From assembly GCA_038279365.1 (NCBI GenBank), contig JAYODI010000019.1:1443-65442 (forward strand): a stretch of 64,000 bases of DNA, in the 5' to 3' direction. Shown one piece after another: positions 1 to 64,000 of the stretch. Within the stretch, counting starts at the first letter, position 1. Each line of letters starts with the position of its first letter. The DNA comes from Candidatus Latescibacterota bacterium. Lineage in GTDB: Bacteria; Latescibacterota; UBA2968. The notes beneath the pieces are model-generated. The model searched no databases, was not told where the DNA came from, and saw only the letters and a program-made list of their open reading frames with translations. The translations under genes and the position numbers were made by a program.

Positions 1-669
1 GATCCAGTGGAGGTCGTCAATTTTGGCGAGTTCTTTGAGCAGGTCTACAAGGCGCGGTTTGCCATAACGGTCGGCACCATAGCGCATGGTGTCTTGGGCA
101 ATGATGGCAATTTCTTTTACGCCAGAAGCGGCCATGCGGTAGGCTTCGGCAATGAGTTTGTCGATGTCTTCGCTTTGGTTTTTGCCCCGAAAGCTGGGGA
201 TGGCACAAAAGGCACAGGTGCGATCACAGCCGTCGGAGATGCGCAAGTAGGCCCAGTGTTTGGGCGTGAGCAAGTGGCGAGATTCGGCATCGCGAATGGT
301 TTGGATGCGTGAGGTACCCAAGAGGGTGTCGCAATAGGCCACGATGTCGCGCTCACCCGATAGGCCAATGATGAGGTCGGCTTCGGTGAGGTCGGCTTCG
401 AGCTCGCTGCGGTAACGTTCGGCCAAACAGCCCGTGACGATTACACCTTTGCATTTGCCATTTTCTTTGTATTCGGCGGCATCGAGAACGGTGGCAATGG
501 ATTCTTCTTTGGCGGGTTCGATGAATCCACAGGTGTTGACAATGATCACATCGGCATCGTCGGCATCGTCGGAGACGGTATACCCGTTGAGTTCTAAGAG
601 TCTGTGCATGCGCTCAGAATCGACGGTGTTTTTAGGGCACCCTAAGGTGATGAGATTAACGGTAGGCAT
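1..669 (-). CDS. rimO: Ribosomal protein S12 methylthiotransferase RimO, 5' part (runs off the window)
   Basis: Not in the ORF track. Manual translation from ATG at 669: MPTVNLITLGCPKNTVDSE...VNTCGFIEPAKEES...VTGCLAERY...AYLRISDGCDRTCAFCAIP (MTTase N-domain plus radical SAM CxxxCxxC). Confidence 0.93.
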   Translation of the reverse strand, partial: MPTVNLITLGCPKNTVDSERMHRLLELNGYTVSDDADDADVIIVNTCGFIEPAKEESIATVLDAAEYKENGKCKGVIVTGCLAERYRSELEADLTEADLIIGLSGERDIVAYCDTLLGTSRIQTIRDAESRHLLTPKHWAYLRISDGCDRTCAFCAIPSFRGKNQSEDIDKLIAEAYRMAASGVKEIAIIAQDTMRYGADRYGKPRLVDLLKELAKIDDLHWI

Positions 670-967
670 AATTTCCTTGTGTCAACCATTCGGAATGAGG
701 GAGAATGTGTTGTGTCGCGTGATATTAGAATGGGTATATCCGCAATATGTTTCACATCAAAAATCGGAGAAATAGGCCATTTTGTCAATGTCCCTTTAGG
801 TTTGTTGGGTATTTAAAATGAATTGTTTCTAATTCCCTTTCTGTTGACGAAAACATAGTTTTATATGGTGAAGGGTAAAATCGTTTTTGGGAGGGTTCAT
901 ATCGGGGTTGCTTGACCGTTTGTTTTTAGGTTATATTTGATATTAAATAGGTAAAGGTGAATAACGA

Positions 968-2389
968 GTGATGTTACAGGTGTCTTTTATGAAATTATTT
1001 TGGGTTTTATTGATCGCAATGATGCCGTCGGTTGGATTTGCACAGCAGGACTGGAGAGTTGGGCCAGATATTAGTCTGCACATTACCGTTCCAAATGGTG
1101 GGCAAACACCTTGCGTCGTTGATTTTGAAGACTTTATCGCTTTTGTACAGGCTTATGGTTCTACATCCGACGATCAAAATTACAACTTTCGTGCGGATAC
1201 AAATCAAGATGGCACTGTCAATTTCCCAGATTTTATTGCATTTGCTGGGCAGTTTGGCAAGTCTATGGCTGGCACTTCTGATGAGTGTCGCAGGCCTTTT
1301 CGTACTCATGTTCAGATTTCTGGTGAGGTGATCAAAGCAGGACGGCCATTTGAAAATGTGTGGATAGACGCGGTGCCTGTTGATGGTGTGGGTTCTGTGC
1401 AGTTGGAAAAAACAGATTCACTGGGTGTTTTTAAACATGTGGGTTTGGCACGTGGTAAGTATGCCTTTGTGCCCAATCAATTTGGATATGTGTTTACGCC
1501 CGATACATTGTGGACCACGGTTGAAGATACTGCTGCTGTGCTTCCGACGGTTGAAGGTGCACTGTCATTTGGATTGATGGACATACAAGTGATACGCGAC
1601 AGCGTTCGTGTGCCCAATGTGCGGGTGTCTGTTCTAAAGAGTGTGGCTGGGCAGCAGGCCGAAGGACCGTGGACGGGGATGACAGATCCCAGTGGTGTGT
1701 CGGCCATTCGCATTCCTGTGTCTGATGGTGCATCTGATCTGATGGGTACCTATGTTGTGAGTGTGATTGATACCACAAAGGGAGATTTGTTGGATGCCTG
1801 GATGAGTGTGCCCATTCAAACCGCAGATACCAGGCGCTTGGTCTTGGATATTGGGCATGAGGCGTCTTATGTTCCCGAACGTGAATATTTTTTTTATGAT
1901 TGGAATCAACAAAAGGTGGCGTGTGAGGTATCAGATAGCCGCCTTCGGATAAGATTTTATGACGATGTTGATGTGAATGAAAAAATGATGTTATTGGATC
2001 GGTTGGGGCTTCAAGATAAAGGTGACGCTGTATTTGAGTTGAGGCACGATAAAGGGCGATTTGCGGTGCTTGAAAAAATGTATCAATTGAAACGCAGTGG
2101 TCTTGTTCGATCTGTGACTCCTGAATTGCATTTTGGCGATGATCGTGTTTATTGGCCCGATCATGTGGTGATCCGTTTTAAAGATGAGGCTTCGGAAGAC
2201 GATATTGCGACTTTTCTACAAGATGTTGGCGCTTCTCTCATTCAGATCTCGGCAGGCAATCATGAGGTGCTGTTTGCAGATTTGTTGTCGCAAGATGTTT
2301 TTGAGGTGTGCGAAAAATACCGAACACATCCACTCATTGCATATATGTACCCCGATCTGAGAGGGCGATATCGGTTGCTGAAACCGTAA
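968..2389 (+). CDS. Secreted multidomain protein: signal peptide, dockerin/EF-hand-like module, carboxypeptidase-regulatory-like beta domain(s), two C-terminal S8-propeptide-like repeats
   Basis: MKLFWVLL...GFA signal (true start perhaps ATG at 989); DFEDFIAFVQAYG...DTNQDGTVNFPDFIAFAGQFG; repeats RLRIRFYDDV... and VVIRFKDEASEDDIATF...YPD. Confidence 0.6.
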   Translation: MMLQVSFMKLFWVLLIAMMPSVGFAQQDWRVGPDISLHITVPNGGQTPCVVDFEDFIAFVQAYGSTSDDQNYNFRADTNQDGTVNFPDFIAFAGQFGKSMAGTSDECRRPFRTHVQISGEVIKAGRPFENVWIDAVPVDGVGSVQLEKTDSLGVFKHVGLARGKYAFVPNQFGYVFTPDTLWTTVEDTAAVLPTVEGALSFGLMDIQVIRDSVRVPNVRVSVLKSVAGQQAEGPWTGMTDPSGVSAIRIPVSDGASDLMGTYVVSVIDTTKGDLLDAWMSVPIQTADTRRLVLDIGHEASYVPEREYFFYDWNQQKVACEVSDSRLRIRFYDDVDVNEKMMLLDRLGLQDKGDAVFELRHDKGRFAVLEKMYQLKRSGLVRSVTPELHFGDDRVYWPDHVVIRFKDEASEDDIATFLQDVGASLIQISAGNHEVLFADLLSQDVFEVCEKYRTHPLIAYMYPDLRGRYRLLKP

Positions 2390-2402
2390 AGGAGCCAAGT
2401 GT

Positions 2403-2987
2403 ATGTTTTATTTGAAATGGATTGGAGCTTGTTTTTTAGCGGCCCATATGGGTGTGTTGTTGATTTGGCCCGTGATGAACGAGGCGAGTTATCAGTATGG
2501 CAGTTTGTATTTGGAGTTGATGATGGGTGGGGCAACTGGGGTGGTGATGGCCATTGCGTTGTATTGGGTGATGCGTGATTTGATTTTGTCTTTTGGGGCG
2601 TGGGTGGGGTGGACGGCTTTGGCTCATGGTTTTGGCGCATTTTTAGGTGCGTATGTGATGCAAGGGTTGCATGGATATATATCGAGAGAGTGGATGATGG
2701 TGTGGGGGATATATGTGCCCAAAGGATTGATGACGGGATTGTTCGTTGGTATTTGGGTGGGCATAGTGCAGAGTATGATGTTGCCTTTGTTGGATGCAAA
2801 ACGGTGGATCGTGGCCAATGTGTTGGGATTTGGTGTTGGTTATGTTTTGTCGCATGCTGTTGGAAATTGGTTGATAGATTTGCCACAGAGTATGTCTGTT
2901 TATTTTCCAGGATTTATGGGTATTTGTGTGGGCAGTGCAACACTGTATGTGTTTTTGAGATCTGAATTTGGTGATTTGCGTGGGTGA
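2403..2987 (+). CDS. Hypothetical multi-pass membrane protein, Gly/Trp-rich
   Basis: About six hydrophobic segments; AGGAG RBS upstream; 13 bp after the previous gene. Confidence 0.7.
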   Translation: MFYLKWIGACFLAAHMGVLLIWPVMNEASYQYGSLYLELMMGGATGVVMAIALYWVMRDLILSFGAWVGWTALAHGFGAFLGAYVMQGLHGYISREWMMVWGIYVPKGLMTGLFVGIWVGIVQSMMLPLLDAKRWIVANVLGFGVGYVLSHAVGNWLIDLPQSMSVYFPGFMGICVGSATLYVFLRSEFGDLRG

Positions 2988-3061
2988 TGTGGATGTTTGG
3001 AGGTGTGTGATAATGAAATATTTATGTGTCATTTTTACGATTTAAAGAAATTGGAGACGAT

Positions 3062-3460
3062 ATGTTTGATGTTGAATTTTTTGACCGGTGGGAAGATGTT
3101 GCCCATGATGTGAAGGCTGTGTTTGATGAACACGGCTATGTGGTGTTGCGTGGGTTTTTATCGGCAGATGAGGTGGCAGAAGTTCGGCGTGAGTTGGATC
3201 GATATATTGCTGAAGTGATTCCGAATATTCCGGTGGATTATGTTTTTTATGAAAATAAAAATGATCCTTCCACATTGAAGCAGTTGCCCAATATGCAAGA
3301 ACACGATGCTTATTTTGAACATCTGTTGCGTGGTGATACGCGGTTTCATCGGTTGGCCAAGTTGCTTGTTGGAGGCGTTGTAGGGCGCAACTTGCAATTG
3401 CTACGCAAACCGCCTGCTGTGGGGTTGCCCACGCCACCGCATCAGGATGGGTATTATTAA
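3062..3460 (+). pseudogene. Truncated phytanoyl-CoA dioxygenase (PhyH)-family gene
   Basis: FDEHGYVVLRGFLS...KPPAVGLPTPPHQDGYY*: stops right after the HxD motif, so the rest of the jelly-roll and the distal His are missing. GGAG RBS precedes ATG at 3062. Confidence 0.8.
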
Positions 3461-5604
3461 CCCAGCAGGTGGGCTTTATCGCGATTGATGTGAAGTTGAA
3501 GGTTGGTTTTGGAGACTTTAAGCGGGTTGTCTATATAAATGGTGCCTGGCGTGTTTTGAATGATGTCTTCAACATCTTTGGCCAGTTTGGATAATGTTTC
3601 GAGGTTATCACCTTGAATGCGAATATAAATAGGCGGGTCTGACGACGGACCTTGTTTAAATTCCCAAACGCGAATGCGACCTGTTGGAAATGGGTCAAAT
3701 TGGATACGCAAGTCATCAATAATTTGTTCGACCGTACGGCCTTTATTTAGATCGACCATTGCAAATATTTGCCCCACGTGAGGTTTGTTTTCAGTGAGGT
3801 TCATGTTGTAATAAACTTGTGGGTTGCCACGTCCTGCATTGGCCATCACTTTTGTTATTTCAGGTTGGTTGAGCAGGGTTTTTTCAATGGTTTTGACAAC
3901 ACGGTCTGTGGTGGGCAAATCGGTTCCGCGTGGCATGTCGATGTCGATCATGAGCATGGGTTTTTCTGCTTTTGGAAAAAAGCTCACACCCACCAAAGGA
4001 AACAGGCTAAGGCTCAAAATAAAAATACATGTGGTCAAAAAGATGGTGATGCGATGATGTCGCAAACACCATTGTAAAATGGGTTGATATTGGTGTGCCA
4101 CAAAGCGTTCTAAAAGGTGGTGGGTTTTGGGTTCGCGATACGATTTGCTCATGAGCTGACTGGCCAGCAAGGGCGTGAGTGTGAGCGCAACAAAAAGGGA
4201 TGCCGAAAGGGTGTAGATAACGGTAATGGGCAAGCTACGAATAAAGTCGCCTGTGGAGCCACTGAGAAAAATGATGGGCACAAAGGCCAATACGGTGGTA
4301 AGCGTGGAACTGGCAATGGGCAGTGCGATGAGGTTCACGCCTTTTATGGCCGCGTCTCTACCCGATGCGCCTTCGCGTTGGTAACGTACCACCGATTCGA
4401 CCACCACAATGGCATTGTCGACCAACAGTCCGAGGGCAATGATAAAACCCGTAATGGTGATTTGGTGGATACCATATCCGGTGAGATAAACAAAGCCAAT
4501 AACAAAGGATGCAGGTATGGCAATCATAACGATAAAAGAAGCGCGTGCACCGACCACCAAAAAGATGACAATGCCCACCAATAAGATACCCTGTCCCAAA
4601 CTGCTTGTGAAGGTATGGATGCGTGATGCAACACTTTCGGCTTGGTCAAAACCGATGGTTAATTGCATGCCCGGTGGCATTTCTTTTTGGAGTGTTTCTA
4701 AGCGTTCTCGAATGGTTTCTACAATAAGAAAGATGTCGGAGTTTTTCTTTTGTTTGATGCCAATAAACAAACATCGTTGGCCATTAAAGCGCGTTTTATA
4801 AAGGTGTTCTCGATATCCAAATTCTACGGTGGCCACGTCTGAGAGGTAAAGAACAGTGCCTTCTTTTGTTTGTAAGACGGTGCGACGAATGTCGTTGAGG
4901 TCGGTATACAAACCCGATGTTTTGATGGTAAACCGTTGTGTGCCCACAGAAATTGCGCCACCGGGTATGGCGGTGTTGTGTGTGTGAATGGCGTGGGTTA
5001 CATGAGAAATGCCCAGTCCATAATGTCCTAAACGTTCCAAATCTATGTTGATTTCAACTATTTCATCAGGGTCTCCCAAAATTTCAACTTGTTTGACATT
5101 GGATACCCGTTCGAGATTGCGTTTGATGTGTTGGGCTTCGTCGTAGAGTTCATGGTAAGATGCATTTTCAGATATAAGAGCCAGTTGCATAATGCGTGTG
5201 TTACTTGTAGACCATTGTATGACATTGAGCGCTGCAATATGAGGCGGCAAACGATCTCTTACTTTGTTTACTTGCTCGCGTACTTCGCGATATTTTTCGT
5301 CAGAATCGACATAGGATTCAAATTCAACGGAGATTTTGGTTGTGCCATCTTCCATGCGTGTGGCAATGTGTTTGATGTCTTCAATTTCGTTTACGGCTTC
5401 TTCGAGAGGTTCAACAATTTGGCGTTCGAGGTCTATGGGCGATGTGCCAGGGTAATAAACAATGATAGTGGTACCCGCAGGATCTAAGGGCGGGTCTTCA
5501 GAGTAGGGCATGGTAGATATGGCACCCAAACCCAAAATGAGGAAGGCGGCGTATTGAATGATGGTAAAGCGATAGTTGTCTATGGCAACGCGCGTAAATT
5601 TCAT
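3457..5604 (-). pseudogene. C-terminally truncated RND (AcrB/AcrD/AcrF family) efflux permease
   Basis: LGLLVDNAIVVVE motif and FFPKAE; 715 aa ending inside the second periplasmic domain (LHINRDKAHLLG*), lacking the last TM helices of ~1000-aa RND proteins. Confidence 0.85.
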
Positions 5605-5650
5605 GGATGTTTTGTTGAGATAATGATAGGTGAAGTAACGTTAAAACGTA

Positions 5651-5687
5651 CAAAACAAGATGTCTGTTAGCTGGGCATCTTGTTTTG
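5651..5687. terminator. Hairpin / probable intrinsic terminator between RND adaptor and permease
   Basis: CAAAACAAGATGTC-loop-GGCATCTTGTTTTG with T-rich tails on both strands. Confidence 0.55.
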
Positions 5688-5704
5688 TTTTTAGGGCAGG
5701 TATT

Positions 5705-6724
5705 TTATTTTGTGAGGGTCACGCGGCTCTGGTCGCTTAAGTAAGATGCCCCATCTGTAACGACATGTTCGCCAAGTTCAAGTCCATCTTTGATGAGCAC
5801 CATGTTGTTTTGCAGTTTATCGAGGGTGACGGCTCGACGGTAGACGATATTGTCTTTAAAGACATAAACAAACCCGCGATCGTTATCGGCATCAATGAGT
5901 GATTCGATGGGAATGATCCATCTGTTTTGACTGTGTTGTGTATATAGGTGTGCATGACCAATCATGCCAGGCAAGAGGGTGTGCGGGGTTACAAAGGCCA
6001 ATTCAATTTCGTACAAACCTGTTTGGAGCGTTGCCATGGCCGCTATTTTTTCAACGGTAGCAGGTATTTGGGTGTTGGGGTGTGCATCAAATGCAACAGT
6101 GGCAGAATCTCCTGGTGCGAGGTGTAAAACGTTGCGATCCGTAATGCCTGCTTGTAAAATGGCGATGTCTGTTTCAGAGGCAAATGAGAACAGTGGCATG
6201 CCTGCACGGATCATTTCTTCTGCTTCGCCCCATTTTTGGAGAATCCGTCCATTTGTAGGCGCGATCAAGACTGTGTGTGCAAGGTTGTATGTGGCAATGT
6301 CGCGTGCAGATCGTGCTGCTTCGAGCGTGACTTGAGCACCTAAAAGTTGGGTTTGAGTGACAACTTGGTCTTTTTGAAGCGATTGTGCTTTTTGATGGTC
6401 TTGATAGGCTTTGTGGTATGCAGCCATTGCTTGGGCATAATGGGCGCGTATTTCTGTTTGATCCAGCACGGCCAATGTGTCTTGGGCCTTTACATTATCG
6501 CCTTCCTGTACTGCAATGTGTTTGATGAGGCCATCTACTTTAAAGCTAAGTTGTGTTTTTTGCCGGGTTATTGTTTTGCCTGTGGTATAAACGATGGTGC
6601 GTATCTGTTGTGCCTTAACGGGCGTGATTTTAACGGGTGTGGTTGTTGTCTGGGGAGGGGGGGCAGGTGTTTTTGCCGTACATCCAATGATGAATAAGCA
6701 CAAAAAAAAGAAATGAGATTTCAT
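5705..6724 (-). CDS. RND efflux periplasmic adaptor (membrane fusion protein), lipoprotein
   Basis: Lipobox IIGC; LSFKVDGLIKHIAVQEGDNVK and LIAPTNGRI lipoyl-like motifs; C-terminal GLELGEHVVTDGA. Confidence 0.9.
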   Translation of the reverse strand: MKSHFFFLCLFIIGCTAKTPAPPPQTTTTPVKITPVKAQQIRTIVYTTGKTITRQKTQLSFKVDGLIKHIAVQEGDNVKAQDTLAVLDQTEIRAHYAQAMAAYHKAYQDHQKAQSLQKDQVVTQTQLLGAQVTLEAARSARDIATYNLAHTVLIAPTNGRILQKWGEAEEMIRAGMPLFSFASETDIAILQAGITDRNVLHLAPGDSATVAFDAHPNTQIPATVEKIAAMATLQTGLYEIELAFVTPHTLLPGMIGHAHLYTQHSQNRWIIPIESLIDADNDRGFVYVFKDNIVYRRAVTLDKLQNNMVLIKDGLELGEHVVTDGASYLSDQSRVTLTK

Positions 6725-6754
6725 GGGAAAACCATTGTGTGTTGAAAACGCGTA

Positions 6755-7384
6755 TTAGGACAGTTGAGATAAAAGGGCTTTTACATAAACGACGGTAAGT
6801 ATAATGGCACCCACGGCAAAAATGGCATACCAAATTCCGGTGAGTTTGCGTATGGGAATGCTTGAAACCATGGCCACGGCCAAGAGGGCATAAAGACCAA
6901 AGAGGATTTGTTTAAGCGTTTCTTCTGGCAGGATAAAATGCAGGGTGAAAATGGCAGGAATAAACAACGCGGCATACGTGACTGGCAGACCCGTATAGTA
7001 ATTTTTCTGATCATTAGGAGTTAGGCCTATATGGTTGAAATAGGCCAACCGCAAGGCATTTACGCCCATATAAGCGATGAGCAAGGCGATGGATAAGGTA
7101 TCTTTGAGACCAAAACAATAAGCAAAGATTGCTGGGGCAAACCCAAAGGCGCACATATCGACCAGGCTGTCGAGGTCGGGGCCTGCGGCAGATGCTTCGG
7201 GCGTGCGTTTGGCGCGTTTGGCAAAAAAACCATCAAAGAGATCGATAAGGCCAGAATACATCATGAATAATGCCGCAACATAAAACTGCCCTTGCATGGC
7301 AAACATCACCACACCAAAACTAAAAAAAAGCCCTGACAGGGTCAGCACATTTACGGGATCGAGTTGACGCAGAATGGGAGACAT
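6755..7384 (-). CDS. CDP-alcohol phosphatidyltransferase (PssA-like)
   Basis: DLFDGFFAKR...GPDLDSLVD signature; LRLAYFN and YTGLPVT. Confidence 0.85.
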   Translation of the reverse strand: MSPILRQLDPVNVLTLSGLFFSFGVVMFAMQGQFYVAALFMMYSGLIDLFDGFFAKRAKRTPEASAAGPDLDSLVDMCAFGFAPAIFAYCFGLKDTLSIALLIAYMGVNALRLAYFNHIGLTPNDQKNYYTGLPVTYAALFIPAIFTLHFILPEETLKQILFGLYALLAVAMVSSIPIRKLTGIWYAIFAVGAIILTVVYVKALLSQLS

Positions 7385-7421
7385 GGCAATTCAAAAGGAA
7401 AAGGGTAACAAATAGCGGTGA

Positions 7422-8324
7422 TTATATTCTCTGTTTGCCAATTTGTGTACCGGTTTGGACTTGTACTTCGGTATGAGCTTGTGTGTGATGGATCAGATCT
7501 GGGTCGAAGATAATTTTGTCGGGTTCAAAAAGCAAAACCAATGTGGACCCCCCAAACTGGAAGTAGCCTTTTTCTTGACCTCTTCGCACAGGGCCGGGTG
7601 AATGGGTTTGTATGATGCGCCCAACGGCAAAACCTGCGACATCTATGTATGCAAATCGCCCAAATTTTTCGGTTTCGATATAGGTGACCACACGTTTGTT
7701 GTGGGCAAAAAGATCGGGTTTGATAGACAATGCCAGCGGATTTACCAGATAATATCGGCCATCAATATCTTTTGGGGGGCTTGCTTGACCTTCTACTGGA
7801 AAGTGAAATCGGTGGTAATCGTAAGGGGCTAAGCGCACAATACAGGCGGCTCCCCCGTGAAAAGATCGGGCTTCTGATTCGGAGGCCAGCAATGCAGAAA
7901 TATCGACATAAGACCCTTTGATGGGCAATTGGGTGCGTTCGTCGAGTTGGGGGTAGACCAATATTTTGCCATCTGCTGGCGCGCAAAATATCGATGGATC
8001 CTCTACAAAAGGACGTGCCCCGGGTTTGAGCTTGCGTGAAAAAAATGCATTGAGGGTGGGATATTGATGGATCGGTTTTTCGACTTCGGTGAGATCAATT
8101 TGAAAGTTTGTGGCAAATTTTGACACATCTTGTTGTGATGCCGAACGGTCTACCCATTTGCCATAGAGATGACAATACCATTGTCTGTTAAACAATGCAT
8201 TGATGATGTTGCGAACGATTTTAGAACGTGCAACCCAATATTGAATTTTGGGATTGGAGACACGTTCTTTGACCAATTTGCCCGTGAGGCGATCAAGATA
8301 ATGGGGAATCTGATATAAAGACAC
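7422..8324 (-). CDS. psd: Phosphatidylserine decarboxylase proenzyme
   Basis: FFSRKLKPGARP, PADG, RLAPYDYHRFHFP and GYFQFGGST self-cleavage motif. Confidence 0.92.
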   Translation of the reverse strand: MSLYQIPHYLDRLTGKLVKERVSNPKIQYWVARSKIVRNIINALFNRQWYCHLYGKWVDRSASQQDVSKFATNFQIDLTEVEKPIHQYPTLNAFFSRKLKPGARPFVEDPSIFCAPADGKILVYPQLDERTQLPIKGSYVDISALLASESEARSFHGGAACIVRLAPYDYHRFHFPVEGQASPPKDIDGRYYLVNPLALSIKPDLFAHNKRVVTYIETEKFGRFAYIDVAGFAVGRIIQTHSPGPVRRGQEKGYFQFGGSTLVLLFEPDKIIFDPDLIHHTQAHTEVQVQTGTQIGKQRI

Positions 8325-8326
8325 AT

Positions 8327-9247
8327 TTAAACTTTCATGGAAAGCCGAACAAAGGCATAAAACATGGGAGCAATAAACAAAAGGCCATCGAAGCGGTCTA
8401 AGATGCCCCCCATACCTGGTAAGGTTTTGCTAAAGTCTTTGATGTTGGCTTCTCGCTTGAGCGAGGAGGCCACCAAATCGCCTAAGAGTGCCAATATACC
8501 AATAAGTGTTGCACCCAAGAGCACTTGACCTAATGACCAAGTGGGAATGAGAAAGCGTATGGCATAGCCGACACTGAGACAAATGACAATGCCCCCAACC
8601 GCACCTTCGTAGGTTTTTTGGGGGCTGATGGCCGGGCACAAAAGATGTTTGCCCAAAAGCCGGCCAAAACCCACAGCAAAACCATCGTGACAATTGATAA
8701 GCACAATTAAAAATGCAAAGGCGCCGTAATCCAATTGGACCAGCAAGAGCAAGTGTGTAAGTGGCACACCAATTAGCACAGTGCCCAACCCCACCGTGAG
8801 CATGGCATGCATGGGGACGGGGTGTTTGGTAATGATCATGGGCAATGTGACGGCAGTCCAGGCGGCAGCCCCTATGCCCAAAAAGGCACCAAAGGCCGTA
8901 TTGGTAAGCCCACCCAATATGCCCAATGTGCCAATAATGGGATAAAGACCAAACATAGAAACAGAGCCATATTTATTTTCGATACATCGAATGAGTTCTT
9001 GCCAGCCTAAAAATGCGATTATCAAAGAAGGGATCAACAAACCCCATGCGCCAAATGCACCGCAAATGAGCATGAGATATCCGATGCCGATCATCACTGC
9101 AAGACGCACCCAATCGTTTTTGTAGGTGGCTTTGTCTGATCGGCGTAATAGGCCTAAGGCAATGATAAACACCGCACCTGCACCTACGACCCACATCAAG
9201 ATGTTTAGTAAGGGATATAAAAGGGGATGTATAAAATCGAAACTCAT
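8327..9247 (-). CDS. Phosphatidate cytidylyltransferase (CdsA-like)
   Basis: ISPQKTYEG, GDLVASSLKR, KDFSKTLPGMGGILDRFD. Confidence 0.9.
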   Translation of the reverse strand: MSFDFIHPLLYPLLNILMWVVGAGAVFIIALGLLRRSDKATYKNDWVRLAVMIGIGYLMLICGAFGAWGLLIPSLIIAFLGWQELIRCIENKYGSVSMFGLYPIIGTLGILGGLTNTAFGAFLGIGAAAWTAVTLPMIITKHPVPMHAMLTVGLGTVLIGVPLTHLLLLVQLDYGAFAFLIVLINCHDGFAVGFGRLLGKHLLCPAISPQKTYEGAVGGIVICLSVGYAIRFLIPTWSLGQVLLGATLIGILALLGDLVASSLKREANIKDFSKTLPGMGGILDRFDGLLFIAPMFYAFVRLSMKV

Positions 9248-10353
9248 CCGTGCAAAACCTTTGGTTCAGGAGTGGAATGGGCTTGGTGAGACGGGTGTGC
9301 CATTTGATAAAGAAATTTAAAATGGGCTTTAAGCGCTGCCCATACGGTGGGATATGCGTGATAGGTAATGCCATACTTTTCGCATTGTTGGCGAACAATT
9401 TTGCTGATGGCTGGATAGTGAATGTGGCAAATATCGGGATAGAGATGGTGTTCGATTTGGAAATTAAGACCGCCAAAACACCAAGCTGCCCATCTGTTGT
9501 TGGGAGCAAAATCGGCCGTGGTTTCGACCTGATGAATGGCCCACGCATTTTGCATATGGCCATTTTGCATATTGGGTTTTGGAAAAACGGGGCCTTCCGT
9601 TGCATGGGCCAGTTGAAAAACCAAAGACAATGTGATGCCTAAAATGAGATGTATGATGACAAAAACGAGCAGAACGTGCCACACGGGATGAAAAAATAAT
9701 GGAATAACGAGACTGTATAAATAAACAAACGCTTTGGCCATAAAAAAAAGAACGGTTTCGTATGTGTTGGGTTTGCGTAACTGAACGGGACCTACCTTGC
9801 CTGCAAAAAAAGCGACATAGTCGCGGTATAAAAGCCAAAAAATGGTATGCAAGCTATAAAGCGGAATGGCGTAGAGGTGTTGGTAACGGTGGAATGGTTG
9901 CCAAGGTTGGTCTGGGCTCAATCGCATCAGGCCCGACGATTGTAAATCGCGGTCGTACTCATCTATGTTGGTGTAGGTATGATGTAGGAAGTTGTGTTTT
10001 TGACGCCATAAATAATTGCTGCCCCCCATGAGGTCGAGGGTGAATCCCATCAGCCAATTGAGTTTGGGGTTTTTGGCATAAGATCCGTGGGCACCATCGT
10101 GCATGATGTTGAAGCCGACCAGGTAGATGCTAAAAGCCATGCCTAACATAGATAAACCCACCCCCCAATAGGTGTTGGCATAAAATACCAGGTAGGTGTA
10201 AAAGGCAGCCGCAGAAAAAAGGATGACGCTGGTTTTTAAAAACATACGCCACGTGCCTGTTTTGGGCAGGTGCGTGTTTTCAAAATAGCGATCAACTTCT
10301 GTATTCAGGTCGGTTTGAAACTGGGATCGGGCTGGAAATTTGATGCGATTCAT
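9244..10353 (-). CDS. Membrane acyl-CoA/acyl-lipid desaturase
   Basis: Three His boxes HDGAH, HNFLHH, QIEHH; 4-bp overlap with the cdsA-like start. Confidence 0.92.
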   Translation of the reverse strand: MNRIKFPARSQFQTDLNTEVDRYFENTHLPKTGTWRMFLKTSVILFSAAAFYTYLVFYANTYWGVGLSMLGMAFSIYLVGFNIMHDGAHGSYAKNPKLNWLMGFTLDLMGGSNYLWRQKHNFLHHTYTNIDEYDRDLQSSGLMRLSPDQPWQPFHRYQHLYAIPLYSLHTIFWLLYRDYVAFFAGKVGPVQLRKPNTYETVLFFMAKAFVYLYSLVIPLFFHPVWHVLLVFVIIHLILGITLSLVFQLAHATEGPVFPKPNMQNGHMQNAWAIHQVETTADFAPNNRWAAWCFGGLNFQIEHHLYPDICHIHYPAISKIVRQQCEKYGITYHAYPTVWAALKAHFKFLYQMAHPSHQAHSTPEPKVLHG

Positions 10354-10361
10354 AGCGGGTA

Positions 10362-10390
10362 ATCATACTGTGATATTCAGTAAAAGTCAA
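10362..10390 (-). promoter_or_regulatory. Sigma70-type promoter of the desaturase operon
   Basis: Minus strand TTGACT-17 bp-TATGAT, ending 8 nt before the ATG at 10353. Confidence 0.7.
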
Positions 10391-10396
10391 TGTTTT

Positions 10397-10822
10397 TTAT
10401 GGGATTAGGTCTTTGATGTTTGAAATGTGGTAACAAGAGGGTGCGCCAGAATCAGAAATGTCTTTGCCTGTTAATTGGCCATGTGTCAGATATGTACGAT
10501 CCATTTGGGTTTGCGCCCAGTTGAGAATGGTATCTAAGAGGGGTATTGAAACGCCAACGATATCGGCGATGCCTCTTAAAACGACCAGTCCGTGTGGAAT
10601 GTCTTCAAGGAAAAAACGACTGCTCCAATCGGGTAGCCATCCATTTTTTTGTTGGATTATAGGGGGGTGAATACCCGCATAAGCTCGATGGGTGGCAATG
10701 GTGCTTTGAAGCGTTGATGGATCTTGCCTGGCTTGGCCATAGTTGTATATCAGGCCTTGTTGGAGGGGAAAAACAAAAGGCAGGTGAAGACACGTGCTTA
10801 GGCACTTGCAGGTGATCGGCAA
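10397..10822 (-). pseudogene. C-terminal remnant of an NAD/NADP octopine/nopaline (opine) dehydrogenase
   Basis: THRAYAGI.PP...PDWSSRFFLEDIPHGLVVLRGIADIVGVSIPLLDTILNWAQ matches the helical domain; no Rossmann domain and no room for one before the ppc stop at 10899. Confidence 0.75.
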
Positions 10823-10898
10823 ATGTTTTGGGTGTCAGGTTTTTGCGGTTGAGAAAAGATCGGACCGCGTTTTGAGATTGTTTGCTATGTATCATGAA

Positions 10899-13616
10899 CT
10901 ATCCCGTATTTTGAAGACCTTCTGCAATGCCGTTTACGGTGGCCAAAAGGGCATCAAAAATTTCTTCATCTTGGCGATCTGTGTCACGCCATCGGCGAAG
11001 CAAATCGACTTGCAAGAGGCTCATAGGATCAACATAGGGGTTTCGCAACCGAATGGCTCTTTGAAGGGTGGGATCATCGTCGAGCAGTTGTTCGTTGTTT
11101 TTAAGGTGTAAAATATTGTGAACGGTCTGTTGGTATTCGTCTTGGATGAATTGGAAAATTTCTTGCCCAGAATCGCCCGCCAATTGGGCATAATAAGAAC
11201 CAATTTCCATGTCGGTTTTGGCCAAAACCATTTCGATGTCTTCGAGAAAAGAACGCAAAAAGGGGTTTTGATTGACGACCTCAGAAACGTGTTCTTCGCC
11301 GTGTGTGGTAATGGCCTCTTGAAGGCCAGTGCCCAAGCCATACCAACCCGGTAAAATTTGACGGCTTTGCGTCCAAGAAAAAACCCATGGAATGGCACGC
11401 AAGTCCTGAATACCGTTTTGACTGCGACGCGATGCGGGGCGTGATCCTATTTGCAAGCGTTCGATCACGTCTATGGGTGTGGCATGGCGAAAGTAGTGAA
11501 AAAAATGAGGGTGTTCATAGACGAGTTTGCGATAGGTTTGGCGGCTTTTTTGTGCCATGGTTTCCATGACAACATGAGCTGCATCGTTGTGATGTGTGGA
11601 TTCTTTAACAACGGCTGTGGCTTGCATCACTGCGCCTGTCATTTGTTCGAGCTCGCGTATGGCAATGCCTCGCAAGCCATATTTGGCATTGATGATTTCG
11701 CCTTGTTCAGTTACGCGCAGACGCCCCCGCACGGTGCCGTGTGGGGCCGATAAGATGGCGCGTTCGAGTTTGCCGCCACCTCGGCTGACGGTGCCGCCTC
11801 GTCCATGAAAAATGGTGAGTTCGACATTGTGCTTTTTCATAATGTCTACGAGTGCGGCTTCGGTTTTGTGCAATGCCCAACGTGCGGCAAAGATGCCTCC
11901 ATCTTTGTTGCTGTCGGAATAGCCGATCATCACAATTTGGCGATTGTTGCGGCTTTGAATGTGTTTTTTATAAACGGGGTTGTTGAGCAACGCATCCATA
12001 ATTTGAGGGGCATTATTGAGGTCTTCTACGGTTTCAAACAAAGGGGCAATGTCTAAGGATATGGATTTGTCGCCTTGGTTGACCCCGCCCCATTTGGCCA
12101 ATAAAAGAACGGTGTAAATGTCATCGACATTTTGGGTCATGCTGATGATGAAGGGACCAATGGCGCTGGGGCCAAATTGTTGGCGGCACTGTTGTATGGT
12201 GCGAAAGACCGATAAAGTACGCACTGTTTCTGCATCGTCGGTTTCTTGGGGAGGTGTATCTGATTCAAAGGTTTGTATAAGAGTTTTGGCACGTTCTTCG
12301 GCAGGGGTATCGGCCCAATCTTTTTTGCCCAACAATTCGGCCATTACCGCACGATGCAGGTGTGCATCTTGGCGTATGTCTAAGGTGGCCAAGTGAAAAC
12401 CAAAGGTTTCGGCACGGCGCAAGAGTCGTTTGACACCAAAAAGACCAGCCGATGTGCCTTTGTTGTCGCGCAGACTTTGTGCGATGTTGCGCAAATCGGT
12501 CACATAGTCGTTGGGATGTGTGTATTTGGTGCTTTCTTCTTTTTCTGTGGCCTGAAGCCGTGCGCGCATGAGGTGCAACAATACCCGATAGGGCATGTTT
12601 TGATGGCGTGCAGGTATGTTTTGAAAAACGGTTGGGAAAAGTGTTTTATAGGTGTTGATGGTGTCGTGAATGACGGGGTTTATGTTGACACGAGAGCGTG
12701 ATTGGCTCAGTTGACGATAGAGGGTGGCCATTTCTTGTTGGTAGTTTTTAAATATGAGCACGCGGTGTTGTGAGAGCGTGTGTTGAATGGTTTTGTGTGT
12801 AACGTTGGGGTTGCCATCCATGTCGCCACCTACCCAAGATGCAAAAGAAATGAGTGCTGGCAATTGCCATTCTTTATTGGGGGTGCCATACACTTGGTTG
12901 AGCGCATCTTCTAGGGCTTCGTAGAAGGCTGGAATAATAAGGTAGAGGATGTCTGTGATATAAAAAAGGACGTGTTCTAACTCATCATTGACGGTGCGTT
13001 TGGCGTCGGGATGTTCTTCGGTTTGCCAAAGGGATGTGATTTCGACCCGTATGCGTTCGATGAGGGCTTGGTCTTCACGTGGGATGTGGTAGGGGTTTAA
13101 TCGTTCGCCAAGTCTTTGGGCAATGCGCAGGTGTTTTTCAAGAATGGTTCTGCGTGTGGCTTCGGTTGGGTGAGCGGTGAAAACAGGTTCGATGTGGATG
13201 TTATTGAGCAAGGTTTGCATGTTGTCCATGCTCATGCCTGATTGAATAATTTTGCGAATGGCATCTTCAATGCCTCCGGGCTGTGGACCCGATCCAGACC
13301 GTAAATAGTCGCGACTGCGGCGAATGCGGTGAATTTTTTCGGCGAGATTGACCACTTGAAAATAAGTGGAAAATGCCCGTACGAGTTCACCTGCTTGGGT
13401 TGTATCTAAAGCGCTGACCAACTCTGATAAGTGTGTGTCTGAGTCGGGGTCTGATTCGCGGCGATGAATGGCGGCTACACGCGCTGATTCGACCTGATTA
13501 AAAAGTGTTTCACCACCTTGTTCTTCGAGCACTTCACCGACCAAGGTGCCTAAGAGCCGCACATCGTTGCGTAAACCGGCATCTTTGAGAGGAAAATAAA
13601 TTTCGCGTTTGTTCAT
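10899..13616 (-). CDS. ppc: Phosphoenolpyruvate carboxylase
   Basis: VFTAHPT, MIGYSDSNKDGG, FHGRGGTVSRGG, LRAIPW, C-terminal GLQNTG. Confidence 0.97.
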   Translation of the reverse strand: MNKREIYFPLKDAGLRNDVRLLGTLVGEVLEEQGGETLFNQVESARVAAIHRRESDPDSDTHLSELVSALDTTQAGELVRAFSTYFQVVNLAEKIHRIRRSRDYLRSGSGPQPGGIEDAIRKIIQSGMSMDNMQTLLNNIHIEPVFTAHPTEATRRTILEKHLRIAQRLGERLNPYHIPREDQALIERIRVEITSLWQTEEHPDAKRTVNDELEHVLFYITDILYLIIPAFYEALEDALNQVYGTPNKEWQLPALISFASWVGGDMDGNPNVTHKTIQHTLSQHRVLIFKNYQQEMATLYRQLSQSRSRVNINPVIHDTINTYKTLFPTVFQNIPARHQNMPYRVLLHLMRARLQATEKEESTKYTHPNDYVTDLRNIAQSLRDNKGTSAGLFGVKRLLRRAETFGFHLATLDIRQDAHLHRAVMAELLGKKDWADTPAEERAKTLIQTFESDTPPQETDDAETVRTLSVFRTIQQCRQQFGPSAIGPFIISMTQNVDDIYTVLLLAKWGGVNQGDKSISLDIAPLFETVEDLNNAPQIMDALLNNPVYKKHIQSRNNRQIVMIGYSDSNKDGGIFAARWALHKTEAALVDIMKKHNVELTIFHGRGGTVSRGGGKLERAILSAPHGTVRGRLRVTEQGEIINAKYGLRGIAIRELEQMTGAVMQATAVVKESTHHNDAAHVVMETMAQKSRQTYRKLVYEHPHFFHYFRHATPIDVIERLQIGSRPASRRSQNGIQDLRAIPWVFSWTQSRQILPGWYGLGTGLQEAITTHGEEHVSEVVNQNPFLRSFLEDIEMVLAKTDMEIGSYYAQLAGDSGQEIFQFIQDEYQQTVHNILHLKNNEQLLDDDPTLQRAIRLRNPYVDPMSLLQVDLLRRWRDTDRQDEEIFDALLATVNGIAEGLQNTG

Positions 13617-13632
13617 TTTTACCTACATCTTG

Positions 13633-14295
13633 TTATTTGCCAAAGACAGTAAACCAGTGTGGATCTGGGTCTGCTTTGAAGGTGAGCGTTTCTTGCGTAG
13701 TTGGATGATTAAATGTAAGGGATTGGGCGTGAAGTGCAAAGGAACGATTGGGATAGGGTTTGCGTGAGCCATATTTATAGTCACCAATAAGGGTATGTCC
13801 GATATGGGCAAATTGTACACGAATTTGATGGTGACGGCCTGTGTGGAGTTGAATTTCGAGCCAAGAGATGTTGTTGTGAAAGTCTATGCATTGGTAAGAA
13901 AGTTTGGCCAGTTGGCCTTGTGGTGGTTCAACAACACGGCTTTTGCTTTGACGGCGTGCAAGGTGATGTTCCAATTGCCCCGATTTTGGCAATTGGCCCT
14001 CGACCAAGGCCCAGTATTGTTTTTGAATGGTGCGGTTGCGAATTTGATCCGATAATCTGGCGGCGGCTTTGGAGGTGCGCGCAAAGACCATTACGCCAGA
14101 AACAGGTCTGTCGAGGCGGTGCACCAATCCTAAAAAAACCTGACCAGGTTTGTTGTATTTTTTTTTAAGATGGTCTTTGCCCCAGTCGAGCAAATTGGGG
14201 TCGCCTGTTTGATCGCCCTGCGTGAGCATGCCACTGGGTTTTCTGATGACGAGCAAGTGATTGTCTTCAAAGAGGATGGATATGTTCGATGACAA
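13633..14295 (-). CDS. RluA-family RNA pseudouridine synthase
   Basis: KPSG, VHRLDRPVSG, TGRHHQIRVQ, LHA motifs. Confidence 0.93.
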   Translation of the reverse strand: MSSNISILFEDNHLLVIRKPSGMLTQGDQTGDPNLLDWGKDHLKKKYNKPGQVFLGLVHRLDRPVSGVMVFARTSKAAARLSDQIRNRTIQKQYWALVEGQLPKSGQLEHHLARRQSKSRVVEPPQGQLAKLSYQCIDFHNNISWLEIQLHTGRHHQIRVQFAHIGHTLIGDYKYGSRKPYPNRSFALHAQSLTFNHPTTQETLTFKADPDPHWFTVFGK

Positions 14296-14611
14296 GATTC
14301 AAACCTAACGTTAAGTAATTGTGTTTCATTGTATAAAAGCGAGTCTCTTTGTATGGGTATAAAAAGATAAAGGACGTTTTCAAAAGTACAAAGGAATTTT
14401 TGGTATTTGGGTTTGATAGATGCGTCAAGCCATTTTCATTCTATGATTTCTACACCAAGCCATCTTTCTTTCATAGCCCCTCAAGTAATGTTTTGGTGTC
14501 ATATTTTTTTGTTTTATCATGAACGCGGTTAAATATTGGGGTGCATTTTAGAAAGCTTACTCTCTTTTGAGTGTTACAGATGATACTCATTTTTATTTGG
14601 AGGAAATATAT

Positions 14612-16066
14612 ATGAAATGCAGGGCTCGATTTTTATTGGGTATGGCGTTGTTGTGTATGATGGGTACAACGGTGGCGGCAGATGAGGCACTAAAAACACA
14701 GGCCAAAGAAACCATGGTGAAAGCGACGCAGTTCTTTCGGTCTCAAGTGGCAACTGAGGGTGGGTATTTGTGGGCTTATAAGCCCGACTTTTCATATCGC
14801 CAAGGTGAAAATCCGGCTTCTGAGACAACCATTTGGATACAACCGCCAGGAACGCCATCTGTTGGGATGGTGTATTTGGATGCTTATGAAGCAACGGGAG
14901 ATACGTTGTTTTTAAATGGAGCCATCCATGCAGCGCGGGCTTTGGTGTGGGGGCAGTTGGCATCGGGGGGGTGGGATTATCGGATTGATTTTGACAAAGA
15001 AGAAAGCAAAAAATGGCATTATCGGCGAGATGTGGAAGCCGGAGATCAGGTCACGGGAGGCAGGCGCAATCGCACGACCTTGGATGACAACAATTCGCAA
15101 AGTGCCTTTCGGTTGTTGATGCAGGTCGATAAGGTTTTGGATTTTAAGGATGAAGAAATCCATCATGCGGTGGTGTATGGCCTGGATGCGTTGTTAAAGG
15201 CGCAATACCCCAATGGTGCGTGGCCTCAACGGTATGAAGATTTTCCCAATGCTGAAGATTTTCCTGTAAAAAAAGCGCGTTATCCTGAAACGTGGTCGCG
15301 TGAATTTCCACAGAAACGCTATTATAATTTTTATACATTTAACGACAATTCGATAGCAGATGTTATGGATATGATGCTTGAAGCATATCGGACGTATGAT
15401 GATGTGCGGTATTTGGAGGCGGCCAAACGAGGCGGTGATTTTATGCTTTTGGCACAAATGCCAGAACCCCAACCTGTATGGGCTCAACAATATAATTTGG
15501 ATATGGAACCTGCTTGGGCACGACGATTTGAGCCGCCTTCCGTAACCGGTGGCGAGACGTTTGGTATTATGCGGGCATTGTTGGATTTGTATGTGGAAAC
15601 AGGTGAGAATCGGTTTTTAGAACCGATTCCAAAGGCGTTGGCTTGGGCCAAGCGGTCTTTGTTGCCCGATGGGCGGTTGGCACGGTTTTATGAATTGAAG
15701 ACCAACAAACCTTTGTATTTTACGAAAGACGATTATGTGCTGACGTATGACGATTCAAATATGCCCACACATTATGCATTCAAGGTGAGTGGCAACCGCA
15801 TTGAGGGGATTGAGCGGTATTATGACCGGATCGTAAAGGATGGGCGGGAAGTGATCTTGGCAGAAAGAGATCGTCAAGGGGCAGTGGATGAGGCACAGGT
15901 AAAAGAGATTGTTGCGGCGTTGGATGATCAGGGGCGATGGGTTGGTATGGGAAGAATTCAAAATCCTGAGGATCGACGGGGAACCATTGAGGCTGAGGTG
16001 ATTTCGTGTCGGACGTTTGTTGCGAATATGCGGGCGTTGGCGCGGTATGTGAAAGAGGGGAAATAA
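14612..16066 (+). CDS. Secreted pectate lyase, PL10 (Pel-15E-like)
   Basis: Signal peptide after GGAGG RBS; TTLDDN, AQYPNGAWPQ, TFNDN, WAQQY, PAWARRFEPP, ARFYE motifs. Confidence 0.85.
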   Translation: MKCRARFLLGMALLCMMGTTVAADEALKTQAKETMVKATQFFRSQVATEGGYLWAYKPDFSYRQGENPASETTIWIQPPGTPSVGMVYLDAYEATGDTLFLNGAIHAARALVWGQLASGGWDYRIDFDKEESKKWHYRRDVEAGDQVTGGRRNRTTLDDNNSQSAFRLLMQVDKVLDFKDEEIHHAVVYGLDALLKAQYPNGAWPQRYEDFPNAEDFPVKKARYPETWSREFPQKRYYNFYTFNDNSIADVMDMMLEAYRTYDDVRYLEAAKRGGDFMLLAQMPEPQPVWAQQYNLDMEPAWARRFEPPSVTGGETFGIMRALLDLYVETGENRFLEPIPKALAWAKRSLLPDGRLARFYELKTNKPLYFTKDDYVLTYDDSNMPTHYAFKVSGNRIEGIERYYDRIVKDGREVILAERDRQGAVDEAQVKEIVAALDDQGRWVGMGRIQNPEDRRGTIEAEVISCRTFVANMRALARYVKEGK

Positions 16067-16124
16067 CATGTAGGTAGGTTGCTGTTAAGACCATTCGGAG
16101 TCGATTTTTTGTTGGTTGCTTGTG

Positions 16125-16320
16125 ATGCCTGCGTCGTCAGTCGTTCGCTTGCTCACGCCTTCTCTTTTTTCAACAAGAGAACGCGAGTAATTTGAGCGTT
16201 TGAAGAAAAGGTAACCCAAAAATGCCGCCCCTCAGGTGCCGGGGAGGCTGCACAGCGCAAATACCGTTTGTGGGTACATGTTGATTCAGTGGCCTACGAG
16301 CGTTGAGAAAAAAGAAAGTT
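16125..16320. repeat. Structured intergenic element, related to the element at ~44480-44560
   Basis: Hairpin with TTTTTCAACA loop followed by AAAAGGTAACCCAAAAATGCCGCCCCT, resembling AAAAGTAGGCAAAAAGGCTGCCCCT at 44525. Confidence 0.45.
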
Positions 16321-16398
16321 TGGTGTGATGGGAATGGTGCGCTGTGCGGATGGTTATCGTGATGAAATTGGTGATGGCTTTTATAAGGTGATGGATAT

Positions 16399-17961
16399 AT
16401 GCGATATATCATTGTGGTTTTTTTGGTCGTGGGGATGGTGCGTATGAGTGCTGGTGAAGAGCTGGATCGGGCAGATTTGCAGCGGCAGGTGCGGCGGTTG
16501 CAGGAGGAGTTGGTGCAGTTGCAACGGATGGTGACGCGCCTGACGGGCGACGAGTTGGTGGTGCGAAAGTTGGAAAGACTCCGTGATGATGCGGATGTTG
16601 ATATGTTGATGCGTCCTGTTCAGGAAGCATTGGCCGATTTGGCTTTTGCGATGAATCGTTTGAATGGAAAGAAAGCATTTCCAAAATCTGAGAAGATGGA
16701 TATACGGGTGGTTGATCAAGCGGATATGACGTATGCCATTGTTAGAGGAGATGGTGTGCAAAATAAGTTTGTTACGATTTTGAATGTGGGAACCGATGTT
16801 GTTGTGAATCCTCGGGTGGTGGTAAACGGCAAACGCAAATGGCATCACATAGAAGATATGATGGCAGAGATTGTGAAGCCAGATATGACAGATAGGGAGA
16901 AAGCACTTGCTATTTGGCAGTTTTTGGTGGACAATCGCTATCACGATCAACCGGCGCATAATGATGTTGAGTTGCATGACCCTGTGCGGTATTTGAATGT
17001 ATATGGATATGGGTTTTGTGATGATTCGGCAACCAATTTGATGGTATTGGCAGAGCAGGCAGGTTTGAAAGCTCGGGTATGGGGGTTGGAAGGGCATGTG
17101 GTGCCCGAGGTGTTTTTTGATGGCGGATGGCATATGTTAGATCCCGATGGCGAGATTTATTATTTGGAGGATGATGGGCATACCATAGCCAGTGTTGAGA
17201 CGCTGGAGAAGCGCCCTGATATTATTCGCAAGTATCCCAGCCCATATTACCGGCGAACAGAAGATCTGGTGATGGTGTATACAACAACCGAGGACAATCA
17301 GGTTTCAGATTGGTACAAACAAACGTCGGAGGCAAAACACACCATGGCTTTTTCACTTCGGCCAGGTGAATCATTGATGCGAGGGTATGATCATTGGGGG
17401 CATTATTTTTCGAGCCGATATTTACGAGAGCCCAAAAAGTATGGCAATGGTCGGTTTGTGTTTGAGCCTATTTGGAAAGACAATGTGTATCAAACGGGTG
17501 TGACGCATCAGGTTGGTTTGCAAGCAAAAGAGATGGGATCTGACTGGGTGCTGATGTCTGAAAATAAAATGGGTGAGTTGGTGTATCGGTTTGAGAGTCC
17601 TTATCCTTATTTGGATGGTCGATTGGTGGTTGAGAGTGATGGTCAGGTAGGTGTTTCCTTTTCTGAAGATGGTGAGGCTTGGGTGTCTGTGTGGCGATCT
17701 AAGTCCGATGAGAAGGTGCACACAACGGTGCCATTGGGCGTGTATTTTCGAAATGGGTATGGTCGGCCCATGTATGCGTATTATGTGAAAGTGCAATTGG
17801 ATGGCACGTTGAAACGGTTGCGTTTTGAGAGTGATATTCAAGTGGCCCCTTTGTCGGTGCCTGTGCTTGAGGTTGGGGAGAATCAGGTGCATTATCAAGA
17901 TGCATCCGAATCTCGGCAGGTTGAGATTGGTTTTGGATATGATTTGGAATCGGCGAAATAA
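16399..17961 (+). CDS. Secreted transglutaminase-fold (Cys-His-Asp) protein with N-terminal coiled coil
   Basis: Signal peptide; GYGFCDD, GHVVPEVF, WHMLDPD triad motifs. Confidence 0.75.
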   Translation: MRYIIVVFLVVGMVRMSAGEELDRADLQRQVRRLQEELVQLQRMVTRLTGDELVVRKLERLRDDADVDMLMRPVQEALADLAFAMNRLNGKKAFPKSEKMDIRVVDQADMTYAIVRGDGVQNKFVTILNVGTDVVVNPRVVVNGKRKWHHIEDMMAEIVKPDMTDREKALAIWQFLVDNRYHDQPAHNDVELHDPVRYLNVYGYGFCDDSATNLMVLAEQAGLKARVWGLEGHVVPEVFFDGGWHMLDPDGEIYYLEDDGHTIASVETLEKRPDIIRKYPSPYYRRTEDLVMVYTTTEDNQVSDWYKQTSEAKHTMAFSLRPGESLMRGYDHWGHYFSSRYLREPKKYGNGRFVFEPIWKDNVYQTGVTHQVGLQAKEMGSDWVLMSENKMGELVYRFESPYPYLDGRLVVESDGQVGVSFSEDGEAWVSVWRSKSDEKVHTTVPLGVYFRNGYGRPMYAYYVKVQLDGTLKRLRFESDIQVAPLSVPVLEVGENQVHYQDASESRQVEIGFGYDLESAK

Positions 17962-17967
17962 AAATTA

Positions 17968-18024
17968 AGGTCACAGGTCATAGGTCACAGGCCGATGTTT
18001 TTGACTTTTGACCTGTGACTGACT
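17968..18024. repeat. Inverted heptamer tandem repeat (AGGTCAC)n...(TGACYTK)n
   Basis: AGGTCAC AGGTCAT AGGTCAC AGG ... TTGACTT TTGACCT GTGACTGACT. Confidence 0.75.
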
Positions 18025-18040
18025 TTAGGAGATTGGATAC

Positions 18041-18964
18041 ATGGCAGATTTGGGATTGAGACGGTTAGGACGCACGGAGATGAAGCCAACGGCCTTGGCT
18101 TTGGGGTGTGCGTTTTTTGGGCAGAAGGACAATGTGACAGATAAGGATGCTTTTGAGGGGGTACGTCGCGCCATTGATTTGGGTATTAATTTTGTAGATA
18201 CATCACCGCTTTATGGCGAGAGCGAACGGCGGGTGGGATTGGCACTTGCGGGTGGCTATCGGGAGAAGGTGTATTTGCAGACAAAAACTGGCACACATCC
18301 TGAGCGGCGGCATGATTATTCGGCAGAAGGCACGCGCTGGAGTGTGGAGAACAGTTTGCGATTGTTGAAGACAGATTATTTTGACTCGGTGTTGATTCAT
18401 GACCCGCGCGATATTGAAGATCCATTGCGACCTGGGGCGGCGTTGGATACGTTGTTGAAGATGAAGGATGAAGGGTTGTTGAAGCATATTGGCATTGGGG
18501 TGCGAGAACACGACTTTCATAAGCGAGCGATTGAGACGGGGCATATTGATATTGTGTTGACGTATTTGGATTATACATTGTTGAGTCAGTCGGTGGCAGA
18601 GACGACGTTGCCATTGGCAAAATCAAAAGATGTGGGCGTGATTTTGGCGAGCATTCAGGGAATGGGTTTGTTGGCTGGGGCACGGCCCAGTTTGGAATTG
18701 GGTGAACGACGGTATCCTGGAAAAGCACAAATGGCCATTGATATGTGGGATTGGTGCAATGAACGTGGCATTCATTTGCGGCAGATGGCATTGCAGTTTT
18801 GTTTGGCTGCACCGATTAGTGGGATGGTGATGGCTGGGCCAGCAAACAAACAGCAGGTGGAAGAAGTGATTGCGGCAGCAACTGCTGATGTGGATATGGA
18901 CTTGTGGCGTGATTTTGAAGACAGATTTGGTGTTGGGCTAACGGCTGTTAAAAATGCTGAATAA
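18041..18964 (+). CDS. Aldo/keto reductase (aldose dehydrogenase-like)
   Basis: FVDTSPLYG, QTKTG, SLRLLKTDY, LIHD catalytic tetrad. Confidence 0.92.
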   Translation: MADLGLRRLGRTEMKPTALALGCAFFGQKDNVTDKDAFEGVRRAIDLGINFVDTSPLYGESERRVGLALAGGYREKVYLQTKTGTHPERRHDYSAEGTRWSVENSLRLLKTDYFDSVLIHDPRDIEDPLRPGAALDTLLKMKDEGLLKHIGIGVREHDFHKRAIETGHIDIVLTYLDYTLLSQSVAETTLPLAKSKDVGVILASIQGMGLLAGARPSLELGERRYPGKAQMAIDMWDWCNERGIHLRQMALQFCLAAPISGMVMAGPANKQQVEEVIAAATADVDMDLWRDFEDRFGVGLTAVKNAE

Positions 18965-19012
18965 GCACACTGTTGTTTTGATGTTAGGCTTTTTTTAAAA
19001 GAGAGCGTTTAT

Positions 19013-21031
19013 ATGGCATCTGATGTAAGCATTGGGTTTGAGTCTTCTCAAGCGAATTTTAATCGCATTCGTGTTGCTTGTGATCAATGTGCCAAGCAAC
19101 CCATAAATCGGTTGTTGTTTGGCAAATTTACAGAGCATTTGGGGCGCAATATTTACAATGGGATGTGGGCTCAGGTGCTTCAGAACAGCTCGTTTGCCGA
19201 TTGGTCGTTTTTTCGGTCGATGTGGCGACAACAGGCTACAGGGCGTGTGGGTGATTTTCCTTTGGATCGCATTCAGGCAGCGTGTGAACGAGGGCTTGCG
19301 TGTTGGTGGTTGCCCTATGGATCTGATAACGCCACTTATGTGATTGATTGGGTCAACCCTTTAAATTCGGACACATCACAACGGATCGCTGTTTCAGGTG
19401 GCGGCATTGAAAGTGGGATTGAACAACTTGTATATTTGCCCCTGCATCGGGTGCGGTCGTATCAGGTTTCTTTTTATGCCCGAGGGCAGGCAGATGGGTT
19501 GCGGGTCTCACTGGTGGAAGAAGATTCTGGGCGGTGTTTGGCTGAAGGGGTGGTGGATGGGGTTGGCACAGATTGGCAGATGTTTCAGGTGGCTTTGACG
19601 GTGCCTGATGACGTGGAGGCAGATACACGTGTGGCATTTCGATTGGGCTTGCCCAGTGGTGGGCATGTTTGGTTGGATCAGGTGATGTTGTTTCCAGCAG
19701 ATCATATTGATGGGTTTGACCCTGATGTGGTGCGGTTGCTCAAAGATTCAAAATTGCCTTTGTTGCGTTATCCTGGGGGTAATTTTGTGTCGGGATACAA
19801 TTGGCAAGATGGCGTGGGGCCCATGCAAAATCGGCCTGTGCGCACCAACCCTGCTTGGCCCGTTGTTGAACCTAATCAGGTGGGAACCGATGAGTTTATA
19901 GCATTTTGTCGGGCGGTTGGCTGTGAGCCCATGATTTGTGTGAACGCAGGAAATGGCAGACCCTGGGAAGCTGCGGCCTGGATTGAATATTGCAATGGGG
20001 GTGCGAATACAGAATTTGGTGCCATGCGCATGGCCAATGGTCACCCTGAACCTTATGGGGTGCGGTATTGGGAAGTGGGAAATGAGCTTTATGGGCGGTG
20101 GCAAGTGGGGCATTGTACACCAGAGGAATATGCTGAACGCTATGATGCGTTTCAAAAGGCGATGCTGGCAGCTGACCCCGATATTTTGTTGATTGCAAAC
20201 GGGCAGTCGTTGGATTGGAATAAACCATTGGTGGAACGCAAAGGGAAAGATGTGCGTTCGATGTCTTTGCATACACTGATAGGTGATCGTTCACGAACTG
20301 AGACAGATCCTGAAAAAGTTTATTGGGGGTTGATGGCTTATACGGCTGAGTATGATCAGCATTTGCAGGCGCTATTGGCACAAGCTGAGGCAAGCAACTG
20401 TGATGCAAAGATTGCGATTACAGAATTGCAGGTCTTTACCAATGTGCCCCATTTGCCCACCAATGCATCACAAACCGAGTCGTTGTTTTTGGCGGGCATT
20501 ATTCATAGTGCTTTGCGACAAGGTGATCGGGTTGAGATGATTACACACAGTGCATTGGTGAATCATGGGGGTGGGTTGCGCAAGCAACGAGAACGGGTGT
20601 TTGCCAATCCGGTGCATTGGGTGTCGCATCTGTATGGCAATTTGCCAAAGGCACGGCTGGTTGCAACGCACACACACGGTGAGACATTTGACGCCGATTT
20701 AAAAGGGGTGGCACACGGGACACATTTCCCGTTGATAGATGCCATTGCCGTTTTAAGTGACGATCAGGAGGCGGTAATTTTGCTCATGATCAATCGGCAT
20801 CCTGTTGAATCGCGTGATGTAGAAATCGAATTGGTAGATTTTGAACCGCTTGAACAAGGTGAATTACAGTCGATTTCGGGGGCAGATTATATGGTACAAA
20901 ACACATTGGCCAATACCAAGGCTGTGCAGATAGAGACGGAAACTGTCGCAATTGCTGGGGCACAGTTTACGCTGTCGCTGTTGCCCCATTCGGTGAATGC
21001 ATTAACGCTTAAGCGCGTACCTAAGGGATAG
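19013..21031 (+). CDS. GH51 alpha-L-arabinofuranosidase-like glycosidase
   Basis: FGKFTEHLGR, RYPGGNF, GTDEF, YWEVGNE; C-terminal LLPHSVN; no signal peptide. Confidence 0.88.
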   Translation: MASDVSIGFESSQANFNRIRVACDQCAKQPINRLLFGKFTEHLGRNIYNGMWAQVLQNSSFADWSFFRSMWRQQATGRVGDFPLDRIQAACERGLACWWLPYGSDNATYVIDWVNPLNSDTSQRIAVSGGGIESGIEQLVYLPLHRVRSYQVSFYARGQADGLRVSLVEEDSGRCLAEGVVDGVGTDWQMFQVALTVPDDVEADTRVAFRLGLPSGGHVWLDQVMLFPADHIDGFDPDVVRLLKDSKLPLLRYPGGNFVSGYNWQDGVGPMQNRPVRTNPAWPVVEPNQVGTDEFIAFCRAVGCEPMICVNAGNGRPWEAAAWIEYCNGGANTEFGAMRMANGHPEPYGVRYWEVGNELYGRWQVGHCTPEEYAERYDAFQKAMLAADPDILLIANGQSLDWNKPLVERKGKDVRSMSLHTLIGDRSRTETDPEKVYWGLMAYTAEYDQHLQALLAQAEASNCDAKIAITELQVFTNVPHLPTNASQTESLFLAGIIHSALRQGDRVEMITHSALVNHGGGLRKQRERVFANPVHWVSHLYGNLPKARLVATHTHGETFDADLKGVAHGTHFPLIDAIAVLSDDQEAVILLMINRHPVESRDVEIELVDFEPLEQGELQSISGADYMVQNTLANTKAVQIETETVAIAGAQFTLSLLPHSVNALTLKRVPKG

Positions 21032-21790
21032 ATGCCAATGATTAAAGTGCTTGTGACGGGTGCCGGTGGGGTGATTGGTTCTGCGGTGTTGAAGCAATTG
21101 CATGGAAAGTACGATTTGGTGGCTTTGGATCGTGAGGCCGTGGCCGATGTAAAAAGTGTGTGTGTGGATGTGTCAGACTTTGAGGCGGTTAAAAATGCCT
21201 GTGTTGGTGTGGATGTGGTGGTGCATTTGGCTGGCGAAATTCACAGTGATTGGGCGGGGTATTTGGCGAGCAATGTGGTGGGTACATATAATGTGTTTGA
21301 GGCGGCACATCAGACAGGTGTGAAACGGGTGATTTTTGCAAGCAGTGGGTCGGTGACGGCGGGTTGGGAACGCGAGAAACCCATAACAGATTTGGTGGAT
21401 GGCAATTATGAAGCCGTTCCCGATGTGTGGGAGAATGTGACACATGAAACATTGCCACGACCCGCAGGGCTTTATGGGTGCACGAAGTTGTGGGGCGAAG
21501 GCTTGGCACGACATTATTCAGACAGTACAGATTTGTCGGTGATTTGTTTGCGTATTGGTGGTGTCAATGCACAGGATCGGCCTTTGACCACACGACATTA
21601 TGCTGTGTGGTGCAGTCAGGGAAATATTGCACGGATGGTTGAGGCGTGTGTATGTGCCCCTGATGCGTTGAAGTTTGATGTTTTTTATGTGGTGTCAAAT
21701 AATAAGTGGGCCTACCGTGACATGACCCATGCAAAAGAGATGTTGGGTTTTGAACCCGAAGGCAGTGCGGAGGATTTTCGGTGCGATTGA
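21032..21790 (+). CDS. NAD-dependent epimerase/dehydrogenase, uronate dehydrogenase-like
   Basis: TGAGGVIG, ASS, YGCTK, CLRIG. Confidence 0.8.
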   Translation: MPMIKVLVTGAGGVIGSAVLKQLHGKYDLVALDREAVADVKSVCVDVSDFEAVKNACVGVDVVVHLAGEIHSDWAGYLASNVVGTYNVFEAAHQTGVKRVIFASSGSVTAGWEREKPITDLVDGNYEAVPDVWENVTHETLPRPAGLYGCTKLWGEGLARHYSDSTDLSVICLRIGGVNAQDRPLTTRHYAVWCSQGNIARMVEACVCAPDALKFDVFYVVSNNKWAYRDMTHAKEMLGFEPEGSAEDFRCD

Positions 21791-22443
21791 TTTTGTTTGA
21801 TGGTTATGGCACTTTGTTTGATCAGGCGATGGAGACGCTGTTTGAAACGTGTCAGGTTGTGGTGGATGATTTGCAGTTGGCGATGACACGTGAAGCGTTT
21901 TTAGATCATTGGGATCGCTATTTTTTCCCCATGATTCGCGAAGGTGAATTTATGACGTTTTGGGATGCCCATGTGATTGGGCTTAATCGGGTGTTTGACG
22001 ATTTGGGTGTGCAGGGAAAGTCAGAAGATTATGTGGGGCGTTTGTTTGATCTGTTTGGAAAAGTGCCACTTTTTGATGATGTGAAGCCAACCCTTGAGGC
22101 GTTAAATGGGCGACAGACTGGGGTGGTGTCAAACGCAGATCATGGTCATTTGACATCGGCGTTGGCAACGAATGATTTGGATTTTGAAGTGGTGGTGAGT
22201 TCTGAGTCGGCACGGTGTTATAAACCCAACACCGAAATTTTTTTTGAGGCGTTGAAACATTTTGACTGCAAACCGGAAGAGGCGTTGTATGTGGGTGATT
22301 CACAAGAAGATGATATTGTGGGTGCTCGCAGCGCTGGCTTGAAAGTTGCGTGGCTGAATCGCGAGGGTGTGACACGGCGCGAGACAACGCCTAAGCCAGA
22401 TTATGAGATAGAAAGTTTGTCGGATTTGATGGATATTGTATGA
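21781..22443 (+). CDS. HAD-superfamily hydrolase
   Basis: FDGYGTL, SN, YKP, VGDSQEDDIVGA. Confidence 0.9.
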   Translation: MRLILFDGYGTLFDQAMETLFETCQVVVDDLQLAMTREAFLDHWDRYFFPMIREGEFMTFWDAHVIGLNRVFDDLGVQGKSEDYVGRLFDLFGKVPLFDDVKPTLEALNGRQTGVVSNADHGHLTSALATNDLDFEVVVSSESARCYKPNTEIFFEALKHFDCKPEEALYVGDSQEDDIVGARSAGLKVAWLNREGVTRRETTPKPDYEIESLSDLMDIV

Positions 22444-22445
22444 TT

Positions 22446-22503
22446 GTCGCAAGTCGCAAGTCGACAAATCGGTGGTGACTTTTGACTTGTGTCTTTCGAC
22501 TGA
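22446..22503. repeat. Inverted heptamer tandem repeat (GTCGCAA)n...(TGACTTK)n
   Basis: GTCGCAA GTCGCAA GTCGAC ... TGACTTT TGACTTG TGTCTTT CGACTGA. Confidence 0.7.
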
Positions 22504-22518
22504 TTATGAGGAGACGGT

Positions 22519-23307
22519 ATGCCAACGGAGATGGAAGAATACCTTTTTGATTTGCGTGGGTATTTGGTGTTGAAAAATGCGGTGGATAAATCGCATTTGG
22601 AAGAGTTGAATGCCATTTTAGATACGTATTTGGATATGGCGCCTGATACTTGGCGTGGGTGGGTGTATCGGGCCAATAACAATCCAGTGCGGCATTTGCA
22701 CAATATTTTTGAGATGGGAGAACCATTTGAGCGGTTGATTGATCATCCTTCATGGATTGATCATTTGAATCGATTTGTGGGGGGCGATGATGGTTTGTTT
22801 ATTGATGAGTCGTTTTTAGATGTGCGTAGCAAAGGTGGGGCAACCCGCATTCATTCGGGGGCACACAAGCGACGGATTCGCACTCAGTTTCGATTTCACA
22901 ACAATGAATTTCGCTGTGGGCAGATTAACATTTTGTTTGCATTGAATGATATTGGCGATGGTGATGGGGCGACGATGGTGATTCCTGGCAGCCATAAGTC
23001 GAACCTCATACACCCAGCGATTCATGATCGCCAGAGTGGTGGAACTGCGCGGTCTTTGGATCATGTTCAGGAGGCTGTGCAGGTACAGCTTGAGGCAGGA
23101 GATGCCGCGTTTTTTGTAGATTGTTTGGCGCACGGTTCATCGGAGCGGGTGAATGAGGGCGAGCGTCGGATTGCCATTATTCGCTATGGCCCACATTGGG
23201 GCAATGACCGTTATGGCTTTCAACCCTCCCCTGAGTTGCTGGCACGGCTCACACCTGCGCGCAAAAAGATTGTGCAACCGTTGCCACCTCGAAGACCACC
23301 AGAATAA
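22519..23307 (+). CDS. PhyH-family Fe(II)/2OG oxygenase with HxG motif
   Basis: FDLRGYLVLKNA, IHSG, GATMVIPGSHKS, AGDAAFF...AHGS...RR. Confidence 0.85.
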   Translation: MPTEMEEYLFDLRGYLVLKNAVDKSHLEELNAILDTYLDMAPDTWRGWVYRANNNPVRHLHNIFEMGEPFERLIDHPSWIDHLNRFVGGDDGLFIDESFLDVRSKGGATRIHSGAHKRRIRTQFRFHNNEFRCGQINILFALNDIGDGDGATMVIPGSHKSNLIHPAIHDRQSGGTARSLDHVQEAVQVQLEAGDAAFFVDCLAHGSSERVNEGERRIAIIRYGPHWGNDRYGFQPSPELLARLTPARKKIVQPLPPRRPPE

Positions 23308-23371
23308 GGTATCGTATTTTATTTCAATAGTAATATTTTCAAGTGGACATCAACCAAGAGAGAGGATCAAT

Positions 23372-24550
23372 ATGGCCGATTCCGGAACTTTGAACGAAAA
23401 TTATCAGGCACCCGCATTTGCCGACTTTAATCCTGCGCATTCTGCGCCGGGTTTATCTCCTGAGCGTTTGGCTCATTTGGACGAACACGGGTATGTGATT
23501 ATTAACGATTTTGTGGACAGTCCCTGGATTCCCAAACTGAGGGAAGCCGGACGGCGCTTGATTAAGGCCTGTCAGCCCGAAGTGGGGTATGACATCATTG
23601 ATACGTCAAAGGGATATGTTCATCGAACAGATGAGGATGAACCCTGGGCCATTCGAGGGATTATGCACCCCGCATTTCAGGAACCCGATTTTGCTGCGTT
23701 TCATGGATCGGATGAATTTATTGCGTTTTGTGAGTCTTGGTGCCAGGACTTTGATCGCGAGAATTTGGTGATGGGGCATCCCCTGTTGTGGGCAAATCCA
23801 CGAACAAAATATAATTCGCTGAGTTGGCACAGGGATTTGCGATGGTGGGGAAGTGGTGAACGGGTGACATCACAAAGAGATGATCGGGCGACTAAACCAG
23901 AAGAATATTCTGAAGAAGTGGAGCGCAAGCGTTGGGAGCAAATTCGGGAAGACAATAAAAAAGCGATTGAGGAACGTAATGGTGTGAGTATGTTTCTTGC
24001 GTTGGTGGATGATGAATGCCACGAGTTGCTTCCTGGTACACACAACCGCTGGCGTACGCCACTTGAACACGATGTGTTGTTGCCTAAAAAGATAAAGGAA
24101 GCGGGGGTTCCTTATACGCCCAGTTGGAATGGTGAAGACCCATTGCCTGGTCAGGTCGCAATTCGTTTGAAAGCAGGCGAAGCTGTGATTCGGAATGGTG
24201 CGACGATTCACACGGGGCGCACGGTGCCAGGGCGAGAACGAAACACACTTTCAATTGGCTGGTCAAAGTGGAAGGGACCCTCTAACGAAGAACCCAAAGT
24301 AGAAGATGCACGGATGGCATGGCAATTAGATCCGACTGTTCGGGAGGCGTTGCCTCATGAGTGGATGAAAAAGGCTTGGGATCGCTGGGCCGTCACGCGG
24401 ATCTTGGGTGATTCACTGGAAGACCGTTATGCACCCTGGGATATCAAGCAAATTAAGTCGGGTAAAGTTTTGGGCTGGCGCGGTGAATTGGAGAAAAAGG
24501 CCGCAGAAGCGGGCGAGAGTTGGGAGAAGTTTCAGACGTTGAATGATTGA
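23372..24550 (+). CDS. PhyH-like Fe(II)/2OG oxygenase with insertions
   Basis: DEHGYVIINDF, WHRD, LPGTHNR, AGEAVI...IHTGR; GAGG RBS before ATG at 23372. Confidence 0.75.
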   Translation: MADSGTLNENYQAPAFADFNPAHSAPGLSPERLAHLDEHGYVIINDFVDSPWIPKLREAGRRLIKACQPEVGYDIIDTSKGYVHRTDEDEPWAIRGIMHPAFQEPDFAAFHGSDEFIAFCESWCQDFDRENLVMGHPLLWANPRTKYNSLSWHRDLRWWGSGERVTSQRDDRATKPEEYSEEVERKRWEQIREDNKKAIEERNGVSMFLALVDDECHELLPGTHNRWRTPLEHDVLLPKKIKEAGVPYTPSWNGEDPLPGQVAIRLKAGEAVIRNGATIHTGRTVPGRERNTLSIGWSKWKGPSNEEPKVEDARMAWQLDPTVREALPHEWMKKAWDRWAVTRILGDSLEDRYAPWDIKQIKSGKVLGWRGELEKKAAEAGESWEKFQTLND

Positions 24551-24573
24551 TTCTATACCGGATGGTAAAATAG

Positions 24574-24607
24574 AAAAGGGTTGTGCAAGATTGCACAACC
24601 CTTTTTT
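24574..24607. terminator. Bidirectional intrinsic terminator
   Basis: AAAAGGGTTGTGCAA-GA-TTGCACAACCCTTTTTT. Confidence 0.85.
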
Positions 24608-24734
24608 GCTTGTATGAATTTTTCGGGGATTTTGTAAGTTATTTTCATGTTTGGCTTATCTCTTGAAAAGAGATTGAAATGATTCTATTATTTTTTAATA
24701 AAATTATTTTCGAGAACATGAATTTATAAATTTT

Positions 24735-24761
24735 TTGTGGGCGTGGGAACCACGCCCACAA
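24735..24761. repeat. REP-like GC-rich palindrome
   Basis: TTGTGGGCGTGG-GAA-CCACGCCCACAA perfect 12-bp stem with no downstream U tract on either strand. Confidence 0.55.
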
Positions 24762-24779
24762 GATGATGATTGAAATGTG

Positions 24780-25796
24780 TCATTGGTTGGCTTCGACGAC
24801 GTAGCCTTTGACTTTGTCGACGACGTTTATGAGGGGTTTGTTGTTGAGGTAGCGGGTCATGTTTTCGACGAGCACTTCCACGCGGCGTTCTTCGGTGTAG
24901 AGATAAGAGGAGCGCCACGCGGTGTGAGGAGTGATGACAACGTTATCCATTCGCCATAAAGGGTGGTCTTCGGGGAGGGGTTCCATTTCGAAGACGTCGA
25001 GGCCTGCACCAGAGAGTTTGCCATTTTCAAGGGCAACGGTGAGGGCTTTGAGGTCTACGACTTTGCCACGACCAATGTTGATGAGAATGGCACCTTGTTT
25101 CATGGCGGCAATGGCGGCACCGTCAATCATGTGGGCGGTTTCGTCGGTATGCGGCACACAAATGGCAACAAAGTCGGATTTGGCGAGCATTTGGTGAAGG
25201 TCTGCGGGAGAGTAGATGTGTTCGACGTAGTCGGGGGTACCTTTGGGGGCGGGGTCTACGGCGAGTACGCGCATGCCAAAGGCGTTGGCACGTTGGGCAA
25301 CTGCAAGACCAATGCCGCCGAGGCCCACGATGCCCATTGTGGTGTTGCCGAGAAAGACCATGGGCACGTCGTCGTTTTTCCAACTGGCAGTGTGTTGGCG
25401 GCGGGCAAAGATGTGGGTGCCTCGGGCAAATGAAAGGACAAATGAAAAGACGTGGTCGGAGATAACGTCGCTGTAGATGCCGCGAACGTTGGTGAGGGTG
25501 AAGGTGCTTTGGCGCAGTTCGGGGTAGAAGAAGTTGTCCATTCCAGCGCGGCCACATTGCATCCATTTTAAGTTTTTGGCCGCTTGTAAGGTTTCAAGGC
25601 TGATGCTGCCGCCGTAGAAGATTTCGGCGTCGGCAATTTGGGTGCGCGCTTCGTCTTCTTCGTAGGTTTCAAAGACTTCGAGGCCCATTTCGCGGATTTT
25701 TTGGACGCCGGTTGCACGGAATTGTTTGACGTCTTCGGGGAGGTCGGCCACGGTTTCTACCCCTTCGGGGTTGGGCCAGCAGATGACGAGTTTCAT
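24780..25796 (-). CDS. D-2-hydroxyacid dehydrogenase
   Basis: GIVGLGGIG, INIGRG, LDVFEMEPLP, TPH. Confidence 0.92.
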   Translation of the reverse strand: MKLVICWPNPEGVETVADLPEDVKQFRATGVQKIREMGLEVFETYEEDEARTQIADAEIFYGGSISLETLQAAKNLKWMQCGRAGMDNFFYPELRQSTFTLTNVRGIYSDVISDHVFSFVLSFARGTHIFARRQHTASWKNDDVPMVFLGNTTMGIVGLGGIGLAVAQRANAFGMRVLAVDPAPKGTPDYVEHIYSPADLHQMLAKSDFVAICVPHTDETAHMIDGAAIAAMKQGAILINIGRGKVVDLKALTVALENGKLSGAGLDVFEMEPLPEDHPLWRMDNVVITPHTAWRSSYLYTEERRVEVLVENMTRYLNNKPLINVVDKVKGYVVEANQ

Positions 25797-26125
25797 TTTG
25801 GGTCCTTTACAATTTTAGATGTGTGTTGCTGGAATATGATTTTCCCAAATTGATCAATATGTTTTTTTAGGTCTGGATGTGTGATTTGCGCGTAAGCTTG
25901 CACATCAAATGTTTGGGGTAGAGGCAATTCATCAAGTTCGACAGCCAGTCTTCCAAGTGATAGCGTGTCAATGTTTCCAAATATGACCAGATCAATATCA
26001 GAGTAATTTTGGTGTTTGTTCATTGCCCGTGATCCGAACACGCGCACTTCTTCAATTTCAGAATATCCCTGAAAGACGTTGCGCAAGAGTGTGTGTATGT
26101 GTTCACTTAGACCAAACCTCATCAT
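25793..26125 (-). CDS. Minimal nucleotidyltransferase (MNT, HI0073-like antitoxin)
   Basis: VFGSRA...YSDIDL; start ATG at 26125 overlaps the HEPN stop. Confidence 0.88.
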   Translation of the reverse strand: MMRFGLSEHIHTLLRNVFQGYSEIEEVRVFGSRAMNKHQNYSDIDLVIFGNIDTLSLGRLAVELDELPLPQTFDVQAYAQITHPDLKKHIDQFGKIIFQQHTSKIVKDPK

Positions 26126-26535
26126 TCTACACTCTTTTCTTTTAATAGTAGATACACTTGGTCGATTTTTTTTACATAAGGGTTGGCTATTGCGTTGACT
26201 GCATTGTTGAATGTTTCTTTGTTGTAGGTATGGCTCATCAAGTTTCGATGTCCAAGCATTTCGATCCATTGCGTTCCATCTGTAATTATTTTTGCAGCAA
26301 ATGCTTGTTTAATGACTTGTCTTGGTGTGATTTGCTCTAAAACAATACCTGTGTATTCGAGATAATCTTTAATCGTTTTCCAAGCGAGCTCAAAAGTATA
26401 TTCAAAACGTTGAACAACACCCTCTTTTTCTAAGTCAGACATTTCTGAGAGTGGTTTGTCTTTGAATGTGCTTTTGAGCAATAAGAAGGCACGTTCAAAA
26501 TTTTGAAATCGTTGTTTCCAACGTGTGTCGTCCAC
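26122..26535 (-). CDS. HEPN protein, HI0074 nucleotidyltransferase substrate-binding family
   Basis: RWKQRFQNF, QRFEYTFELAWKT, RNLMSHTY (RxxxxH). Confidence 0.92.
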   Translation of the reverse strand: MDDTRWKQRFQNFERAFLLLKSTFKDKPLSEMSDLEKEGVVQRFEYTFELAWKTIKDYLEYTGIVLEQITPRQVIKQAFAAKIITDGTQWIEMLGHRNLMSHTYNKETFNNAVNAIANPYVKKIDQVYLLLKEKSVE

Positions 26536-26598
26536 GACGTACCTCCACTCCGTTTATGGTTTTTACTGTGATCTATTGGGGTTACGACCTAATATACT

Positions 26599-26634
26599 AA
26601 AAGACCTGTGGTTTTTGCAACCACAGGTCTTTTT
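26599..26634. terminator. Intrinsic terminator downstream of peroxiredoxin
   Basis: AAAAGACCTGTGGTT-TTTGC-AACCACAGGTCTTTT. Confidence 0.8.
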
Positions 26635-26658
26635 ATCATTTGTCATTGTGTGCGAAAA

Positions 26659-27291
26659 TTATTCAGCCGGTTGTTTGGTGATGCGCAAATAGGGCTTAAT
26701 GGTGGTGTAGCCAGGGAAGCGCTTTGCGGCATCTTCGTTGGAGACAGCAGGTGAGATGATGCAGTCGTCGCCGGGTTGCCAGTTGACGGGGGTGGCCAGG
26801 CTGTGTTTGGCTGTGAGTTGAAGTGAGTCGATGACGCGTAAGATTTCGTCAAAGTTGCGACCTGTGGAGGCCGGATAGGTAATCATAAGTTTGATGGTTT
26901 TGTCTGGGGCAATGATAAAGACCGAACGCACGGTGAGTGTGTTGTCGGCTTTGGGGTGAATCATGCCATAGAGGCCTGCAATGGTGCGGTCTGGGTCGGC
27001 AATGATAGGGTAGTCGACGGTGGTGTTCTGAGTTTCGTTAATGTCGCCAATCCAGCCGTTGTGTGAGTCGAGTGGGTCTACGCTTACAGCGGCAACTTTG
27101 ACGTTGCGTTTGGCAAATTCGTTACTGAGCTTGGCTACAGCACCCAGTTCGGTGGTGCATACGGGAGTGAAGTCGGCAGGGTGAGAAAAGAGTATGCCCC
27201 AGCCGTTGCCGAGGTAGTCGTGAAAGTTGATGGTTCCTACGGTGGTTTCTGCTGTGAAATTTGGCGCGACGTCGCCTAATTGGAGTGCCAT
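26659..27291 (-). CDS. 1-Cys peroxiredoxin (Prx6 family)
   Basis: FSHPADFTPVCTTE, GRNFDEILR, TPVNW; GAAAGGA RBS before ATG at 27291. Confidence 0.95.
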   Translation of the reverse strand: MALQLGDVAPNFTAETTVGTINFHDYLGNGWGILFSHPADFTPVCTTELGAVAKLSNEFAKRNVKVAAVSVDPLDSHNGWIGDINETQNTTVDYPIIADPDRTIAGLYGMIHPKADNTLTVRSVFIIAPDKTIKLMITYPASTGRNFDEILRVIDSLQLTAKHSLATPVNWQPGDDCIISPAVSNEDAAKRFPGYTTIKPYLRITKQPAE

Positions 27292-27359
27292 GGATGTTCC
27301 TTTCTTGAAGCAAGAAAATATAGTTTTTGGCAAGGGAATATCATATTTATGCGAGGGGT

Positions 27360-27387
27360 AATATAACAGATATTGTGCGTGCGTCAA
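27360..27387 (-). promoter_or_regulatory. Possible sigma70 promoter for peroxiredoxin
   Basis: Minus strand TTGACG-16 bp-TATATT. Confidence 0.45.
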
Positions 27388-27582
27388 GCATTGTGGCAGG
27401 TTTGTAAAAGGGGCAGATACTTGTGCTGTTTGAGGGTGATTGACCCGATGAGAATGAAGTTGACCCCATTAAAAAAGGAACCTATCCTGTTGGGCAGATA
27501 AATAAAAACGGTCGATCATTCCTCTGAATCTTTCTAATTTGTAGACACATACAAAATGAGGATTCATTTAGAAAGGTGTATT

Positions 27583-29805
27583 ATGAGCACGATTCATTTT
27601 GATAAGATCTCGATGTTTGCGCGCGAGCAAGAGCCAATTTCTGTGGGCATTCCATTTGCACAAGGTCAGTTGAAAGATGTGGCTGATTTTGGTGTGTTAA
27701 ATGGCGATGAAAATGTACCCGTTCAAGTGGATGTGACAGGGCGTTGGGATGATGGGTCGGTGAAGTGGTTGATGGCACATTTTGAGGTGGATTTGCCAGG
27801 TAACCGTGCACACGATGTGTCGTTTGTGTGTGATGGATCCGTGGTGAATCCAACCCCCGATTTGGCGGTGAGTGTGACGGAGAAGTCAGAAGGGGTGGAG
27901 ATTGATACGGGGGTGTTGAAGGTGGTCTGTGCGCGTGAAGGTTTTGATTTGTTTCGCCAAGTGGTGATGAATGGCAAAGAAGTATTTGGACCTGGTGCAT
28001 TTTCTGGGTTTGGCATTGTGGATGATGCGGGGCATCGGTTTGAGACAGCGACGATTGATCAGGTTGAGGTGATTGAGACGGGCCCAGTTCGTGGATTGGT
28101 GGAGTTGTCGGGTAAACATACGGGTGAAGATGGTGTGTTGTTTGACTTTCGCATTGTGATTGAAGCGTGGGCAGGTAAGCCATTTTTGCGTGTGGATTAT
28201 CAGTTTATCAACCGAGAAGATGCAAAAAGTGTGGATGTGTCTGCAATAGATCTCACGTTTCAGGCCAGCGGATCAGGTGTGCGTATGGCGTTGGGTGAGG
28301 GGCATTATCGCACGGGCGTGAAAGAGGGTGAAGGTGAGCAGGTTTTGAATGCAGAGGCGATTATTTATCAGGCAGTGGAACACGTGATGGAAGTGTTTTA
28401 TGGTGATTTTTGGGCAGATTGGTGCGACGGTGAGAAGGGTGTGTGTGTGACGCCCTTTCAGGCACATCAGAATTTTCCCAAAGGATTGCGTGTTCACGAA
28501 GGTGGCATAGATGTGGGTATTTTGCCTGCGGGAGAAGGGCCCATTAAGATGTTGCAGGGAGTGGCAAAGACACATCGGATGCAGTTTTATTTTCACGATA
28601 AGAGTATGAGTTTGGACGATGTGGTGATTGCGTCGTTGCAATTTCAGTATCCCGATGTGGGTATGTTGTCTGAGGCGTGGTATCGCGACAGTGGTGTGTG
28701 GGAGAATTTGTTTCCTGAACGGACATGTCAACGCATTGAAGCAAACCTTATCGATGTGGCAGATGGTCGCAATCGGGGGTTGGGGATGATGCATTGGGGT
28801 GATGGGCCTGATCATGGTTACACCCAACAAGGGCGTGGTAAGGGTGATTTGGTATGGACGAACAATGAGTATGATTTTCCGCATTGTATGTTTTTGTTGT
28901 TTGCCAAAACGGGTGAACGACGGTTTCGCGATGTGGGGTTGGTGGCGGCGCAACATTGGATAGATGTGGATTTCTGTCACCATAGTGATGATCCAATGAA
29001 GATGGGTGGGCAACCGATTCATACGGCAGGGCATGTAACAGGTGGTGTGACACCTTCGCATGAGTGGACGGAAGGGTTGTTGGATTATTACCATTTGACG
29101 GGCAAACGTGAGGCATATGAAAAGGCCGTTTCGATTGCCGATAATATGCTCTACCAATTGGCATCGCCTAAATTTTCAAAATTGGGTGGTTTTGCCGCGC
29201 GTGAAACAGGTTGGGCGATGCGTGGGTTGATTGCGGTTTATAATGAGACAAAGGAACAAAAATATTTGGATGCGTGTACCAAAATTGCCGAACAATTTTT
29301 GGCTTGGAAAAATGACTTGGGCGCGTTTTTGGCACCTTATACATCACATTCGCAGGTGCGTGTGCCATTTATGATTTCGATTGCTGTCAATGCGCTTCAT
29401 CGGTATTACACGGCCACAAAAGATGAACGTATTCCTGGGTTAATTGCCGAAGAGATGGGCGATTTGCTGGATTATTGTGTGATGCCTGATGGACGATTTT
29501 TTTATAAGGAATTGCCGAGTTTACACCGCCGTGCAGGAAGTTCACGCGAAATGGAAGCACTTTGTCATGCCTATGAGCTTTCGGGTGAAAAACGCTTTTT
29601 GGAGCAGGCTTTTCGGATGATGGAAGCGATGGTTGATCGTGGCATCAGTGGTAGTCGAGGGGGCAAGCGTATTGTGAAAGATTTGGTGGGGGATACCGTG
29701 TTGTTTGATGGGGCAGGGCCCAAGTCGTTTGCTTCGTTTTATGTGCCGTTTATGTCGGCTTATAAGACGCTGTCCGATGCAGGTGTGATGTCAAAGCTCA
29801 AATAG
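27583..29805 (+). CDS. Exo-rhamnogalacturonan lyase-like protein (PL26 / YetA-like), copy 1
   Basis: PISVGIPFAQG, RWDDGSVKW, ETGPVR N-terminal motifs; WGD, NNEYD, HWIDVD helical barrel; GAAAGGTG RBS. Confidence 0.7.
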   Translation: MSTIHFDKISMFAREQEPISVGIPFAQGQLKDVADFGVLNGDENVPVQVDVTGRWDDGSVKWLMAHFEVDLPGNRAHDVSFVCDGSVVNPTPDLAVSVTEKSEGVEIDTGVLKVVCAREGFDLFRQVVMNGKEVFGPGAFSGFGIVDDAGHRFETATIDQVEVIETGPVRGLVELSGKHTGEDGVLFDFRIVIEAWAGKPFLRVDYQFINREDAKSVDVSAIDLTFQASGSGVRMALGEGHYRTGVKEGEGEQVLNAEAIIYQAVEHVMEVFYGDFWADWCDGEKGVCVTPFQAHQNFPKGLRVHEGGIDVGILPAGEGPIKMLQGVAKTHRMQFYFHDKSMSLDDVVIASLQFQYPDVGMLSEAWYRDSGVWENLFPERTCQRIEANLIDVADGRNRGLGMMHWGDGPDHGYTQQGRGKGDLVWTNNEYDFPHCMFLLFAKTGERRFRDVGLVAAQHWIDVDFCHHSDDPMKMGGQPIHTAGHVTGGVTPSHEWTEGLLDYYHLTGKREAYEKAVSIADNMLYQLASPKFSKLGGFAARETGWAMRGLIAVYNETKEQKYLDACTKIAEQFLAWKNDLGAFLAPYTSHSQVRVPFMISIAVNALHRYYTATKDERIPGLIAEEMGDLLDYCVMPDGRFFYKELPSLHRRAGSSREMEALCHAYELSGEKRFLEQAFRMMEAMVDRGISGSRGGKRIVKDLVGDTVLFDGAGPKSFASFYVPFMSAYKTLSDAGVMSKLK
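27638..29123 (+). repeat. Direct repeat copy A (~1486 bp), apparently identical to 29954-31439
   Basis: Constant offset of 2316 bp; protein and shadow-ORF translations are identical across the interval. Confidence 0.92.
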
Positions 29806-29898
29806 TATGGCAAAATTTTGAGTCGTGTTTCAGGTTTGTGTCTGAGACGCGAGGTGTTGATGGGTGTCATTTCATGCAATTTAAAAAGGCAATCATTT

Positions 29899-32133
29899 AT
29901 GAGTACGATTCACTTTGATAAGATATCTAAACATGTTCGTGAAAAAGAACCCGTTTCTGTGGGCATTCCATTTGCACAAGGTCAGTTGAAAGATGTGGCT
30001 GATTTTGGTGTGTTAAATGGCGATGAAAATGTACCCGTTCAAGTGGATGTGACAGGGCGTTGGGATGATGGGTCGGTGAAGTGGTTGATGGCACATTTTG
30101 AGGTGGATTTGCCAGGTAACCGTGCACACGATGTGTCGTTTGTGTGTGATGGATCCGTGGTGAATCCAACCCCCGATTTGGCGGTGAGTGTGACGGAGAA
30201 GTCAGAAGGGGTGGAGATTGATACGGGGGTGTTGAAGGTGGTCTGTGCGCGTGAAGGTTTTGATTTGTTTCGCCAAGTGGTGATGAATGGCAAAGAAGTA
30301 TTTGGACCTGGTGCATTTTCTGGGTTTGGCATTGTGGATGATGCGGGGCATCGGTTTGAGACAGCGACGATTGATCAGGTTGAGGTGATTGAGACGGGCC
30401 CAGTTCGTGGATTGGTGGAGTTGTCGGGTAAACATACGGGTGAAGATGGTGTGTTGTTTGACTTTCGCATTGTGATTGAAGCGTGGGCAGGTAAGCCATT
30501 TTTGCGTGTGGATTATCAGTTTATCAACCGAGAAGATGCAAAAAGTGTGGATGTGTCTGCAATAGATCTCACGTTTCAGGCCAGCGGATCAGGTGTGCGT
30601 ATGGCGTTGGGTGAGGGGCATTATCGCACGGGCGTGAAAGAGGGTGAAGGTGAGCAGGTTTTGAATGCAGAGGCGATTATTTATCAGGCAGTGGAACACG
30701 TGATGGAAGTGTTTTATGGTGATTTTTGGGCAGATTGGTGCGACGGTGAGAAGGGTGTGTGTGTGACGCCCTTTCAGGCACATCAGAATTTTCCCAAAGG
30801 ATTGCGTGTTCACGAAGGTGGCATAGATGTGGGTATTTTGCCTGCGGGAGAAGGGCCCATTAAGATGTTGCAGGGAGTGGCAAAGACACATCGGATGCAG
30901 TTTTATTTTCACGATAAGAGTATGAGTTTGGACGATGTGGTGATTGCGTCGTTGCAATTTCAGTATCCCGATGTGGGTATGTTGTCTGAGGCGTGGTATC
31001 GCGACAGTGGTGTGTGGGAGAATTTGTTTCCTGAACGGACATGTCAACGCATTGAAGCAAACCTTATCGATGTGGCAGATGGTCGCAATCGGGGGTTGGG
31101 GATGATGCATTGGGGTGATGGGCCTGATCATGGTTACACCCAACAAGGGCGTGGTAAGGGTGATTTGGTATGGACGAACAATGAGTATGATTTTCCGCAT
31201 TGTATGTTTTTGTTGTTTGCCAAAACGGGTGAACGACGGTTTCGCGATGTGGGGTTGGTGGCGGCGCAACATTGGATAGATGTGGATTTCTGTCACCATA
31301 GTGATGATCCAATGAAGATGGGTGGGCAACCGATTCATACGGCAGGGCATGTAACAGGTGGTGTGACACCTTCGCATGAGTGGACGGAAGGGTTGTTGGA
31401 TTATTACCATTTGACGGGCAAACGTGAGGCATATGAAAAAGCCATTGCAATTGCCGATAATGTGCTGCGACAATTGGCATCGCCTAAGTTTTCTAAGTTG
31501 GGCGGTTCACAAGCGCGTGAAACAGGTTGGGCGATGCGTGGGTTAATTGCAGTGTATAACGAGACGAAGGATGAAAAATATTTGGATGCGTGTAAGTTGA
31601 TTGCCGAACAATTTTTGGCTTGGCGGTCTGAATTTGGTTCTTTTTTGGCACCCTATACGTCACATACACAGGTGCGCGTGCCATTTATGATTTCAATTGC
31701 TGTGAATGCATTATATCGCTATTACAAGGCCACAAATGATCATCGCATTCCCGATTTGATTGTGGAAGAAATGCGAGATGTATTACAAAATTGTGTGTTG
31801 GCGGATGATCGGTTTTTTTATAAAGAATTGCCAAGTTTGCATCGCCGCAGTGATTTTACATTGCAGATGGAAGCATTGTCCTATGCCTATCAATTGTCGG
31901 GTGACACACAGTTTCGCGATCATATTTTGACCATGATGCGGTCTATGATGAAGCGTGGGTTTGGTGGTGGCGGTGGTGGCAAGCGCATTGTCAAAGATAT
32001 GGTGGGTGATACGGTGTTATTTGATGGGCCAGGGCCTAAGGTGTTTGCGTTTTTTTACATTCCATTTATGGTGGCTTATAAAACGTTGGCCGATGAAAAT
32101 TTGTTGACTGAGTTTGAATACCGATCTATTTAA
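29899..32133 (+). CDS. Exo-rhamnogalacturonan lyase-like protein (PL26 / YetA-like), copy 2
   Basis: Same motifs as copy 1; start MSTIHFDKIS at 29899; divergent C-terminal ~230 aa. Confidence 0.7.
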   Translation: MSTIHFDKISKHVREKEPVSVGIPFAQGQLKDVADFGVLNGDENVPVQVDVTGRWDDGSVKWLMAHFEVDLPGNRAHDVSFVCDGSVVNPTPDLAVSVTEKSEGVEIDTGVLKVVCAREGFDLFRQVVMNGKEVFGPGAFSGFGIVDDAGHRFETATIDQVEVIETGPVRGLVELSGKHTGEDGVLFDFRIVIEAWAGKPFLRVDYQFINREDAKSVDVSAIDLTFQASGSGVRMALGEGHYRTGVKEGEGEQVLNAEAIIYQAVEHVMEVFYGDFWADWCDGEKGVCVTPFQAHQNFPKGLRVHEGGIDVGILPAGEGPIKMLQGVAKTHRMQFYFHDKSMSLDDVVIASLQFQYPDVGMLSEAWYRDSGVWENLFPERTCQRIEANLIDVADGRNRGLGMMHWGDGPDHGYTQQGRGKGDLVWTNNEYDFPHCMFLLFAKTGERRFRDVGLVAAQHWIDVDFCHHSDDPMKMGGQPIHTAGHVTGGVTPSHEWTEGLLDYYHLTGKREAYEKAIAIADNVLRQLASPKFSKLGGSQARETGWAMRGLIAVYNETKDEKYLDACKLIAEQFLAWRSEFGSFLAPYTSHTQVRVPFMISIAVNALYRYYKATNDHRIPDLIVEEMRDVLQNCVLADDRFFYKELPSLHRRSDFTLQMEALSYAYQLSGDTQFRDHILTMMRSMMKRGFGGGGGGKRIVKDMVGDTVLFDGPGPKVFAFFYIPFMVAYKTLADENLLTEFEYRSI
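29954..31439 (+). repeat. Direct repeat copy B
   Basis: See copy A. Confidence 0.92.
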
Positions 32134-32144
32134 AGGGATTTTTT

Positions 32145-33623
32145 ATGTCGAAACCACGTAATGTGCTTTTTATTCTTGCTGATCAATTTCGTGCAGACAG
32201 TTTGGGGTGTGTGGGGCATCCTGTTGTGAAGACCCCTCACTTAGATATGTTGGCGCGTGAAGGCACATTGTTTAAAGAATGTTTTGTGCAAACGGCACCT
32301 TGTGGGCCGAGTCGTATGTGTATGTATACCAGTAGATACCCTTGTTCAAACCGTTCGATTGGAAATAAGGTGCCGCTTATAGATGCACAAGAGAATTTGG
32401 GTATCTATTTGCGTGAAGCGGGTTATAAACCAGGGCAAATGGGGTATCAGGATTATGCGGTTGATCCGCGTATTTTGCCACCTGATGATTTCCGAACTTA
32501 TACACCCAATTACGATAATTTTTTGCCTGGTTGGGATGTGTTGCTCGATCATGAATATGATTCGAAAGAGTATTTTGATTATTTGCGTACAAAAGGATAT
32601 CCTGAGGAATTGTGCAATCATAAAGCCATTCATGAACCCAATGTACCGCCTGAAGGACCGGGCGAGCATTTGAGTATTCGGTATCCGGCACATTACAAGG
32701 AAGAGGATTGTGAGTGTCGTTTTATCACAAACCAAGCAATTGACTATATTGGTAAACGGCAAGCAGGTGGATGGGTGCTGAATATCAATTACATTAAACC
32801 CCACCCACCGCGTATTTGTTCGGCACCTTATAACGATATGTATGACCCTGCCGATATGCCAGAGGCAACGCGTCGAGAGGATGAGTTGCATTCGAAACAT
32901 CCCTACTTAGAGCAGGTGCATCGCAAACCAACGCTGGTACCGGAACGAGATTTACGCGAGACCCAAGCGAATTATTGGGGGATGATTACGGAGTTGGATG
33001 CGTCGTTGGGTTTGTTGTTTGCATCATTAAAGGAAACGGGGCAGTGGGAGAACACGCTGATTGTTTTTTCATCGGACCATGGCGAATACTTGGGTGATCA
33101 CTATTTGACGGGAAAAGGTCAGCTTTTTGATGGCACGATGCGTGTGCCATTGATTGTGCGCGATCCATCACCCGAAGCCGATGTGACCCGCGGACAACAG
33201 TTAGATGGTTTTGTAGAATCCATTGATCACGCACCTACCATGTTAGACTATTTGGATATACCGATTCCTGATCGGTTTCAGGGAACCAGTGTGTTGGGGC
33301 GAATTCGAGGTGAGACCTATGTAAAAACGGAGATACACTATGAAAAGGATATCCGTGGCGAAGTGGCTCATATCATTGACGATCCTGATCGGGCACTGAT
33401 GTGGGTGGTGAGAGATAACAACTATAAATATGTCCAATTTGGCGATGAGGCCATTCCACCGCTGTTGTATGATTTGAAAGCCGATCCTGATGAGTTTCAT
33501 AACTTGGCTGATGATCCTTCGCATATGCCCACTATTTTAGCATATTGCCAAAAGCTTTTGCGTTGGCGTATGAAACACGAAGACCAACGCATGATTCATT
33601 GGTATGCGCACTATCAGTCATAA
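32145..33623 (+). CDS. Cys-type sulfatase / phosphonate monoester hydrolase-like
   Basis: NVLFILADQFR, CGPSR (CxPxR), PHPP, SDHG; no signal peptide. Confidence 0.88.
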   Translation: MSKPRNVLFILADQFRADSLGCVGHPVVKTPHLDMLAREGTLFKECFVQTAPCGPSRMCMYTSRYPCSNRSIGNKVPLIDAQENLGIYLREAGYKPGQMGYQDYAVDPRILPPDDFRTYTPNYDNFLPGWDVLLDHEYDSKEYFDYLRTKGYPEELCNHKAIHEPNVPPEGPGEHLSIRYPAHYKEEDCECRFITNQAIDYIGKRQAGGWVLNINYIKPHPPRICSAPYNDMYDPADMPEATRREDELHSKHPYLEQVHRKPTLVPERDLRETQANYWGMITELDASLGLLFASLKETGQWENTLIVFSSDHGEYLGDHYLTGKGQLFDGTMRVPLIVRDPSPEADVTRGQQLDGFVESIDHAPTMLDYLDIPIPDRFQGTSVLGRIRGETYVKTEIHYEKDIRGEVAHIIDDPDRALMWVVRDNNYKYVQFGDEAIPPLLYDLKADPDEFHNLADDPSHMPTILAYCQKLLRWRMKHEDQRMIHWYAHYQS

Positions 33624-33721
33624 AATAAAGCCAAGCAGGCACAGCACACGATTGCATCAAATAATAAGTAGCATGTCACAAAATAACAATTCCTTCCAAC
33701 TCTGTTTTTAAAGGTTTTTTT

Positions 33722-35665
33722 ATGTCATCGCGTCCTCTTTATTCACGATTAGACCTCGAAACGCTCAAAACCTTCTCACGCGATCAAGTTTTAGAGGTTT
33801 TTGGCTCTTTTGACGAACGCACCGTAGACAAGAACCAATTTGTATTGCAGGTTGCGACACTTTTGGATCCAAAGCGCGTTTCGGGGTTATCCGAAGCGAT
33901 GGCTTTAGGTGATACGGATGCGATTACACAAGCCGTGTTACATGTATGTAAGGGGGAACGTGCAACAGTCTCTGCTGAGGCAAATGATGAAACACTGCAT
34001 TTGGCAGAAGATGTGCTCACACATAAGTTCAAATTTTATTCCGAAACCCATCAATTGCCCCATGATTTGGATTGGGATTTTAACCCAGGCACCGCACATT
34101 GGTCACACGATTTAAACCGTTTTTCATATTTGGGTATTTTAAATCGTGCCTATTTTGCAACAAAAGATGAACGGTTTTCTCAAAAGGCCATTGGGTTGAT
34201 TTTGGATTGGATTGACAAGTGTGAGATTGAACGCTGTTTTGAGGGCACACCGTATGTATTTGGTTCTTATTTGAACAATGCCATTCATTGTGCGGGTTGG
34301 GCGCGTTGTGTGCAAATGTTGTTGCCCGAAGGGCAGGTATCTGGTGAAGCCTTATTGCGCATTTTGAAGTCGTTACACGATCAGATTGCATATTTGGAGG
34401 TGGTGACCAATGGGCATGCGGGCAATTGGCCCACCATTGGGTGCCAGGGTATTTTACAAACCTTGGCGGCTTTGCCGGTGTTTCGCGATACAGACAGATG
34501 GATTGATTATTGTATTGAAACGCTGGCCAAACAAATAGACGCACAAATTTTACCCGATGGTGTGCAAGATGAACTGACGCCTCATTATCATGCGGTGGTG
34601 GTGAATAATTTACTTACTGCGTGTGAGAGTTTGAAGGTGTTGGGGCGTGAATTAAATGGGCAAACGTTGGAGACATTGCGCAAGTTGGTACATTATCAGC
34701 AGCAAACGGTGGTGCCCAATGGGTCTGCCCAAGTGGCGTTTAATGACAGTGACCCCGAGGCGGTGCCTAAAATTGTAGATCGTTTAAAAGCATTGGGCAT
34801 GGACGATTATATTTCAGATCCCAATCAGTTGGGGCCCGAAGCCTTTCCGTATGCGGGTGTTGCTTTTTTGCGCCAAAAAGCAACAGATGGCGATTTGTAT
34901 TTGGCATTTGATGGGGGGCCATTTGGGCGATCACATCAGCACGAAGATAAGTTGGGTTTTTGGCTTTATGCTTATGGCCGCAGTTTGATTGTTGATCCTG
35001 GGCGTCATTTGTACGACAATTCGGAAGCGTCTTACATACCGTATTTGCGAACGACGCAGGCCCATTCGACCATAGTGGTAGATGGTGAGGGGCAAAACAG
35101 CCGCGCCAAACGCGATACATGGATTGCCAAAGCACCAGGGTCGTTGACGTTTTCGATGTCAGAAGGTGAAGTGCGTGCATCATCGGCTTATGATTTGGGA
35201 TATGGCTCAGACAATGCGATTGCGGTGGTTCATCAGCGCGAAATTGTGTTTGTGCAAGAGAAGTTTTGGATGGTGTTTGACCGGGTGGTTGGTGAAGGTG
35301 AACACACGCTTGAGTCGCGTTTTCACTTTTACCCTGGTGATGTGGCAGTGGAAGGTTCTCGGGCGATGACACAGTATGACGATGCCAATGTGTTGTTGTG
35401 GTCGTCCAGTGATTGGGATGATGTGCATGTAGAAAAAGGACAGGAAAATCCACGCAGTGGTTGGTATTCGGCAAGTTACAGCCTGATTGAGCCAGCACCG
35501 TGTTTGTCATTGTTTTGTCAGACAATTTTGCCATTTACGTCGGCAACCTTGTTGTTGCCCTATCAAGGACAGAAAGTGCCTCACGTGCAGTTTGAGGCAC
35601 ATGATCGGGGTGCAACGGTCAGGTTAAATGGTGAAACAATAGATGTGCAGACGACATTGATATGA
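33722..35665 (+). CDS. Heparinase II/III-family polysaccharide lyase
   Basis: GNW, QILPDGVQDELTPHYH, HQHEDKL, LIVDPG, AHSTIVVDG. Confidence 0.85.
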   Translation: MSSRPLYSRLDLETLKTFSRDQVLEVFGSFDERTVDKNQFVLQVATLLDPKRVSGLSEAMALGDTDAITQAVLHVCKGERATVSAEANDETLHLAEDVLTHKFKFYSETHQLPHDLDWDFNPGTAHWSHDLNRFSYLGILNRAYFATKDERFSQKAIGLILDWIDKCEIERCFEGTPYVFGSYLNNAIHCAGWARCVQMLLPEGQVSGEALLRILKSLHDQIAYLEVVTNGHAGNWPTIGCQGILQTLAALPVFRDTDRWIDYCIETLAKQIDAQILPDGVQDELTPHYHAVVVNNLLTACESLKVLGRELNGQTLETLRKLVHYQQQTVVPNGSAQVAFNDSDPEAVPKIVDRLKALGMDDYISDPNQLGPEAFPYAGVAFLRQKATDGDLYLAFDGGPFGRSHQHEDKLGFWLYAYGRSLIVDPGRHLYDNSEASYIPYLRTTQAHSTIVVDGEGQNSRAKRDTWIAKAPGSLTFSMSEGEVRASSAYDLGYGSDNAIAVVHQREIVFVQEKFWMVFDRVVGEGEHTLESRFHFYPGDVAVEGSRAMTQYDDANVLLWSSSDWDDVHVEKGQENPRSGWYSASYSLIEPAPCLSLFCQTILPFTSATLLLPYQGQKVPHVQFEAHDRGATVRLNGETIDVQTTLI

Positions 35666-35689
35666 TTTTTTGGGCGTTTGGGTATGTAT

Positions 35690-35727
35690 AAAAGGTCAGC
35701 CACACAGATGGGGTTGGCCTTTTGTTT
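35690..35727 (+). terminator. Probable intrinsic terminator
   Basis: AAAGGTCAGCC-loop-GGTTGGCCTTT followed by TGTTTT. Confidence 0.5.
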
Positions 35728-35817
35728 TGCCTGATATTGACCAGCGGAAAGGGTCTGAAGTATGTTTTAAGGATAAAGGCATTTCCAAACAAGATCCAAA
35801 GATCAGGTGGTGAAGCG

Positions 35818-36903
35818 ATGAATGAATTAACGGGTGTTGAACGCATTGGCAACATTTTAAGCCACAAACCTGTCGATCGCATTGGTTTGTATGAACATTT
35901 TTGGGGCGATACGCTTAAGAAGTGGCAAGGGAGTGGGCATATTGGTGAACAAGAAGATTTGGCCACGCACTTTGGGTTTGATATGGCTTCTTGTTGGGCG
36001 TTTAATATGGTGGCCGATTTGGATTTTGTACCCGAGGTGATTGAAGAGACCGATGAGACGATTTTGACACGCGATGGCAATGGGGCACTATTGCGGCGAC
36101 ACAAGTTGCACAATGCCACACCTGAGCATGTGGATTTTGCTGTAAAGGAACGGACGGCTTGGGAAGAATTGGTGAAACCGCACCTGGTTCCTTCTCGTGC
36201 GCGCATCAAGTTTGATGCATATCAAGAGGCCAAACGCAACAGCCAAGACCACGATCGTTTTTTTTGCTGGGCAGGTGTCAATGTGTTTGAGTTGATGCAT
36301 CCTGTGTGTGGGCATGAATATATGTTGATGGGCATGGCTTTGGACCCCGATTGGATCAGCGACATGGCCCATACCTATGCCGATTTGACCATTGCGTTGA
36401 TGGAGATATTGTTTGCTGAGGCAGGAAAGCCCGATGGTGTGTGGTTTTATGAGGATATGGGATTTAAGCAACATCCCTTTATGTCTCCTGCTATGTATCA
36501 GGCATTGATACAACCTGCACACAAAAAGACCATTGATTTTGCCCACGCGCAGGGTTTGCCTGTGGTGATGCATTCGTGTGGCTTTATTGAGCCGTTGTTG
36601 CCTCATATTGTGGATGCTGGCATTGATTGTTTGCAGGTGATTGAAGTGAAAGCTGGGATGGATTTGTTGCGAATCGCCAAAAATTTTGGTGATCGTATTG
36701 CTCTTTGTGGTGGTATGGATGCACGCAATTTGGTGTCGAATGACCAAGGTGCCATTTTGGCTGAGTTGGAGGAGAAGGTGCCAGTGGTGAAAAATATGGC
36801 GGGTTATATTTTACACTCGGATCATTCTATTCCAACCACAACAGATTATGAGACGTATCGCTTTTTTGTAGATAAAGGTTTAACATTGGGCCAGTATCAT
36901 TGA
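35818..36903 (+). CDS. Uroporphyrinogen decarboxylase-fold protein (MtaA/CmuA-like)
   Basis: EDMG...FMSP, MHSCG (HxC), GGMD, YILHSDHSIP. Confidence 0.85.
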   Translation: MNELTGVERIGNILSHKPVDRIGLYEHFWGDTLKKWQGSGHIGEQEDLATHFGFDMASCWAFNMVADLDFVPEVIEETDETILTRDGNGALLRRHKLHNATPEHVDFAVKERTAWEELVKPHLVPSRARIKFDAYQEAKRNSQDHDRFFCWAGVNVFELMHPVCGHEYMLMGMALDPDWISDMAHTYADLTIALMEILFAEAGKPDGVWFYEDMGFKQHPFMSPAMYQALIQPAHKKTIDFAHAQGLPVVMHSCGFIEPLLPHIVDAGIDCLQVIEVKAGMDLLRIAKNFGDRIALCGGMDARNLVSNDQGAILAELEEKVPVVKNMAGYILHSDHSIPTTTDYETYRFFVDKGLTLGQYH

Positions 36904-36936
36904 GTTGGATCAAAGATGAGAAATAAAGGAGGTCCG

Positions 36937-36970
36937 ATAAACCGGCCATATATCTGATGGTCGGTTTATT
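36937..36970 (+). terminator. Hairpin / probable terminator
   Basis: ATAAACCGGCCAT-loop-ATGGTCGGTTTAT. Confidence 0.55.
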
Positions 36971-37117
36971 TGTGTTGGTCAAATGGAAGTGTTATAGATA
37001 GGTGGTGTATGTGTGATGAACGTGGGATTGAATTTTGATTGACTTTACATACTTCTGTTTATATATCGTGGGTTCAACAAACAGAACCTGTTGTTTCACT
37101 TTAGGGAGGTTATGGGT

Positions 37118-38080
37118 ATGAAATTGGTAACGTATGCCGTAGGTGGTCAAGAAGCTTTGGGTGTTGTGGTTGCAGATGATCAGGTTGTGATCAATTTGGC
37201 CGCAGCAGATAAAGCATTGGCGCAGTCTGAAAAACGCAAAGTCCATCCGTTTTTTACGGATATGATGACGTTGTTAGAAGCAGGTAATAAAGGGCGTGTG
37301 GCGGCCAAAAAAGCAGTGGTTGCCGCTGAGGCGAAATTAAAAAAACCAGATGGTAAAATGAGCTTTGCCATTGGCAAGGTGAAGCTTCGATCGCCTTTGA
37401 TGCCCCGAAAGGTGTTGGCACTTGCAGGTAATTATCGCGACCATATTGAAGAAGGTGGTTCGATGATGTCAAAACAAGATGCTGAAACCCCCCGCATTTT
37501 TATGAAACCTCCCACATCAACAGTGATTGGGCCGGGTGAGAAGATTTTGATTCCACCGGTTGCTAATGGGGTAGATTGGGAAGGTGAGTTGGCGGTGGTA
37601 ATGGGCCGCAAGGCCAAGGGGATAAAGGCCAAAGATGCGCTGAAGTATGTGGCAGGCTATACGGTGATGAATGATGTGTCTGAGCGCAAATTGTTGATCA
37701 AAAAGCGCAGTGCTACCCGTGATCGCGATGCCTTTTTTGATTGGCTCAATGGCAAATGGTTGGATACATTTGCGCCTATGGGACCTTGGATTGTGACGAG
37801 TGATGAGATCAAAGATCCACAAACCTTGGATATCAGCACCTATGTAAATGGAGATCGCAAGCAGCACAACAATACTGGGCAGATGTTGTATAAGGTAGCC
37901 GATATTATTGAATATGTGTCGACCATTATCACCCTGGAGCCTGGTGATGTTATTTCGACGGGTACGATTGCGGGGGTTGGCAATACAACCGGTACTTATA
38001 TGCAACCTGGTGATCTGGTGGAGATTGAAATATCGAAGATTGGTCGCTTAAAGAACCCTGTGGCAGCAAGTAAAAAGTAG
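37118..38080 (+). CDS. Fumarylacetoacetate hydrolase-family protein
   Basis: GNYRDH, FMKP, VDWEGEL, NDVSER, GKWLDTFAPMGP, PGDVISTGT. Confidence 0.92.
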   Translation: MKLVTYAVGGQEALGVVVADDQVVINLAAADKALAQSEKRKVHPFFTDMMTLLEAGNKGRVAAKKAVVAAEAKLKKPDGKMSFAIGKVKLRSPLMPRKVLALAGNYRDHIEEGGSMMSKQDAETPRIFMKPPTSTVIGPGEKILIPPVANGVDWEGELAVVMGRKAKGIKAKDALKYVAGYTVMNDVSERKLLIKKRSATRDRDAFFDWLNGKWLDTFAPMGPWIVTSDEIKDPQTLDISTYVNGDRKQHNNTGQMLYKVADIIEYVSTIITLEPGDVISTGTIAGVGNTTGTYMQPGDLVEIEISKIGRLKNPVAASKK

Positions 38081-38146
38081 TTTCTTTTTTTAATAATTTG
38101 GGTTTGAAGAGATAAAATTTCATGCACGATTCATATACCCAATGCC

Positions 38147-38183
38147 AACCCCCCTCAGTATCTAAGACACAGAGGGGGGTTTT
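38147..38183. terminator. Hairpin terminator between convergent genes
   Basis: AACCCCCCTC-loop-GAGGGGGGTTTT. Confidence 0.6.
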
Positions 38184-38208
38184 CATGTTGTTACTTGAAG
38201 AAATGAAA

Positions 38209-39513
38209 TTACACTTCTGGTAAGGCAAAGGTATCGCCTGTTTTTTCAATCCAGTTGGCGAGTTCTTTTTGCAGTTCTTCGCGTTTTTCGTTGTGGGTGT
38301 CGAGAAAGGCGAGGTTGAGCGTTTCGTAAGGGTCTTCATTAAGATCAAACATGACCAAGGGTTGGCCCTCGAGGCACACATATTTCCAACCGTCGTTGGT
38401 GCGAATACCTCGCCAGGTACGGTTAAGGCTTTGAAAGCGTTTGCGAACACATTGTTGGATATAAGCGGAGGTGGGTTCTGTTTTGGGTGTTGGACGATTG
38501 GGTATGACATGGTGCGAAAAATCGGTGCCTTCCATCCAATCGGGCACATCAATGCCACATAAGCCCAAGGAGGTGGGGGCAAAGTCGACGTGATTAAAGG
38601 GGGCATTGCTGTGTTCTTGTACGCGTTTGCCTCCAGCGGGTAAGACAATACATGGAATACGCACGGCTTCTTCGTAAGGATTGCTTTTTCTAAAATGTCC
38701 GTGTGAGCCATGTGAATCGCCGTGATCTGAAAAAAAGATCACGTGGGTATTGTCAGATAGGCCTTCTTCTTCAAGTGTGTCCAAAATGCGACCCAAGTTA
38801 TAATCGAGGTTTTCTATTTGTGCATAATAACCTGCGAGGTCTTTACGTGCAGGGTCTTTTACGCGTGGAATATCGGGTACATTGGGGCGCATTTGAATGG
38901 ATTCTGGGCTGTAATTTTTTTCGTATTCGGGTGGGGCCACATACGGGTCATGGGGGGGTTGGACGGATAGGACACCAAAGAAGGGATTGCCACCTTTTTG
39001 TTTTTTGATGAAATCTATGAAGCGGTTGGTAAGGGCATCTGTTTCGTAGATTTCGAGTTTTTCGGCCAAGGGGTCGGTGTCGTCTCGCCCATCTTGGTCG
39101 TGTCCATGTATCCAGCAGTTGTACTGGGCGTTGTTGTTTTCATAACCAAGCCATACGTCAAATCGGCCACGGTTTTCTTTGGGAACATGAATGAGTTTGT
39201 TGCTGCCTGTGAGATGCCATTTGCCAATGTAGCCTGTTGTATAACCTGCATCGTTGAAAGCGTCGGCAATGGTTGGTAGGGTAATATCGAGTTCTTGGGG
39301 TGTTTTTTGTACGGCTCGATGCACATATCGACTGGTCATGAGGGCCCCGCGAAAGGGGGTGCACCACGGGCAACCCGAAATGGCATGGTAAAAAGGCACC
39401 CCTTGCGCGGCCATGCGATCTATGTTGGGGGTGCGGGCATTGGGGTCGCCCATATAGCCTGTGGCTTGTGCGCGATGTTGATCGCCAAAGATCCATATGA
39501 CGTTGGGTTTCAT
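38209..39513 (-). CDS. Cys-type sulfatase
   Basis: KPNVIWIFGDQHR, CTPFR, GKWHL, PHDP, SDHG; no signal peptide. Confidence 0.92.
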   Translation of the reverse strand: MKPNVIWIFGDQHRAQATGYMGDPNARTPNIDRMAAQGVPFYHAISGCPWCTPFRGALMTSRYVHRAVQKTPQELDITLPTIADAFNDAGYTTGYIGKWHLTGSNKLIHVPKENRGRFDVWLGYENNNAQYNCWIHGHDQDGRDDTDPLAEKLEIYETDALTNRFIDFIKKQKGGNPFFGVLSVQPPHDPYVAPPEYEKNYSPESIQMRPNVPDIPRVKDPARKDLAGYYAQIENLDYNLGRILDTLEEEGLSDNTHVIFFSDHGDSHGSHGHFRKSNPYEEAVRIPCIVLPAGGKRVQEHSNAPFNHVDFAPTSLGLCGIDVPDWMEGTDFSHHVIPNRPTPKTEPTSAYIQQCVRKRFQSLNRTWRGIRTNDGWKYVCLEGQPLVMFDLNEDPYETLNLAFLDTHNEKREELQKELANWIEKTGDTFALPEV

Positions 39514-39777
39514 ATGTGATTCCCTTTATATGATGTGGTTGCAGACATTTGGTGCGTTGGGTGAATGTGATGGGTGATTTTGGGGCGTGGGCAATATAGG
39601 TGATCCGTTTCGATACGTCAATGTTTGACATGTTTTTTTATTGGGCGTGTCGCATTGTCTGGAGATATCTGTGTGTGTTTTTGAACACTTAGACTTTTGT
39701 GCTTGATCTCAATTCTGTTTTGGGATATTTTGGAGGCCAAATCCATTGTAATGAGACCTTTTGAAAAGGGTGGTGTG

Positions 39778-40584
39778 ATGCGTGGTTCGTATTTGTTGCG
39801 CAGCCGATTGTTGATCGGTTTTCTTTTGTTTGTATTTACGGGGTGTGAATATTTTCAGACAGATAAACGCGAGTTGGTATATGTGACTGCAACAGTGTTA
39901 AACTTGCGTGATCACCCCACAACAAAGTCCAATGTGGTGGGGCGATTGAAGCGCGGACAAGAATTGGCCGTCATTGAAAAAGGGGATGGGTGGTTGCACG
40001 TGCAATTGGAAGATGAGACAACAGGATGGGTACATGGCGACTATGTAGGCGATGCGGTATCGGTGCGCGAGGCATTGCAAAAAGATTTGGCGCACAGATC
40101 AACTACAAGCAAGCCGCGTGTGCGTCAACAACCCGTTCCAACACCTGAAAAGACCACCCTATCTACACCCAAATCGTCGGATGAGATGGTCATTGACGAT
40201 ATGATGGAAGGGTTACCCGACGATTTGCCGTTGGAAGAGATGGACCCCTTAGAAGGACAGCCGCGTTTTATGGGGGCAGCGGTTGCTGGGCAAGTGGTGG
40301 TGGAATTTTGGGGGCCAGAAACCGATTTGCAACGGGCCGAGATTATGGTGTCTACAGTTGACGTTTCGGATGCCGATTTGCATCGCAATGCCGATTTTGT
40401 GAGAACATTTGTTCAAAACGCAATTCCTCAATGGAAGCGCGATACGGATTGGGTGGTTGATTTTTTAAAGGGGCTTTCAAGCAAAGACAAAGGTCAGGGT
40501 GGGTTTGATACAAAGGGCAAAACGGTACGATTTTTGTTTATTAAACCGTTGGGTGCTATTCGTGTGACCATTGAGAAAACGTGA
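39778..40584 (+). CDS. SH3b-domain lipoprotein
   Basis: Lipobox FTGC; LNLRDHP...GWLHVQ...GWVHGDYV. Confidence 0.8.
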   Translation: MRGSYLLRSRLLIGFLLFVFTGCEYFQTDKRELVYVTATVLNLRDHPTTKSNVVGRLKRGQELAVIEKGDGWLHVQLEDETTGWVHGDYVGDAVSVREALQKDLAHRSTTSKPRVRQQPVPTPEKTTLSTPKSSDEMVIDDMMEGLPDDLPLEEMDPLEGQPRFMGAAVAGQVVVEFWGPETDLQRAEIMVSTVDVSDADLHRNADFVRTFVQNAIPQWKRDTDWVVDFLKGLSSKDKGQGGFDTKGKTVRFLFIKPLGAIRVTIEKT

Positions 40585-40607
40585 TTGCAGAAATAAATTA
40601 GGTTCAC

Positions 40608-40644
40608 AAAAAATGGGGAGACGATTAGATCGTCTCCCCATTTT
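40608..40644. terminator. Bidirectional intrinsic terminator (dnaK / SH3 gene)
   Basis: AAAATGGGGAGACGAT-TAG-ATCGTCTCCCCATTTT. Confidence 0.88.
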
Positions 40645-40664
40645 ATTGCTATAAAAGATATGAA

Positions 40665-42566
40665 TTACTTCTTCTTGTCATCTACCACTTCAAATTCAGC
40701 ATCTACAGCGCTGTCATCAGAATTGTCACCACCGGGTGCTTCTGGGCCACCAGCTTGGCCTTCGGCGGCAGCTTGTTGATAAAGCTCACTGGCAATTGCG
40801 TGCCATACTTTTGTGAGGTTTTCGGTGGCTGATTTGATGGTGTCGATATTATCGCCTTTGAGGGCATCTTTTACTTTATCGACGGCTTCGGTTACTTTGG
40901 CCTTCGATTCTGCGCTGACCTTGTCACCCATTTCTTCAAGCTGCTTTTCGGTTTGATGTACTTGTTGTTCAGCTTGGTTCTTGGTTTCAATGGCTTCGCG
41001 TTTCTTTTTGTCTTCGGCGGCATTGGCTTGTGCATCGTTGACCATTTTTTCTACTTCTGCGTCTGAAAGACCAGAGGAGGCTTCGATGCGAATATTTTGT
41101 TCTTTGTTTGTGCCTTTGTCTTTGGCCGAGACATTTAAGATACCGTTGGCATCAATGTCAAAGGTGACTTCAATTTGAGGCACACCACGTGGGGCAGGCG
41201 GAATGCCATCGAGATGGAACCGACCAATGGTGCGGTTGTCAACGGCCATTTCTCGTTCGCCTTGTAAGACGTGGATTTCAACCGACGGTTGGCTGTCTGC
41301 TGCTGTTGAAAAGACTTCGGTCTTTTTGGAAGGGATGGTGGTGTTGCGCTCAATGAGCTTTGTCATCACGCCACCCAATGTTTCGATGCCGAGAGACAAG
41401 GGCGTTACATCAAGCAAGAGCACGTCGGTGACATCACCGGCCAATACACCAGCTTGAATGGCTGCGCCAATGGCGACCACTTCGTCGGGATTCACACCTC
41501 TGTTGGGTTCTTTGCCAAAGAGCGACTTGACCATTTCTTGAATTTTTGGAATGCGCGTGCTGCCACCCACCAAGATGACTTCGTCAATTTCGGAAGTAGA
41601 CAACCCCGCATCTTTAATGGCTTGCAAACAAGGTTGTTTGGTGCGCTCAACCAAATCGTCGACCAATTGTTCAAACTTGGCGCGTGTGAGTGTCACGTTT
41701 AAGTGCTTAGGACCCGATGCATCTGCCGTGATAAATGGCAAGTTAACGTCGGTTGATGATGAACTGGACAGCTCGCACTTGGCTTTTTCTGCAGCTTCTT
41801 TTAAGCGTTGCAAGGCCATGGGGTCTTTGCGAAGATCAACGCTGTTTTCTTTCATAAATTCTTGGGCCAGCCAATCGATAAGGCGTTGATCAAAGTCATC
41901 GCCACCCAAGTGGGTATCGCCATTGGTCGATTTGACTTCAAAAACACCATCGCCCAATTCGAGAATGGAGATATCAAAAGTACCACCACCCAAGTCATAA
42001 ACAGCAATTTTTTCGTCTTTCTTTTTGTCCAAACCATAAGCTAAGGCAGCGGCTGTGGGTTCGTTGACGATACGCAAGACTTCTAAGCCCGCGATTTTAC
42101 CTGCATCTTTGGTGGCTTGACGTTGGGCATCGTTAAAATAAGCAGGAACGGTGACCACGGCTTGGGTAACAGATTCACCGAGATAATCTTCGGCGGTTTG
42201 TTTCATTTTTTGAAGCACCATAGCTGAAATTTCGGGTGGGGTATAAGTTTTGTCATCCAATTCAACCGCAGCCAAATTGCCCATACCGCTCACGACTTTA
42301 TAAGGCACTTCTGAAATTTCATTGCTGACTTCATTGTATTGACGGCCCATGAACCGTTTGATCGAATAGATGGTTTTGCCTGGGTTGGTCACCGCTTGGC
42401 GTTTGGCCACTTGGCCAACCAAACGTTCGCCGTCTTTGGCAAATGCAACCACTGAAGGTGTTGTACGGCCCCCTTCAGAGTTTGGAATAACAACAGGGTC
42501 GCCACCTTCCATTACGGCCACACAAGAGTTTGTTGTTCCTAAGTCGATACCTATTACTTTTCCCAT
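40665..42566 (-). CDS. dnaK: Chaperone DnaK
   Basis: [25 protein letters not shown]. Confidence 0.99.
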
Positions 42567-42661
42567 AGTTGTGCTCCTTTAGAGTAATCACGACAAAACC
42601 TGATTGGTATATCAGGATATCAGATCCTGATCCGATGATTTTGTATTTGTTTTGTCGTTGT

Positions 42662-42973
42662 TTATGCGGCGTCTTTTTTGGTTGATTTTTTAGAGTCTGA
42701 TTTTTTAGAGTCTGACTTTTTGCTTTCTGTTGAACTGGAACTGCTTGAAGATGTATCTGAATCTTTTTTGGCAGCACTTTTGTAATTGTCGCTGCGATAG
42801 TCTGTAATATAGAAGCCAGAGCCTTTAAAGAGCAATCCTGCACCACCGCTGATGAGGCGTTCTACCTTGCGCTTGCCACATTCTGGACATTTGCGAATGG
42901 GTTTTGCGGTGATGGATTGAAAGGCTTCAAACTGGTGTTCACAGTCGGGGCAGGCATATTCATAAGTTGGCAT
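42662..42973 (-). CDS. FmdB-family zinc-ribbon protein
   Basis: MPTYEYACPDC...CPECG...FKGSGFYITDY with an S/K-rich tail containing a 15-bp tandem repeat. Confidence 0.9.
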   Translation of the reverse strand: MPTYEYACPDCEHQFEAFQSITAKPIRKCPECGKRKVERLISGGAGLLFKGSGFYITDYRSDNYKSAAKKDSDTSSSSSSSTESKKSDSKKSDSKKSTKKDAA

Positions 42974-43030
42974 AAATAAAACCTTTTACGGGTTGAATGG
43001 TTAATAGGGATCATGGTCGTGCATGTGTTG

Positions 43031-43046
43031 AGCAACAAGCATACCA
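43031..43046 (-). promoter_or_regulatory. Sigma54 (-24/-12) promoter upstream of fmdB-like and dnaK
   Basis: Minus strand TGGTATGCTTGTTGCT: GG-N10-GC spacing matches TGGCACG-N4-TTGCW. Confidence 0.65.
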
Positions 43047-43174
43047 TGTTTGTGTGTGTTTTTAAGATATTGTAAATAAATAATTTGTGATTTTTTTCAT
43101 GAAAAGTGAATAACTGCCATGCAATTCTTGCATTCATTTTGTCATACATGTTTGTCATATTGGCAGTAGGGGGC

Positions 43175-43211
43175 ATAAAATAAGCGGGTTGCCTGGCAGA
43201 TGCAACCCGCT
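43175..43211 (-). terminator. Intrinsic terminator after sucC
   Basis: Minus strand AGCGGGTTGC-loop-GCAACCCGCT-TATTTTAT. Confidence 0.75.
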
Positions 43212-43254
43212 GGTATTTATTCATGCTTTTGATGGGAGACGAAAATTTTCGTTT

Positions 43255-44421
43255 TTATGCTGCGCCTTTGACGGCTTTGACCACGCCTTCTGCGGCTTCT
43301 TGAAGCCCACGTGCCACAGTGAATTTAAGGCCTGAATTTTCTAAAATTTGTGCACCCTCTTCTGCATTGGTGCCTTGGAGGCGAATCACAAGTGGCACTT
43401 TAATGGTCATGGTTTCAAGAGCTGCTAAAATCCCTTCGGCTACCAAATCGCAACGCACAATGCCACCAAATATGTTGATGAGTACGGCTTTGACATCTTT
43501 GTCGGATGTGAGTATCTGAAAGGCATTTTTGACGCGTTCAACATTGGTGCCGCCGCCTACATCGAGAAAGTTGGCAGGTGATGAGCCCGCATATTTGATG
43601 ATGTCCATGGTGCCCATGGCAAGGCCAGCACCATTGACCATGCAACCGACTTCGCCATCGAGCTTGATGTAGTTGAGTGCAAATTTTGAAGCCTCTACTT
43701 CCAGTGGATCTTCTTCGTCTGTATCGCGCAGTTCTTGAAGGTCTTTGTGGCGATAGAGGGAATTGTCGTCGAAATTTAATTTGGCATCTAAGGCCAATAC
43801 GTCACCTTGTTTGGATACAACGAGGGGATTGATTTCTGCCAAGGAGCAGTCGGTGGCCACATAGGCATTGTAAAGGGCTGTAATGAATGCCACGCCTTGT
43901 TTGACTTGATCTCCTTCGAGGCCCAAATCCATAGCCAAACGACGGGCTTGAAAGGGTTGTAACCCCACACCGGGATGAACGACTTCTTTGAGTATTTTTT
44001 CGGGCGTTTTGGCGGCCACTTCTTCAATGTCCATGCCACCGGCTTGTGAGGCCATAATAACGAGGCGCGATTGGGCGCGGTCGAGCACGATGCCCAAATA
44101 CAGTTCACGGGCGATGTCAGTGCCTGCTTCTACCCAAACGGATTTTACTTTTTGACCCCCTGGGCCTGTTTGGGGTGTGATGAGGTTCATGCCCAAAATG
44201 TCTGTGGCGGCTTGTTTGGCAGCGGCAGCGTCTTTAACAACTTTAACACCGCCTCCTTTGCCACGTCCACCGGCGTGAATTTGCGCTTTGACCACCACAG
44301 TGCCACCGAGGTCTTGGGCTATTTTTTCGGCTTCTTCGGGGGTGGTTGCAAGGCCGCCCTTGGGAACGGGGACACCAAAGGTTTTGAGCACTTCTTTGGC
44401 TTGGTATTCGTGAATTTTCAT
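43255..44421 (-). CDS. sucC: Succinyl-CoA ligase beta subunit
   Basis: [40 protein letters not shown]. Confidence 0.97.
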
Positions 44422-44479
44422 GGTGTGGCTCCTTCTTTATGTGTTTGGTTGGGAGCTTTTACGACATTTTGTTGTTTAC

Positions 44480-44705
44480 GAGCTTTTTGTTTTGCCTACG
44501 GCGGCCTACTTTTTCAACAGCCAAAAAAGTAGGCAAAAAGGCTGCCCCTGCGGGGGGCTTTAAATTTTGTTCAGTGTTTTTACGAACCTTTACCACCCTC
44601 ACCTGCCCGTGCCGTTCCCACACCCATCCTCGCGTTCCACGCGCCACCCTGCCCACACATCCATACCTCTCCAACTGCACAACGGCCCACACCACCGTGG
44701 GTGGG
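44480..44705. repeat. Structured intergenic element (MITE-like)
   Basis: GCCTACTTTTT/AAAAAGTAGGC 11-bp stem, an alternative TTTTGCCTAC arm, and a C-rich tract opposing the regional strand skew. Confidence 0.55.
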
Positions 44706-44716
44706 ATTGAAGTTTT

Positions 44717-46279
44717 TTAAATTCTTAAATCACTGCCATCCATTTCGGCGGGTTTGGTAATGCCAAGTAAGCCGAGTAGGGTGGGGGATACGTCGCGCAA
44801 GGCACCGCCTTCTCTGAGTTTGCCAGTGAAGGTGGGATCGACTAAGACAAAGGGTACGGGGTTGGTGGTGTGTGCGGTGTGGGGTTCGCCCGTTTCATAG
44901 TGCAACATTTGTTCGGCATTGCCATGATCGGCGGTGACAATGGCGGTGCCACCTATTTTTTCGATGGTGTTTAAAACGCGACCCAAACATCCGTCTACGG
45001 TGTTTACGGCTTTGATGGCGGCTTCGAGAATACCTGTGTGGCCCACCATGTCGGGGTTGGCAAAGTTGCAAATGGCGGTGTTAAATTGGCCCGACTCAAT
45101 GGCGGCAATGAGTTTGTCCGCCACTTCGGGTGCGCTCATTTCGGGTTTGTGGTCATAAGTGGGTACGTCTTTGGGCGATTGGACCATGATGCGTTCTTCA
45201 CCATCAAAAGCTTTTTCTTCTTGGCCATTAAAGAAGAAGGTGACGTGTGCATATTTTTCGGTTTCGGCAATGCGAAGTTGTGTTTTGCCTGCTTGTGAGA
45301 TGATTTGCCCGCAGATATTGGGCATGTTTTGTGAGAGCTCTTCGGGTGAATAGGCCACGCTGGTGACGGGCACATCGGCTTCATATCGGGTTAATGTTGT
45401 GTAGTGTACTTTGGGGCGTTTTGCCCGTTTGAAACCGTCAAAGTCATCCAGCACAAAAGCGCGTGTGATTTGCCGCGGGCGATCGCCTCTAAAATTGAAG
45501 AAGATCACGGAGTCGCCATCGTTTACTTGAGCAAGGGCTTTGCCGTTTGTGTCTGTCATGATAACGGGTTTGACAAATTCGTCTGTTTCTCCGCGGTCGT
45601 AGGCATTTTGCATGGCCTGAACGGGATCGGTTTCTGAGATGCCATCGCTGTGTGTGAGCAGGTCATAAGCCAGTTGGGTGCGTTCCCAGCGTTTGTCGCG
45701 GTCCATGGCATAGTAGCGACCGCAGATGGATGCGACTTTGCCCACGCCTGCCGATTTGCACATCTCGAGCAGTTCGCGCATGCGATGAATACCACTTTGG
45801 GGTGGGGTGTCGCGGCCATCGGTGAAGGCGTGAATGAATACTTGCTCGTTGGTTAAACCCCGCGCGGCGGCCATTTTAATGAGGCCATCGTAATGGCTGG
45901 GCCAAGAGTGGACGCCACCGTCTGAAACAAGGCCAATAAAATGGAGTTTTTGTTGGGTGTTTTTGAGGCGATCCATGGCACCGATGAGGGCTTCGTTTTG
46001 AAGCAAGCGACCATCGCGCACACGGTCATCTACTTGGGTCATGGCTTGCATAACGGTGCGACCGGCACCCAAGTTGAGGTGCCCCACTTCGGAGTTGCCC
46101 ATGAGGTTGTCGGGCAAACCCACCGCTCGGCCAGACGTGTTGAGGGTGGTGTGGGCATATTGTGACCAAATGCGGTCCATGGTGGGGGTGTTGGCCAATG
46201 CAACGGCATTGTAATCTTTGCGTGGATTGAGGCCCCAACCATCGAGAATAATGAGCGCAGAAAAACGAGAATCAGACAT
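44717..46279 (-). CDS. gpmI: 2,3-bisphosphoglycerate-independent phosphoglycerate mutase
   Basis: LIILDGWG, MGNSEVGH, RYYAMDRD, NPDMVGHTG, TADHGN. Confidence 0.97.
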   Translation of the reverse strand: MSDSRFSALIILDGWGLNPRKDYNAVALANTPTMDRIWSQYAHTTLNTSGRAVGLPDNLMGNSEVGHLNLGAGRTVMQAMTQVDDRVRDGRLLQNEALIGAMDRLKNTQQKLHFIGLVSDGGVHSWPSHYDGLIKMAAARGLTNEQVFIHAFTDGRDTPPQSGIHRMRELLEMCKSAGVGKVASICGRYYAMDRDKRWERTQLAYDLLTHSDGISETDPVQAMQNAYDRGETDEFVKPVIMTDTNGKALAQVNDGDSVIFFNFRGDRPRQITRAFVLDDFDGFKRAKRPKVHYTTLTRYEADVPVTSVAYSPEELSQNMPNICGQIISQAGKTQLRIAETEKYAHVTFFFNGQEEKAFDGEERIMVQSPKDVPTYDHKPEMSAPEVADKLIAAIESGQFNTAICNFANPDMVGHTGILEAAIKAVNTVDGCLGRVLNTIEKIGGTAIVTADHGNAEQMLHYETGEPHTAHTTNPVPFVLVDPTFTGKLREGGALRDVSPTLLGLLGITKPAEMDGSDLRI

Positions 46280-46443
46280 AATCATCCATTGGAAATTGTA
46301 TTTTAAATAAGGAAAGCGAGTTGTCAAAAGCGATCACTTTTTATAATCGTTTGAGCGTTTGAAAATAAGGCTTTAAGCAGATAATAGCAAATTAAAATAC
46401 GGTGGATATGATGTGTTGCTGTGGGATTGTGGGGGATTATCGT

Positions 46444-47331
46444 TTATTGAGGGTGGTGTAAATGATGGGTGAAATATTGGGTGATGGCTTGGTGAAATGT
46501 TTTGATAAGTGGGCTGGCCATGGTGGAACTGCGCCCGACCAAGCTGATGGGGCGGGTTAAGCTGGGGTGTGGAAAGTGAATAAGTGTGTTGGTGGGTACG
46601 GCCAGTGCTTGGGCAACACCAATGGGTACAAGGCCATGCCCCAAACCTGCACGTGCCATTTGTGCAATGCTGGCAAAGGATTGTACGGTTTGTGCCACTT
46701 CGAGCTTAAAGGGCCATGCATGAGCATGGTCACGCAGGCGGCGGGCCAGACAACGCCAGGTGACGGAATGGGGTTCTATGGTTAACACGGGCAATGTGGC
46801 TTGTGTGTTGAGATCTATGGGATCTAAGTTGGATGGCACAATGACCATGGGTTCTTCATAAAGCAATTCTGTTTTGAGCTCGGGTGTGTCGCGTTGCTCG
46901 CTGGTACACAAGGCTAGCATATATTCACCCGATCGGACTTGGTCTATGACCACGGGGCTGCGGTGGGTGTTGACGGTAAATTCGAGGTCGGGTATGGTGG
47001 TGCGCACTTGGGCAAGCAGTTTGGGCCCCCATGAGCACAATATGGATTCGGAAATGCCAATGACAATGCGCCCACCTTGGGCTGGTACATTGTCTGCAAT
47101 GGCGTCTTTGAGGGCTGTGAGAAAGGGACGCGTTTTTTCGAGCAAGCGCATGCCTGCGGGTGTGAGGCGTACTTTTCGGCCAATGGGCTCGATGAGTTTT
47201 TGACCGGTCTCTGCTTCAAGCGTTGCAATGCGTTTGCTGACAGCCGATTGGGTAATGCGCAAGCGGGTGGCCGCATGTGTCATTGTGCCTGTTTCTGACA
47301 AGGCAGATAGAGCTTCAAGGTTGGCAATCAT
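46444..47331 (-). CDS. LysR-family transcriptional regulator, divergent from acnA
   Basis: AATRLRITQSAVSKRIATLE HTH; LTPAG. Confidence 0.92.
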   Translation of the reverse strand: MIANLEALSALSETGTMTHAATRLRITQSAVSKRIATLEAETGQKLIEPIGRKVRLTPAGMRLLEKTRPFLTALKDAIADNVPAQGGRIVIGISESILCSWGPKLLAQVRTTIPDLEFTVNTHRSPVVIDQVRSGEYMLALCTSEQRDTPELKTELLYEEPMVIVPSNLDPIDLNTQATLPVLTIEPHSVTWRCLARRLRDHAHAWPFKLEVAQTVQSFASIAQMARAGLGHGLVPIGVAQALAVPTNTLIHFPHPSLTRPISLVGRSSTMASPLIKTFHQAITQYFTHHLHHPQ

Positions 47332-47506
47332 GGGGCTACTCGTTTTGAATTGTTCGCTTAAAAATGTAGGATTTATAGGACTGGTGGTTTTTATTATTCC
47401 CTTTGGGAATGTATATGAGTATTACTATTCGCTTTTTTAATTTATTTGAAGGTATATATTTCAGATATAAACGGCAAGTTATAATAATGGAATGCTTAAA
47501 TCGCGC

Positions 47507-47535
47507 TTGAAAACGCATTCAAGTCATGCTATTTT
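47507..47535 (+). promoter_or_regulatory. Probable sigma70 promoter of acnA
   Basis: TTGAAA-17 bp-TATTTT with extended -10 TGn. Confidence 0.5.
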
Positions 47536-47602
47536 AACAACTTGTGGTTTGATCAATAGGGTTTAAGCCGAAAAATCGAAACCATCATTCACATTATTTA
47601 TT

Positions 47603-50314
47603 ATGAGGGTATCAAACATGAGTGATCACAATCCTCTCAATTCTCGCGATACACTAAAAACATCGGGCGGTGATGTAGCGATTTATCGGCTGGATCAATT
47701 GGAGGCCGATGGGATTGGCCCCGTGTCGGGCTTGCCTTATTCGGTTAAAGTGTTGCTTGAGGCCGCTTTGCGGAATTTTGATAATTACCAAGTACAAGAA
47801 GAAGATGTGAAAGGGTTGGCCAATTGGAATGCCACCAATCCTGAGGCTGTGGAAATTCCATTTAAACCCGCTCGGGTTGTGTTGCAAGATTTTACGGGTG
47901 TGCCATCGTTGGTTGATTTGGCTGCTTTGCGCTCGGCCATGGGGCGTATGGGTGGTGATGCCAAACGCATTGAACCTTTGATTCCTGTTGATTTGGTGGT
48001 TGATCACTCGGTACAGGTGGACAGTTTTGCCAATATTGATGCGGTGCGCAAAAACGCCGAGATCGAATTTGAGCGCAATCAAGAGCGTTATGAGTTTTTA
48101 CGTTGGGGCTCCAATGCATTTGAAAGCTTTCGCGTGGTACCCCCCATGACGGGTATTGTGCATCAGGTCAATTTGGAATATTTGGCCAAGGGTGTGATTG
48201 CGCGCAATGGCGAAGCTTTTCCAGACAGTTTGGTGGGTACCGATTCTCATACAACGATGATTAATGGTTTGGGTGTGTTGGGATGGGGTGTGGGTGGTAT
48301 TGAAGCCGAAGCGGTGATGTTGGGGCAACCTATTTATATGCTGACCCCTGAAGTGGTCGGTTTTAGACTGATTGGCCAATTGCCCGAAGGCACAACAGCC
48401 ACAGACTTGACATTGACGGTTGTGCAAATGTTGCGTGCAAAGGGTGTGGTGGGCAAATTTGTTGAGTTTTTTGGTACGGGTTTGAGTGGGATGCCTTTGG
48501 CCGACCGTGCAACTATTGCCAATATGGCACCTGAGTATGGCGCCACAATGGGTTTCTTCCCTATTGATGCTGAAACGTTGCGCTTTTTGGCCCGCACAGG
48601 TCGCACAAAAAATGAAGTGGATTTGGTTGAGCGATATGCCAAAGAGCAGGGCATGTTCCGCACTGATGAATCGCCAGAACCTAAGTATACCGATACCTTG
48701 GAATTGGATTTGAGCACGGTGGTGCCCAGTTTGGCAGGGCCCAAACGACCACAAGATCGGGTGGCCTTGGTGGATATGAAAGGTGCATTTGACAAAGCGT
48801 TGGCGGCACCTGTTGGCAACAGTGGTTTTGGATTAGACAATGAAGCCACCAAGCGCAAGGCCACTGTGGCGATGAATGGTCAGGCCGAAATTGGTCATGG
48901 TGCTGTGGTGATTGCGGCGATTACGAGTTGTACCAATACGAGCAACCCATCGGTAATGATTGGAGCCGGCTTGTTGGCTAAAAAAGCCGTTGCCAAGGGT
49001 TTGAAAGTGCCGTCTTATGTGAAAACGAGTTTGGCACCCGGTTCGCGTGTGGTGACCGATTATTTGGATCATGCAGGTTTAACGGGTGATTTGGAAAAAC
49101 TCGGTTTTCATACGGTGGGTTATGGGTGCACAACGTGCATTGGTAACAGTGGCCCATTGCCTGAACCTGTGGTGGACGCCATTCACGGCGGTGATTTGGT
49201 AGCGGCTTCGGTGTTGAGTGGCAATCGAAATTTTGAAGGTCGTGTGCATCAACATGTGAAGGCCAACTATTTGGCGTCACCGCCATTGGTGGTTGCTTAT
49301 GCGTTGGCGGGGCGTGTGGATATTGATTTGACCCAAGATCCATTGGGCAATGACCCAGATGGCAACCCTGTTTATTTGAAGGATATTTGGCCCAGCCAAA
49401 AAGAAATTTCTGATACCATTGCGTCGTCGCTTAAACCCGAGATGTTTGAAAAACGATATGGCAATGTGTTTGATGGCAATGAAATGTGGAATGCCATTTC
49501 GGGCAGTCGGGGTGAGCTTTATGAATGGCGGGCAGACAGTACGTATGTTCAGGAGCCGCCATTTTTTGTGGATCTTTCTGCCGAACCCGATGCTGTGACG
49601 GATATTGAAGGGGCTCGTGTGTTGGGCCTGTTTGGCGATTCGGTGACCACCGATCATATTTCACCAGCTGGTTCTATTGCTGTGGATAGTCCTGCGGGTC
49701 AATATTTGATTTCGAAGGGTGTGGAACCCAAAGACTTTAACTCTTATGGTTCACGCCGTGGCAATCACGAAGTGATGATGCGCGGTACGTTTGCCAATAT
49801 TCGCATTCGCAACTTGTTGGCTCCTGGCACTGAGGGTGGGGTAACCATACATTTGCCTTCGGGTGAGCAGATGAGCATTTATGATGCGGGTATGAAATAT
49901 ATTGCAGAAGGCGTACCATCCATTGTGATTGCTGGCAAAGAATATGGCACAGGTTCTTCGCGTGACTGGGCAGCCAAAGGGCCAGCGCTTCAGGGTGTGA
50001 AAGCGGTGATTGTCGAAAGCTTTGAACGCATTCACCGAAGCAATTTGGTGGGGATGGGTGTGTTGCCTTTGCAATTTAAAGATGGCGAAAGTGCCGAGTC
50101 TTTGGGCCTTACGGGCAAAGAGACCTATTCGATTACAGGCATCTCTGGTGATTTGAAGCCTTTGCAAGATGCCACGGTAACCGCCACTGATGATGCAGGC
50201 AATACCAAGACATTTACCACAACTGTGCGGATAGATACGCCTGTGGAAATTGATTATTATCGCAATGGTGGGATTTTGCACACGGTGTTGCGCGATTTTT
50301 TAAAGAAGGCGTAA
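47603..50314 (+). CDS. acnA: Aconitate hydratase A (start may be ATG at 47618)
   Basis: [41 protein letters not shown]. Confidence 0.97.
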
Positions 50315-50349
50315 GAAGCAGGCAGAAGATAGAAGAGAAATGGAAGAAG

Positions 50350-50387
50350 AACAGCCCGTTCGAGCAATCGAACGGGCTGTTTTATTT
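50350..50387 (+). terminator. Intrinsic terminator after acnA
   Basis: AACAGCCCGTTCGA-GCAA-TCGAACGGGCTGTT-TTATTT. Confidence 0.85.
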
Positions 50388-52058
50388 GGTGATGGTGATT
50401 TGTGAGATGAGGTGGATTTCATTGCCAATTTGTAATTCGCCAAAAGGGTTGAGCGACAATGGGTGGGAGAGACGTGTGTCATTGTTGATCACATGTGTTT
50501 GGGCATGGGCAATTTGGCAGATATAAATTTTGTTATACATATTGTTGTGGAGGTGGTTTATGATTTCTTGCCAATTTTGATTGGCATATGAAAAGGTGAC
50601 GGCACTTCGTTGGTCTGCTACAAAGAGTCGGGCATAGGGTGAGATGATGAGGGCTTGTTTTTGTGGGTCTTGATCTTGAAAAAAGTCTGTATATGCACGG
50701 TTGATTTGAACCAAATGGAAGTTGCTTACAGAGGCATTTTGAAATGTGTGTGTGCCACCATAAAAAAGAATGATGCAAACCCATAAAATAATGGGTGCGA
50801 TCAATACGGGTTTTTTGTTTGTGATAAGATGACATAGGTAAATGATGGGCGTGATGAGAAATGGTAAAAATATGATGCCAAGGCGTATGCTAAATGGGCG
50901 GGTCAGGTTGCCCAAGATATAACCTAAAATGATGATGGCTTGAAGGGCAAAGGCCAAACAAGCTATGAAAATTATTGTGCGTGTTGCATATGGTATGCGT
51001 GAGCGATTTTGATGGAGATGTATGAAACCAATGAGTATGCCAGCAAGGGTCAGATAAAAGAGATAAGGTATGGTACCATAGTCACTTTGTGCGCCGCCAA
51101 AAAATGAGTATGCATGAAAGAGGTTTGTGATGAAGTGATGGATACCAAACATGGCTTCACCCTCTTTTACCATGAAGGCATAATCGCCAGAGTACAAGCT
51201 CCGTTGCCAAGCGACTGGCAATAGCAAGAAGGGTGTGATAAGGGCGATTTTGTGGGGGGGTGCCTGTGGATATTTGATGCTGTGGTAAATGGCAAAGGGC
51301 AAGATAGCGCATAAAAAGAGAACGGCTTCGTAACGCATTTGGGCAAGAATAATGAGTGTAAAAAAAAGACGCGTTGCGTGATACGGTTGTTGAGATATGA
51401 ACAAATGGTAAAGTTGATAAAAGGCAAGCAGGGCCAATGTTAGGTTGGCAATTTCAAATCCACCGGAGGTTGTCCATAAGGCAAAAACGGGATATGCAGC
51501 AAGCAAGGCCATACCTAAGATTGCCAGGGTTTTTGAAAAGAAATTTTGTAATAGAAGATAAAATAAAAAGAGTGCAAAAAAACCTGCAATGGCATTGAGC
51601 AGATACACATTGGAAAGTGCATATCCATTGATCAAATGGATGATATAAAGAAAAAACGGAAATGCTAAGGGGCGAATCCCCCATTCGGGAGCGATGAGGT
51701 GGTTTTGTTGATTTACGAAAATAGCTTGGGTAGGAATATAACAGGCATGTTGTTCTAACATGGCTTGGGAGACACCGAGCAAATTGGTTTCGTCGTATAG
51801 GATTCGCAGATGGGTGGGGCTGATAAAAAAAATAGTGGTGATGAAAATGAGTGCGAGGCAGAGAGCAGGGAGATGAGATTGGATAATTTTAATTGAGGGT
51901 GATTTGGGCAGTAGGGTCCAAAACCATATTGCAACAGCGACGAATATAAAATAAAATGAGCAGGTCTGAAAAAGGATTTTTTTTATATCAAGTGGAACAG
52001 GTCCAAAACCAAGGAGGAGGGCTGCCAATCCGAGAAAACCAATGCGATAGTTTGTCAT
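50382..52058 (-). CDS. Polytopic membrane protein, GT-C (ArnT/PMT-like) glycosyltransferase
   Basis: More than 10 TM segments; YDE motif after an early helix; RP..FP; RYE; AT-rich. Confidence 0.6.
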   Translation of the reverse strand: MTNYRIGFLGLAALLLGFGPVPLDIKKILFQTCSFYFIFVAVAIWFWTLLPKSPSIKIIQSHLPALCLALIFITTIFFISPTHLRILYDETNLLGVSQAMLEQHACYIPTQAIFVNQQNHLIAPEWGIRPLAFPFFLYIIHLINGYALSNVYLLNAIAGFFALFLFYLLLQNFFSKTLAILGMALLAAYPVFALWTTSGGFEIANLTLALLAFYQLYHLFISQQPYHATRLFFTLIILAQMRYEAVLFLCAILPFAIYHSIKYPQAPPHKIALITPFLLLPVAWQRSLYSGDYAFMVKEGEAMFGIHHFITNLFHAYSFFGGAQSDYGTIPYLFYLTLAGILIGFIHLHQNRSRIPYATRTIIFIACLAFALQAIIILGYILGNLTRPFSIRLGIIFLPFLITPIIYLCHLITNKKPVLIAPIILWVCIILFYGGTHTFQNASVSNFHLVQINRAYTDFFQDQDPQKQALIISPYARLFVADQRSAVTFSYANQNWQEIINHLHNNMYNKIYICQIAHAQTHVINNDTRLSHPLSLNPFGELQIGNEIHLISQITITK

Positions 52059-52077
52059 GTCGTACTTTCAAATGGCA

Positions 52078-53454
52078 CTATTTATTGGCAAATTCCTTGG
52101 CATCGATTTCGTATTTTTTGAGTTTTTGATGAAAGTTTTGCCAGGCAATACCTGCCAACTTGGCGGCATGGGTAATATTGCCTTTGGTTTTGGTGAGCAG
52201 TTCGGCAATGTATTTTTGTTCAAAAACATCGCGCGCATCGCGCAATGAAAGATGTCCATAACTGTCACCTGTATGGGATGTGAGCGTGGTGCCACCATTT
52301 TGGAGTATGGGAGGTAGGTCGATCATTTCGATGGTGTTTGTGCGAGCTAAGGCCACGGCGCGTTCAATGGCATTTTCAAGTTCACGCACATTGCCGGGCC
52401 AGTCGTGACGCATGAGGGTATCCATCACATTATTGGAGATGGTATGTTGGCCACTAAATTTTTGTAAAAAGTGAGTTACCAGCATAGGGATGTCATCGCG
52501 TCGTTGTCGCAAGGGTGGCATTTGAATTTCGATGACGTTGAGCCGATAAAAAAGATCTTCTCGAAAGCGGCCTTCTTTGACTTCTTCAGAGAGCGTTCGG
52601 TTGGTGGCTGCAATGAGGCGCACATCTGTTTTTTGTGGGGTGGTGGCTCCTACACGAATAAATTCTTTTTCTTGCAAAACGCGCAACATGCGCACCTGGG
52701 CATTGAGGCTCATTTCGCCAATTTCGTCGAGAAATAAGGTGCCTCCATTGGCTGCTTCAAAAACACCAATTTTTTGATTGACCGCGCCTGTAAATGATCC
52801 TTTTTCGTGGCCAAACAATTCGCTTTCGAGCAGTTCTTCGGGAATGGCTGCACAATGAAGGGCATAGAGACGTTTGTCGGCGCGTGTGCCATTGTCGTGA
52901 ATGGCGCGGGCAATGAGTTCTTTGCCTGTGCCGGTTTCGCCCGTGATGAGAATGGTGCTTTCATTGTGTGCAATGCGTTCTACGAGGTCATACACATCTT
53001 GCATGGCCAAACTGGTACCTACCATGCCTTCAAAACGACATGTTTCGGGGCGTTTTGATTTGATCACACGTTGTTTGGCTGAGAGGATGGGAAAGTTTAA
53101 AGCTTGCTGAATTTTGACATCGACTTCTTCGGGAGAGGAGGGTTTGGTGAGATAATCAAATGCGCCCAATTTTGTGGCTTCAACGGCATTGGCAATTGTG
53201 CCATGAGCTGTGAGCATGATGACGGTTTGCTCGGGGCGAATTTCTTTTATGCGTTTGAGGGTTTCCAAACCGTTCATTTCGGGCATACGCATGTCCAAAA
53301 GGACGGTGTCAAGGCTTTGGTTTTGGCAAAAAGAGATGGCGCGTTGACCCGTGCTTGCGAGGGTGACATCATACCCTCGCAACTCCAACCCAATTTTCAT
53401 GCTTTCTTGGAGGTTGGGTTCGTCGTCAACAAGTAGAAGATGTCTGTTTGGCAT
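52078..53454 (-). CDS. Sigma54-dependent response regulator (NtrC family)
   Basis: REC (VDDE, LDMRMP, KP); GETGTGKE; ELFGHEKGSFTGA; FLDEIGE; WPGNVREL; Fis-type HTH. Confidence 0.95.
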   Translation of the reverse strand: MPNRHLLLVDDEPNLQESMKIGLELRGYDVTLASTGQRAISFCQNQSLDTVLLDMRMPEMNGLETLKRIKEIRPEQTVIMLTAHGTIANAVEATKLGAFDYLTKPSSPEEVDVKIQQALNFPILSAKQRVIKSKRPETCRFEGMVGTSLAMQDVYDLVERIAHNESTILITGETGTGKELIARAIHDNGTRADKRLYALHCAAIPEELLESELFGHEKGSFTGAVNQKIGVFEAANGGTLFLDEIGEMSLNAQVRMLRVLQEKEFIRVGATTPQKTDVRLIAATNRTLSEEVKEGRFREDLFYRLNVIEIQMPPLRQRRDDIPMLVTHFLQKFSGQHTISNNVMDTLMRHDWPGNVRELENAIERAVALARTNTIEMIDLPPILQNGGTTLTSHTGDSYGHLSLRDARDVFEQKYIAELLTKTKGNITHAAKLAGIAWQNFHQKLKKYEIDAKEFANK

Positions 53455-53455
53455 G

Positions 53456-54514
53456 TTAGATTGCCTTTAAACGGTTTTGCCAGCTTTCTACAATTTCACG
53501 AAAAGTGTCGTCCAATGATTTTGTGATGTCCCAGTTGGGATAGTGTGTTTTCATTTTGCGCAAGTCGCTGTAATAACAGATGTGATCTCCTGCTCGGTTT
53601 TGGTCGGAGTAGGTGTATTTCATTTTTTTGCCAGAATATTTTTCAGACAATTCGAAAGCTTCAAGAATGGAGCAACTGTTGTTTTTTCCGCCCCCTAAAT
53701 TGTAGACTTCGCCACTACGAGGAGCTTGTGAAAATGCCCACATAAACTGTGCCACATCGTGCGAGTGAATGTTGTCGCGCACTTGTTTGCCCTTGTAACC
53801 AAAAACGGTGTATTCGCGTTCTTCGAGGTTGCACTTGATGAGATAGCTCAAGAATCCGTGCAGTTCAACACCACTGTGGTTGGGGCCAGTAAGACATCCA
53901 CCGCGTAAGCAACAGGTAGGTAAGTTAAAGTAGCGACCATATTCTTGTACCATGACATCGGCAGCTACTTTGGAGGCTCCAAAGAGTGAATGTTTGGATT
54001 GGTCGATGGTAAATGTTTCGGCAATGCCATGTTCATAAGTTGGGTCATCATAGTCCCAACGCGTTTCTAATTCTTTGCGTGGAATGTTGTTGGGTGCATC
54101 GCCATAGACTTTGTTGGTTGACATATGAATGAAGGGCGATTCTGGGCAGGCTTGGCGCGCGGCTTCTAACATATTTAATGTGCCTACCGCATTGACGTCA
54201 AAGTCGTCGTAGGGAATGCTGGCGGCCAAATCGTGTGAAGGTTGTGCAGCTGTGTGTACAATCACATCGGGTGTGATTGTTTTGAGCAAATTTTGAACAC
54301 CTTGTCGGTCGCGAATATCACACTCATGGTGGGTGAAGTGAGGTAAGGCTTTGGATAAGCGTGTTTGGTTCCAGCGCGTGTCACCTTGTGGGCCAAAAAA
54401 AGTGGCGCGTTGGTTGTTGTCTACGCCGTGAATGGCATACCCCTGTGAGGCAAAAAAGACACATACTTCAGAACCGATGAGACCTGATGAGCCAGTAACG
54501 AGAATTTTTTTCAT
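53456..54514 (-). CDS. NAD-dependent nucleotide-sugar epimerase (CDP-paratose 2-epimerase-like)
   Basis: [29 protein letters not shown]. Confidence 0.85.
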
Positions 54515-54519
54515 AAAAA

Positions 54520-54575
54520 AGCTTTCAGTGATCAGCTTTTAGCGGTCGGCTAAAAAGAGAAAACCGCTTGCTAAA
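54520..54575. repeat. Heptamer repeat (AGCNNTC)n, degenerate
   Basis: AGCTTTC AGTGATC AGCTTTT AGCGGTC GGCT. Confidence 0.6.
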
Positions 54576-54579
54576 AACT

Positions 54580-54604
54580 AAAAAAAAGACCGGTTATACC
54601 GGTC
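54580..54604 (-). terminator. Intrinsic terminator after mdh
   Basis: Minus strand GACCGGT-ATA-ACCGGTC followed by T8. Confidence 0.8.
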
Positions 54605-54630
54605 GGGATGGTTATATATTTGTTGGGATT

Positions 54631-55560
<930 letters not shown>

Positions 55561-55821
55561 TTACTCCGCTTGGGCGTAGACGCTGACCTTTTTGCGCTGT
55601 TTGTCGAGGTGTTCAAATTGGACAATGCCATCGACTAAAGAATACAAGGTATCGTCTTTGCCTTTGCCAACATTGTTGCCAGGATGCACGCGGGTGCCAC
55701 GCTGACGAACAATGATGCTACCCGCTGTAATGAGTTGTCCACCAAAAGCTTTGACGCCTAAGCGTTGCGCTTGACTGTCGCGACCGTTTCTGGAACTGCC
55801 TACACCTTTTTTATGTGCCAT
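55561..55821 (-). CDS. rpmA: 50S ribosomal protein L27
   Basis: [16 protein letters not shown]...RQRGT. Confidence 0.98.
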
Positions 55822-55833
55822 TTTAGCCTCCTA

Positions 55834-55942
55834 AGCGGTCAGCGGTCAGCGGTCAGCAAAAACATAAAAACAAAAACGCATATGTATTGACGACGTTTTT
55901 GAAGTGATGAAGCTGAAAGCTGATGGCTGAAAGCTGATTGCT
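55834..55942. repeat. Inverted heptamer tandem repeat (AGCGGTC)3...(GCTGANN)4
   Basis: AGCGGTC x3 and GCTGAAA GCTGATG GCTGAAA GCTGATT, between rplU and rpmA. Confidence 0.8.
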
Positions 55943-55944
55943 TT

Positions 55945-56253
55945 TTATGCTGAAATTTTATCGATTTGAAGTTCGGTATAAGATTGACGGTGTCCATTTT
56001 TACGACGATAACCTTTGCGTCGTTTCTTTTTGAACACAATAATCTTGTCTGCACGGCCATGTCCAAGCACGCTGGCTTCTACGGCAGCGCCTTCTACTTT
56101 GGGGGCACCTATACGGGTTTCTTCGCCACCGATGAGTAAAATATTGTCAAGGGTGAGTTTTTCACCCGCTTCGGAACCGAGTTTTGAAACACGGATACGG
56201 TCGCCTTCTTGCACTTTGTATTGGCTGCCAGCGACATCTACGACTGCATACAT
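55945..56253 (-). CDS. rplU: 50S ribosomal protein L21
   Basis: MYAVV..GSQYKV...GHRQSYT; GGAGG RBS. Confidence 0.97.
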   Translation of the reverse strand: MYAVVDVAGSQYKVQEGDRIRVSKLGSEAGEKLTLDNILLIGGEETRIGAPKVEGAAVEASVLGHGRADKIIVFKKKRRKGYRRKNGHRQSYTELQIDKISA

Positions 56254-56275
56254 GGGGAGAACCTCCCAAAAAATT

Positions 56276-56357
56276 GTCGCAAGTTGCAGGTCTGTCATGC
56301 AGAAAATCTGCTTGATATTGACGATTAAGACCTGTTGCCTTGAGACCTGTGACTGAT
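56276..56357. repeat. Inverted heptamer repeat, degenerate
   Basis: GTCGCAA GTTGCAG GTC ... AGACCTG TTGCCTT GAGACCTG TGACTGA. Confidence 0.6.
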
Positions 56358-56439
56358 TTTACAAATAACCTTGTTCGATTCAAAGACATGAGCCGAAAAG
56401 CGGAAAGAACGATAAATTTAGATAAATGCAGAGGTTCTG

Positions 56440-57981
56440 TCAAGCTGGAACTTCATTTGTGACGTCAATTTTGCGTTTGCGAGAAAAGATACGGTATTCA
56501 TCTTCACTGAGTTCGGGATCGGCTTCTACATTTAACCAGACGCGGGTCGATTTTCGGATACGTTTGAGGCGCTCTTTGCGATTTTCAAGCAAATATTCAC
56601 CCAATTCTGGGTGCACTTGCACCGTGAGGCGTCTTTCAAGGGCTGCGGCGCGTGATCTTTTGAGCCATCGCTCAATTCGGGCGACCACTGTGTCTCGGCT
56701 TGCCACACGCCCTGTGCCATTGCAGGTTGGGCAGGGTTCGCTGTAGGTAAATAAAAGACTGGGGCGCACCCTTTGGCGGGTCATTTCCATGAGACCAAAT
56801 TCGGTGATGTCGGAAAAGCGAATTCTGGAACGATCGCGTCGAATGGCTTGTTTCATTTCATCTTCTACACGGCGGCGGTCTTGTGCGGTGTTCATGTCGA
56901 TAAAGTCGATGACAATAATGCCACCCATATCACGCAGGCGCAACTGACGCGCCACTTCTTTGGCCGCTTCAAGGTTGGTTCTGAGCACCGTTTCGTCTTG
57001 GTTTGATCGGCCTACATTTCGGCCACTGTTGACATCTATGGCCACAAGGGCTTCTGTGTGGTCAATGACCAAATATCCGCCCCCTTTGAACCACGCTTTG
57101 CGCTCAGAAAGTTTTTCAATTTCTTGCTCAATGCCAAAGGCATCAAATATGGGGCGTTTGTCGCGATAATATTCGACGCATTTACGCAATTGGGGCGAAG
57201 TGGTTTTGAGGTAAGATTGAATTTGTTTGTACTCGTGCTTTGAATCGACCACCAAACGGTGTACGTCGTCGGTAAAAAGATCGCGAATGAGGCTGGATGT
57301 CATGCCCATTTCTTTGTGCAACAACTCGGGTTCGCTTATTTTTTTAGCGCGTTTTTGAATGCGGTTCCAGGTACCCAAAAGGTCTTTGAGGTCTCGGCCC
57401 AATTCGCGGTCGCCTTTGTTTTCGCCCTCGGTGCGTACAATAAGACCAAACCCATCGGGCTTGATGCGCCTTGTGACATCTTTTAGGCGTCGTTTTTCAT
57501 TCCAGTTGTTGATTTTGCGCGACACGCCAATTTTGTCACCATCGGGCACCAGCACCATAAATCGCCCAGCAAGGGATGGCACTGCCGTTATGCGGGGGCC
57601 TTTGGTGCTGATGGGTTCTTTTTTGATTTGGACAATGATTTCTTGGCCTTTTTGCAACAATTCTTCAATAGGTACAAAGGATTTGCCCCGCGAATTTTTT
57701 TGCATATCGACATCTTCAAGTGTTTCTGAGTCGAGTTCGACCATGGAACCAGGTGACCCTGGCATGTCGGAAACGTGCAAAAATGCCGCTTTTTCGTGCC
57801 CGATGTCAACAAATGCGGCTTGCATGCCGGGCAAGACGGCGGTTACGATACCTTTGTATATATCGCCCACCATGCGTTCTTTTTCGGCGCGCTCAACCAG
57901 TATCTCGGCCAGCTTGTCATCTTCTAAGATGGCAATGCGAGACTCGTGAGAGGCCACGTTGATAATAATTTCGGTTTTCAC
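56440..57981 (-). CDS. Rne/Rng-family ribonuclease (RNase G-sized)
   Basis: S1 domain (VLPGMQAAFVDIG), IDVNSG, GGIIVIDFIDM, CPTCNGTG. Confidence 0.93.
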   Translation of the reverse strand: MKTEIIINVASHESRIAILEDDKLAEILVERAEKERMVGDIYKGIVTAVLPGMQAAFVDIGHEKAAFLHVSDMPGSPGSMVELDSETLEDVDMQKNSRGKSFVPIEELLQKGQEIIVQIKKEPISTKGPRITAVPSLAGRFMVLVPDGDKIGVSRKINNWNEKRRLKDVTRRIKPDGFGLIVRTEGENKGDRELGRDLKDLLGTWNRIQKRAKKISEPELLHKEMGMTSSLIRDLFTDDVHRLVVDSKHEYKQIQSYLKTTSPQLRKCVEYYRDKRPIFDAFGIEQEIEKLSERKAWFKGGGYLVIDHTEALVAIDVNSGRNVGRSNQDETVLRTNLEAAKEVARQLRLRDMGGIIVIDFIDMNTAQDRRRVEDEMKQAIRRDRSRIRFSDITEFGLMEMTRQRVRPSLLFTYSEPCPTCNGTGRVASRDTVVARIERWLKRSRAAALERRLTVQVHPELGEYLLENRKERLKRIRKSTRVWLNVEADPELSEDEYRIFSRKRKIDVTNEVPA

Positions 57982-58442
57982 ATACTTCCCTTCTACAAAT
58001 TTGGTGGCACGCTTGATGGTGCCTCAATATCTGGTCATACATCATAAATGTTTACTGTTCGTTTATTTTATGGTGTATAAAAATTGTTTCTAATGGTTCT
58101 GTTTACGCTGAAAATATTTTAAAATATCACAAATGTACATACAAAAACGATTGTGCCTGGAACGGTTTTATGAACAATGGTGCGCAGTTAATTTGGATAA
58201 CGCCATCGGGTTGGATAACGCGGCCATTCGGGAGGGCGCAACATGAGGCAGGTGGTGCGGTCTATATCTCTGTCTAAGTGTCAGTTATGGTTGAAAACTA
58301 ATAAGAAACAGGGGTTTGGACAAGTTGTTTTTAAGGTGGTGATGAGAGCAATGTGTGTGGCGCTGTGTCAAGAAATGGAATCGGGTGAATGATTATTTGC
58401 CCTTTTTCTTTTTGAGAATGTGCATTGTGAATGAAAATTGTT

Positions 58443-59162
58443 TTATTTAGAAACAACCCTTCGTGGGAAAATGGTCAGTTCTTCAACGATTGCGCGATTG
58501 TGCAATTGGGCGACCATGAGTGCTGCTGCAGCAACATCTTCGGGTAAGAGTGCGGCGGCACGCTTTTCTGCAGAAACGGGTATGGGACGATGGTCGAGAA
58601 TGGGGGTATCTACTTCTCCTGGGTAAATGCAACAGGCACGAATACCACTGTCTCTAAATTCGGCGTTGATCGATTGGGTGAGTGATGCCATGCCAAACTT
58701 GGAGGCGCTGTAGGCAGCTCCGCCCAAGGTGCCTGCTTTTTTGCCCGCCATAGAAGCAATGTTGATGACAACGCCATCTTTTTGTTTTTTCATTTGGGAT
58801 CGAACGGCCCGAAAGGCGTTGAATGCACCTGTGAGGTTGATGTTGATGACACGGTCCCAGTCTTCATCGGATATGTCGTCAAGGTTGCGTTTTTGGGTAT
58901 TGATGCCTGCATTGTTGATAAGGACATCAATGGAACCAAAGGTGTCGATGGTTTTTTGAGCAAGTAATTGAACGGCATTTCGATCAGTGACATCCGTGGC
59001 CACGATTTGAATATTTGTACCACCACAGTTTTTAGCCGTTTCTTCAAGTGGTTCGATTCTGCGCCCTGCCAAGACAAGTTGATAACCTGCATTGGCAAAT
59101 GCAATGGCGATGCCTTGCCCGATACCTGTGCCTGCTCCTGTAATGATGGTGGTTTTGGACAT
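58443..59162 (-). CDS. Short-chain dehydrogenase/reductase
   Basis: TGAGTGIG, NNAG, YSASK. Confidence 0.92.
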   Translation of the reverse strand: MSKTTIITGAGTGIGQGIAIAFANAGYQLVLAGRRIEPLEETAKNCGGTNIQIVATDVTDRNAVQLLAQKTIDTFGSIDVLINNAGINTQKRNLDDISDEDWDRVININLTGAFNAFRAVRSQMKKQKDGVVINIASMAGKKAGTLGGAAYSASKFGMASLTQSINAEFRDSGIRACCIYPGEVDTPILDHRPIPVSAEKRAAALLPEDVAAAALMVAQLHNRAIVEELTIFPRRVVSK

Positions 59163-59338
59163 TATGTGTTCTCCAGAGTGAATGTTTCTGTTTTGATAGC
59201 TTTCATAAATAAGAGATATTGTGTAGTACGTGCAAGATAGGGAAGAATGTTCCAAGACGAAAGCAGAAAGAAATGTCTTTTATGGCAAGCGTGACATCTC
59301 TCTTTGGTTTTTGTATATTGGTTTGAGGAGGAATTTTT

Positions 59339-60562
59339 ATGATCGAAATGGATGATGCGATTCGCATTGTGATGGAAAATACGCAGTTGATGGATTCTAC
59401 AACGGTTGATTTGATGGATGCGCTGGGATATGTCTTGGCTGAAGACGTGCAATCAGATATCAATATGCCACCGTTTGATAAGGCCACCATGGATGGCTAT
59501 GCTTTGCAAGGTGCTGATATTGCCTCAGCTTCGGGTAATACGCCCGTGGTATTAGAGGTTATTGAAGAAATACCAGCAGGTACTGTGCCACAAAAACGTG
59601 TTGGGCCTGGGCAGGCCGCTCGTATTATGACGGGTGCACCCGTGCCTCAAGGGGCAGATACGGTGATTATGGTAGAAGACACCGAGTCTGAGGCCCAAGG
59701 GCAAAAGGTTAAGGTGTTGGATGTGACGGATGTGGGTGAAAATATTGCGCGTTTGGGTGAAGATGTGACTGTGGATCAGGTGGTGTTAAAAAAAGGGACA
59801 CGGATTCGCCCACCCGAGATTGGCATTTTGGCCACAGTGGGTGCTGTGAGAGTGCCTGTTTTTCGCAAACCCATTGTAGGGGTTATTGCCACGGGCAGTG
59901 AGATTGTTGAGCCCAAGCATGTGCCCAAACCGGGTCAGATTCGCAACAGCAATGGTTATTCGATGATGGCACAGGCATTGCGCGCCAGTGCAGAGGTGCG
60001 ATATTTGGGTATTGTAGAAGATGATGCCGCATCGCTTAAACGCGTGATTGGTGAGGGCTTGGATACGTGTGATGTGGTGATGTTGTCGGGTGGGGTTTCT
60101 GCTGGGGTATATGATTTGGTACAAGATGCGATGCGTGATTTGGGTGTGGTGGTGCTGTTTGATCGCATTCGGATGAAACCGGGCAAACCGCTCACATTTG
60201 GGGTGAAGGGTAAGAAGCTGGTTTTTGGATTGCCTGGTAATCCGGTATCGTCGGTGGTGGGTTTGGAGCTGCTGGCGCGCCCTGCCATTCGCAAAATGCA
60301 ATCTATGACGGTGGTGCACCATCGACAGGCAAAAACGGTTTTAAAAGCTGATTTTAAGCAGTCACCAGGGCGTAAGCAATTTGTGCCGGCTCAGAGCGTG
60401 CTGGGTGAACAAGGTCTCTGGACAAGTGATTGGGTGGGGCATCATGGATCTGCGGATTTGTTTGCATTGGCGCGTGCGAATAGTTTGTTTGTGGTCGATG
60501 CCGAGGTAGATCATGTGCCTGCTGGCACGGCATTGGATCTCATTTTGTTGGAAGATTGGTAG
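59339..60562 (+). CDS. moeA: Molybdopterin molybdotransferase
   Basis: PPFDKATMDGYA, IMTGA, SGGVS, MKPGKP, GLPGNP. Confidence 0.95.
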   Translation: MIEMDDAIRIVMENTQLMDSTTVDLMDALGYVLAEDVQSDINMPPFDKATMDGYALQGADIASASGNTPVVLEVIEEIPAGTVPQKRVGPGQAARIMTGAPVPQGADTVIMVEDTESEAQGQKVKVLDVTDVGENIARLGEDVTVDQVVLKKGTRIRPPEIGILATVGAVRVPVFRKPIVGVIATGSEIVEPKHVPKPGQIRNSNGYSMMAQALRASAEVRYLGIVEDDAASLKRVIGEGLDTCDVVMLSGGVSAGVYDLVQDAMRDLGVVVLFDRIRMKPGKPLTFGVKGKKLVFGLPGNPVSSVVGLELLARPAIRKMQSMTVVHHRQAKTVLKADFKQSPGRKQFVPAQSVLGEQGLWTSDWVGHHGSADLFALARANSLFVVDAEVDHVPAGTALDLILLEDW

Positions 60563-60566
60563 GCTT

Positions 60567-61040
60567 ATGAATAAGTTGACGCATATTGGTGAAGATGGTG
60601 CGGTAAAGATGGTGGATGTGACAGAAAAAGCAGTGACAGATCGAGAAGCGGTTGTCCGGGGGCACATTCGGATGCAGGCAGATACTGTGCGTTTGATTGT
60701 GGAAGGGAAAACCGCTAAGGGCAATGTGCTGGAAACCGCACGTATTGCAGGTATTATGGCCGCCAAACGCACGTGGGAAATCATTCCGATGTGTCATCCG
60801 ATTGCGATTACTGGCATTGATTTGCATTTTGAGGTGGGAGAAGCCCAAATTGATGCACAGGCATCTGTACGTGTGCCTGATCGGACGGGGGTGGAGATGG
60901 AAGCATTGACAGCTGTAAGCGTGGCTTTGCTTACCATATATGATATGTGTAAAGCTGTGGATCGGGGTATGGTTATTGGGGATATTTGTTTGTTGCGCAA
61001 AAGTGGCGGACGGAGTGGCACATACGTTCGTGCTCAATAA
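60567..61040 (+). CDS. moaC: Cyclic pyranopterin monophosphate synthase
   Basis: LTH..MVDV, IPMCHP, TGVEMEAL, YDMCKA, KSGG. Confidence 0.96.
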   Translation: MNKLTHIGEDGAVKMVDVTEKAVTDREAVVRGHIRMQADTVRLIVEGKTAKGNVLETARIAGIMAAKRTWEIIPMCHPIAITGIDLHFEVGEAQIDAQASVRVPDRTGVEMEALTAVSVALLTIYDMCKAVDRGMVIGDICLLRKSGGRSGTYVRAQ

Positions 61041-61052
61041 GGGTGATTTGTC

Positions 61053-61352
61053 ATGGAATGGTTTAGCATTGCATGGGTGTTTGGCATTATTACCTTGGCA
61101 TGTGCGTTTTTCTTTTTGCAAATGTTGGTTGACTATAACAGCCAAAGAGGACTTATTATGCCTGCGCTGAAACAGGCAAGGGAAATAAGAGAGCGTCATG
61201 AAATTGAGATTGAAAAAGTAGATCGTTTAACCAAAGAGGCCGAAGCGCAATTGTCTGCGCTTCAAGAAGAGTCGAAAGCAATCAGCCAAAAAATTAAAGC
61301 ATTAGATGAGGAAATAGATGTTCGTAAAGAGGCTGATTCTGATGCGGGATAA
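61053..61352 (+). CDS. Hypothetical membrane-anchored coiled-coil protein
   Basis: N-terminal TM helix followed by an E/K-rich heptad region. Confidence 0.65.
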   Translation: MEWFSIAWVFGIITLACAFFFLQMLVDYNSQRGLIMPALKQAREIRERHEIEIEKVDRLTKEAEAQLSALQEESKAISQKIKALDEEIDVRKEADSDAG

Positions 61353-61357
61353 AGCCC

Positions 61358-61386
61358 TTGACAAAGATTATTGCCTTCTTTAAATT
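61358..61386 (+). promoter_or_regulatory. Sigma70 promoter for tRNA-Lys
   Basis: TTGACA-17 bp-TAAATT. Confidence 0.75.
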
Positions 61387-61442
61387 CATCAATCGCAATG
61401 GGTTGTTGGGGCTGTTTTGATTACCATTGTTAGTTTTTTAAT

Positions 61443-61515
<73 letters not shown>

Positions 61516-61551
61516 CTTTTTTAGATTGTGGGTTGTGGTACTGGAGTTGGT

Positions 61552-62415
61552 ATGGATCGTGAAGACATTCGGTTAGGTATTCGCAATATTAAAAACCTGC
61601 CGACATTGCCTGTTATTGTGAGCCGTATTCTTGAAGTGGCTGATGATTCGGGTTCTAGTGCCAATGAGTTGGCAGAACTTGTGGCGCGTGACATGTCGGT
61701 ATCGGCAAAGGTGTTAAACCTTGCCAATTCGGCATTTTATGGTTTTTCGCGTCGCATTACGACGATACCTCAGGCTGTGGTGGTGTTGGGGTTTGATACG
61801 GTGCGCAGTTTGGCTTTGAGCGTATCGGTGTTTGAAACCCTTTCAAAAAATACGAATGAAGTGAGTTTTGATCGTGAGGCATTTTGGATTCATTCCATTG
61901 GGTGTGGTACGGCTTCGCGTTTGATTGCCAAAGAATTGGGTTATCGCGATTCGGGAACGTTTTTTGTGGCAGGTTTGCTTCACGATTTGGGCAAAGTGAT
62001 TCTCGATACGTATTTTAGTGAGCAATATGCCGAAGTTGTTGAAGAAATGGTCGAAGAAGAGCGTTCGGCCCTTGATGCTGAAACCGATATTTTAGATATT
62101 GACCATGCCGAAGTAGGGGCTTGGTTGGCGACTCGGTGGAAGTTTCCCGAAATTTTGGTGTCGCCCATTGCGGCTCACCACAACTTGATGGCTGCTGAAG
62201 AACAATTTGTTAAAGAAGCTGTGATTGTTCATTTGGCCAATATATTGACCAAACGTGCGGGCATTGGGTTGTGCTATGAAGCGACCATTCCTGAACCCAG
62301 CAGTGAGGTTCAAAAAGAACTGAAGTTGACGGCTGACCAAATTGCCAAAATTGAAAAAGGCTTATCCGATGAACGCGATCAGATAAATGAATTTTTTAGT
62401 TATTTAAGTGGATAG
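61552..62415 (+). CDS. HDOD-domain signalling protein
   Basis: LPTLP, D...SAKVLNLANSAFYG, FWIHS, GLLHDLGK, DHAEVG..LA..WKFP. Confidence 0.93.
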   Translation: MDREDIRLGIRNIKNLPTLPVIVSRILEVADDSGSSANELAELVARDMSVSAKVLNLANSAFYGFSRRITTIPQAVVVLGFDTVRSLALSVSVFETLSKNTNEVSFDREAFWIHSIGCGTASRLIAKELGYRDSGTFFVAGLLHDLGKVILDTYFSEQYAEVVEEMVEEERSALDAETDILDIDHAEVGAWLATRWKFPEILVSPIAAHHNLMAAEEQFVKEAVIVHLANILTKRAGIGLCYEATIPEPSSEVQKELKLTADQIAKIEKGLSDERDQINEFFSYLSG

Positions 62416-62531
62416 ATTAAAGCGTAGGATAGATGCCTGTTTAACTTGCTATTTGGCAGTGTTTCTTGCTATATTCCCTGTCGGGCTGATGCCCGATAGG
62501 GATTTTTTATGGCATTTGAGGATGACGGGTT

Positions 62532-64000
62532 ATGATGAACGATGCGACCAAAGCGCAGAGATTGCAGGAAGAGCTTACACGGGCTGTTTCTCAGCGTGAT
62601 CTTTATATTAGAGAATTGCACCGAACCACGCAGCGTTTTGAAGAGAAAGTACGTGAGTTATCGGTGGTGCGTCGTATTGGTGAAACACTGAAGTATACCC
62701 GTGATCCACGCAAAGTATTTGAAGTGATTATTGATACAATTATTGATGAGACCAGCGCAGAAAACTGTTCTTTGATGTTGCTTAACCGCGAAACGAATGA
62801 ATTGAACACCCGAGCGGCTCGAGGTCAAGAAGATTCAGAAATTAGTTTTTATCACATTTCATCGGGAACGCGGTCTTTTAAGTTGGGAGAAGGGATTGCT
62901 GGATGGGTGGCGCAATACGGCGAGCCAATAGCCATTCCCGATACATCAACGGGGCTGGTGGTGCGTTTGTTTCCCGAGTTGGATGCAACGGGTAATCCTA
63001 TTGAAATTCCCGAATTGCCCGAAGTGCCTCAGTTTATTGTGGGGACGGCACGTTCTATTGGTTCTATGTTGTGTTTGCCTCTTGTGATTGATAATGAGGT
63101 GGTGGGGGTGGTCAATATGAGCCACCCTTTGGCGGATGCGTTTAGTTCTGAAGATTCGCAATTGATGACGATTATTACTGACCAAGTGGCTATTGCGTTG
63201 AATAACGTGCAAATTTTTGATGATTTGCAACAGCAAAGTGCGTATTTGGAAGATGAAGTCAGCCGTGCAACAGAAGAATTGCGTCGGACAAATAATGAGT
63301 TGACATCGGCTTATGAGGAGATTCAGAAGTCGAGTCAAATGAAGTCTCAATTTTTGGCCCATATGTCTCATGAATTACGCACCCCTTTAAATGCTGTGAT
63401 TGGTTTTTCAGAAATTTTGGAAGACAAGACATTTGGCGATCTCAATGAAAAGCAAAGCCGTTATGTACACAATATTTTGACCAGCAGCCGTCATTTGTTG
63501 GAATTGATTAACGAGATCTTAGATTTGGCCAAAGTTGAATCGGGTGAGATGCAATTGGTTTTAACGGAGTTTTTGATAGAAGATTGCTTGGATCAGGTGA
63601 CCGAAGTGGTGCGCCCGTTGGCATCGAACAAGTCTATTGTGTTGAATCACGATATTGATCCTGAATTGGGTTTGATTCGGGGAGATGAAGGACGAATTAA
63701 ACAGATTTTGTATAATTTGTTGTCCAATGCCATCAAGTTTACCCCGGAAGATGGGCGGGTAGATGTTTTGGTGGCTCGGCGGGAAAATGGCACACTTGAA
63801 ATAGCTGTGGCTGATACGGGTATAGGGATTAAAAAAGAACATCAGGAATTGATCTTTTCGGAGTTTCGCCAAGTGGAAGAAACGTATTCGCGCCGGTATG
63901 AAGGCACGGGGTTGGGCTTGGCATTAACGCGGCGTTTGGTAGAATTGCACAATGGCTCTATTTGGGTGGAGAGTGTGTTAGGTGAGGGCAGTACGTTTAC
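62532..64000 (+). CDS. GAF-domain sensor histidine kinase (runs off the window)
   Basis: Not in the ORF track. Manual translation: MMNDATK...GEGIAGWVAQ...LCLPL...FLAHMSHELRTPLNAVIGFS...NLLSNAIKFT...DTGIGI...GTGLGL. Confidence 0.93.
   Translation, partial: MMNDATKAQRLQEELTRAVSQRDLYIRELHRTTQRFEEKVRELSVVRRIGETLKYTRDPRKVFEVIIDTIIDETSAENCSLMLLNRETNELNTRAARGQEDSEISFYHISSGTRSFKLGEGIAGWVAQYGEPIAIPDTSTGLVVRLFPELDATGNPIEIPELPEVPQFIVGTARSIGSMLCLPLVIDNEVVGVVNMSHPLADAFSSEDSQLMTIITDQVAIALNNVQIFDDLQQQSAYLEDEVSRATEELRRTNNELTSAYEEIQKSSQMKSQFLAHMSHELRTPLNAVIGFSEILEDKTFGDLNEKQSRYVHNILTSSRHLLELINEILDLAKVESGEMQLVLTEFLIEDCLDQVTEVVRPLASNKSIVLNHDIDPELGLIRGDEGRIKQILYNLLSNAIKFTPEDGRVDVLVARRENGTLEIAVADTGIGIKKEHQELIFSEFRQVEETYSRRYEGTGLGLALTRRLVELHNGSIWVESVLGEGSTF

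Follow-up and report, generated by a model that had tools for sequence, protein, structure and literature searches.

A conserved CdsA2-Psd-PssA2 core in a Latescibacterota genome, a possible remnant of an accessory phospholipid cluster

Introduction

The closest described counterparts of the locus studied here are the canonical CdsA-PssA-Psd route to PE, the ynbABCD genes of Escherichia coli and the elb genes of Myxococcus. An earlier example of a CdsA paralogue doing other work is YnbB, associated with MPIase according to the accessible part of PMC7018664. In Myxococcus elb (ElbD) and in sponge VEPE-like clusters, an adenylation-thiolation-reductase megasynthase is tied to a PE-type lipid, according to the available sections of PMC9426513. 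A search of openly accessible papers, among them parts of PMC5987646, PMC10100984 and PMC12993501, found no description of the cluster reported below.

We analyzed a stretch of 64,000 nucleotides (the window) from the genome of an uncultured estuarine Latescibacterota bacterium, whose minus strand carries five ORFs in series encoding a desaturase, CdsA2, Psd, PssA2 and an RND adaptor (MFP). On balance, and with modest confidence, we read the window as holding what is left of an old accessory cluster that likely serves a specialised serine or ethanolamine phospholipid: the CdsA2-Psd-PssA2 core is intact, whereas the RND permease is truncated and the genes for the ABC exporter, the methyltransferase and most of the opine dehydrogenase are deleted.

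Five co-oriented genes follow a conserved candidate promoter

ORF and domain checks confirmed the five co-oriented genes, their spacing (a 4-bp overlap followed by gaps of 2, 37 and 30 bp) and the PGMGG sequence in CdsA that a first-pass annotation of this DNA had described. The locus and its flanks comprise the following features:

3026 to 3460, plus strand: truncated PhyH-family gene in the flank, cut by the same deletion as the RND permease
3446 to 3460, no strand: deletion junction, about 4.0 kb relative to congener G001, spanned by contigs of runs X2 and X7
3457 to 5604, minus strand: truncated RND permease, 715 aa, 100 bp beyond mfp, identified by profile and orthologue comparison
5705 to 6724, minus strand: RND periplasmic adaptor (MFP), 339 aa, above the TIGR01730 cut-off
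6755 to 7384, minus strand: PssA2, accessory PssA-type CDP-alcohol phosphotransferase (PF01066), 209 aa, with the four motif aspartates
7422 to 8324, minus strand: Psd, long and PRK00723-like (PF02666), 300 aa, with a GGST motif, the sole Psd of the genome
8327 to 9247, minus strand: CdsA2, accessory CDP-lipid synthase (PF01148), 306 aa, in its own clade and matching the TmCdsA residues
9244 to 10353, minus strand: desaturase of the membrane fatty-acid type (PF00487), 369 aa, dN/dS 0.13
10362 to 10390, minus strand: candidate sigma-70-like promoter, TTGACT-17-TATGAT, both hexamers invariant in G000, G001 and G002
10397 to 10822, minus strand: 3' stub of an opine dehydrogenase gene upstream of the promoter, 128 codons aligning
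10899 to 14295, minus strand: ppc and rluA, a conserved upstream flank given as context, with no pathway role implied

The TTGACT-17-TATGAT element is predicted to drive the whole desaturase-cdsA2-psd-pssA2-mfp series, and likely does. Although a promoter scan alone stays at chance level (14 sites versus 17.3 in shuffled sequence), the single promoter proposed earlier gains support from its two hexamers, which are unchanged in all three species of the genus, including G002, where the desaturase is deleted; synonymous divergence among these species is about 1 in the cluster genes. Four RNA runs returned 20 scattered short pieces of the locus; these are contigs at a small share and do not demonstrate transcription.

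CdsA2 and PssA2 are second copies with conserved catalytic residues

The housekeeping cdsA gene lies on contig C32 in the context uppS-cdsA-dxr-rseP, and CdsA2, found outside that context, is therefore a second copy. A separate housekeeping pssA also exists, so that cdsA2 and pssA2 are accessory as first proposed, while psd has no such counterpart. CdsA2 carries the SPxKxxEG loop together with PF01148, and its residues D188, K211, D257, K264, D284 and D287 correspond to D144, K167, D219, K226, D246 and D249 of TmCdsA. The histidine of the HGGxxDRxD motif and Glu222 of CdsA are replaced by Met and Ala, respectively. The former change, flagged from the outset as unusual, does mark the CdsA2 clade (the motif histidine is present in 3/28 members versus 131/167 other CdsA proteins), but none of the catalytic residues named in the accessible part of PMC4083444 for TmCdsA falls at the Met position. 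The alanine is not distinctive, since 68/167 other CdsA proteins share it. In a quick tree CdsA2 forms a clade of its own (SH-aLRT 99), separate from housekeeping CdsA and from E. coli YnbB.

In PssA2, residues D48, D51, G52, A55, G68, D72, D76 and R112 (the Arg101 equivalent) are invariant across 44 aligned rows. PssA2 carries the DxxDGxxAR..GxxxDxxxD motif of type II PssA enzymes with Lys in place of the motif Arg and an invariant R60, and the Arg104 equivalent is Tyr115. The catalytic residues that the available text of PMC8633023 gives for MjPSS are conserved, and serine is the acceptor predicted from family chemistry. CdsA2, PssA2 and Psd all score under the NCBIfam equivalog cut-offs (PRK11624, TIGR00473 and PRK00723); for PssA2 the score is 70.6 bits against a cut-off of 107, which the housekeeping PssA exceeds. 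Sequence comparisons revealed no substrate-specific residue.

That the catalytic residues are all standard suits another explanation, which we regard as possible but rather doubtful: an ordinary PE operon in which redundant cdsA and pssA genes surround the only psd and boost or regulate PE synthesis, with the exporter, desaturase and megasynthases as unrelated neighbours. The distinct and narrow CdsA2 clade argues against it. Only 6/168 Latescibacterota genomes carry CdsA2, each with PssA2 (5) and/or Psd (4) directly adjacent; the carriers are MAGs of 88-99% completeness and three of them are congeners. A genome-contig scan placed 2/25 loci in the clade, and a metagenome scan with the CdsA2 alignment found at least one clade member, with pssA2 adjoining, among the 80 loci listed, the rest being mostly generic CdsA.

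Because the genome encodes a GGGP synthase and a DGGGP-synthase-like enzyme, CdsA2, PssA2 and Psd could also be imagined to serve archaeal-type ether lipids (CDP-archaeol, archaetidylserine and archaetidylethanolamine). The GGGP synthase exceeds the TIGR01769 cut-off, the DGGGPS-like UbiA protein is present below its cut-off, and the top PssA2 match is an archaetidylserine synthase, far below cut-off. CarS is missing in FCB bacteria and a bacterial CdsA is able to replace it, as the accessible portion of PMC7852524 reports, which favours this route. It nevertheless appears very improbable: GGGP synthase occurs in 40/41 relatives versus 3/41 for CdsA2, the archaeal model scores housekeeping PssA (131 bits) above PssA2 (82 bits), the CarS model gives 28 bits for CdsA2 versus 148, and the linked tailoring genes are all fatty-acyl and none isoprenoid.

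The only psd gene of the genome belongs to the cluster

A genome-wide profile search identified the window Psd as the sole PF02666 protein of the genome. It is without a hydrophobic segment, and its self-cleavage motif (G258, G259, S260, T261) is invariant in 15 rows. Psd was found in 152/168 genomes, mostly as one copy, which together with its single-copy status here fits an ordinary PE operon. Among 41 relatives, the 7 that lack the long Psd all have psd directly before housekeeping pssA, confirmed as a short PRK05305-type gene for G011, and wherever the long Psd occurs it is the single copy. The description of the cassette as self-contained is consequently unsupported, because its psd is the only such gene and appears to replace the ancestral short psd. 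The Psd tree tracks genera (G152 with its own genus, 99/97; g1, g4 and g5 together, 100/99), and in genus g5 a motif-less PssA2 follows psd; both observations fit gene loss around a retained psd. We infer that the long Psd arrived as part of the cluster, took the place of the ancestral short psd and stayed as the rest eroded. Even without a new lipid, this would be a case in which an enzyme from an accessory cluster supplanted a housekeeping gene and became the anchor around which its cluster eroded repeatedly.

Exporter and tailoring genes have eroded around the core

The proposed link to an RND exporter holds insofar as the MFP adaptor is the fifth gene, but the adjoining permease is cut short. 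A full HAE1 pump has about 1020 aa and two membrane repeats; the window permease covers positions 2-729 of the 1021-position profile, has 715 aa versus 1023 aa in G001 and abuts the truncated PhyH gene. The same crude scan detects 6 hydrophobic segments in it versus 10 in the 1023-aa orthologue, and the protein is predicted to be non-functional. Compared with G001, the deletion took away the C-terminal ends of RND and PhyH together with an ABC/GGDEF exporter gene. An assembly artefact at this join was ruled out by the bridging contigs, which come from two studies, X2 sharing its study with the possible source run. On the other side, a deletion removed the 5' part of the opine dehydrogenase gene and an upstream O-methyltransferase gene, a join bridged in runs X2, X4 and X7. 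Export by this organism is therefore unsupported, contrary to the first-pass annotation, since the RND permease is truncated and the ABC gene deleted, and this copy of the cluster is unsuitable for testing export.

Three congeners have each lost different peripheral genes and all keep cdsA2-psd-pssA2; the survival of the core in G002 without any tailoring or export gene is also what an ordinary PE operon would predict. Pairwise dN/dS is 0.05-0.16 for the core versus 0.09-0.11 for rluA, ppc and rimO, values that average over the time before the losses as well. Judged by these substitution patterns, cdsA2 and pssA2 are under purifying selection with catalytic residues kept. With the exporter and two tailoring genes broken or gone, the remnant probably makes mostly ordinary membrane lipid. 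Most likely it now provides the PS-decarboxylation step and a second PE route, perhaps favouring unsaturated species, without dedicated export.

Cluster partners recur in three families of the class

Linkage of cdsA2/pssA2 to the same RND orthologue extends to three families of the class. A search scoring 4 candidates per genome located this orthologue in 5/168 genomes, four times in the cluster and once (G080) as an IS-split MFP-RND-ABC remnant. Opine dehydrogenase occurs in 2/168 genomes, both times in the cluster, with a further 30-codon remnant in G001. This recurrence of the rare RND orthologue, the ABC exporter and opine dehydrogenase beside CdsA2, across families and at different sites (rluA-rimO, PhyH and others), counts against an ordinary PE operon with unrelated neighbours. 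The desaturase, whose linkage had also been proposed, fits such an operon better: its linkage is loose, with a homologue in 13/168 genomes, mostly located elsewhere and adjacent and intact in 3.

FAAL megasynthases of the architectures FAAL-ACP-LLM-MT-R or FAAL-ACP-KS...KR-ACP-R flank the cluster in G152 and G092, the evidence for G092 being spread over two separate contigs; in G078 a FAAL-like N-terminus, as read by eye, is joined to the tail of a desaturase. No thioester-reductase domain exceeds the cut-off in G000, G001, G002 or G078, so the core persists without a megasynthase. The partner set differs from genome to genome: G078 carries Psd away from the cluster, and in G152 PssA2 is missing at E 1e-20. 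None of the clusters showed an acyltransferase, a kinase or an outer-membrane factor. Beyond the sampled genomes, CdsA2 and PssA2 homologues fall on identically sized contigs in 6/29 cases (background mean 0.18, maximum 2) and CdsA2 and opine dehydrogenase in 3/29 (background 0.10, maximum 2), both indirect indications of linkage; PssA2 and opine dehydrogenase do so in 2/120, which is not significant (5.8% of shifts reach 2). Judged by gene content, the clusters of relatives likely serve to make a specialised amino-phospholipid and export it.

Opine dehydrogenase and megasynthases suggest alternative products

One variant, which we hold to be decidedly unlikely, has the dehydrogenase reductively join the amine of PE or PS with a 2-oxo acid such as pyruvate, yielding an exported N-(1-carboxyalkyl) phospholipid with an opine-type head. 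The enzyme belongs to the octopine-dehydrogenase type known from scallop (PDB 3c7a, E 5e-78), and its gene lies directly after psd in G152 and upstream of cdsA2 in genus g1. The His212 motif is found in 57/65 homologues, and arginine is not the amine, since the arginine-binding Glu142 is absent from all 63 pattern-matched homologues. N-(1-carboxyethyl)-PE occurs in rumen ciliates; a literature search returned nothing on it among the 30 of 73 matches listed. Weighing against the opine-type head, the gene is absent from G078, G092 and G002 and a stub in G000 and G001, and the opine dehydrogenases compared are soluble and use free amino acids as substrates. Homologues were also seen in Methylobacter and others.

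PE or PS might instead serve only as an intermediate, or donate its head group, in making a secreted lipid natural product, such as an alkyl- or acyl-ethanolamine or -serine derivative on a FAAL-reductase chain. Secondary metabolism typically features FAAL-ACP-reductase, LLM and MT domains and RND/ABC export, and PssA2 homologues with 50-59% identity occur in the cyanobacteria Symploca, Okeania, Planktothrix and Merismopedia, a phylum not known to contain PS or PE, and in the myxobacterium Minicystis. This remains improbable: the clusters showed neither a phospholipase nor a transferase, and a patatin-family gene adjoins the G080 remnant only. A viral scan and plasmid searches revealed no close PssA2 or Psd, and an Atlas search returned generic CDP-alcohol transferase clusters only.

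Discussion

The special lipid product first proposed for the cassette is a deduction from its genes. In the accessory-cluster reading that we prefer, family chemistry suggests that CdsA2 would activate a phosphatidate-like lipid with CTP, PssA2 would exchange CMP for serine and Psd would decarboxylate the serine product to an ethanolamine head. In fuller clusters the chain is predicted to be supplied or modified by a megasynthase of the form FAAL-ACP-(KS...KR or LLM-MT)-thioester-reductase, giving a long-chain alcohol or aldehyde, or by a desaturase, KAS or O-methyltransferase; opine dehydrogenase may act on an amine, and outward transport of the product would fall to an MsbA-like ABC transporter and the MFP-RND pair. 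A more specific version, which we think unlikely, makes the locus a relic of an undescribed cluster family in Latescibacterota and probably, in view of the close PssA2 homologues of filamentous cyanobacteria and a myxobacterium, other phyla, combining a FAAL-reductase backbone, a phosphoethanolamine head from CdsA2, PssA2 and Psd, conversion to an N-carboxyalkyl head by opine dehydrogenase, and ABC and RND export. If the opine-headed reading were true, the cluster would have no precedent in the literature searched as a genetic route to such a phospholipid. Should the product exist, it would be a new class of bacterial phospholipid, or a new exported lipid, recognisable by the signature CdsA2, PssA2 and long Psd plus opine dehydrogenase or FAAL-reductase plus RND/ABC, and would explain the close PssA homologues in cyanobacteria. 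Cultured cyanobacteria with such homologues (Planktothrix, Merismopedia) make the reading testable; the proteins include WP_193869603.1 of Planktothrix mougeotii, WP_083622468.1 of P. paucivesiculata and WP_106288598.1 of Merismopedia glauca.

Compared with known systems, the canonical CdsA-PssA(type II)-Psd route uses the same three families, and the catalytic residues of TmCdsA and MjPSS, as given in the accessible parts of PMC4083444 and PMC8633023, are shared; the window CdsA and PssA differ in that each is a second copy within a clade of its own and sits among genes for acyl tailoring and export. E. coli ynbABCD likewise places an accessory CdsA (YnbB) and a CDP-alcohol transferase (YnbA) beside lipid-tailoring genes, but CdsA2 and YnbB do not group together, CdsA2 is no nearer to YnbB than to CdsA, its partners are PssA-like and Psd, and neither YnbC nor YnbD was found in the annotated clusters. 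ElbD has the order reductase-synthetase-T-acyltransferase, whereas the megasynthases of CdsA2 clusters show no acyltransferase domain; the available sections of PMC9426513 mention no dedicated CdsA, PssA, Psd or RND for elb/VEPE, and the window genome has no megasynthase of this kind. The octopine dehydrogenase of Pecten maximus matches the cluster opine dehydrogenase over its whole length and shares the His212 motif, but Glu142 is missing, Phe mostly stands in place of Tyr325, and 51/65 homologues are extended at the N-terminus by over 60 aa (HTH-like on visual inspection); the window retains only a 3' stub.

The cassette contains the only Psd of the genome

The window corresponds to contig C136; the genome to which it belongs measures 6.0 Mb and is 98.5% complete. 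Records of close homologues carry the label Candidatus Latescibacterota, and the best-matching metagenome runs come from estuary, marsh and marine samples. The five genes of the first-pass annotation, their intergenic spacing and the PGMGG motif of the accessory CdsA paralogue were all reproduced from sequence.

Features of the cassette and its flanks
9244-10353, minus strand, desaturase
8327-9247, minus strand, CdsA2 (accessory CdsA)
7422-8324, minus strand, Psd of the long, PRK00723-like type
6755-7384, minus strand, PssA2 (accessory PssA)
5705-6724, minus strand, MFP (RND adaptor)
3457-5604, RND permease, truncated
3026-3460, PhyH, truncated
10397-10822, 3' stub (128 codons) of an opine dehydrogenase gene, with ppc and rluA further upstream

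The proposed single promoter is retained as a promoter-like site at 10390-10362, where both hexamers are unchanged across three species of the genus (the window's genome, G000, and its congeners G001 and G002); its significance did not hold in a scan giving 14 sites versus 17.3 in shuffles. Separate housekeeping copies were sought as the annotation had advised. A second cdsA lies in uppS-cdsA-dxr-rseP, and a second pssA scores above the TIGR00473 cut-off, housekeeping pssA being matched in 41/41 genomes searched. A separate psd was not borne out, G000 having one Psd only. Psd occurs in 152 of the 168 phylum genomes, mostly as a single copy. Seven of the 41 relatives do not have the long Psd of the window and carry psd immediately ahead of housekeeping pssA, judged by coordinates. 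One of the relatives, G011, encodes a short PRK05305-type enzyme in the order truA-protease-psd-pssA-gatA, and psd is missing at the counterpart of this locus in G000. With a single Psd and none at the housekeeping locus, the cassette Psd therefore does the housekeeping job.

CdsA2 and PssA2 retain catalytic residues and are under selection

CdsA2 retains D144, K167, D219, K226, D246 and D249 of the reference structure TmCdsA, as identified in excerpts of PMC4083444. The E222 position is alanine, which is also common among CdsA proteins beyond the CdsA2 clade. The histidine of HGG is found in 3/28 clade members versus 131/167 other CdsA proteins (15 of the 167 without a pattern match). With 13 representatives scoring above 225 bits, the clade is small, and a quick tree separates it from both YnbB and the housekeeping CdsA proteins. 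In PssA2, four aspartates and the Arg101 equivalent are retained and the Arg104 equivalent is tyrosine (numbering from excerpts of PMC8633023). Pairwise dN/dS within the genus is 0.09-0.10 for cdsA2, 0.05-0.08 for pssA2 and 0.11-0.16 for psd, and 0.09-0.11 for the comparison genes rluA, ppc and rimO.

Deletions have truncated the flanks in the window

Past the adaptor, the RND permease stops at 715 aa, head-on to the truncated PhyH gene, a feature that the first-pass annotation did not contain; it also missed the opine dehydrogenase stub. At the same place G001 encodes an RND of 1023 aa, an ABC/GGDEF exporter of 817 aa and a PhyH of 262 aa, and the flanks of the RND/PhyH join map about 4.0 kb apart in that genome. 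This deletion is biological, since contigs from two studies span the join. At the upstream site, G001 and G002 carry an Mtf2-like O-methyltransferase that is absent from G000. Strain variation among runs takes two forms: three runs show clustered substitutions in phyH (about 3105-3232), and three have six extra bases in the RND gene (4495). The interval 968-2987 between rimO and phyH contains a 473-aa and a 194-aa gene that have no counterpart there in G001 or G002; the former shows a dockerin-like repeat by eye, with only a weak Pfam match. Elsewhere in the genome, an intact paralogous MFP-RND pair (G000:C146:39713-45371), whose RND shares 42% identity with the orthologue in G001, is followed by a 450-aa gene that is outer-membrane-factor-like by eye.

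The cassette belongs to a wider cluster

CdsA2 is present in 6/168 phylum genomes.

Cluster content in the other five carriers
G001: ppc, MTase, opine dehydrogenase remnant, desaturase, cdsA2, psd, pssA2, MFP, RND, ABC
G002: ppc, MTase, desaturase remnant, cdsA2, psd, pssA2, ABC remnant
G078: desaturase, cdsA2, pssA2, KAS, ABC/cNMP, and next a fusion with a FAAL-like start and the tail of a desaturase
G092: cdsA2, pssA2, MFP, RND (one internal stop), ABC; divergent FAAL-ACP-KS at the contig end
G152: PhyH, FAAL-ACP-LLM-MT-reductase, LarAH14/15/16, cdsA2, psd, opine dehydrogenase, MFP, RND, ABC

In G092, psd adjoins KR-ACP-reductase on a different contig from cdsA2. The megasynthase at L215:682-7391 (1708 aa) reads FAAL-ACP-luciferase-like-monooxygenase-methyltransferase-thioester-reductase and precedes a LarAH14/15/16 isomerase. 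With four candidates scored per genome, RND orthologues were found in 5/168 genomes, four of them inside the cluster; the fifth, in G080, is an IS-split remnant. The MTase occurs in three and the opine dehydrogenase in two of the 168. The claimed desaturase linkage is loose: homologues occur in 13/168 genomes, and the gene is adjacent and intact in three; the 11 other desaturase loci inspected contained no cassette gene except one weak methyltransferase match. At its C-terminus, the cluster's MsbA-like ABC exporter has a GGDEF domain in G001 and a cNMP-binding domain in G078 and G080 (L040:1729-4182; L120:495-2726; L259:13998-18355); in G080, a cNMP-patatin gene comes next on the opposite strand.

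The cluster opine dehydrogenase is of the octopine type and does not have the arginine-binding Glu142, which leaves room for an N-carboxyalkyl head group. Opine dehydrogenases of the scallop type form a clade in bacteria (P0331-P0395; L215:9365-10624) that includes Methylobacter and Myxococcota records; 51/65 have an N-terminal extension of HTH-like appearance, and Glu142 is present in none of the members matched.

In other samples, contigs of equal size suggest that CdsA2 is co-located with PssA2 (6/29) and with the opine dehydrogenase (3/29); PssA2 with the opine dehydrogenase (2/120) was not significant. PssA2 homologues of 50-59% identity come from records named Planktothrix, Merismopedia, Okeania, Symploca, Cyanothece and Minicystis. 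The records P0221, P0227, P0241, P0242, P0257 and P0307 are from filamentous cyanobacteria and Minicystis. Cyanobacteria are not known to contain PS or PE.

The history of the cluster fits erosion around psd

The Psd tree tracks genera (37 rows; backbone unresolved), and four congeners of G152 have PhyH directly beside psd with nothing in between. In genus g5, PssA2 is weakly matched in 6/21 genomes, and the catalytic motif is gone in three aligned copies. Together with the deletion scars, these observations fit the erosion of an old cluster around a psd that the cell could not lose. The same arrangements could alternatively have arisen by repeated insertion next to a resident psd. Open g5 PssA2 genes of 171-175 aa directly follow psd (L050:8117-8638, L051:1937-2464, L053:9352-9879, L056:8007-8522); what the three aligned copies lack is the whole aspartate motif, and four copies give dN/dS of 0.27-0.38 with dS up to 0.88. 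The long Psd has no hydrophobic segment, and the motif-less g5 PssA2 may be a pseudo-enzyme that anchors it.

The full cluster points to a non-standard, exported lipid

By family chemistry, a phosphatidate-like lipid would be converted to a CDP-lipid, a serine lipid and then an ethanolamine lipid. A second CdsA/PssA pair under selection, together with recurring acyl-reducing megasynthases and exporters, points to a putative non-standard, exported lipid as the product of the full cluster; YnbB and the elb clusters are precedents. Alternatively, CdsA2, PssA2 and Psd could serve an archaeol route. Archaeal-type ether-lipid genes (GGGP synthase and DGGGP-synthase-like) are described for FCB bacteria in excerpts of PMC7852524, the main text of which does not contain the term 'Latescibacteria'. 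This route is unlikely because GGGPS is present in 40/41 relatives whereas CdsA2 is present in 3/41. G000 itself encodes a GGGP synthase above the TIGR01769 cut-off (C17:13886-14635; L119:6887-7636) and a DGGGP-synthase-like gene (C196:12215-13126; L126:1420-2331). Since a reductase megasynthase, an intact pump and an intact opine dehydrogenase are all absent from G000, its remnant, as distinct from the full cluster, probably yields PE.

No description of the cluster was found in the titles or excerpts of the literature searched. Within that scope it is an undescribed, real and conserved variant among lipid clusters with an accessory CdsA and CDP-alcohol transferase; it is decayed in G000, and its product is putative.
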